64,000 nucleotides of DNA, taken from Escherichia coli. GTDB taxonomy: Bacteria > Pseudomonadota > Gammaproteobacteria > Enterobacterales > Enterobacteriaceae. This document shows, piece after piece, positions 1 to 64,000 of this stretch (position 1 is its first letter; each line of letters begins with the position of its first letter). The translations under genes were made by a program, and so were the position numbers. The notes under the pieces are model-generated. The model was not told the DNA's origin. It was given only the letters and a program-made list of their open reading frames with translations, and did no database searches. The DNA is taken from NCBI RefSeq assembly GCF_003019035.1, contig NZ_CP027447.1; one strand, given 5' to 3'.

Positions 1-2560
1 GTTCCGCGCGCGTCTGGAAAAAGGCGAAGTGCTGGATAACTTGATCCCGGAAGCCTTCGCTGTGGTGCGTGAAGCCAGTAAGCGTGTTTTTGGTATGCGT
101 CACTTCGACGTTCAGTTACTCGGCGGTATGGTTCTTAACGAACGCTGCATCGCCGAAATGCGTACCGGTGAAGGTAAAACCCTGACCGCAACGCTGCCTG
201 CTTACCTGAACGCACTAACCGGTAAAGGCGTGCATGTAGTTACCGTCAACGACTACCTGGCGCAACGTGACGCCGAAAACAACCGTCCGCTGTTTGAATT
301 CCTTGGCCTGACTGTTGGTATCAACCTGCCGGGCATGCCAGCACCGGCAAAGCGTGAAGCTTACGCAGCTGACATCACTTACGGTACGAACAACGAATAC
401 GGCTTTGACTACCTGCGCGACAACATGGCGTTCAGTCCTGAAGAACGTGTACAGCGTAAACTGCACTATGCGCTGGTGGACGAAGTGGACTCCATCCTGA
501 TCGATGAAGCGCGTACACCGCTGATCATTTCCGGCCCGGCAGAAGACAGCTCGGAAATGTATAAACGCGTGAATAAAATTATTCCGCACCTGATCCGTCA
601 GGAAAAAGAAGACTCCGAAACCTTCCAGGGCGAAGGCCACTTCTCGGTGGATGAAAAATCTCGCCAGGTGAACCTGACCGAACGTGGTCTGGTCCTGATT
701 GAAGAACTGCTGGTTAAAGAAGGCATCATGGATGAAGGAGAGTCTCTGTACTCTCCGGCCAACATCATGCTGATGCACCACGTAACGGCGGCGCTGCGCG
801 CTCATGCGCTGTTTACCCGAGACGTCGACTACATCGTTAAAGATGGTGAAGTTATCATCGTTGACGAACACACCGGTCGTACCATGCAGGGGCGTCGCTG
901 GTCCGATGGTCTGCACCAGGCAGTGGAAGCGAAAGAAGGTGTACAGATCCAGAACGAAAACCAGACGCTGGCGTCGATCACCTTCCAGAACTACTTCCGT
1001 CTGTATGAAAAACTGGCGGGGATGACCGGTACTGCTGATACCGAAGCTTTCGAATTCAGCTCCATCTATAAGCTGGATACCGTCGTTGTTCCGACCAACC
1101 GTCCAATGATTCGTAAAGATCTGCCGGACCTGGTCTACATGACTGAAGCGGAAAAAATTCAGGCGATCATTGAAGATATCAAAGAACGTACTGCGAAAGG
1201 CCAGCCGGTGCTGGTGGGTACTATCTCCATCGAAAAATCGGAGCTGGTATCAAACGAACTGACCAAAGCCGGTATTAAGCACAACGTCCTGAACGCCAAA
1301 TTCCACGCCAACGAAGCGGCGATTGTTGCTCAGGCAGGTTATCCGGCAGCGGTGACTATCGCGACCAACATGGCGGGTCGTGGTACCGATATTGTGCTCG
1401 GTGGTAGCTGGCAGGCAGAAGTTGCCGCGCTGGAAAATCCGACCGCAGAGCAAATTGAAAAAATTAAAGCCGACTGGCAGGTACGTCACGATGCGGTACT
1501 GGCAGCAGGTGGCCTGCATATCATCGGTACCGAGCGTCACGAATCCCGTCGTATCGATAACCAGTTGCGCGGTCGTTCTGGTCGTCAGGGGGATGCTGGT
1601 TCTTCCCGTTTCTACCTGTCGATGGAAGATGCGCTGATGCGTATTTTTGCTTCCGACCGAGTATCCGGCATGATGCGTAAACTGGGTATGAAGCCAGGCG
1701 AAGCCATTGAGCACCCGTGGGTGACCAAAGCGATTGCCAACGCCCAGCGTAAAGTTGAAAGCCGTAACTTCGACATTCGTAAGCAACTGCTGGAATATGA
1801 TGATGTGGCTAACGATCAGCGTCGCGCCATTTACTCCCAGCGTAACGAACTGCTGGATGTCAGCGATGTGAGCGAAACCATCAACAGCATTCGTGAAGAT
1901 GTGTTCAAAGCGACCATTGATGCCTACATTCCGCCACAATCGCTGGAAGAAATGTGGGATATTCCGGGACTGCAGGAACGTCTGAAGAACGATTTCGACC
2001 TCGATTTGCCAATTGCCGAGTGGCTGGATAAAGAACCAGAACTGCATGAAGAGACGCTGCGTGAGCGCATTCTGGCGCAGTCCATCGAAGTGTATCAGCG
2101 TAAAGAAGAAGTGGTTGGTGCTGAGATGATGCGTCACTTCGAGAAAGGCGTCATGCTGCAAACGCTTGACTCCCTGTGGAAAGAGCACCTGGCAGCGATG
2201 GACTATCTGCGTCAGGGTATCCACCTGCGTGGCTATGCACAGAAAGATCCGAAGCAGGAATACAAACGTGAATCGTTCTCCATGTTTGCAGCGATGCTGG
2301 AGTCGTTAAAATATGAAGTTATCAGCACGCTGAGCAAAGTTCAGGTACGTATGCCTGAAGAGGTTGAGGAGCTGGAACAACAGCGTCGTATGGAAGCCGA
2401 GCGTTTAGCGCAAATGCAGCAGCTTAGCCATCAGGATGACGACTCTGCAGCTGCAGCTGCACTGGCGGCGCAAACCGGTGAGCGCAAAGTAGGACGTAAC
2501 GATCCTTGCCCGTGCGGTTCTGGTAAAAAATACAAGCAGTGCCATGGTCGCCTGCAATGA
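1..2560 (+). CDS. secA: Preprotein translocase ATPase SecA (5' end truncated by window edge)
   Basis: Open frame continues from position 2 with no start; translated product matches SecA including the C-terminal zinc-binding tail [14 protein letters not shown]; stop at 2558-2560. Confidence 0.97.
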
Positions 2561-2579
2561 AAGCTAACAGTTGAAGTAA

Positions 2580-2606
2580 AAGGCGCAGGATTCTGCGCCT
2601 TTTTTA
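2580..2606 (+). terminator. Intrinsic terminator-like hairpin downstream of secA
   Basis: GC stem ggcgcag / tgcgcc with short loop followed by a 6-T run, 20 nt after the secA stop. Confidence 0.6.
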
Positions 2607-2619
2607 TAGGTTTAAGACA

Positions 2620-3018
2620 ATGAAAAAGCTGCAAATTGCGGTAGGTATTATTCGCAACGAGAACAATGAAATCTTTATAACCCGTCGCGCAGCAGATGCG
2701 CACATGGCGAATAAACTGGAGTTTCCTGGCGGTAAAATTGAAATGAGCGAAACGCCGGAACAGGCGGTGGTGCGTGAACTTCAGGAAGAGGTCGGGATTA
2801 CCCCACAACATTTTTCGCTATTTGAAAAACTGGAATATGAATTCCCGGACAGGCATATAACTCTGTGGTTCTGGCTGGTCGAAAGCTGGGAAGGGGAGCC
2901 GTGGGGTAAAGAAGGGCAACCCGGTGAGTGGATGTCGCTGGTCGGTCTGAATGCCGATGATTTTCCGCCAGCCAATGAACCGGTAATTGCGAAGCTTAAG
3001 CGCGTGTACGTCGGATAG
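2620..3018 (+). CDS. mutT: 8-oxo-dGTP diphosphatase MutT (Nudix hydrolase)
   Basis: 132-aa ORF; Nudix box GGKIEMSETPEQAVVRELQEEVGI; RBS-like aagaca upstream of ATG. Confidence 0.95.
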   Translation: MKKLQIAVGIIRNENNEIFITRRAADAHMANKLEFPGGKIEMSETPEQAVVRELQEEVGITPQHFSLFEKLEYEFPDRHITLWFWLVESWEGEPWGKEGQPGEWMSLVGLNADDFPPANEPVIAKLKRVYVG

Positions 3019-3044
3019 GTGTTTATGCCGCATCCGACATTTGC

Positions 3045-3100
3045 ACACGATGCCTGATGCGACGCTGCCCGCGTCTTATCAGGCCAGCGTCGCATCAGAC
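3045..3100. repeat. REP-like extragenic palindromic element(s)
   Basis: gcctgatgcgacgctg...cgcgtcttatcaggcc plus inverted copy cagcgtcgcatcag; typical enterobacterial REP palindromic unit between mutT and yacG. Confidence 0.7.
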
Positions 3101-3106
3101 AAAATG

Positions 3107-3304
3107 TCACTGCTTTGGCTCTTCGCTCCAGTCATCGCTTTCGGAAAGATCGCCACTGCTGGGGATTCGTTTTTCTTCAGCAGCCCATTCTCCGAGGTCG
3201 ATCAGCTGACAACGTTTGGAGCAAAATGGCCGAAACGGGCTGATTTCACCCCACACCACCGTTTTCCCGCAGGTTGGGCAATTCACCGTAATAGTTTCTG
3301 ACAT
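3107..3304 (-). CDS. yacG: DNA gyrase inhibitor YacG (zinc-finger protein)
   Basis: 65-aa ORF with CPTCGK...CSKRC zinc-ribbon motif. Confidence 0.93.
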
Positions 3305-3313
3305 TTTTACTCC

Positions 3314-4057
3314 TTAGCAACAGGCCAGTTCGAAATCCAGACGTTCCGGTACCTGTCCGTTTTCACTGTCCAGCGGCATAAAACGAATGGCAAAACGGCT
3401 CTTATGACCGGAAATTTGCGGATAAAGCTGTGAATCGAGTGACAGATTCAGGCGCAGCAAGTCGGCATCGCCACCGTTATCCTGATAAAAACCATTCAGG
3501 CTGGTTTGTTTACGGAAGGGGGCCGACTGGCGAATTAAATCCAGCACCATGGTAAGTGCCTGGGTGAGCGGGTTCAGGCTGGCAATCCAGGTTTCTACCT
3601 GGCTGTCGCGCTGCGCCTGGGGTAGATGCAGCCAAATGTGCAATGTAGGTAAATCAAAGCTACAACAGCCGCCTGGGATGCTCAGTCGCTGACGCACCAG
3701 AGCAATCAAACGATCTTCACGCAGAAATTGCCCGATACGCGGCGCGGAAATTAATACGCTCCCCGCCGCTTTTAACTGCTGAATTAATGCTTCAATACGG
3801 CTCTGGTCCACGCCAGGCACGCCAATCCAGGTCTGGAGTTTACGTTGCTGCCGGTCAAGTTCTTTCAACAGCTCAGTGCGGACTTCGCCGCGCTCGAAAA
3901 CATCCAGTAATTCACTGACATTACGGAAGAAATGCAGCGCGCCAGCGTGGTCAACGATGGGTAAATTAACGGTAAGTTGCTGAATCAAAAACTCAATGCG
4001 CAGCCATGTACGCATTTTTTCATTTAGTGGATGTTCAAAAAGGACCTGGGTCTGCAT
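3314..4057 (-). CDS. zapD: Cell division factor ZapD (YacF)
   Basis: 247-aa ORF recognised as ZapD; start overlaps coaE stop (TAATG). Confidence 0.93.
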
Positions 4058-4677
4058 TACGGTTTTTCCTGTGAGACAAACTGCGACGCAAGCTGCAAAT
4101 AGTGTGCGTGCAGGCGGGCAACATCCGATGCGATAGCATCCGGTGCGCCGTTATTATCAATGACGTCATCTGCCACGGCAAGGCGAGCTTCGCGCGTTGC
4201 CTGAGCAGCAAGGATTTGTTCGACATGCTCGCGAGTTACATCGTCGCGCTGCATGGTGCGCTTAAGTTGCGTTTCTGGGCTGACATCCACCACCAGCACT
4301 CGATTCGCTTTTTTATACAGTGAGTTTTCTACCAGCAATGGCACAACCCATAGTACATAGGGGGAAGTAGCTTGCTGGATCTGGTGTTGCGTCTCTTGCT
4401 GAATCAGCGGATGCAGCAGGGCGTTAAGCCAGTTTTTCTCTTCCGGGTTGGCGAAGATCCGCTCGCGCAAGGCCCGGCGCTGCAATGTTCCATCAGCAGC
4501 AATCATGTTAGCGCCAAAGTGATCAGCAATGGCATGTAGCGCAGGTGCACCTGGTTCAACCACCTGACGCGCAATAATATCGGCATCAATGACGTTAATT
4601 CCGAGATCAGCAAACGCATTGGCAACGGTACTCTTGCCACTGCCAATGCCTCCCGTTAAGGCAACTATATACCTCAT
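4057..4677 (-). CDS. coaE: Dephospho-CoA kinase
   Basis: 206-aa ORF; N-terminal P-loop GGIGSGKST. Confidence 0.95.
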
Positions 4678-4901
4678 AATTTATATTCCCGGGAATTCAT
4701 CATGATTATCAAAACGTTAAAAATGAGCGCACGAAAGCGAAATTGATGAAACGTTCGCTCACTATTTACCAGGTAAATTTATGGGATTGTAGCGTAAAAA
4801 AAGACAATTTCGCAGTCTTGCGCCGCATTGATTAGTGCGTATGATAACGTCACTGGAGTTGCGCTCTTACCCTTATAGCCATTAACCCCAGGAATCCGCA
4901 C

Positions 4902-5945
4902 ATGCGTATTGAAGAAGATCTGAAGTTAGGTTTTAAAGACGTTCTCATCCGCCCTAAACGCTCCACTCTTAAAAGCCGTTCCGATGTTGAACTGGAACGT
5001 CAATTCACCTTCAAACATTCAGGTCAGAGCTGGTCCGGCGTGCCGATTATCGCCGCCAATATGGACACCGTAGGCACATTTTCTATGGCCTCTGCGCTGG
5101 CTTCTTTTGATATTCTGACTGCTGTGCATAAACACTATTCTGTCGAAGAGTGGCAAGCGTTTATCAACAATTCTTCCGCTGATGTGCTGAAACATGTGAT
5201 GGTTTCTACCGGCACGTCTGATGCGGATTTCGAAAAAACTAAACAGATTCTCGACCTGAACCCGGCATTAAATTTCGTTTGTATTGACGTGGCGAATGGT
5301 TATTCCGAACACTTCGTGCAGTTCGTTGCGAAAGCGCGTGAAGCGTGGCCGACCAAAACCATTTGTGCAGGCAACTTAGTGACTGGTGAAATGTGTGAGG
5401 AGCTTATCCTCTCCGGTGCCGATATCGTTAAAGTTGGCATTGGCCCAGGTTCTGTTTGTACAACTCGCGTCAAAACAGGCGTCGGTTATCCGCAACTTTC
5501 TGCGGTGATCGAATGTGCCGATGCTGCGCACGGTCTGGGCGGAATGATCGTCAGCGATGGCGGCTGCACCACGCCGGGCGATGTCGCGAAAGCCTTTGGC
5601 GGCGGTGCCGATTTCGTAATGCTTGGCGGCATGCTGGCGGGCCACGAAGAGAGCGGCGGTCGCATCGTTGAGGAGAACGGCGAGAAATTTATGCTGTTCT
5701 ACGGCATGAGCTCAGAGTCTGCGATGAAACGTCACGTTGGCGGCGTTGCGGAATATCGCGCAGCAGAAGGTAAAACCGTTAAGCTGCCGCTGCGAGGCCC
5801 GGTTGAAAATACCGCGCGTGATATTTTGGGCGGCCTGCGTTCAGCTTGTACATACGTTGGGGCTTCACGCCTGAAAGAACTGACCAAGCGCACCACGTTT
5901 ATCCGTGTGCAGGAACAAGAAAACCGCATCTTCAACAACCTGTAA
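4902..5945 (+). CDS. guaC: GMP reductase
   Basis: 347-aa ORF; IMPDH/GMPR TIM-barrel signature [11 protein letters not shown]. Confidence 0.96.
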
Positions 5946-5951
5946 TATACC

Positions 5952-5981
5952 AACGCTGGCGTGGAGCAACACGCCAGCGTT
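5952..5981. terminator. Bidirectional terminator-like hairpin between convergent guaC and hofC
   Basis: Perfect 12-bp stem aacgctggcgtg / cacgccagcgtt with 6-nt loop immediately after the guaC stop. Confidence 0.6.
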
Positions 5982-7182
5982 ATCCCATTCCACTCATCGC
6001 ATCGCCTAAATGGAAAATTGGCAGATACATTGCCACCACCAGCGTACCGATAATTCCTCCCGTTATGATCAGCAACGCCGGTTCCAGTAAGGCTGCGAGG
6101 TTATCCGCCAGCGCCATTGTGTTATCCCGATGATGATGGGCGAGGTTGTCTAACATGAGATCCAGCGAGCCGGATGCCTCTCCTGTTCTCACTAATTGCA
6201 AACAGAGCGGGCTAAACTCACCGGCATTTTTTAGCGCCAGCCAGATGGGGTGACCGTTACTGATATCGTGCTGGATTTGTGTCAGAAGTTGCACCCAGTA
6301 CGGGCAGCGCATTGTTTCTCTGACGCTCTCAACGCCCTGTAAAAAAGTAATGCCTGCACTTTGTGTCAGCGCCAGAATCGTAAAGATCTGCGTGAGTTTT
6401 TGTCCCCGCATCAGTGAACCCATAATCGGGATGCGTAACAGCAATTTCTGCCGTGCGATAAGCCTGGTTGGGTGGCGCATCAGCAGCTTATTGGCTATCG
6501 CCAGCAGAAAGCCGAATAGCACCAGCAACCAACCCCATTCGCCACTAAAGCTTGCCAGCGTCATGATCCCCTGCGTTAGCGCCGGTAGCGGAGTGTTAAA
6601 GGTCTTATAGATAGCGGCAAACTCCGGCAGAACAAAATGCAGCATTGCCACAACCACCATGATTGCCATCGCTAAAATGATAATGGGATAACGTAACGCT
6701 GATTTCACTTTGTCGGTCAACTGACGCTGGGCTTTTTGTTGACGCGCCAGTTCAAAGCAGCATTCATCCAGCTTACCGGTCAGTTCACCCGTGCGGATCA
6801 TCGCCTGATAGAGCGGCGGAAATACCTCTGACCAGGGTAATAAGGCATTGGAAAAGGCAATGCCCTGTTCGAGATCGTGTGCCAGCGATTGCAGCAACGC
6901 TTGCCATTGCTTACTGGGATGCTGTTCCGCCAGCAGTGCCAGCCCTTCAGAAAGCGTTAACCCGGCTTTGAGTAGCGTCGCCAGTTGATGAATGACTTCC
7001 GCGCTTTTATCTCCTCGCCACTGCGCAGAATTGATGGCGATTCGCTTCAGGCTAAGTGGGGTAACCATCTGTTGCTGTAGTGCCATAAGCAGTAAAGCAC
7101 GACTCTCTGCCCATAGCATCCCATCTTGCGCATTACCGTCGCCGGTTATGCCATGCCAGCGCCAGAGTTGCTTACTCGCCAT
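5980..7182 (-). CDS. hofC: Type IV pilus assembly inner-membrane platform protein (GspF/PilC family)
   Basis: 400-aa ORF with GspF-like duplicated domain architecture; overlaps hofB stop by 11 nt. Confidence 0.92.
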   Translation of the reverse strand: MASKQLWRWHGITGDGNAQDGMLWAESRALLLMALQQQMVTPLSLKRIAINSAQWRGDKSAEVIHQLATLLKAGLTLSEGLALLAEQHPSKQWQALLQSLAHDLEQGIAFSNALLPWSEVFPPLYQAMIRTGELTGKLDECCFELARQQKAQRQLTDKVKSALRYPIIILAMAIMVVVAMLHFVLPEFAAIYKTFNTPLPALTQGIMTLASFSGEWGWLLVLFGFLLAIANKLLMRHPTRLIARQKLLLRIPIMGSLMRGQKLTQIFTILALTQSAGITFLQGVESVRETMRCPYWVQLLTQIQHDISNGHPIWLALKNAGEFSPLCLQLVRTGEASGSLDLMLDNLAHHHRDNTMALADNLAALLEPALLIITGGIIGTLVVAMYLPIFHLGDAMSGMG

Positions 7183-8557
7183 GCGGCATCCCCAATACGC
7201 GGATTAACTCTTCAAAGGTGGTTAAGCCTTGCTCCACGGCCAGGCAGCCGTTTTCAAAAAGCGTATGCATACCCGCCTGTCGGGCGTGCATTTCCAGCGA
7301 TTCAACGTCGGTATTAGCGGAAATAAGCTGACGTATGACCGGTGTTATGGGCAGAACTTCAAATAAGGCCGTGCGACCATAAAAACCGTGGTAGCAATGT
7401 ACACAACCGGGTGCCTGCCAGTGGGGCAGCGGCGACGGCCATACATTGTCTGGAATATGGATGGGCTCCTCTTGCTGTCGGCGACAATGTGGGCAAAGTT
7501 TACGTACCAGACGCTGGGCTATTACCAGCGTAAGTGCCGATGAAAGCATCCAGCGAGCAACGCCCATTTGCTGTAAACGCACCAGCGTTTCGCAGGTGGA
7601 ATTGGTGTGTAGCGTGGACAACACCAGGTGACCGGTTTGCGCGGCTTTTATGGCAATTTCTGCCGTTTCGCCATCGCGGATCTCTCCGATCATGATGACG
7701 TCAGGGTCCTGGCGCAATAACGCACGCAAAACGCCCTGAAAGGTGAGTCCGGCACGCGGATGGATTTGCGTCTGGTTTAGTCCGGCTATGGGGATCTCAA
7801 CCGGATCTTCGACGCTACAAATATTAATGTCAGCGGTATTCAGCGTTTGCAGGGCACTATAAAGCGTGACCGTTTTGCCGCTGCCTGTAGGGCCAGTTAC
7901 CAGCACCAATCCCTGTGGTTGTTGCAATGCATGAGCAAAGTCCGCCAGTTGTAACGGCTGCATTCCCAGCGTGTTAACATCCAGTGCCTGGCTCACCTGC
8001 TGTAACAACCTTAATACCACCTTTTCACCACCCCGACATGGTAAGGTCGCAATACGAAATGAGACGGCGTTTCCTGCCAGTTCGACAGTGAATTGCCCGT
8101 CCTGCGGCAGGCGATGTTCCGCAATATCCAGATTTCCCAGCACTTTTAATCTGGCGGTTAATGCGACTCCGGCATCCGGTGAAACGTCCGGTAAAGGATG
8201 CAATACGCCGTCGATACGCAAGCGGATGCGGTAGGCATTGTCCGCTGGTTCGATATGAATATCAGACGCGCGTTGTTCCAGCGCAGACTGTAACGTTCTA
8301 GTCAGCAACTCTGCTTTGGGCTGATGCTTCTCCTGAACAGCTACGGGCAATGTCTGTTGTGTGCGACTGGCGTGACCTTCCATTTGTTGGCGCGTCCAGC
8401 AGGTGATCTCAATACGTTTGGTGGTAGCGAAATGCAATGCGTCCAGTAGCTCATGCGAAGGTGCATCGACTACCGCAACATGAACCACCTCTTCGCTGGC
8501 ATCCAGCAAGACTCCCTGATAACGCAGACACAGGGCGGTGAGCTGTGGAATATTCAT
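7172..8557 (-). CDS. hofB: Type IV pilus assembly ATPase (GspE/PilB family)
   Basis: 461-aa ORF; Walker A GPTGSGKT; C-terminal tetracysteine CPHC...CVHC. Confidence 0.93.
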   Translation of the reverse strand: MNIPQLTALCLRYQGVLLDASEEVVHVAVVDAPSHELLDALHFATTKRIEITCWTRQQMEGHASRTQQTLPVAVQEKHQPKAELLTRTLQSALEQRASDIHIEPADNAYRIRLRIDGVLHPLPDVSPDAGVALTARLKVLGNLDIAEHRLPQDGQFTVELAGNAVSFRIATLPCRGGEKVVLRLLQQVSQALDVNTLGMQPLQLADFAHALQQPQGLVLVTGPTGSGKTVTLYSALQTLNTADINICSVEDPVEIPIAGLNQTQIHPRAGLTFQGVLRALLRQDPDVIMIGEIRDGETAEIAIKAAQTGHLVLSTLHTNSTCETLVRLQQMGVARWMLSSALTLVIAQRLVRKLCPHCRRQQEEPIHIPDNVWPSPLPHWQAPGCVHCYHGFYGRTALFEVLPITPVIRQLISANTDVESLEMHARQAGMHTLFENGCLAVEQGLTTFEELIRVLGMPHGE

Positions 8558-8566
8558 TGCCGCTCC

Positions 8567-9007
8567 TTAGTTGGCGTCATCAAAGCGGAAGACATCTTCG
8601 CAGGCTTGCTGCAATGCGCTGTCACTTTGAATATTGCAGTTGCGCGTCCAGCCGGTGACGCCGTTTGCGTTATCCCAACCCGGCGTCATGACGACGCTTA
8701 GCCCATTGAGACTTTCTTGCCCGGTCAGCGACACCACGCCCTTTGCCACACTCATGGCTGAAACATAGCGGGTGGTGGTAGGCGAAGGAATACCATTGCT
8801 GCCACCGTCGCAGGTATTTAATCCACCATGTTCCAGCGCGCACAACTCTACGGCGGTACGGTAAGGCACAAAGGTTTGTAGCATGTCGGTGAGTGCGGCT
8901 TTGCGCAGGTAGTTTTGATAAGCGGGAATACCAATGGCGCTTAAAATGGCAATGATGCCAATAACCACCATCAGTTCGATAAGTGTAAAACCGCGTTGCT
9001 TGTCCAT
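8567..9007 (-). CDS. ppdD: Prepilin peptidase-dependent pilin PpdD (type IV major pilin)
   Basis: 146-aa ORF; class III signal and conserved N-terminus GFTLIELMVVIGIIAILSAIGIP. Confidence 0.93.
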   Translation of the reverse strand: MDKQRGFTLIELMVVIGIIAILSAIGIPAYQNYLRKAALTDMLQTFVPYRTAVELCALEHGGLNTCDGGSNGIPSPTTTRYVSAMSVAKGVVSLTGQESLNGLSVVMTPGWDNANGVTGWTRNCNIQSDSALQQACEDVFRFDDAN

Positions 9008-9210
9008 TTGTTTCGCTCCTTGATTTGGTTGGCGCTACTTTGGCAAACGCCATCAGCACAAGCGAGGGGCAAAAAACGAAACGGGAAAGCAGCTTCCGGA
9101 GTTTTTTATTACGTTGCAGCGAAAGACAAGAAATTTGCGAGGCGTTACGAAGAAAGTTGGGAAAGGGGAGATTTATCCGCCCGCGATGGAGCGGATAAAT
9201 CTGTCAGCAA

Positions 9211-10164
<954 letters not shown>

Positions 10165-10191
10165 TTAGCACCACATATAAGGAGATCCTGC

Positions 10192-10743
10192 ATGTTGTTA
10201 GAACAGGGGTGGCTGGTTGGCGCGCGCCGCGTTCCCTCACCACATTACGATTGCCGCCCGGATGACGAAACACCCACCCTGCTGGTGGTGCACAATATTA
10301 GCCTGCCGCCAGGCGAGTTTGGCGGTCCGTGGATCGACGCATTATTCACTGGAACTATTGATCCGCAGGCACATCCTTTCTTTGCTGAGATCGCCCATTT
10401 GCGCGTCTCCGCTCACTGTTTGATTCGCCGCGATGGTGAAATAGTCCAGTATGTTCCTTTCGATAAACGTGCCTGGCATGCGGGAGTCTCTCAGTATCAG
10501 GGGCGTGAACGCTGCAATGATTTTTCTATTGGGATTGAGCTGGAAGGCACCGATACGCTGGCGTATACCGATGCGCAGTATCAACAGCTTGCGGTGGTTA
10601 CGCGGGCACTGATTGATCGCTATCCGGATATCGCTAATAACATGACGGGCCATTGTGATATTGCGCCGGATCGGAAAACCGATCCCGGTCCTGCATTTGA
10701 TTGGGCACGGTTTCGTGCGCTGGTCAGCAAGGAGACAACATGA
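10192..10743 (+). CDS. ampD: 1,6-anhydro-N-acetylmuramyl-L-alanine amidase AmpD
   Basis: 183-aa ORF recognised as AmpD (amidase_2 fold). Confidence 0.95.
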
Positions 10744-11594
10744 CGCTATTTACAACCTTACTGGTGTTAATTTTCGAGCGCCTGTTTAAGTTGGGCGAGC
10801 ACTGGCAGCTTGATCATCGTCTTGAAGCGTTCTTTCGGCGGGTGAAACATTTTTCTCTCGGGCGCACATTAGGCATGACCATTATTGCGATGGGCGTGAC
10901 TTTTTTACTGTTACGCACATTGCAGGGAGTATTATTCAACGTTCCCACGCTGCTGGTGTGGCTGCTGATTGGTTTGCTGTGTATTGGCGCAGGTAAAGTT
11001 CGTCTTCATTATCATGCTTATCTGACAGCTGCTTCACGTAATGATAGCCATGCCCGTGCCACGATGGCTGGCGAACTCACCATGATTCACGGCGTCCCGG
11101 CAGGCTGCGATGAACGTGAGTATTTGCGTGAGCTGCAAAATGCATTGCTGTGGATTAACTTTCGTTTTTATCTTGCACCGCTGTTCTGGCTGATTGTGGG
11201 GGGAACCTGGGGACCCGTTACGCTGATGGGGTATGCGTTTTTGCGTGCATGGCAATACTGGCTGGCGCGTTACCAGACGCCGCATCATCGTTTACAGTCC
11301 GGCATTGATGCCGTGCTTCATGTACTGGATTGGGTGCCGGTTCGTCTTGCGGGTGTGGTATATGCCTTGATCGGTCATGGGGAGAAAGCGTTACCGGCCT
11401 GGTTTGCTTCGCTGGGTGATTTCCATACTTCGCAATATCAGGTATTAACGCGTCTGGCGCAGTTCTCTCTGGCGCGTGAACCGCATGTCGATAAGGTGGA
11501 GACGCCGAAGGCAGCGGTTTCCATGGCGAAGAAAACCTCGTTCGTGGTCGTGGTGGTAATTGCGCTACTGACGATTTACGGGGCGTTGGTGTAA
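10740..11594 (+). CDS. ampE: Inner membrane protein AmpE
   Basis: Start at [16 protein letters not shown]; ATG overlaps ampD stop (ATGA); hydrophobic membrane protein. Confidence 0.92.
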
Positions 11595-11602
11595 AGATTA
11601 TT

Positions 11603-11630
11603 GCCCTCACCCTGCACGGGTGAGGGCGTA
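11603..11630. terminator. Palindromic hairpin between convergent ampE and aroP
   Basis: ccctcaccc-tgca-cgggtgaggg perfect inverted repeat in the 42-bp gap. Confidence 0.6.
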
Positions 11631-11636
11631 GAGAGA

Positions 11637-34891: not shown

Positions 34892-35658
34892 TGCATCTTT
34901 ACTGGGTGGCGCTAAAAAGCATCTGGGCGAAAGAGATCCATCGCTTTATGCGTATCTGGGTGCAGACGCTGGTGCCACCGGTCATCACCATGACCCTTTA
35001 TTTTATTATCTTCGGTAACCTGATTGGTTCGCGCATCGGCGATATGCATGGCTTCAGCTATATGCAGTTCATCGTGCCGGGGCTGATCATGATGTCGGTA
35101 ATCACCAATGCCTACGCCAACGTCGCTTCATCATTTTTTGGTGCCAAGTTCCAGCGTAATATTGAAGAGCTGCTGGTAGCGCCGGTTCCGACTCATGTCA
35201 TTATTGCCGGATATGTCGGTGGTGGCGTGGCGCGTGGTCTGCTTGTTGGCATGCTGGTGACAGCAATTTCGCTGTTCTTTGTGCCGTTTCAGGTGCATTC
35301 GTGGGTATTCGTTGCCTTAACCCTGGTGCTCACTGCGGTGCTATTCTCCCTTGCGGGTTTGCTGAACGGCGTGTTTGCCAAAACGTTCGATGACATCAGC
35401 CTGGTGCCAACCTTTGTGTTAACGCCACTTACGTATTTGGGCGGGGTCTTTTACTCCCTGACTTTGCTGCCGCCGTTCTGGCAGGGACTGTCGCACCTGA
35501 ACCCGATCGTTTATATGATCAGTGGTTTCCGCTACGGCTTCCTCGGTATCAATGATGTTCCGCTGGTCACTACCTTTGGCGTACTGGTGGTCTTTATTGT
35601 GGCGTTTTATTTGATCTGTTGGTCGCTGATCCAACGTGGACGTGGTTTGCGTAGCTAA
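34888..35658 (+). CDS. yadH: ABC-2 type transporter permease YadH
   Basis: 256-aa hydrophobic ORF; ATG overlaps yadG stop (ATGA). Confidence 0.93.
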   Translation: MMHLYWVALKSIWAKEIHRFMRIWVQTLVPPVITMTLYFIIFGNLIGSRIGDMHGFSYMQFIVPGLIMMSVITNAYANVASSFFGAKFQRNIEELLVAPVPTHVIIAGYVGGGVARGLLVGMLVTAISLFFVPFQVHSWVFVALTLVLTAVLFSLAGLLNGVFAKTFDDISLVPTFVLTPLTYLGGVFYSLTLLPPFWQGLSHLNPIVYMISGFRYGFLGINDVPLVTTFGVLVVFIVAFYLICWSLIQRGRGLRS

Positions 35659-35664
35659 GGCTAT

Positions 35665-35698
35665 TTCCTCTCCTCTGGATTTGGGGGAGAGGAGTTTT
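35665..35698 (+). terminator. Terminator-like hairpin after yadH
   Basis: cctctcc...ggagagg stem followed by GTTTTGA. Confidence 0.5.
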
Positions 35699-35762
35699 GA
35701 CGGCTATCACCCTTTATCAACAATGGTCAGGGTAGACTGATTTTCGGCTAAGGAGGAAGGCG

Positions 35763-36203
35763 ATGTTAGGTTGGGTAATTACCTGTCACGATGACCGGGC
35801 GCAAGAGATACTGGATGCGCTGGAGAAAAAACATGGGGCACTTCTTCAGTGCCGGGCCGTGAATTTCTGGCGCGGATTAAGCTCTAATATGCTCAGCCGC
35901 ATGATGTGCGATGCTCTGCATGAAGCGGACTCTGGTGAAGGTGTCATCTTCTTAACCGATATAGCCGGAGCGCCACCGTACCGCGTGGCTTCGCTATTAA
36001 GCCATAAACATTCCCGCTGCGAAGTGATTTCTGGCGTCACGTTACCGTTAATTGAGCAGATGCTGGCCTACCGTGAAACGTTATCCAGCGCAGAGTTTCG
36101 CGAGCGTATTGTCGAACTGGGTGCGCCGGAGGTGAGTAGTCTTTGGCACCAGCAACAAAAAAATCCGCCTTTCGTCCTCAAACATAATTTGTATGAGTAT
36201 TAA
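35763..36203 (+). CDS. yadI: PTS EIIA(Man)-like protein YadI
   Basis: 146-aa ORF recognised as YadI (mannose-family EIIA fold). Confidence 0.88.
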   Translation: MLGWVITCHDDRAQEILDALEKKHGALLQCRAVNFWRGLSSNMLSRMMCDALHEADSGEGVIFLTDIAGAPPYRVASLLSHKHSRCEVISGVTLPLIEQMLAYRETLSSAEFRERIVELGAPEVSSLWHQQQKNPPFVLKHNLYEY

Positions 36204-36266
36204 CCCGCGATTCTGATGGCGCTTTTGCTACAATAAAAGCGTTGTTTCACCCTCGGTTATTTTTTC

Positions 36267-37496
36267 ATGTACAAACAAGCTGTTATTCTCCTGCTGATGC
36301 TGTTTACCGCAAGCGTCAGTGCCGCATTACCTGCCCGTTATATGCAAACCATCGAAAATGCCGCGGTCTGGGCGCAAATTGGCGACAAGATGGTGACCGT
36401 GGGGAATATTCGGGCCGGGCAAATCATTGCCGTGGAGCCCACTGACGCAAGTTATTACGCATTTAATTTTGGCTTTGGTAAAGGGTTTATCGATAAAGGG
36501 CATCTCGAGCCGGTTCAGGGGCGACAAAAAGTTGAAGATGGTTTGGGTGACCTCAACAAGCCGCTGAGTAATCAGAACTTAATTACCTGGAAAGATACGC
36601 CGGTCTACAACGCGCCGAGTGCGGGCAGTGCGCCGTTTGGGGTACTGGCGGACAATTTGCGCTACCCAATTTTGCATAAACTGAAAGACAGGTTAAATCA
36701 AACCTGGTATCAGGTCCGTATTGGCGATCGACTGGCCTATATCAGTGCGCTGGATGCCCAACCCGATAATGGCCTGCCGGTGCTAACCTATCACCATATT
36801 CTGCGCGACGAAGAAAACACCCGTTTTCGCCATACTTCGACGACCACCTCGGTACGCGCTTTCAATAACCAGATGGCCTGGCTGCGCGACAGGGGATACG
36901 CGACACTGAGCATGGCGCAACTGGAAGGTTACGTGAAGAATAAGATCAACCTCCCTGCGCGAGCGGTGGTGATTACCTTTGATGATGGCCTAAAGTCGGT
37001 GAGCCGCTATGCGTATCCTGTGTTGAAACAATATGGTATGAAGGCGACGGCGTTTATTGTTACCTCGCGCATCAAACGTCACCCGCAGAAGTGGGACCCA
37101 AAATCGCTGCAATTTATGAGCGTTTCTGAACTTAACGAAATTCGCGATGTATTTGATTTCCAGTCACATACCCATTTTTTGCATCGGGTGGATGGTTATC
37201 GCCGACCCATATTACTGAGCCGTAGTGAGCACAATATTCTGTTTGATTTTGCACGTTCACGCCGCGCTCTGGCGCAATTTAATCCGCATGTCTGGTATCT
37301 TTCGTATCCGTTTGGCGGATTTAATGACAAAGCCGTGAAGGCAGCAAAAGAAGCCGGATTTCACCTGGCGGTGACAACCATGAAAGGCAAAGTAAAACCG
37401 GGGGATAATCCGTTGTTACTAAAACGACTTTATATCTTAAGAACGGATTCGCTGGAGACGATGTCGCGGCTGGTGAGTAACCAGCCGCAGGGATAA
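36267..37496 (+). CDS. yadE: Polysaccharide deacetylase family protein YadE (signal peptide)
   Basis: 409-aa ORF with N-terminal signal sequence and NodB-type deacetylase region (VITFDDG). Confidence 0.9.
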
Positions 37497-37499
37497 CAA

Positions 37500-37880
37500 T
37501 CAGGCAACCTGTACCGGAATCGCTTTCGCGGTACGTTTCATTTCATTGTCGCCTTCAAAATAGGCGACGTTGGGCCGCCAGGTGCGAGCTTCTTCATCTG
37601 GCATGGTAACGAAGCTGGCGATGATGATAATATCGCCGACGCTGGCGCAGTGGGCCGCCGCACCGTTAACAGAAATAATTCTCGAACCGCGTTCTGCCGC
37701 GATGGCATAAGTGGAGAAACGCTTGCCGTTGGTGACATTCCAGATATCAATGGCTTCGTTTTCGAGAATACCAGCTGCGTCAAGAAAATCCTGGTCAATG
37801 GCGCAAGAACCTTCATAGTGCAGGTCCGCATGAGTCACTTTCACGCGGTGGAGTTTGCCCTGCAGCATCGTGCGAATCAT
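37500..37880 (-). CDS. panD: Aspartate 1-decarboxylase proenzyme
   Basis: 126-aa ORF; self-processing site ...EGS-CAID; stop lies 3 nt from yadE stop. Confidence 0.96.
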
Positions 37881-38153
37881 AACTTCTACCTTTCTACCCT
37901 GTCGTTAACGAAGCAGGCGATGCCTGCTTTGAGGAAATTCTCACGCAGTATTGCCCGATTTTTGTTTAGTGTCTACTCATCTGACGGCATTTGCATCAGC
38001 AGTTTGCGTACCGTGCCGGAGCGTGCCATGTAACGCCTGTAACGAATTGATATTTCTCTGAACGCTGCTCGGTAAACACTAAAGAGGTGGCTGACGACGG
38101 CGCGCCTTGACTGGATACTGCCTTCACGCAAGACAACACGGAAGGCAGGGAAG

Positions 38154-39086
38154 ATGGATGCACCGAGTACCACACCGCATGATGCGGTATTTAAACAATT
38201 TTTAATGCATGCGGAAACGGCTCGCGACTTTCTGGATATTCATTTGCCAGCGGAGCTACGCGAACTGTGTGACCTCGACACGCTGCATCTTGAGTCGGGG
38301 AGTTTTATTGAGGAAAGCCTGAAAGGACACAGCACGGACGTACTCTATTCCGTGCAAATGCAGGGCAATCCCGGTTATTTGCATGTGGTGATTGAACATC
38401 AAAGCAAGCCGGATAAGAAAATGACCTTTCGCATGATGCGCTATGCCATTGCCGCCATGCACCGGCATCTGGAGGCGGATCACGATAAGCTGCCGCTGGT
38501 GGTGCCGATTCTGTTTTATCAGGGCGAGGCCACACCTTATCCGCTCTCAATGTGCTGGTTTGATATGTTTTACTCGCCGGAGCTGGCGCGACGCGTTTAC
38601 AACAACCCTTTCCCGCTGGTGGATATCACCATCACACCGGATGACGAAATCATGCAACATCGGCGGATTGCGATTCTCGAACTACTGCAAAAACATATTC
38701 GCCAGCGCGACTTAATGTTATTGCTGGAGCAACTGGTCACGCTGATTGACGAAGGGTACACTAGCGGAAGTCAGTTAGTTGCCATGCAAAACTATATGCT
38801 GCAACGCGGTCATACTGAACAAGCGGATTTGTTTTATGGTGTGCTGAGAGACAGGGAAACGGGAGGGGAGTCTATGATGACGCTGGCGCAGTGGTTTGAA
38901 GAGAGGGGAAGACAGGAGGAAAGGCAGGAGGTAAGACAGGAGGTAAGACAGGAGGTAATACAAGAGGTTAGACAGGAAGTAAGACAGGAATTCGCCCTGC
39001 GTTTTCTGAGTAAAGGGATGTCTCGGGAAGACGTTGCAGAGATGGCAAATTTACCTCTTGCTGAGGTTGATAAGCTGATTAGCTAA
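38154..39086 (+). CDS. rpnC: Recombination-promoting nuclease RpnC (YadD; PD-(D/E)XK, transposase_31 / YhgA-like family)
   Basis: 310-aa ORF; N-terminal nuclease region with candidate catalytic D62, E81, Q83 (TDVLYSV...VIEHQSK); C-terminal tail with (R/I)QEV repeats. Confidence 0.9.
   Translation: MDAPSTTPHDAVFKQFLMHAETARDFLDIHLPAELRELCDLDTLHLESGSFIEESLKGHSTDVLYSVQMQGNPGYLHVVIEHQSKPDKKMTFRMMRYAIAAMHRHLEADHDKLPLVVPILFYQGEATPYPLSMCWFDMFYSPELARRVYNNPFPLVDITITPDDEIMQHRRIAILELLQKHIRQRDLMLLLEQLVTLIDEGYTSGSQLVAMQNYMLQRGHTEQADLFYGVLRDRETGGESMMTLAQWFEERGRQEERQEVRQEVRQEVIQEVRQEVRQEFALRFLSKGMSREDVAEMANLPLAEVDKLIS
38874..39086 (+). CDS. Putative intragenic small protein (RpnS-like antitoxin) from internal in-frame start within rpnC
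   Basis: Strong internal SD gggaggggag 4-13 nt upstream of in-frame ATGATG at 38874; would yield a 70-aa protein equal to the RpnC C-terminal tail. Confidence 0.5.
   Translation: MMTLAQWFEERGRQEERQEVRQEVRQEVIQEVRQEVRQEFALRFLSKGMSREDVAEMANLPLAEVDKLIS
38910..38990 (+). repeat. 12-nt tandem codon repeat (AGACAGGAGGTA-like, about 7 units) in rpnC tail
   Basis: AGACAGGAGGAA AGGCAGGAGGTA AGACAGGAGGTA AGACAGGAGGTA ATACAAGAGGTT AGACAGGAAGTA AGACAGGAA read directly; encodes RQEE/RQEV repeats. Confidence 0.9.
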
Positions 39087-39154
39087 GTTATCTGCATTAT
39101 CAGTTATAGCCAGATAATTGTTATTGTTAACTGACCAGATAATCAAGGGAACAT

Positions 39155-39388
39155 ATGGAAATAAAGACACGGAGAGAAACCAGGCAGACGTTAGCGCAGT
39201 GGTTTGAAGAGAAGGGATTTCAGAAGGCGTATCAGGAGGCGTTTCAGAAGGGATATCAAGAGGAACTCCAGAAGGTAAGACAGGAATTCGCCCAGCGTTT
39301 TCTAAGTAAAGGGATGTCTCGGGAAGACGTTGCAGAGGTGACAACTTTACCTCTTACAGAGATTGATAAGCTAATTAACTCTAACTAA
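39155..39388 (+). CDS. Stand-alone Rpn C-terminal tail-domain paralog (77 aa), putative RpnS-like protein or tail cassette
   Basis: RBS aaggga 6 nt upstream of ATG; product MEIKTRRETRQTLAQWFEE...EFAQRFLSKGMSREDVAEVTTLPLTEIDKLINSN parallels the RpnC tail TLAQWFEE...EFALRFLSKGMSREDVAEMANLPLAEVDKLIS; about 90% nucleotide identity over 39275-39382 versus 38979-39086. Confidence 0.6.
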   Translation: MEIKTRRETRQTLAQWFEEKGFQKAYQEAFQKGYQEELQKVRQEFAQRFLSKGMSREDVAEVTTLPLTEIDKLINSN

Positions 39389-39483
39389 ATTGCCAGCGAT
39401 ATGAATAATCACTTACAGACGTCATCGCCATGACGTAGGGCAAATGAATAACTGGCGCCATTAGCCGTAGCGCCAGTTAAGTA

Positions 39484-40335
39484 TTACGCCAGCTCGACCA
39501 TTTTGTTGTCGATCAGGCGAGCATCGCCAAGCCAGGCGGCTACCAGAATCACCGCTCGTTTGCTGTTTTCAGAGATTTCCAGCAAGGTGTCGGCATCGCG
39601 AATCTGAATATCATCGGAACGGAAACCTTTTTCATTCAGTTCTTGCCCGGCAATAGCAATAATTTCATCGAGATCCCGTTCGCCAGCCTGCAATTTGTCG
39701 GCAATTGAACTTAAGACTTTGTAGAGACCCGGCGCAATTTTACGTTGTTCCGCCGTCAGATAGCCGTTACGGGAACTGAGCGCCAGACCGTCTTTCGCGC
39801 GCATAATCGGCACTCCGACAATCTCAATATCGAAGCCCATATCGGCAACCATTTTGCGGATCAGTGCCAGTTGCTGAAAATCCTTTTCACCGAAGCAGGC
39901 GATGTCCGGCTGGACCAGGTTGAACAGTTTGCTGACAATAGTCGAAACGCCGCGAAAATGTCCCGGACGGCTGGCACCTTCCAGCATGGTGGAAAGACCA
40001 GGAACATCAACATAGGTGTGGGTTTCAGTACCGTTCGGGTAGATCTCTTTTACCGAAGGCGCGAAAACTAAATCCACTTTACGTTTGTTCAGCTTTTCGC
40101 AGTCCTCTTGCAAGGTCCGTGGATAACGTGCCAGATCTTCCGGGCGGTCAAACTGCATTGGGTTAACGAAAATACTGACGACGACCACATCGGCGCGGGC
40201 TTTGGCTTCGTCGACCAGCTTCATATGGCCGTCGTGCAGGTTACCCATGGTGGGCACCAGCGCCACGCGCTTACCTTCCATACGCAGGCGGCGGATTTGC
40301 TGACGCAGCAGCGGCAGGGTTTCGATAATTAACAC
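39484..40335 (-). CDS. panC: Pantothenate synthetase
   Basis: 283-aa ORF; HIGH-like motif [10 protein letters not shown]. Confidence 0.96.
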
Positions 40336-40346
40336 AACGTCACTCC

Positions 40347-41141
40347 TTAATGGAAACTGTGTTCTTCGCCCGGGTAAACGCCGGACTCCACTTCAGCCAT
40401 ATACTGCCGCACAGCCGCGCGGATGTCGCCCGTTTCGGCGAGGAAATTTTTGGCGAATTTAGGAATATGACCGCCGGTAATGCCGAACGCGTCGTGCATC
40501 ACGAGGATTTGCCCGTCAGTGACGTTGCCTGCGCCAATACCGATAACCGGGATCGCCAGTGCTTCGGTAATGCGTTTTGCCAGCTCAACCGGCACGCACT
40601 CCAGTACCAGCAGTTGTGCCCCAGCAGCTTCTAATGCCAATGCATCGCTGAGCAGTCGATCGCCCGCTTCATCGCCGCGCCCCTGGACTTTGTAGCCACC
40701 GAAAATATTTACTGACTGTGGGGTTAGGCCTAAATGACCACAAACTGGAACGGCACGTTCGGTCAGCATTTGTACGGTTTCTACCAGCCACTCACCGCCT
40801 TCAATTTTGACCATGTTGGCTCCGGCACGCATTACCGTTGCGGCGTTTTCAAAGGCTTGTTCCGGCGTGGCATACGCCATAAATGGCAGGTCAGCCAGCA
40901 GAAGGCTGTTTGGCGCGCCGCGACGCACAGCGGCGGTGTGATAGGCGATATCGGCAACGGTAACCGGTAGCGTGGAGTCATGCCCCTGAACCGTCATCCC
41001 TAACGAATCGCCTACCAGCATGACGTTAAGTCCTTCTTCGGCAAACAGTTTCGCGAAGCTGTAGTCGTAAGCGGTGATGGTCGCGAAGCGTTTTTTTTCT
41101 TGCTTACATTTCTGAAGTGAAGCAATGGTGGTTGGTTTCAT
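40347..41141 (-). CDS. panB: 3-methyl-2-oxobutanoate hydroxymethyltransferase
   Basis: 264-aa ORF recognised as PanB; 11-bp gap to panC. Confidence 0.96.
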
Positions 41142-41253
41142 AACGAATCCTGATAAATGATGTTGTGCTGTCTCGCATTTTATCAGTCACATTGGTGGGG
41201 GCAATGATTTCTCTGTTGTGGCACCGCCATTACCAGACGGCACCACAATGTTA

Positions 41254-42525
41254 TCAGGGATAGGTAACCTGGAAAGTACTGGTGGCTTTAAATTCGCCGG
41301 GTTCAATAGCAATATTCCCGTCTTGTTTTAATGTAGCCTGGAAATGAAGTGGATACGTTATACCGTCATCTTCCGGGTAAATCGCATCTGAATCGTTATT
41401 CTGCGTCTGGCCCGTATTATCTTTATAAACAGAAGTTGAATCATTAGGTTTCAGTATCATGAGGGCACTTTTACTGTTTGCTAATCCTTCAATCAATACC
41501 CCAACGCCTTTTGCTGCGCCATTTCCTGTGAGAGTGTTACCAAGGAGTTGCCTGTTTTCAGTACCAACCTTTGTTGAAACTAATTTTGTCTCGATATTAG
41601 TCACACGAACGCAGTTTTGAAGTGAAATATCAAAAGGAACCGGTGTGGCACCGTTTCTTATTTGTGCTTCACTATACTCGCCCATTTTTACCGTAGAACC
41701 AGTAACAGATGTTCCACTTAACATAGCTGTAAAACAAGTGGGATTACTTAATTTAATATTTAGTAGGTCAAAATCAACTCGAAGAAAATAGCTGTGTTCG
41801 TTAATGCCGATACCAGCACCATAAGCTTTAAATGAATATAAATAGTTTGATGAGCGCGATAATGAAACTTGTTGAGTTACTGTTGGATCAAAGTTGGTAT
41901 CTGTATAAAATTCGATGGTAAGATTTTGATAAATACCGCCTACAGCCCAATATTTGCTGGATGTGTTGGCATTGTTACAACTTTGGTATAATATGCTTTC
42001 GCTTGGGTTGTACCATGAAAAATATTGTTCTGCAGAATCACCAATATATATTCCTGGTGAACTAACGTTAGTTACAGTACCGTAAGCTGACCACATATTT
42101 GAAATTAATATTGTATAATACAAACCGGGAACAGATGTATTGAATAGTTTATGGTTACCATATCTTTTTCCAGAGTCAACCATTGCATTTTCGATACGCA
42201 TTGCCCCGCCACTGGTGTTATTGCTTCTGTTACAATAAAGAAAGCCTCCGCCAGAAGCAGTATCTAACTGACTCCAATGTAATTTCACCCCTGTTGGACC
42301 CAGTTGTGTTGGTTTATAAAATACTAAATTATTTGTACTGGTACCATACCTGAACACGACTGTCACATCTCCATTTGGCCCGGTTTCTCTCCATTTTTGA
42401 TCTGACGGACCAACGCCGTAGTTATTCCCAACAACATATCCTACGAAATCATCAGTGCCAGCACTCGCGGTATAACAACTCAAGCACAGAATTAAAAAAA
42501 GAAAATATCTGAAGAATGTCTTCAT
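41254..42525 (-). CDS. yadC: Fimbrial tip adhesin-like protein YadC
   Basis: Start at [22 protein letters not shown] (signal peptide); last gene of the yad chaperone-usher operon; length differs slightly from what I recall for K-12. Confidence 0.85.
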
Positions 42526-42578
42526 TTTCACTCCACCATCCACTGCTGTAATAGTCGCAGTAATTTGTTTTTGGTATG

Positions 42579-43175
42579 TTACTCGTAGTAAATATCAATT
42601 AATACATGGCTTATGATTTGGCCGGGCATGACATTTAATACAGGGTTGATTTTTTGCATCCGTGTATAGAATTTCCAGGATGAATTGTTTAAATCAGCAG
42701 TCATCACCGGATAAATTGAACGAGAACTGCCCGCTGGGGTAAGAACATTAAATATATTAGCCGGGTCCTGAGTGGAAAATATTACTACACCTACGTTTTG
42801 AGCGCCGGCGACATTTTCATTTGCAAAAATTTGCTGAGAGCCTGTCGCCATCACGCCATTAAGCGGTTTAAAGTTAATATGTAACTGATTTAACACATTT
42901 CCAGAACCCTGGATGGCGCAGTCAGTCACAGTGATAGTGAACTCTCTCCCACCCGGATAATCATCTTCAGGTGCGACGTTACCAGAAAAATAATCCACAC
43001 CAACCACACCAAGGTCGATATTACCAAGGTTACTGAGGCCACTTTTACATGTACTGTTCTTGATATTGGCAACCATATCCACATCCAGCCCTGCATATAC
43101 AGGACTGGATGTGGCAAACAATAATGCCAGGAACAGACTTGTTTTTATCTTAATTTTTAGTTGAGAGGAAAGCAT
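42579..43175 (-). CDS. yadK: Fimbrial-like subunit YadK
   Basis: 198-aa ORF with signal peptide and fimbrial subunit C-terminal beta-strand. Confidence 0.88.
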
Positions 43176-43201
43176 AATCGGTCCCTGACTTTAATGGCCT
43201 G

Positions 43202-43807
43202 TTAGTTATAGGTGATAGAAAATGTTGCAGGTGCGGAAAACGGACCGGCAGTGATGTCGGTTTTGCTTTTATTTTTCTCTACCACCAGGCGTGCACTCAT
43301 AGGATGATATACTGACGTAGTTCCTGTTGCAGTGGAGATATTCACTTCCTGAGCGACTGGTGTTACGCAGCTAAATTGAGTCTTGCCGTCTGTACCAGGT
43401 GTCGTGGTATTCCATACTTCAACCGCAACAGCATTTGCTTTATCAGCAGCGGCGGAGCCGTTTGCAAAACCAGGCCCATCGTTGGCTGCTCCTTCACAAG
43501 TTGCGCGTTTAGTTAATTTTACGAGTGCTTTTTTATTAGGAATACCAGCACAATCCTTAAACTGTAACTTAAATATTTTAATTTTTGTTTTGGCATCAAT
43601 TTCAGGAATGTAAGCATCCCCAAATGCAATAACAGAAATAGGCTGATCATTGTCATCCACCAGGCTGGCGGTACAGGTTCCCGTCTCTACGGTTGCTTTA
43701 ACATTCAGCTTAACGCTATCGGTAGCTGCAAACAATTGGCTGGTGAATAGGGATGCCGCAAAAAAAACACCAGCGGGTAGTCCATAACATAATGTTTTAG
43801 ATTTCAT
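43202..43807 (-). CDS. yadL: Fimbrial-like subunit YadL
   Basis: Start at MKSKTLCYGLPAGVFFAASLFTSQLFA; 201 aa. Confidence 0.85.
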   Translation of the reverse strand: MKSKTLCYGLPAGVFFAASLFTSQLFAATDSVKLNVKATVETGTCTASLVDDNDQPISVIAFGDAYIPEIDAKTKIKIFKLQFKDCAGIPNKKALVKLTKRATCEGAANDGPGFANGSAAADKANAVAVEVWNTTTPGTDGKTQFSCVTPVAQEVNISTATGTTSVYHPMSARLVVEKNKSKTDITAGPFSAPATFSITYN

Positions 43808-43821
43808 TATTATCATCCCTG

Positions 43822-44388
43822 TTATTCATAAATGAAATTGAAAGTTGCCTGGGCGCGGAAATCGCCAGGAACACCACTGCCAGCCGTGGTTTCGCGCAGT
43901 GCAACGGTCAGTTCAAGAGTTTTGTCTGTATCACTAATTTCCCATGGAATAAAACTCGGCGCACTGTTTGGGATTAAGAATGTCGAATCATCTTCACCAA
44001 GTGCTTTTATACCCATACCAATATAATTAGTTGTTGATGTAGTGTCAGAAGAGAGTGGAACAATTAATGCGGGAGTAGTTCCGGAAGCATTCCCACTGAG
44101 CCTGGTATTGATTTTGCTGACGCCTGTGGTACAACCGCTGGCAACCAGATTAAAATTCGCCTGTGCTTGAGTCGTTTTATTTGCAATTTTGTCCAGACCA
44201 ATAGTTCCTGGGAAAGTTAATGTGTAGGTGTCACTCCCATCAGGGGTGACATTGTCGCCTGATAACGTAATGTTACAAGTTGATGCTTTTACGGTTGCTG
44301 TAAAATCAACATTAATGTCTGTTGCAAGTACAGAGGATGATAAAAATAATCCAGTCAGTATTGCCAATTTATGCAGTGTTATTCTCAT
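43822..44388 (-). CDS. yadM: Fimbrial-like subunit YadM
   Basis: Start at MRITLHKLAILTGLFLSSSVLA (signal peptide); upstream in-frame start at 44433 would overlap htrE. Confidence 0.82.
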   Translation of the reverse strand: MRITLHKLAILTGLFLSSSVLATDINVDFTATVKASTCNITLSGDNVTPDGSDTYTLTFPGTIGLDKIANKTTQAQANFNLVASGCTTGVSKINTRLSGNASGTTPALIVPLSSDTTSTTNYIGMGIKALGEDDSTFLIPNSAPSFIPWEISDTDKTLELTVALRETTAGSGVPGDFRAQATFNFIYE

Positions 44389-44407
44389 TATGTGAAATTC
44401 CCTGTTG

Positions 44408-47008
44408 TTACTGAATCTGACAACTAATTCCATTCAGAATAATAGTTTGCGCTATTTTTTCTGGTGCTGCGCTCTGCTGGTAATGAGCAAGGCAAGTGAC
44501 AGGTTTACCGTCGTCAAGCCAGTTGATACGTATGTTACCTTGTTGTTCTATACCTCGAACAAAGGCCTGACCACCTTGCCCTACATTGCCAATAATATTT
44601 CCGTTCTCGTCATAAATATCTGCGGCAAACGGAATGTTTTTACCGTCAGTTCGCTTGATGTTCATAATCGCTGATTGTCCCTGAACTGTTTCAAAACCAG
44701 CAAAGACAACAGACCCTTGGCGGGGGACAGTAATAGCACTGGTACTTTTCAATTCAACGTCATTTTCCAGACCGTTAATATCGAGTGCAATTCGGTTTTC
44801 ATGATAAGGGGAGAGCGCGTTAGTAACACCATATCCCCAACGATCTATCGTACTATTACCATAGTTAATACGCGCCCCTTTAGCTCCTGGCGCTTGTACA
44901 ACGGCCAGAGTGTCTGAGTCGCTAAAGCTGTCATTACTGAAGGTCAGGCCGCCGCTATGTAAAACAAATCCGCCGTCGGTATTAAATGAGATTTGACGGC
45001 TATTATCACTGCTTGCGGAAACTGAACTGGAAAGAGTTCCCCAGGGAGATTCATAGCTTGCATATCCGCCGATATAGCCCAAATCATCACTGGATTTCAT
45101 CATCGAATAGCCTGTATTGACGCTATAACTGATATGGTTTTCGGTGCTATAACCACTACTGCTGATACTGAGTTGATTGCTGCCGTTGAAATCACTATTT
45201 AACTGAGTATCAATGCTCTGAAAACCAGAGTCGCGATGTTCTGAACCCAGTAACTTTTCGATAGGAATGCTAAAGCTTAGATAGATGCTGTCTTCATTAC
45301 CGCCGTCCTGGCTCCAGGACCGTTGGGCACTAATGCTGTAGCTTCCCCACGATGCGCTGTTACTATAACCAATGGAGTAGTTAGTATTATTTTGTCCGTC
45401 CGCCCAATAGTCAGACCAACTTCCGGCAAGATAGAATGAGCCATAGTCTTTCTTTTCAAACTTGAGGGGTTGGTTAATACTAACCGTAACCTGATTTTTC
45501 ATGCGTGAATAGTTACGCATATTTTTAGGTTCCAGGTCCTGTTCCGGATGTTTTACTTCATCGATCAATGTCAGTGCATCGTTAAGCCCCAGATAATTCT
45601 GGGTTGAATAACGGTAAGCGGCGATATTGAGCGAGGTTCTTGTATCTTCAAATAACTTATTCCAGGAGATGCGATAGCTTTGCCCGCGGTAGGTTTTATC
45701 GTCCGGAATTTGCACATCCGAGTGGGTTACATCGACTGAAAACGCACCGTACGCGGTATTCAGGCCAAGGCCCAACAGCCCGGCAGTATAGTTATTATCG
45801 GTAATTTGAATACCGGTATAACCTGTAAGATAGTTGTTCAGACCATAGTAGTAGCTGGCCTGGAACAAATTTGGCTCATTTTGAATATCGTCTTTTAATA
45901 CCTGACCAGCACTGATGTCCCATCTTCCAACACCAGGGCGTTGCATCTGAATTACCGAAGAAAATGGCTGGGAAAAAGTTCGTTTTGTGCCATCAGATTC
46001 TTCGATAGTGATAATGAGATCGCTGCCGTAGCCTGATGGGCTTAAATCATCAATAACAAATGCTCCCGGCGGCACGGTAGTTTCATAGATTTTATAACCA
46101 CCCTGGGTAATGGTGACTTTTGCGTTGGTGTTAGCGACACCATGAATAATAGGCGCAAAACTAGCTAACGCAGGCGGTAGCATTCGGCTGTCGCTGTATA
46201 AACGAATACCGCGAATACTGACAGCATCAAAGGTTTCCCCAGTTGTGTATGACTCACCCACTATTAACTGTGAACGCAAAGAGGCCAGGTCGCGCTGCAA
46301 ATAGCGATTCTGAAAATCGTAATCACTGCCTACATTGGTCATCCAGTTGTAGTTGCCGGTTGCGCGAAGCCGCCATGCCCCCAGATTTATACCGCCGTTA
46401 AATGCCGCATAAACACTGTCGTTTTTTCTGTCTGGAATTTCGCTGTGATATGCGTTCACATTGTAGGCCAGCATTGCGGCGTTAATACCGTTTTCCCACA
46501 ATGACGGATCAACATAGTTTTGGTAATTCTTCATTATCCAGGCTTGAGGAACGTTGATATCCAGCCGTTGATCGTTGACGTCATAATGAACTGAAGCCTG
46601 GGGAATGATATTCGCCAAATCTAGACAATCTCCGAGTTCGCCTTCGCGCTGTAGAAGGATGGAATTCTCGGCATTTATATCTGGTCTATTAATGTGAAAC
46701 TGCAATAAATTCTTCAGGGTGATACAAGCCTGCGCATTCTTCTTACCTTCGAGGGTAATAAAGGAAATGCTTTGGTTGATAACCGGTTGATCATTGATAT
46801 AAACACTGACGTCATACACGCCGGGCAAGGTAGGGTTACCTTCGGTATACCGACTAAGGTCGATGTTAGAAGCATCTTGCCCCATCAAAAAGGTATTATC
46901 ATATTCAACGTGTTCAGCGCTTATGGCACAGGGGCTTAATAGCAATGCGCAAAACGAGGCTATATATGTAAGTTTGTTATTATGCGTTTTTATGATTTTT
47001 CTGGACAC
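44408..47008 (-). CDS. htrE: Outer membrane fimbrial usher HtrE
   Basis: 866-aa ORF, usher family; N-terminus differs from the K-12 sequence as I remember it, suggesting an allelic variant. Confidence 0.9.
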   Translation of the reverse strand: MSRKIIKTHNNKLTYIASFCALLLSPCAISAEHVEYDNTFLMGQDASNIDLSRYTEGNPTLPGVYDVSVYINDQPVINQSISFITLEGKKNAQACITLKNLLQFHINRPDINAENSILLQREGELGDCLDLANIIPQASVHYDVNDQRLDINVPQAWIMKNYQNYVDPSLWENGINAAMLAYNVNAYHSEIPDRKNDSVYAAFNGGINLGAWRLRATGNYNWMTNVGSDYDFQNRYLQRDLASLRSQLIVGESYTTGETFDAVSIRGIRLYSDSRMLPPALASFAPIIHGVANTNAKVTITQGGYKIYETTVPPGAFVIDDLSPSGYGSDLIITIEESDGTKRTFSQPFSSVIQMQRPGVGRWDISAGQVLKDDIQNEPNLFQASYYYGLNNYLTGYTGIQITDNNYTAGLLGLGLNTAYGAFSVDVTHSDVQIPDDKTYRGQSYRISWNKLFEDTRTSLNIAAYRYSTQNYLGLNDALTLIDEVKHPEQDLEPKNMRNYSRMKNQVTVSINQPLKFEKKDYGSFYLAGSWSDYWADGQNNTNYSIGYSNSASWGSYSISAQRSWSQDGGNEDSIYLSFSIPIEKLLGSEHRDSGFQSIDTQLNSDFNGSNQLSISSSGYSTENHISYSVNTGYSMMKSSDDLGYIGGYASYESPWGTLSSSVSASSDNSRQISFNTDGGFVLHSGGLTFSNDSFSDSDTLAVVQAPGAKGARINYGNSTIDRWGYGVTNALSPYHENRIALDINGLENDVELKSTSAITVPRQGSVVFAGFETVQGQSAIMNIKRTDGKNIPFAADIYDENGNIIGNVGQGGQAFVRGIEQQGNIRINWLDDGKPVTCLAHYQQSAAPEKIAQTIILNGISCQIQ

Positions 47009-47042
47009 GTTGTGCTTCCTGCTGCGTTTATTCCTGATTTAG

Positions 47043-47783
47043 TTACAGGCTGGCATTGCCTTCAATTGCACCACCAAAGTCATTTATGGCGAAGAAATGC
47101 ACTTTGGCAGAACTTGCTTTACCACTCATGCCTTTTATGTAGAAGGTTTCTTCACTCAGCGGGGCTACCATTTTTACATCCAGGGGGTAGGTTTTGCCAT
47201 TGGCGACTAAATCACCACTACTGAATGAGACGTGATACGGTGTCGGATTTGCGACGCGCAATGCAGTTTTTCCAGCAGAGGTTGCCCATGACCATTTCAG
47301 TGCTGCGGGTGCATCTGATGGCAGTCCGTTTAAACCTTCCGGGCGATAAAATAATTTGATACGCGTACGGAATGCCAATTGCAGAAGACTCTGGTTGGCG
47401 ACTTTATCTGCGTCAGGTTTGGGTGGAACCTCGAGTACGTTAAACCAGAAAACACTTTCTCGGTCTTTTGGCAGCGGTGAGGAAGCCGTGTACATCAATT
47501 TAATAGTTTGACCACGTTTGGCATCAATTCGCGAAACAGGAGGGGTGGCGGTAAATGGGACAGTAATACTCCCTGGTTCAGCACTATCGTCGCCAGTATC
47601 CAGCCAGCTCTGAACGAGTAACGGATTATTCCCCTTATTTTCCAGCCGAACATTAACGCTTTTTTCATTACTTTTATAAATTACGCGAGTTCCTGAAATT
47701 ACGATATCTGCTATTGCCGATGCGCTTAAGCTCATACAAGTGGCGAAGCATACAGCTGCAGTATGTTTAGCGTTTAAAAACAT
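47043..47783 (-). CDS. yadV: Periplasmic fimbrial chaperone YadV (EcpD)
   Basis: 246-aa ORF, PapD-like chaperone with signal peptide. Confidence 0.92.
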   Translation of the reverse strand: MFLNAKHTAAVCFATCMSLSASAIADIVISGTRVIYKSNEKSVNVRLENKGNNPLLVQSWLDTGDDSAEPGSITVPFTATPPVSRIDAKRGQTIKLMYTASSPLPKDRESVFWFNVLEVPPKPDADKVANQSLLQLAFRTRIKLFYRPEGLNGLPSDAPAALKWSWATSAGKTALRVANPTPYHVSFSSGDLVANGKTYPLDVKMVAPLSEETFYIKGMSGKASSAKVHFFAINDFGGAIEGNASL

Positions 47784-47880
47784 AAACCATTCCCGACAGA
47801 GTTAATTAAAATAGGGAGTAACATTCCACTATTAAGAAAGTTACTCCCATAGATATTCAGTTTATGAATCTAACGAAGGA

Positions 47881-48465
47881 TTACTGGTAAGTAATGGTAT
47901 ATGCAGTGTTGGTTTTAACATAACCAGCAGTTGGTGCCTGGCTTGCTTCAGCACGGACATAGGATGCTTTAAAATCATAGGTTGCAGATTTAGTCGTAGC
48001 GTCCAGCGTTTTTGTGTAAATATCGCCTGGGTTGTTAATTTGAACCTGTTTGATAGTGGAACCATCAATATTGTGCAGGGCAATATTTACGCCGTCAGAA
48101 GGCGTGTTAATAGACATATCGTTGTTCAGAGTCCCTTTGCTGTTGCCAAAGAACACGGAACCGAAGGTCATTTTTGCGGTGCTACCAGGATTCGGGTTTG
48201 CATTGCTGCAGTCAACGGTGATGCTGAAAGGTTTAGCTTTAGCACCTACGGTGTCATTCAGTACGCCAGCACTGATTTCAGCAACAGTTGCAGTTTGCAG
48301 AAGCACCAGGCCATCTTTGTTGCCACCATCAACACGGGTTTCACAGGTGTTATCAACTACCAGACCACTGATATTTAATTGGCCACCGTCCAGTGCAGCA
48401 GAAGCATTACCAGCAACCATTGCTAACATCAAGCTGGACAGCGCAAAACCTAATTTTTTAGACAT
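47881..48465 (-). CDS. yadN: Major fimbrial subunit YadN
   Basis: Start at [23 protein letters not shown]; first gene of yad operon, followed upstream by about 300 bp of AT-rich DNA. Confidence 0.88.
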
Positions 48466-48772
48466 AATAATCCTTGAATAATATTCCATGAGTTTAACTT
48501 TAATCAGCCCCCCTCAAGCAGGAAGTCCCGAGAAAGAAAAGGTGAATGGTTTGTTAATGATGGATGTTTGGATTTACCGAATGTAACATCTGTTCATCAT
48601 TAGGGGAGTATTGTGCACATTTAATATTAAATATCCACTTAATTCAATTTTAAGTAAAACTAAATATATAATGTGACGATAATGGTGTATATGGGCGGGG
48701 CTGCCAAGTGGGGTAAAATATTATATGTTTATGATTATATTCTGGGGCGAATTAATTGCAATTGTGGGAAGG

Positions 48773-49291
48773 CTATTTTCGGAATTTATTTATATTTGCA
48801 ACACTATTGTATTGCCATTTATTTAATTCATCGAATTTATTTATTCGTAAAAAGTTGTCTAATACTGTCCCATCAGGAAACACTAACTTCGGCGCAATTT
48901 CAAACAGTGGCCACAGCATAAAGCCACGATTTTTCATATCGTAGTGCGGAACGGTCAGACGTTCGGTATTTATTACTTCATTACCAAACAGCATGATGTC
49001 GAGATCCAGCGTGCGCGGTCCCCAGCGTTCAGCTTTACGGACGCGACCTTGCTGCAATTCGATACGTTGTGTGTGATTGAGTAGCTCTTCAGGGGCAAGA
49101 GTGGTTTCCAGCGCGACGGCGGCATTTAAGTAATCGGGTTGATCTTGCGGCCCCAGCGGTGGGGTGCGGTAAAACGAAGAAACAGCAAGAATGCGGCTTT
49201 CTGGAATATCGCCTAATGCTTTCAGGGCAGCATTGACCTGCTCCAGCGGAGAGGCCAGATTGCTGCCTATGGCAATATACGCCACTGTCAT
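48773..49291 (-). CDS. folK: 2-amino-4-hydroxy-6-hydroxymethyldihydropteridine pyrophosphokinase
   Basis: 172-aa ORF starting [12 protein letters not shown]; start overlaps pcnB stop (ATGA); 3' end extends into AT-rich DNA. Confidence 0.92.
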
Positions 49292-50685
49292 GCGGTACCC
49301 TCACGACGCGGTGCGCGTTTGCGTGGACGACGAGTACGACGACGCGGTGACGGTTCTTCATCCAGTTCGTTAAGCATCCCTTTTTGGTCTGGCGGCGCGG
49401 AAACCTGGAACTCACCCCACCATTTCACCAGACGTTGCAGTTCAGCGTTACGCTCAACTTCGGCTCGTAAGGCCAACAGGTCGTATGCCGCACGGAACTT
49501 AGGATGCTCCAGCAGTTTCCATGCGCGTTTTCCCTGACGACGGGACATACGCAACTGCAACTGCCAGATATCGCGAGTTAGCGTAGTCAGACGTTTCGGG
49601 ATCGCCAGTGAACGGCAGGCTTCGTCCAGCACGTCGTTCATCGCCAGTGCGAAAGCGTCGTGATAGGTCAGGCCGCTCTCCTGAGCAATTTTCTGTGCCG
49701 TCTCCAGCAGTGGATACCAGAACATGGCGGCAAACAGGAACGCCGGGTTCACGCGCATATCGTTATGGATACGCGTATCGGTATTCTTCAGCACCTGTTC
49801 AATGATCCGCTCCATCGGGCTGTCGCCATTTTCCGTGAAGTAGCGGGTAATGGTCGGGAACAGCGGCTGGAACAGATGATATTCACACAGCAGCTTATAA
49901 GTTTCGTAACCGTAGCCCGCTTGCAACAGTTTCAGCGATTCTTCAAACAGACGTGCCGGTGGGATATCGTTCAGTAAGGTTGCCAGGCGTGGGATCGGCT
50001 CGGCGGTTTCCGGGCTGATGCGCATGCCCAATTTGGCGGCAAAACGAACCGCGCGAAGCATCCGTACCGGATCTTCACGGTAGCGCGTTTCCGGGTTACC
50101 AATCAGACGGATAACGCCGTCTTTCAGATCCTTCATGCCGCCAACGTAATCACGGACGGTAAAATCTGCCACGCTGTAATACAGGCTGTTGATAGTGAAA
50201 TCGCGGCGCTGGGCGTCTTCTTCGATGGAGCCGAAAATGTTGTCGCGCAGCAACATACCGTTTTGCCCGCGTTGGGAGGTCGTGCGGTCGCTGACGTTAC
50301 CTTCGTGATGTCCACGGAAGGTCGCAACTTCGATAATCTCCGGGCCAAACATCACATGAGCCAGACGGAAACGGCGACCCACCAGGCGGCAGTTACGGAA
50401 CAGTTTGCGCACCTGCTCTGGCGTGGCGTTGGTGGTCACGTCAAAATCTTTCGGCTTTTTGCCAAGTAACAGGTCGCGCACGCCGCCGCCAACCAGCCAG
50501 GCTTCGTATCCCGCTTTATTGAGCCTGTACATTACCTTCAGGGCATTTTCACTGATATCTTTGCGGGAAATAGCATGCTGCTCACGCGGGATCACCGTCA
50601 CCTGTGGACGGGCGACTGCCTGTTCAGCCTCGCTTTCCTCGCGGCTTAGCACCTTGCGGCAAAAATTAGCGACTCGGGTAAAAAT
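49288..50685 (-). CDS. pcnB: Poly(A) polymerase I
   Basis: Start assigned to the AUU codon encoding the I of ...[10 protein letters not shown] (established non-canonical start), 465 aa; ORF-track frame extends 7 codons further upstream. Confidence 0.9.
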
Positions 50686-50744
50686 AGTACACCTCGGTAG
50701 TGTCAAACATCATTCAGGACAAAAAAATAGCGGCTAATCATAGC

Positions 50745-51641
50745 TCAGCATGACGCATTTGAGAATGTTGAATTTACAATTGCCGACTCAGGCACGGCAG
50801 TCAGCGTCCAGTTTTTGACGGCTGACTGAAGGATTTGCTCGACGCTGAAATCCTGCCAGTGTGTTTCTACCTGCTGACCCAGAAAATGAAGTGCCGCGAT
50901 TAACACCGGGCGCGGATCGCCTTTCGGCAACGCAGGCGCATGATTCTGCTTGGAAAGTTTAGCGCCTTGTGTGTTAAGCGCCAGCGGTAAATGAATGTAA
51001 TCTGGCACTTTCCAGCCAAAAAGCTGGTACAGCGAGATTTGTCGCACTGTCGGTTCAATCAAATCTGCCCCACGAACAATTTCTGTGACGTCCTGGAAGT
51101 GATCATCGACCACCACCGCCAGGTTATAGGCAAACAAACCATCACGACGATGAATAATAAAATCTTCTTGCGCCAGTTTTTCGTCGGCGTGAATAATTCC
51201 GCGTAGTTGATCAGTAAACTGCGTGACCGGATGCAACTGCCGAATTCGCACAGCCGCGTTGTCTGGTCCATGATGCAAATCCCGGCAATGACCGTCGTAA
51301 ATACCGCCAATGCTTTGAATACGCGCACGCGTGCAGGTGCAGTAATAACTTAGTCCTTGCTCATATAACCAGGCGAGTGCTTCGCGATAGGCGTGGTGAC
51401 GTTGCGATTGCCAGAGAACGTCGCCGTCCCAGTGCAGGCCGTAATGTTCCAGCTGGCGCAGGATAGTCTCTGCGGCACCGGGAACTTCACGAGGCGGGTC
51501 GATATCTTCTATGCGTACCAGCCAGCGACCTTGCCGGGCGCGAGCCTGTAAATAGCTGCCAAGCGCGGCAATCAGAGAGCCAAAATGAAGCTCGCCGGAA
51601 GGAGAGGGGGCGAAGCGACCAATATAGTGTGTGTCTGTCAT
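50745..51641 (-). CDS. gluQ: Glutamyl-Q tRNA(Asp) synthetase
   Basis: Start placed at [22 protein letters not shown] (298 aa) because the dksA terminator hairpin lies just upstream; a 308-aa form starting at 51671 is the alternative. Confidence 0.85.
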
Positions 51642-51650
51642 CTCTTTGAA

Positions 51651-51680
51651 CAAAAAATAAGGCGGGAGCATTTCCCGCCT
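51651..51680 (-). terminator. Intrinsic terminator downstream of dksA, upstream of gluQ
   Basis: On minus strand: ggcgggaaatgctcccgcc hairpin followed by TTATTTTTTG. Confidence 0.8.
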
Positions 51681-51707
51681 GTGGTAAACGTGATGGAACG
51701 GCTGTAA

Positions 51708-52163
51708 TTAGCCAGCCATCTGTTTTTCGCGAATTTCAGCCAGCGTTTTGCAGTCGATGCACAGATCGGCTGTCGGGCGCGCTTCCAGACGGCGAATACC
51801 AATTTCAACACCGCAGGATTCGCAGTAGCCGAAATCTTCGTCTTCCACTTTTTTCAGCGTCTTCTCGATCTTTTTGATCAGCTTACGCTCGCGATCGCGG
51901 TTACGCAGTTCGAGGCTGAACTCTTCTTCCTGGGCTGCACGGTCTACCGGGTCCGGGAAGTTGGCTGCTTCATCCTGCATATGTGTAACGGTGCGATCGA
52001 CTTCATCCCTGAGTTGATTACGCCATGCTTCCAGAATACGACGGAAGTGCGCCAGCTGGGCTTCGTTCATATACTCTTCGCCCGGCTTCTCCTGATATGG
52101 CTCCACCCCAGCGATGGCGAGAATACTCAGGGACGATGTTTTACGGTTTTGCCCTTCTTGCAT
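51708..52163 (-). CDS. dksA: RNA polymerase-binding transcription factor DksA
   Basis: Start at [15 protein letters not shown]; 151 aa; C4 zinc finger [25 protein letters not shown]. Confidence 0.96.
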
Positions 52164-52340
52164 GTTGCTTCTCCTTAACACGCACTATCGATCCCCATGT
52201 TCGGGGGAAAAATGAGGCCGCTATAAATAGCAGATGCTTTTCCGGATAGCAATTATCTAAACGTAACACTTGACAACTGTGTGAGGAAAAGCGTATTTGC
52301 GCACGCGACCAGAATGTAAATTAACCAGTTACTTACTCTA

Positions 52341-53590
<1,250 letters not shown>

Positions 53591-53663
53591 GTGAGGCACT
53601 CGGTTATGAATTACCGCGATGCTACAATGTGGCGCGAAGAATGTTAACCCTCTGGAGCGTTTT

Positions 53664-56093
53664 GTGTCGTCGTTGCCCGTTGCTGCCGTCTTACCTGAGT
53701 TACTTGCTGCCCTCGATGGTGCACCGCAGGTGTTATTAAGTGCGCCGACCGGGGCCGGGAAATCAACCTGGCTGCCGCTGCAACTGCTGGCGCATCCCGG
53801 CATTAACGGAAAAATTATCCTGCTGGAGCCGCGTCGTCTGGCGGCGCGTAACGTCGCGCAACGGCTGGCGGAGCTGCTTAACGAAAAGCCAGGCGATACC
53901 GTTGGCTACCGGATGCGTGCGCAAAACTGCGTCGGCCCGAATACCCGCCTGGAAGTGGTTACCGAAGGCGTGCTGACGCGCATGATCCAGCGTGACCCGG
54001 AACTGAGCGGTGTTGGATTGGTGATCCTCGATGAGTTTCATGAGCGCAGTTTGCAGGCGGATTTGGCGTTGGCGCTGTTACTCGATGTGCAACAAGGTCT
54101 GCGTGATGACCTTAAACTGCTGATTATGTCGGCTACGCTGGACAACGACCGCTTGCAGCAAATGCTGCCAGAAGCGCCCGTCATCATCTCAGAAGGGCGC
54201 TCGTTTCCGGTTGAACTCCGTTATTTACCGCTGCCCGCGCATCAGCGTTTTGACGAAGCCGTTGCGGTAGCCACCGCCGAAATGCTGCGTCAGGAAAGCG
54301 GATCATTACTGTTATTTTTACCTGGCGTCGGAGAAATTCAGCGTGTGCAGGAACAACTGGCTTCGCGCATCGGCAGTGATGTGTTGCTCTGCCCGCTGTA
54401 TGGCGCGTTGTCGCTGAACGATCAGCGAAAAGCGATCCTCCCGGCACCGCAAGGGATGCGCAAAGTGGTGCTGGCGACCAATATTGCTGAAACCAGTTTA
54501 ACCATTGAAGGTATTCGTCTGGTGGTGGATTGTGCCCAGGAGAGGGTGGCGCGTTTTGATCCGCGTACAGGGCTTACGCGGTTGATTACTCAACGCGTTA
54601 GTCAGGCGTCGATGACGCAACGTGCCGGGCGTGCCGGGCGTCTGGAGCCGGGTATCTGCCTGCATTTAATCGCCAAAGAACAAGCAGAACGCGCTGCCGC
54701 GCAAAGTGAACCGGAGATCTTACAAAGCGATCTTTCCGGTTTGCTGATGGAATTACTGCAATGGGGATGCAGCGATCCGGCGCAGATGAGCTGGCTGGAT
54801 CAACCGCCAACGGTGAATCTACTGGCCGCGAAACGCCTGTTACGGATGCTGGGGGCGCTGGACGGTGAACGGCTTAGTGCGCAAGGGCAAAAAATGGCAG
54901 CGCTGGGTAACGATCCGCGTTTAGCGGCAATGCTGGTTAGCGCGAAGAACGACGACGAAGCTGCTACCGCGGCAAAAATTGCCGCCATTCTCGAAGAGCC
55001 GCCACGGATGGGCAATAGTGACCTGGGCGTGGCGTTTTCGCGCAATCAACCCGCCTGGCAGCAACGTAGTCAGCAACTGTTAAAACGCTTAAACGTACGC
55101 GGCGGTGAGGCAGACAGTTCGCTTATCGCGCCGCTACTTGCCAGAGCGTATGCCGATCGCATTGCTCGTCGCCGTGGGCAAGATGGACGCTATCAACTGG
55201 CAAACGGCATGGGGGCGATGCTCGATGCCGACGATGCGCTAAGCCGCCACGAATGGTTGATCGCACCGTTATTATTGCAGGGCAGCGCCTCGCCGGATGC
55301 GCGGATTTTACTGGCGCTGCCGGTCGATATTGATGAGTTAGTACAACGCTGCCCGCAGCTGGTACAGCAATCGGACACCGTGGAGTGGGATGACGCGCAA
55401 GGTACGCTGAAAGCCTGGCGTCGGCTGCAAATCGGTCAGTTGATGGTGAAAGTGCAGCCACTGGCGAAACCCTCGGAAGACGAGTTGCATCAGGCGATGC
55501 TTAACGGCATTCGTGATAAAGGTTTAAGCGTGCTCAACTGGACGGCGGAAGCGGAACAGCTACGCTTGCGTTTGTTATGCGCCGCAAAGTGGTTGCCGGA
55601 ATATGACTGGCCAGCGGTTGATGATGAAAGTTTGTTGGCGACGCTGGAAACGTGGCTACTGCCGCATATGACAGGCGTACATTCGCTACGCGGCCTGAAA
55701 TCACTCGATATTTATCAGGCACTGCGTGGATTACTTGATTGGGTAATGCAGCAACGTCTGGATAGTGAATTGCCTGCGCATTACACTGTGCCGACGGGAA
55801 GCCGGATCGCCATTCGTTACCATGAAGATAACCCGCCCGCGCTGGCGGTGAGAATGCAGGAGATGTTTGGTGAGGCCACTAATCCGACTATCGCCCAGGG
55901 GCGCGTACCGTTGGTGCTGGAGTTGCTTTCCCCTGCCCAAAGGCCGCTGCAAATCACGCGTGATTTGAGCGCCTTCTGGAAAGGAGCGTACCGTGAGGTG
56001 CAAAAAGAGATGAAAGGGCGTTATCCCAAACATGTCTGGCCGGACGACCCGGCAAACACCGCACCGACGCGACGAACGAAAAAGTATTCGTGA
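53664..56093 (+). CDS. hrpB: ATP-dependent RNA helicase HrpB (DEAH-box)
   Basis: GTG start giving MSSLPVAAVLPELL...; Walker A APTGAGKST, DEFH box ILDEFHERS; 809 aa. Confidence 0.92.
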   Translation: MSSLPVAAVLPELLAALDGAPQVLLSAPTGAGKSTWLPLQLLAHPGINGKIILLEPRRLAARNVAQRLAELLNEKPGDTVGYRMRAQNCVGPNTRLEVVTEGVLTRMIQRDPELSGVGLVILDEFHERSLQADLALALLLDVQQGLRDDLKLLIMSATLDNDRLQQMLPEAPVIISEGRSFPVELRYLPLPAHQRFDEAVAVATAEMLRQESGSLLLFLPGVGEIQRVQEQLASRIGSDVLLCPLYGALSLNDQRKAILPAPQGMRKVVLATNIAETSLTIEGIRLVVDCAQERVARFDPRTGLTRLITQRVSQASMTQRAGRAGRLEPGICLHLIAKEQAERAAAQSEPEILQSDLSGLLMELLQWGCSDPAQMSWLDQPPTVNLLAAKRLLRMLGALDGERLSAQGQKMAALGNDPRLAAMLVSAKNDDEAATAAKIAAILEEPPRMGNSDLGVAFSRNQPAWQQRSQQLLKRLNVRGGEADSSLIAPLLARAYADRIARRRGQDGRYQLANGMGAMLDADDALSRHEWLIAPLLLQGSASPDARILLALPVDIDELVQRCPQLVQQSDTVEWDDAQGTLKAWRRLQIGQLMVKVQPLAKPSEDELHQAMLNGIRDKGLSVLNWTAEAEQLRLRLLCAAKWLPEYDWPAVDDESLLATLETWLLPHMTGVHSLRGLKSLDIYQALRGLLDWVMQQRLDSELPAHYTVPTGSRIAIRYHEDNPPALAVRMQEMFGEATNPTIAQGRVPLVLELLSPAQRPLQITRDLSAFWKGAYREVQKEMKGRYPKHVWPDDPANTAPTRRTKKYS

Positions 56094-56186
56094 AGACCAA
56101 AGCAAATTTGAGAGATATCTTCTTCTGTCTTGCAACAGAAGAACAGAAAATCGGGCTTTTGCGCCTGAATATTGCGGAGAAAAAGC

Positions 56187-58721
56187 ATGGCCGGGAATGA
56201 CCGCGAGCCAATTGGACGCAAAGGGAAACCGACGCGTCCGGTCAAACAAAAGGTAAGCCGTCGTCGTTACGAAGATGACGATGATTACGACGATTATGAT
56301 GACTATGAGGATGAAGAACCGATGCCGCGCAAAGGTAAGGGCAAAGGCAAAGGGCGTAAGCCTCGTGGCAAACGCGGCTGGCTATGGCTGCTGCTAAAAC
56401 TGGCTATCGTTTTTGCCGTGCTGATCGCCATTTACGGCGTTTATCTCGATCAAAAAATTCGCAGCCGTATTGATGGCAAGGTCTGGCAATTGCCCGCGGC
56501 AGTTTATGGTCGAATGGTCAACCTTGAGCCAGACATGACCATCAGCAAGAACGAGATGGTGAAGCTGCTGGAGGCGACCCAGTATCGCCAGGTGTCGAAA
56601 ATGACCCGTCCTGGTGAGTTTACCGTACAGGCCAACAGCATTGAGATGATCCGCCGTCCGTTTGATTTCCCGGACAGCAAAGAAGGGCAGGTGCGCGCGC
56701 GTCTGACCTTTGATGGCGATCATCTGGCGACGATCGTCAATATGGAGAACAACCGTCAGTTCGGTTTCTTCCGTCTTGATCCGCGCCTGATCACTATGAT
56801 CTCTTCACCAAACGGTGAGCAGCGTCTGTTTGTGCCGCGCAGTGGTTTCCCGGATTTGCTGGTGGATACTTTGCTGGCGACAGAAGACCGTCATTTCTAC
56901 GAGCATGATGGGATCAGTCTCTACTCAATCGGACGTGCGGTGCTGGCAAACCTGACTGCCGGACGCACGGTGCAGGGGGCGAGTACGCTGACGCAACAGT
57001 TGGTTAAAAACCTGTTCCTCTCCAGCGAGCGTTCTTACTGGCGTAAAGCGAACGAAGCCTACATGGCGCTGATCATGGACGCGCGTTACAGCAAAGACCG
57101 TATTCTTGAGCTGTATATGAACGAGGTGTATCTCGGTCAGAGCGGCGACAACGAAATCCGCGGCTTCCCGCTGGCGAGCTTGTATTACTTTGGTCGCCCG
57201 GTAGAAGAATTGAGCCTCGATCAGCAGGCGCTGTTGGTGGGTATGGTGAAAGGGGCGTCCATCTACAACCCGTGGCGTAACCCGAAACTGGCGCTGGAGC
57301 GACGTAACCTGGTACTGCGTCTGCTGCAACAGCAACAGATTATTGATCAAGAACTCTATGACATGTTGAGTGCACGTCCGCTGGGTGTTCAGCCGCGCGG
57401 TGGGGTGATCTCTCCTCAGCCAGCCTTTATGCAACTGGTGCGTCAGGAGCTGCAGGCGAAATTAGGCGATAAGGTAAAAGATCTCTCCGGCGTGAAGATC
57501 TTCACTACCTTTGACTCGGTGGCCCAGGACGCGGCAGAAAAAGCCGCCGTGGAAGGCATTCCGGCACTGAAAAAACAGCGTAAGTTGAGCGATCTTGAAA
57601 CCGCGATTGTGGTTGTTGACCGCTTTAGCGGTGAAGTTCGTGCGATGGTCGGTGGTTCTGAGCCGCAGTTTGCGGGCTACAACCGTGCGATGCAGGCGCG
57701 TCGTTCGATTGGTTCCCTTGCAAAACCAGCGACTTATCTGACTGCCTTAAGCCAGCCGAAAATCTATCGTTTGAATACGTGGATTGCCGATGCGCCAATC
57801 GCGCTGCGTCAGCCGAATGGCCAGGTCTGGTCACCGCAGAACGATGACCGTCGTTATAGCGAAAGTGGCAGAGTGATGCTGGTGGATGCGTTGACCCGTT
57901 CGATGAACGTGCCGACGGTGAATCTGGGGATGGCGCTGGGGCTGCCTGCGGTTACGGAGACCTGGATTAAACTGGGCGTACCGAAAGATCAGCTGCATCC
58001 GGTTCCGGCGATGCTGCTGGGGGCGTTGAACTTAACGCCAATCGAAGTGGCGCAGGCATTCCAGACTATCGCCAGCGGCGGTAACCGTGCACCGCTTTCT
58101 GCGCTGCGTTCGGTAATTGCGGAAGATGGCAAAGTGCTGTATCAGAGCTTCCCGCAGGCGGAACGCGCGGTTCCGGCGCAGGCGGCGTATCTGACACTAT
58201 GGACCATGCAGCAGGTGGTACAACGTGGTACGGGGCGTCAGCTTGGGGCGAAATACCCGAACCTGCATCTGGCAGGGAAAACAGGAACTACCAACAATAA
58301 CGTAGATACCTGGTTTGCGGGCATTGACGGCAGCACGGTGACCATCACCTGGGTAGGCCGTGATAACAACCAACCGACCAAACTGTATGGAGCCAGCGGG
58401 GCAATGTCGATTTATCAGCGTTATCTGGCTAACCAGACGCCAACACCGCTGAATCTTGTTCCGCCGGAAGATATTGCAGATATGGGCGTGGACTACGACG
58501 GCAACTTTGTTTGCAGCGGTGGTATGCGTGTCTTGCCGGTCTGGACCAGCGATCCGCAATCGCTGTGCCAGCAGAGTGAGATGCAGCAGCAGCCGTCAGG
58601 CAATCCGTTTGATCAGTCTTCTCAGCCGCAGCAACAGCCGCAACAGCAACCTGCTCAGCAAGAGCAGAAAGACAGCGACGGTGTAGCCGGTTGGATCAAG
58701 GATATGTTTGGTAGTAATTAA
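56187..58721 (+). CDS. mrcB: Penicillin-binding protein 1B (bifunctional glycosyltransferase/transpeptidase)
   Basis: Start at [18 protein letters not shown]; 844 aa; acidic [15 protein letters not shown] tract, TM segment, Gln/Pro-rich C-terminus. Confidence 0.96.
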
Positions 58722-58879
58722 CGTCTAAGCGTGACATACCGGATGGCGAGTAGCCATCCGGTAAAATAACATCCCACCTAAAGTATTAACCCTTTCTTTT
58801 CATCTGGTTGTTTATTAACCCTTCAGGAACGCTCAGATTGCGTACCGCTTGCGAACCCGCCAGCGTTTCGAATATTATC

Positions 58880-58905
58880 TTATCTTTATAATAATCATTC
58901 TCGTT
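58880..58905 (+). promoter_or_regulatory. Fur-box-like element in fhuA promoter
   Basis: cttatctttATAATAATCATTCTCgtt resembles GATAATGATAATCATTATC; about 40 bp upstream of fhuA start. Confidence 0.6.
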
Positions 58906-58940
58906 TACGTTATCATTCACTTTACATCAGAGATATACCA

Positions 58941-61184
58941 ATGGCGCGTTCCAAAACTGCTCAGCCAAAACACTCACTGCGTAAAATCGCAGTTGTAGTA
59001 GCCACAGCGGTTAGCGGCATGTCTGTTTATGCACAGGCAGCGGTTGAACCGAAAGAAGACACTATCACCGTTACCGCTGCACCTGCGCCGCAAGAAAGCG
59101 CATGGGGGCCAGCTGCAACTATTGCGGCGCGACAGTCCGCTACCGGCACCAAAACAGATACACCGATTCAAAAAGTGCCACAGTCTATTTCTGTTGTGAC
59201 CGCCGAAGAGATGGCGCTGCATCAGCCGAAGTCAGTAAAAGAGGCGCTTAGCTACACGCCGGGTGTCTCTGTTGGTACGCGTGGCGCATCCAACACCTAT
59301 GACCACCTGATCATTCGCGGCTTTGCAGCAGAAGGCCAAAGTCAGAATAACTATCTGAATGGCCTAAAGTTGCAGGGCAACTTCTATAACGATGCGGTCA
59401 TCGACCCGTATATGCTGGAACGTGCTGAAATCATGCGTGGTCCGGTATCCGTGCTGTACGGGAAAAGCAGCCCTGGCGGCCTGTTGAACATGGTCAGCAA
59501 GCGCCCGACTACAGAACCGCTGAAAGAAATTCAGTTTAAAGCCGGTACTGACAGCCTGTTCCAGACTGGTTTTGACTTTAGCGATGCGCTGGATGATGAC
59601 GGCGTTTATTCTTATCGCCTGACCGGTCTTGCGCGTTCTGCCAATGCCCAGCAGAAAGGGTCAGAAGAGCAGCGTTATGCTATTGCACCGGCGTTCACCT
59701 GGCGTCCGGATGATAAAACCAATTTCACCTTCCTTTCTTACTTCCAGAACGAGCCGGAAACTGGTTATTACGGCTGGTTGCCGAAAGAGGGAACCGTTGA
59801 GCCGCTGCCGAACGGTAAGCGTCTGCCGACAGACTTTAACGAAGGGGCGAAGAACAACACCTATTCTCGTAACGAGAAGATGGTCGGCTACAGCTTCGAT
59901 CACGAATTTAACGATACCTTTACTGTGCGTCAGAACCTGCGCTTTGCTGAAAACAAAACCTCGCAAAACAGCGTTTATGGTTACGGCGTCTGCTCCGATC
60001 CGGCGAATGCTTACAGCAAACAGTGTGCGGCATTAGCGCCAGCGGATAAAGGCCATTATCTGGCACGTAAATACGTCGTTGATGATGAGAAGCTGCAAAA
60101 CTTCTCCGTTGATACCCAGTTGCAGAGCAAGTTTGCCACTGGCGATATCGACCACACTCTGCTGACCGGTGTCGACTTTATGCGTATGCGTAATGACATC
60201 AACGCCTGGTTTGGTTACGACGACTCTGTGCCACTGCTCGATCTGTACAATCCGGTGAATACCGATTTCGACTTCAATGCGAAAGACCCGGATAACTCCG
60301 GTCCGTACCGCATTCTGAATAAGCAGAAGCAAACGGGCGTTTATGTTCAGGATCAGGCGCAGTGGGATAAAGTGCTGGTCACCCTGGGCGGTCGTTACGA
60401 CTGGGCAGATCAAGAATCTCTTAACCGCGTAGCGGGAACGACCGATAAACGTGATGACAAACAGTTTACCTGGCGTGGTGGTGTTAACTACCTGTTTGAT
60501 AATGGTGTAACACCATACTTCAGCTATAGCGAATCGTTTGAACCTTCTTCGCAAGTTGGGAAGGATGGTAATATTTTCGCACCGTCTAAAGGTAAGCAGT
60601 ATGAAGTCGGCGTGAAATATGTACCGGAAGATCGTCCAATTGTAGTTACTGGTGCCGTGTATAATCTCACTAAAACCAACAACCTGATGGCGGACCCTGA
60701 GGGTTCCTTCTTCTCGGTTGAAGGTGGCGAGATCCGCGCTCGTGGCGTAGAAATTGAAGCGAAAGCGGCGCTGTCGGCGAGTGTTAACGTAGTCGGTTCT
60801 TATACTTACACCGATGCGGAATACACTACCGATACTACCTACAAAGGAAATACGCCTGCACAGGTGCCAAAACACATGGCTTCGCTGTGGGCTGACTATA
60901 CCTTCTTTGACGGTCCGCTTTCAGGTCTGACGCTGGGCACCGGTGGTCGTTATACTGGCTCCAGCTATGGTGATCCGGCTAACTCCTTTAAAGTGGGAAG
61001 TTATACGGTCGTGGATGCGTTAGTGCGTTATGATCTGGCGCGAGTCGGCATGGCGGGCTCCAACGTGGCGCTGCATGTTAACAACCTGTTCGATCGTGAA
61101 TACGTCGCCAGCTGCTTTAACACTTATGGCTGTTTCTGGGGCGCAGAACGTCAGGTCGTTGCAACCGCAACCTTCCGTTTCTAA
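58941..61184 (+). CDS. fhuA: Ferrichrome outer membrane transporter FhuA (TonB-dependent)
   Basis: 747-aa ORF; signal peptide, TonB box EDTITVTA, C-terminal ...ATFRF. Confidence 0.97.
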   Translation: MARSKTAQPKHSLRKIAVVVATAVSGMSVYAQAAVEPKEDTITVTAAPAPQESAWGPAATIAARQSATGTKTDTPIQKVPQSISVVTAEEMALHQPKSVKEALSYTPGVSVGTRGASNTYDHLIIRGFAAEGQSQNNYLNGLKLQGNFYNDAVIDPYMLERAEIMRGPVSVLYGKSSPGGLLNMVSKRPTTEPLKEIQFKAGTDSLFQTGFDFSDALDDDGVYSYRLTGLARSANAQQKGSEEQRYAIAPAFTWRPDDKTNFTFLSYFQNEPETGYYGWLPKEGTVEPLPNGKRLPTDFNEGAKNNTYSRNEKMVGYSFDHEFNDTFTVRQNLRFAENKTSQNSVYGYGVCSDPANAYSKQCAALAPADKGHYLARKYVVDDEKLQNFSVDTQLQSKFATGDIDHTLLTGVDFMRMRNDINAWFGYDDSVPLLDLYNPVNTDFDFNAKDPDNSGPYRILNKQKQTGVYVQDQAQWDKVLVTLGGRYDWADQESLNRVAGTTDKRDDKQFTWRGGVNYLFDNGVTPYFSYSESFEPSSQVGKDGNIFAPSKGKQYEVGVKYVPEDRPIVVTGAVYNLTKTNNLMADPEGSFFSVEGGEIRARGVEIEAKAALSASVNVVGSYTYTDAEYTTDTTYKGNTPAQVPKHMASLWADYTFFDGPLSGLTLGTGGRYTGSSYGDPANSFKVGSYTVVDALVRYDLARVGMAGSNVALHVNNLFDREYVASCFNTYGCFWGAERQVVATATFRF

Positions 61185-61234
61185 TTTCTCTTTTGGGGCA
61201 CGGATTTCCGTGCCCGTTTCACAAGTTGGCTGTT

Positions 61235-62032
61235 ATGCAGGAATACACGAATCATTCCGATACCACTTTTGCACTGCGTAATATCTCCTTTCGTGTGCCC
61301 GGGCGCACGCTTTTGCATCCGCTGTCGTTAACCTTTCCTGCCGGGAAAGTGACCGGTCTGATTGGTCACAACGGTTCTGGTAAATCCACTCTGCTCAAAA
61401 TGCTTGGTCGTCACCAGCCGCCGTCGGAAGGGGAGATTCTTCTTGATGCCCAGCCGCTGGAAAGCTGGAGCAGCAAAGCGTTTGCCCGCAAAGTGGCTTA
61501 TTTGCCGCAGCAGCTTCCTCCGGCAGAAGGGATGACGGTGCGTGAACTGGTGGCGATTGGTCGTTACCCGTGGCATGGCGCACTAGGGCGCTTTGGTGCG
61601 GCAGATCGCGAAAAGGTCGAGGAAGCTATCTCGCTGGTTGGCTTAAAACCGCTGGCGCATCGGCTGGTCGATAGTCTCTCTGGCGGCGAACGTCAGCGGG
61701 CGTGGATCGCCATGCTGGTGGCGCAGGATAGCCGTTGTCTGTTGCTCGACGAACCGACCTCGGCGCTGGATATCGCCCACCAGGTTGATGTGCTGGCGCT
61801 GGTGCATCGTTTAAGTCAGGAGCGTGGCCTGACGGTCATTGCCGTGCTGCACGATATCAATATGGCTGCGCGTTACTGTGATTATCTGGTCGCCCTGCGC
61901 GGCGGTGAAATGATTGCTCAGGGAACGCCTGCGGAAATTATGCGCGGCGAAACCCTTGAAATGATTTATGGCATCCCGATGGGTATTTTGCCGCATCCGG
62001 CGGGTGCTGCACCTGTGAGTTTTGTTTATTGA
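61235..62032 (+). CDS. fhuC: Ferric hydroxamate ABC transporter ATP-binding protein
   Basis: Start at MQEYTNHSDTTF; Walker A GHNGSGKST, signature LSGGERQR; 265 aa. Confidence 0.95.
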   Translation: MQEYTNHSDTTFALRNISFRVPGRTLLHPLSLTFPAGKVTGLIGHNGSGKSTLLKMLGRHQPPSEGEILLDAQPLESWSSKAFARKVAYLPQQLPPAEGMTVRELVAIGRYPWHGALGRFGAADREKVEEAISLVGLKPLAHRLVDSLSGGERQRAWIAMLVAQDSRCLLLDEPTSALDIAHQVDVLALVHRLSQERGLTVIAVLHDINMAARYCDYLVALRGGEMIAQGTPAEIMRGETLEMIYGIPMGILPHPAGAAPVSFVY

Positions 62033-62922
62033 TGAGCGGCTTACCTCTTATTTCGCGCCGTCGACTGTTAACGGCGATGGCGCTTTCTCCGTTGTTATGG
62101 CAGATGAATACCGCCCACGCGGCGGCTATTGATCCCAATCGTATTGTGGCGCTGGAGTGGTTGCCGGTGGAATTACTGCTGGCGCTCGGCATCGTGCCTT
62201 ACGGCGTGGCGGATACCATCAACTATCGCCTGTGGGTCAGCGAACCACCATTGCCGGACTCAGTGATCGACGTCGGTTTGCGCACAGAACCTAACCTTGA
62301 ACTGCTGACCGAAATGAAACCATCGTTTATGGTCTGGTCGGCAGGATATGGCCCTTCACCAGAAATGCTGGCACGCATTGCGCCGGGTCGCGGATTTAAC
62401 TTCAGTGACGGCAAACAGCCGCTGGCGATGGCGCGTAAATCACTGACGGAAATGGCAGATTTACTTAACCTGCAAAGCGCAGCAGAAACGCATTTAGCGC
62501 ACTATGAAGACTTTATCCGCAGCATGAAACCCCGCTTTGTGAAGCGTGGTGCACGCCCGTTATTGCTGACGACACTTATCGATCCGCGCCATATGTTGGT
62601 CTTCGGTCCAAACAGCCTGTTCCAGGAAATTCTTGATGAGTACGGCATCCCAAATGCCTGGCAAGGGGAAACCAACTTCTGGGGCAGTACCGCTGTCAGT
62701 ATCGATCGTCTGGCAGCGTATAAAGACGTTGATGTGCTCTGTTTTGATCACGACAACAGCAAAGACATGGACACCCTAATGGCGACGCCGCTGTGGCAGG
62801 CTATGCCGTTTGTCCGCGCCGGACGCTTTCAGCGCGTACCTGCAGTCTGGTTTTATGGTGCGACGCTCTCGGCAATGCACTTTGTGCGTATTCTGGATAA
62901 CGCCATTGGAGGTAAAGCGTGA
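62032..62922 (+). CDS. fhuD: Ferric hydroxamate periplasmic binding protein
   Basis: ATG at 62032 overlapping fhuC stop by 1 nt (TGATG); 296 aa; twin-arginine-like signal SRRRLLTAMAL. Confidence 0.94.
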   Translation: MSGLPLISRRRLLTAMALSPLLWQMNTAHAAAIDPNRIVALEWLPVELLLALGIVPYGVADTINYRLWVSEPPLPDSVIDVGLRTEPNLELLTEMKPSFMVWSAGYGPSPEMLARIAPGRGFNFSDGKQPLAMARKSLTEMADLLNLQSAAETHLAHYEDFIRSMKPRFVKRGARPLLLTTLIDPRHMLVFGPNSLFQEILDEYGIPNAWQGETNFWGSTAVSIDRLAAYKDVDVLCFDHDNSKDMDTLMATPLWQAMPFVRAGRFQRVPAVWFYGATLSAMHFVRILDNAIGGKA

Positions 62923-64000
62923 GTAAACGAATTGCGCTTTTTCCGGCGTTATTGCTGGCGCTGTTAGTGATTGTCGCTACGGCGCTCACGTGGATGAACT
63001 TCTCGCAGGCGCTGCCGCGCAGCCAGTGGGCGCAGGCCGCCTGGTCGCCGGATATTGACGTCATCGAGCAGATGATTTTTCACTACAGCTTGTTGCCGCG
63101 TCTGGCGATTTCGCTGCTGGTGGGCGCGGGCCTGGGGCAGGTGGGCGTGCTGTTTCAGCAAGTGCTGCGTAACCCGCTGGCGGAACCGACGACGTTGGGC
63201 GTTGCAACAGGCGCGCAACTGGGGATTACCGTCACCACGCTCTGGGCGATCCCAGGTGCTATGGCGAGCCAGTTTGCTGCGCTGGCAGGGGCTTGTGTTG
63301 TTGGCTTAATCGTCTTTGGCGTCGCGTGGGGGAAACGGCTTTCGCCGGTAACGCTGATCCTCGCGGGGCTGGTAGTGAGCCTTTATTGCGGCGCAATCAA
63401 TCAGTTACTGGTTATCTTCCATCATGACCAGTTGCAAAGCATGTTCCTGTGGAGCACCGGAACGCTGACGCAAACCGACTGGGGCGGCGTTGAGCGTTTA
63501 TGGCCGCAGCTGCTGGGCGGCGTGATGCTGACGTTATTGCTACTTCGCCCGTTAACCCTGATGGGGCTTGATGATGGCGTGGCGCGCAATCTCGGGCTGG
63601 CCTTGTCGCTCGCGCGTCTGGCGGCGTTGTCGCTGGCGATTGTCATCAGTGCGCTGCTGGTGAACGCGGTGGGGATTATCGGCTTTATCGGGTTGTTCGC
63701 GCCACTGCTGGCGAAAATGCTGGGGGCGCGGCGTTTGTTGCCACGGTTGATGCTGGCATCGCTGATTGGTGCGTTAATTCTGTGGCTTTCTGATCAAATC
63801 ATCCTCTGGCTGACTCGCGTGTGGATGGAAGTGTCTACCGGTTCGGTCACTGCGTTGATCGGTGCGCCGCTGCTACTGTGGCTGCTGCCGCGTTTACGCA
63901 GCATTAGCGCGCCGGATATGAAGGTCAACGATCGTGTCGCGACTGAACGCCAACACGTGCTGGCGTTTGCTCTCGCGGGCGGCGTGCTGCTGTTGATGGC
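62919..64000 (+). CDS. fhuB: Ferric hydroxamate ABC transporter permease FhuB (3' end beyond window)
   Basis: GTG start overlapping fhuD stop (GTGA); translation VSKRIALFPALLLALLVIVATALTWMNF...; hydrophobic; no stop before window end. Confidence 0.92.
   Translation, partial: MSKRIALFPALLLALLVIVATALTWMNFSQALPRSQWAQAAWSPDIDVIEQMIFHYSLLPRLAISLLVGAGLGQVGVLFQQVLRNPLAEPTTLGVATGAQLGITVTTLWAIPGAMASQFAALAGACVVGLIVFGVAWGKRLSPVTLILAGLVVSLYCGAINQLLVIFHHDQLQSMFLWSTGTLTQTDWGGVERLWPQLLGGVMLTLLLLRPLTLMGLDDGVARNLGLALSLARLAALSLAIVISALLVNAVGIIGFIGLFAPLLAKMLGARRLLPRLMLASLIGALILWLSDQIILWLTRVWMEVSTGSVTALIGAPLLLWLLPRLRSISAPDMKVNDRVATERQHVLAFALAGGVLLLM

Follow-up and report, generated by a model that had tools for sequence, protein, structure and literature searches.

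Repression of the fhuACDB promoter, which serves ferrichrome and ferric-hydroxamate uptake, by Fur is documented in Escherichia coli K-12. Chen et al. (2007, NAR 35:6762, Table 4, PMC2189734) place the fhuA Fur site at a centre of K-12 position 167439 (−45), with a score of 19.5 bits and three sites covering 31 bp, and report that an oligonucleotide of this site is gel-shifted by 150 nM Fur. Baichoo & Helmann (2002) and Chen et al. (2007) have reread the classical Fur box, GATAATGATAATCATTATC, as a pair of overlapping sites of the 7-1-7 or 9-1-9 type, and the ryhB operator of K-12, AATAATAATCATTCTCATT, is a 9-1-9 site. Occupancy of the fhuA promoter in vivo was recorded by ChIP-exo, with Fur peaks at 167456–167466 in MG1655 and 167456–167468 in W3110 under iron-replete conditions only; the same fhuA peak is marked there as present in Seo et al. 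too (Gao et al. 2023, PMC10164565). In that study, deletion of fur raised fhuA expression by a log2 fold change of 1.09 in MG1655, 5.0 in W3110 and 1.07–3.93 in six further strains, and fhuC, fhuD and fhuB rose much like fhuA. A fhuA promoter-lacZ fusion is likewise Fur-repressed (Beauchene et al. 2015, PMC4676285). No Fur footprint on the fhuA promoter was found in the published literature examined. A second regulator, the HOCl-sensing LysR-type repressor HypT (YjiE), leaves a DNase I footprint on TTACGTTATCATTCA in the fhu promoter of Salmonella Typhimurium (Jo et al. 2019, PNAS 116:3740, PMC6397515), and it is from this organism that both the footprint and the expression data of that paper come.

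The window, by which we mean the whole 64-kb stretch of DNA analysed here, comes from an E. coli that is not K-12 and carries the site in the mrcB–fhuA intergenic region; according to the annotation of the identical E. coli sequence, fhuA is followed by fhuC, fhuD and fhuB, and the K-12 MG1655 record gives the gene order mrcB-fhuA-fhuC-fhuD-fhuB. Between approximately 58786 and 58960, the window and K-12 MG1655 agree at every base without indels, and they diverge only upstream of approximately 58786; K-12 coordinates are obtained by adding 108543 to window coordinates. The sequence around the site reads ...CGAATATTATCTTATCTTTATAATAATCATTCTCGTTTACGTTATCATTCACTTTACATCAGAGATATACCAATG..., and 301 bp around it were found by megablast in 5421 of 5426 complete E. 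coli genomes, always between mrcB and fhuA. Of the 5426, 5421 also carry the 81-bp promoter (at least 99% identity in 3821, at least 95% in 5359). The features of the region are listed below in window coordinates, together with the mean majority fraction of each segment in an alignment of 73 upstream regions; a strand is given where one was assigned.

58788–58802: equivalent of the distal HypT site, AACCCTTTCTTTTCA, with one mismatch to the footprint in Salmonella, AACCCTTCCTTTTCA
58847–58854: block containing the −35 hexamer, mean majority fraction 0.93
58849–58854, plus strand: −35 hexamer TTGCGA of the fhuA promoter (consensus scan and alignment; fits the mapped start)
58865–58878: block containing the −10 hexamer, mean majority fraction 0.90
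58873–58878, plus strand: −10 hexamer TATTAT, −12 to −7 of the mapped start (consensus scan and alignment; start 6–7 nt downstream)
58881–58899: weaker Fur site overlapping the main one from 6 bp upstream, centre 58890, matrix score 7.0 bits
58884–58885, plus strand: fhuACDB transcription start, leader of 56–57 nt (two Cappable-seq datasets)
58884–58902: classical 19-bp Fur-box alignment in the register of the earlier note, CTTTATAATAATCATTCTC against GATAATGATAATCATTATC, 14/19
58887–58905: main Fur site, 9-1-9 inverted repeat TATAATAAT-C-ATTCTCGTT, centre 58896, matrix score 20.4 bits, mean majority fraction 0.96
58893–58911: marginal Fur site overlapping the main one from 6 bp downstream, centre 58902, matrix score 1.7 bits
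58905–58919: invariant block TTACGTTATCATTCA, equal to the proximal HypT footprint of Salmonella and containing a Fur right half-site
58906–58920: the 15 bp next to the Fur 19-mer, mean majority fraction 0.95
58928–58933, plus strand: TCAGAG, conserved and Shine-Dalgarno-like, 8–13 nt before the ATG, mean majority fraction 0.96 across the 73 aligned species; a putative ribosome-binding element
58941–61184, plus strand: fhuA coding sequence, 747 aa, first gene of fhuACDB (ORF list; RefSeq annotation of the identical E. coli sequence)
various positions: intervening and flanking spacers, mean majority fraction 0.60–0.77

The earlier note on this DNA, made from the letters alone, had read a Fur-box-like operator into the fhuA promoter at 58887–58903. 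The 15-mer that it singled out, ATAATAATCATTCTC, is indeed present, 39–53 nt 5' of the fhuA start codon (58941), but it occupies 58888–58902, so that the interval given was too wide by one base at each end. The description of the promoter as AT-rich was accurate, the 81 bp from 58860 to 58940 being 70% A+T. The proposed likeness to the 19-bp Fur consensus holds as a count, with 14 of 19 positions matched at 58884–58902, but it does not discriminate the site from the background of the window: matches of at least 14/19 occur at nine places in the 64 kb, mostly in GAT-rich stretches, and GATAATGATAATCATTATC with at most three mismatches has no match anywhere in it. Because mismatch counting was non-discriminating, a position weight matrix was used instead, as the note itself had suggested. 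This 19-bp matrix, symmetrised and phased 9-1-9, was built from 24 independent K-12 Fur sites with fhuA excluded; site centres were taken from Chen et al. 2007 and sequences from NC_000913.3, each coordinate conversion was checked against the published distance to the start codon, and all 24 of the extracted 19-mers carry the AATGATAATnATTATCATT pattern.

Scored in this way, 58887–58905 (TATAATAATCATTCTCGTT) reaches 20.4 bits, the highest value in the 64-kb window, with the runner-up at 14.0 bits, and it falls within the range of 15.6–28.1 bits obtained for the 24 training sites in leave-one-out scoring. A score of at least 20.4 bits was met in 0 of 300 dinucleotide shuffles of the window, in 3 of 20000 of the intergenic region and in 5 of 20000 of the 81 bp at 58860–58940, and its per-position P is 7e-8 under genomic and 6e-7 under intergenic composition. 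Within 58870–58930 the only positive scores besides the main site are those of its two neighbours offset by 6 bp, and within 58500–59300 there is no other match above 5 bits. The three overlapping sites form a 31-bp cluster (58881–58911), the same as the "3 walkers, 31 bp" of Chen et al. 2007, whose centre at K-12 167439 converts to window position 58896, the centre of the top-scoring 19-mer. Sequence and position are thus those of the K-12 fhuA site, in a promoter identical base for base, and the two scores, 19.5 bits there and 20.4 bits with an independent matrix here, accompany the same three-site, 31-bp arrangement.

The best register is therefore the 9-1-9 site at 58887–58905, with the classical alignment 3 bp to its left. 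The centre of the latter, 58893, falls between the 9-1-9 centres at 58890 and 58896, and the 14/19 box at 58884–58902 splits into these two sites shifted by 6 bp. In contrast to the classical box, only the right-hand 9-1-9 site is strong in fhuA, the left-most hexamer being degenerate (CTTTAT), and the ATTCTC arm is closer to the ChIP-exo-derived motif TGAnAATnATTcTCA than to the classical ATTATC. The ryhB operator shares the 9-1-9 form and an unusual ATAATAAT-C-ATTCTC core and is identical at 17 of 19 positions; it differs at position 1 (A, against T in fhuA) and position 17 (A, against G in fhuA), and scores higher (25.8 against 20.4 bits). Elsewhere in the window, the next-best matrix match (17360–17378, 14.0 bits) lies inside a 630-aa ORF at 17154–19046, at the K-12 position of aceF, and a match of 13.1 bits at 19141–19159 is intergenic, before an ORF at 19191–20678, at the K-12 position of lpd; both scores are under the validated-site range.

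Conservation was assessed by a scan with the FhuA protein, one genome per species, which returned 78 loci, mostly from Enterobacteriaceae and including Hafnia and Ewingella, of which 77 were usable. The top matrix match in the 300 nt upstream of fhuA scores at least 15 bits and lies at −43 to −49 from the ATG in 76 of the 77, where the conserved site reads [C/T]ATAATAAT[A/C]ATT[C/A]TCGTT. In the alignment, the Fur 19-mer and the 15 bp next to it stand out, as do the two promoter blocks, from spacers of much lower majority fraction, and the conserved block runs 15 bp past the Fur 19-mer, as TACGTTATCATTCAC.

Two independent cap-based datasets locate the transcription start. Cappable-seq in M9 glucose gives a plus-strand start at U00096.2 167428 with a relative read score of 31.4 (PMC4782308 supplement), window position 58885, and SMRT-Cappable-seq gives a forward start at NC_000913.3 167427 with 506 reads and transcripts covering b0150-b0153 (PMC6131387 supplement), window position 58884. 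The promoter elements that fit this start are themselves conserved: the −35 hexamer reads TTGC(T/C/G)A in 67 of 73 aligned upstream regions, the 18-bp spacer is present in all 73, and 62 species have TATTAT as the −10 hexamer, with TAATAT in another 7. With the start at 58884/58885, the Fur 19-mer spans +3 to +21 and thus does not lie on the −10 hexamer; the 31-bp cluster spans −4 to +27. A different start is in use in the literature. The HypT footprint numbering of Jo et al. 2019 fixes it at window position 58899, with a perfect TATAAT as the −10 element, and it came from a computational study (Huerta & Collado-Vides 2003). That predicted start, with TATAAT at 58887–58892, would put the Fur site at −12 to +7. 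TATAAT was rejected as the main −10 element: it has no usable −35 hexamer at 16–18 bp, and under the conditions sampled no start at K-12 16743x–16744x appears in either Cappable-seq dataset, including the vicinity of K-12 167442, where one would be expected from this hexamer. It possibly acts as a minor or condition-specific promoter. TATAAT is perfect in Escherichia, Salmonella and several Citrobacter, and reads CATAAT in most other genera.

Several further observations concern the promoter and its transcripts. An inverted repeat, GAATATTAT / ATAATAATC, joins 58870–58878 and 58888–58896, so that the mapped −10 region nearly complements the left arm of the Fur box and a Fur-like ATTATC hexamer thus falls on the −10 element as well. 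The 8 bp from the −10 hexamer to the Fur box (58879–58886) are the least conserved part of the core promoter in the 73-sequence alignment; they read CTTATCTT in 3 of 73 sequences, the window included, and the commonest variants elsewhere, GCTGCCGT and GCTGCGGT, are GC-rich and resemble a GC-rich discriminator. A minor Cappable-seq start with a relative read score of 1.96 lies at window position 58934 (K-12 167477), 7 nt before the fhuA ATG (PMC4782308 supplement). Transcripts from the fhuA promoter have a "novel" 3' end at approximately 61220 (K-12 169763), between fhuA and fhuC (SMRT-Cappable-seq, PMC6131387), which suggests partial termination after fhuA; a terminator scan near 61220 yielded only a weak hairpin at 61158–61171, within the end of fhuA. 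Upstream, a perfect inverted repeat with arms of 11 bp, TACCGGATGGC / GCCATCCGGTA, and a loop of 5 nt lies at 58737–58763, 16 nt past the mrcB stop codon, and was not called by the terminator scan because its tail is A-rich rather than T-rich.

These data identify 58887–58905 almost certainly as the Fur operator of the fhuACDB promoter. It has the score of a Fur operator, a 9-1-9 / 7-1-7 repeat with neighbours offset by 6 bp, overlap with the initiation region and conservation among orthologs. The present analysis shows that the sequence matches, that the match has statistical weight and is conserved, and where it lies with respect to the published transcription start; that Fur binds the site in vitro, occupies the promoter in vivo and controls expression is taken from the papers cited. 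The published site position, the validated-like score, the 76/77 conservation, ChIP-exo, fur deletion and the lacZ fusion all agree with the operator that the earlier note had proposed, and its accompanying statement that fhuACDB is iron-repressed by Fur is borne out by the published rise of fhuA, fhuC, fhuD and fhuB in fur deletion strains and by the Fur-repressed promoter-lacZ fusion. A counterpoint is the modest repression in MG1655 in one dataset (log2 fold change 1.09). The MG1655 ChIP-exo peak converts to window 58913–58923, its midpoint 22 bp downstream of the site centre. Because ChIP-exo peaks deviate from Chen centres by −14 to +28 bp at 15 other classical Fur sites, this offset lies within the scatter of the dataset, and the peak does not show which part of the operator, a downstream half-site included, Fur occupies. 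Further ChIP-exo Fur peaks occur approximately 200 bp to either side, at K-12 167218–167254 (mrcB) and 167641–167672 (fhuA), that is, window 58675–58711 and 59098–59129; neither interval contains a matrix match above 5 bits.

The position of the operator suggests how it would work. When iron is sufficient, Fe2+-loaded Fur dimers bind TATAATAAT-C-ATTCTCGTT (58887–58905), and further dimers, whose number is inferred, would probably spread to the two weaker sites that overlap the main one at a 6-bp offset and possibly extend to a downstream half-site, GTTATCATT. Bound at +3 to +21, Fur would fill DNA that the polymerase needs for the open complex, and initiation would be blocked; when iron is scarce, Fur loses its metal and leaves the DNA, and fhuACDB is transcribed. 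Since the operator lies within polymerase-covered DNA with either start, steric exclusion of RNA polymerase is the likely mode of repression, as general knowledge of Fur-repressed promoters would lead one to expect.

The conserved block is some 15 bp longer than one Fur site accounts for, and the additional segment coincides with the sequence bound by HypT in Salmonella. The proximal Salmonella footprint, TTACGTTATCATTCA, is found unchanged at 58905–58919, and the distal one, with its single mismatch, at 58788–58802; the latter lies 111 nt upstream of the start assumed by Jo et al., which places that start at window position 58899, and the HypT numbering accordingly uses the predicted start rather than the Cappable-seq start at 58884/58885. 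Identity to the footprinted sequence at 58905–58919 concerns a block beside the Fur box: the HypT operator belongs to another regulator and another signal (HOCl), and it adjoins the Fur 19-mer without coinciding with it. That the invariant block is mainly an operator of HypT, with Fur secondary, would accord with the mapping of both footprints, with the 15-bp block being as conserved as the Fur 19-mer (0.95 against 0.96) and with the block's poor score as a full Fur site, the 19-mer centred at 58908 reaching only −3.8 bits. We consider this quite improbable. The footprint meets the Fur 19-mer at its last base only, and HypT therefore cannot explain the conservation and score of 58887–58904; the Fur and HypT readings are compatible, not exclusive; and the block also holds GTTATCATT (58909–58917), a Fur half-site that no other in the region outscores (12.9 bits, the maximum being 15.3) and that keeps the 6-bp register of the main site at a distance of 12 bp from its centre, though it has no left partner. 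The segment at 58905–58919 may thus be used by HypT, by an additional Fur dimer, or by both. As a speculative extension that we think somewhat improbable, the 34 bp at 58887–58920, near-invariant in 73 regions mostly from Enterobacteriaceae, could be a composite operator, a Fur site joined to a 15-bp half-site/HypT segment, in which iron and hypochlorite signals would be integrated by cooperation or competition, all within the transcribed leader. This stretch corresponds to +3 to +36 of the mapped start, whereas databases and the HypT paper assume that it lies over the −10 box.

With the Fur operator as the preferred reading, the same position in the transcript raises the question of function as RNA. 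By the mapped starts 58887–58920 is transcribed, and the leader is highly conserved, as it would be if the sequence acted in the 56-nt leader as an sRNA or protein site or as a structure affecting translation or stability. The leader is, however, predicted to be less structured than shuffled controls (MFE −2.8 kcal/mol, z = +1.72) and has no Rfam match at an E-value of 1 or below, so that it lacks the marks of a structured cis-regulatory RNA; the invariant sequence allows no covariation to be read, and the evidence for Fur acting at the DNA level, by gel shift and ChIP-exo, is direct. An RNA-level role in place of the operator is accordingly very improbable. Least credible of all is that the Fur likeness is a by-product of an AT-rich promoter, TATAAT being its −10 element and the remainder AT-rich spacer, with Fur acting elsewhere or indirectly: the A+T content of 58860–58940, the unremarkable 14/19 match and the use of a perfect TATAAT in the predicted promoter of Jo et al. 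2019 would allow it, but composition-matched shuffles of these 81 bp seldom reach the score, both arms are conserved far past a −10 hexamer, the oligonucleotide carrying the site is shifted by Fur, no Cappable-seq start falls where that hexamer would direct it, and 58500–59300 holds no other matrix match above 5 bits.

As the fhuA Fur operator is already documented and not novel, little is at stake in its identification, and what is confirmed is a textbook regulatory element. Its significance rests on the phased 9-1-9 matrix and the phylogenetic footprint, not on the classical 14/19 match. The cap-based starts put the fhuA start 14–15 nt upstream of the predicted start still in use in the literature, so that neither the Fur box nor the proximal HypT site falls in the −10/+1 region any longer, both now belonging to the DNA that is transcribed early.

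Follow-up and report, generated by a model that had tools for sequence, protein, structure and literature searches.

Overlapping genes in the secA-fhuB region

The DNA analyzed here is a stretch of 64,000 nucleotides, called the window below, which corresponds to the part of the E. coli chromosome extending from secA to fhuB and is found at about 108-173 kb in K-12. Over its full length the window corresponds to the reverse complement of positions 3993689-4057688 of NZ_CP051751.1 (strain SCU-301), with three single-base differences located at 24828 (acnB), 45641 (usher gene of the yad fimbrial cluster) and 63139 (fhuB). Because of the last one, codon 74 of fhuB reads CAG (Gln) in the window and CTG (Leu) in the SCU-301 record. 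A region of 3 kb around fhuD has matches in 5,424 of the 5,426 complete E. coli genomes; it is 100% identical to SCU-301 and 95-99% identical to over 5,300 E. coli genomes.

Gene junctions were read directly on the sequence after conversion of the PGAP annotation of SCU-301 to window coordinates. The gene content, the gene order (fhuA-fhuC-fhuD-fhuB) and the orthologous proteins of fhuACDB are those of K-12, and genes, order and junction cores are the same as in the known operon that encodes the type II ABC importer FhuCDB (PMC8660799). The middle gene of fhuCDB, fhuD (62032-62922, + strand), codes for a periplasmic ferric-hydroxamate binding protein of 296 aa and overlaps both of its neighbors. 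With fhuC it shares one nucleotide (-1 overlap) in a TGATG at 62030-62034 (+ strand), made of the fhuC stop TGA (62030-62032) and the fhuD start ATG (62032-62034). With fhuB it shares four nucleotides (-4 overlap) in a GTGA at 62919-62922 (+ strand), made of the fhuB start GTG (62919-62921) and the fhuD stop TGA (62920-62922). A previous sequence-only reading of the window had used 62029 as its start coordinate here, which is the in-frame TTG where the longest ORF begins and not the annotated start. We rejected this TTG as the start of fhuD: a start-like TTG is found at this place in no more than 31 of the 80 species surveyed below, and the ATG at 62032 is kept in all of them.

Two more overlaps of the -4 type are present on the + strand. 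The ampD stop and the ampE start share the ATGA at 10740-10743, preceded by an SD (Shine-Dalgarno) sequence AAGGAG at 10729-10734, and the K-12 annotation agrees. The yadG stop and the yadH start share the ATGA at 34888-34891, with an SD AAGGAG at 34875-34880; here the sequence reads ATGATG (34888-34893), so that two starts are on offer, the annotated ATG with a -4 overlap and the next ATG with a -1 overlap. On the - strand, pcnB and folK share the ATGA at 49288-49291, with an SD-like GAGGG at 49298-49302, and the coaE stop and the zapD start share base 4057 within a TAATG at 4055-4059, with a weak SD. The six overlaps claimed by the sequence-only reading are thus all confirmed by the sequence and the annotation, with a correction of strand for the last two pairs, which are both on the - strand, pcnB being upstream of folK. 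A seventh junction was absent from that reading: hofB and hofC (- strand, 7172-7182) share 11 nt, ATGGCGAGTAA, also in the K-12 annotation, and this overlap is longer than those of the -4/-1 class. All seven junctions have the same geometry in the PGAP annotation of SCU-301 and in the annotation of K-12 MG1655. Their cores are identical in the window and in K-12, and the 0-3 substitutions per 61 nt that distinguish K-12 from this strain near the junctions leave the architecture unchanged.

Some other features of the annotation deserve mention. The annotated start of pcnB is an ATT (50683-50685, - strand), a non-canonical start codon (AUU) that is known for poly(A) polymerase I; the ribosome density of this gene is nevertheless above that of folK downstream. 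FolK has 172 aa here and 159 aa in K-12: its last ~20 residues are wholly different and the protein is extended (48773-48860, - strand), at a break that adjoins the variable yad fimbrial cluster. Two PGAP starts look doubtful, both on the - strand: the ATA of yadM (44391), which has an ATG one codon downstream, and the ATC of the fimbrial usher gene (46996), which has a GTG four codons upstream, htrE of K-12 also starting with GTG. Finally, YacH contains a low-complexity stretch rich in His and Asp, DWDDDDHDHHHHDDDDYHHHDGGH (21600-21720, - strand, inside yacH), and its C-terminal half carries repeated units of ~30 residues (…QRQAVREKMQTNPQ.QQRREAAR.RIQSASPE…).

Overlaps and chance

Motifs of this kind are frequent. 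On both strands of the window we counted 530 ATGA, 522 GTGA and 231 TGATG, and 4 of the 47 other gene ends bear an overlap-type motif without any gene starting there. The motif string by itself means nothing. Its coincidence with real gene boundaries, on the other hand, is not due to chance. Among the 37 pairs of neighboring genes located on the same strand in the window, 7 overlap (19%). When only spacings between -20 and +20 nt are considered (15 pairs), the exact values -4 or -1 account for 6 pairs and the values 0 to +8 for none. The enrichment at -4 and -1 has a binomial P of 4.6e-5 relative to a uniform spacing model.

These figures resemble those reported for the general class of stop-start overlaps. 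In most groups of prokaryotes the share of overlapping pairs among co-directional ones is about 15% (PMC6728339), to be compared with the 19% given above, and the commonest co-directional spacings in prokaryotes are -4 and -1 (PMC12548453), a geometry identical to the one found here. As in this class (PMC6728339, PMC12548453), most downstream genes are preceded by an SD located inside the upstream gene, and for most pairs of the window the ribosome density of the downstream gene is equal to or lower than that of the upstream gene.

Conservation of the fhu junctions in Enterobacteriaceae

The two fhu junctions were surveyed in 80 Enterobacteriaceae loci, with one genome per species and FhuD identities ranging from 72 to 99%; the genera represented include Escherichia, Citrobacter, Salmonella, Klebsiella, Enterobacter, Kosakonia, Kluyvera and Raoultella. 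All 80 species keep both the -1 overlap of fhuC and fhuD (55 TGATG and 25 TAATG) and the -4 overlap of fhuD and fhuB (45 ATGA and 35 GTGA). In other words, the stop codon (TGA or TAA) and the start codon (ATG or GTG) vary while the geometry of the overlap stays fixed. The spacer between fhuA and fhuC, which do not overlap, was used as a control: at the same loci it takes 11 different lengths, from 44 to 56 nt. The position of the fhuD ATG is constant in spite of the divergence of the protein that it opens, the first six residues of FhuD existing in 56 variants over the 80 loci, and the next in-frame start-like codon of fhuD does not occupy a conserved position. Comparison of these sequences indicates clear purifying selection on the geometry of the fhu junctions across Enterobacteriaceae.

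The two junctions differ by their SD. In the 80 species an SD before fhuD is systematically absent (median anti-SD duplex energy -3.0 kcal/mol), and fhuB has a strong SD in all of them (median -10.2 kcal/mol). In the SD of fhuB the first Gly codon is GGA in 69 species and GGG in 11, and never GGC or GGT. Since GGA makes up 10% of the remaining Gly codons of these fhuD genes, and GGC and GGT together 71%, this restriction to GGA and GGG at a single place points to selection acting on the nucleotides rather than on the protein, with the reservation that the species compared are related.

Shine-Dalgarno sequences and RNA structure

Within the window, SD strength was measured in the same way, as the energy of the duplex with the anti-SD. 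At the four -4 junctions the SD is moderate to strong and is located inside the upstream gene: GGAGGT for fhuB (-10.6 kcal/mol), the SD of ampE and that of yadH (-8.5 kcal/mol each), and GAGGG for folK (-6.2 kcal/mol). The GGAGGT of fhuB (62908-62913, + strand) lies within the last fhuD codons, where it encodes Gly-Gly, 5 nt before the GTG. At the two -1 junctions, zapD has a weak SD (-4.3 kcal/mol) and fhuD has none (-2.2 kcal/mol).

No unusually stable fold was found at the seven junction regions by comparison with shuffled sequence (z = -1.58 to +1.15). In the fold predicted for the fhuB region of E. coli, the GGAG and the GUG start are paired in a 22-bp hairpin, which also appears in the centroid structure; this fold does not exceed shuffled sequence in stability (z = -1.05). 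We rejected the candidate of a conserved hairpin hiding the fhuB start: RNAalifold did not find a consensus structure over 81 sequences, and the E. coli hairpin, once imposed on the alignment, gave 68.2% of paired cells where column shuffles gave 68.4%, and covariation was not in excess either.

In the last codons of fhuC, directly before the fhuD start (62000-62026, + strand), GCGGGTGCTGCACCTGT resembles the hairpin of a terminator, and a U-rich run, GAGTTTTGTTTATTG, comes after it. The U-rich tract could be a landing site for SD-independent ribosomes or a weak attenuator. The scan for such sites returned 13 where 6.9 are expected, and the one at the end of fhuC may be due to chance.

Ribosome densities across the junctions

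The sequence-only reading had proposed ribosome profiling as a check of coupling. Densities were taken from the RPKM tables (S1 Data for mRNA, S2 Data for footprints) published for E. coli K-12 NCM3722 in 12 conditions and in triplicate, i.e. 36 samples (PMC9624429). For each pair we computed the median ratio of footprint densities, downstream over upstream, and the correlation r of log densities. In four pairs the downstream gene is no more occupied than the upstream one and the two co-vary: fhuD/fhuC (ratio 0.32, r = 0.91), fhuB/fhuD (0.85, r = 0.87), ampE/ampD (0.68, r = 0.86) and folK/pcnB (0.37, r = 0.47). The pair yadH/yadG is borderline (1.11, r = 0.73). The check fails for zapD/coaE, with a ratio of 1.74, up to 3.8 in rich medium, and an r of 0.00 over the 36 samples. 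Ratios of this kind do not tell reinitiation apart from an independent initiation that is weak.

For the fhu genes, the densities of FhuC, FhuD and FhuB in batch cultures that express the operon are 2:0.9:0.5 in glucose minimal medium and 2:1.2:1.06 in rich MOPS. They approach a 2:1:1 composition, which is that of the transporter, the solved importer containing 2 FhuC, 1 FhuB and 1 FhuD (PMC8660799). The resemblance is suggestive only, fhu read counts being low outside these two batch cultures and the fhuD/fhuC ratio varying from 0.16 to 0.60 with the condition. Mass-spectrometry proteome tables (PMC8144880) are unusable for such ratios: FhuD and FhuB are undetected in them and FhuC is sparse.

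The behavior of zapD is incompatible with a "tight" one-to-one coupling to coaE. Its density exceeds that of coaE and is uncorrelated with it; therefore zapD receives ribosomes or transcripts independently of coaE. The group coaE-zapD-yacG has been treated as an operon of unknown regulation (PMC4083091). A promoter scan inside coaE returned one weak sigma-70-like site, which is fewer than chance expects. This site (TTGCCG-17-GATAAT, 4181 to 4153 on the - strand, 9 matches out of 12) is located ~96 nt upstream of the zapD ATG and, as a match to the consensus, is a possible promoter behind the excess of zapD density.

Probable translational coupling at the overlaps

We consider that the overlaps are ordinary intra-operon junctions and that fhuCDB is coupled by termination-reinitiation, a reading to which we give a probability of about 0.8. 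A ribosome ending fhuC at the UGA would re-initiate at the AUG that shares its A, independently of any SD and with an efficiency of ~0.2-0.6. Because this junction is without SD, fhuD probably depends largely on ribosomes terminating fhuC. A ribosome ending fhuD would then re-initiate one base back, at the GUG, with an efficiency of ~0.6-1, and this second event would be aided by the strong and apparently selectively maintained SD carried in the fhuD frame. The pairs ampDE, yadGH and pcnB-folK probably function like fhuD-fhuB, by SD-assisted reinitiation or by mixed initiation. For coaE-zapD, an additional and independent initiation or transcription is clearly involved.

Junctions of this type are known elsewhere in E. 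coli. In the trp operon, coupling has been shown experimentally at trpE-trpD and trpB-trpA, where the junction reads UGAUG. The 1-nt TGATG overlap of fhuC and fhuD likewise joins genes whose products form a complex. Native ATGA pairs of E. coli have been assayed as well: among hyfHI, astDB, ydbH/ynbE, menDH and bioBF, four were strictly coupled and the fifth, bioBF, was initiated independently, the contribution of the SD ranging from essential to none (PMC6728339). The pairs of the window are distinct from these five, and we infer here their dependence on upstream translation. A full-text literature search returned no paper that names fhuC, fhuD and fhuB together with "translational coupling", and no published assay of the pairs of the window was found.

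Could the overlaps be neutral by-products of a compact genome, in which NTGA evolves easily from a start codon, the downstream genes being initiated de novo and uncoupled? Independent initiation could rely on the strong SDs of fhuB, ampE and yadH, none of the junctions has a predicted inhibitory structure, bioBF is uncoupled (PMC6728339), and zapD is denser in ribosomes than coaE. We nevertheless find this explanation improbable: both fhu spacings are invariant in 80 species in which the spacer between fhuA and fhuC takes 11 lengths, fhuD is without an SD in every one of these species and yet is translated and co-varies with fhuC (r = 0.91), and four of the five ATGA pairs assayed in E. coli were coupled (PMC6728339). 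A different form of coupling, in which the ribosome binding site of the downstream gene is held in a hairpin and is freed for a new ribosome when a ribosome translating the upstream gene melts it, is one of the two accepted models (PMC12548453), and the predicted burial of the fhuB GGAG and GUG would suit it. It becomes very improbable when the fold is compared with its controls, its stability being that of shuffled sequence at fhuB as at the other junctions (-1.58 to +1.15), with neither a consensus structure nor a pairing or covariation above shuffled alignments.

An artefact of annotation is hardly credible. Gene finders prefer a start codon overlapping the stop of the gene before it, and the true starts would then be located farther downstream; the odd PGAP starts of yadM (ATA) and of the usher gene (ATC), the two adjacent ATGs at the yadH junction and the absence of entries for these genes in the supplements of tetracycline start-site profiling (PMC4909307) go in this direction. 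Against it, an independent annotation, that of K-12, agrees at all seven junctions, the ATG of fhuD and the ATG or GTG of fhuB occupy the same position in 80 of 80 species, with a correctly spaced SD in the case of fhuB, and the alternative start-like codon of fhuD is not found at a conserved position.

The claims made from the sequence alone have to be moderated. That an overlap indicates translational coupling follows established knowledge, but an overlap alone is no proof of it, bioBF being independent and coaE/zapD not strictly coupled: it is a good predictor. As to the expression "tightly coupled", coupling is likely at both fhu junctions, but the term is too strong for the passage from fhuC to fhuD, where the footprint ratio goes from 0.16 to 0.60 between conditions. 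A more speculative proposal, which we regard as unlikely, is that the junctions act as a device setting ratios: about one ribosome in two would be handed on at the -1 junction, which has no SD (FhuC to FhuD ~2:1), and almost all of them at the SD-assisted -4 junction (FhuD to FhuB ~1:1). If this were true, the 2:1:1 stoichiometry of the FhuC2-FhuD-FhuB importer would be written into the junction sequence. In the window the SD is weak or absent at both -1 junctions and moderate to strong at all four -4 junctions.

Operon membership and significance of the overlaps

The overlaps had also been said to fix operon membership. Since an intergenic terminator cannot fit between two genes that overlap, such a pair is almost certainly co-transcribed, and the claim holds in this weak sense only: the boundaries of operons are not set in this way. 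Genes of the same operon may be separated by a gap, as is the case for fhuA (50 nt) and for yacG and ppdD (9 nt each). Moreover, an overlap excludes neither internal promoters nor unequal mRNA levels or differential mRNA decay: the mRNA ratio of folK to pcnB is 0.19 (S1 Data, PMC9624429). Upstream of fhuA, a Fur-box-like sequence, CTTTATAATAATCATTCTC (58884-58902, + strand), overlaps a promoter-like -10 region. This best match to the consensus (14 of 19) has a score reached eight times in the window, and it fits with an iron regulation of the fhu operon as far as such a match can tell.

The phenomenon is a textbook one, and the case of fhuCDB is already known: Hu and Zheng (2021) mentioned "overlapping nucleotides between adjacent genes" in fhuCDB and proposed that co-translation aids the assembly of the complex (PMC8660799). 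The invariance of the junctions across species and the rare-codon SD of fhuB are tidy confirmations and not discoveries, and the overlaps have little import beyond good annotation practice. The pair coaE/zapD warns against reading an overlap as the proof of tight coupling, and an overlap does not delimit operons. Within these bounds, a start/stop overlap is a reliable cue, long in use, to a shared transcript and to a probable translational linkage.
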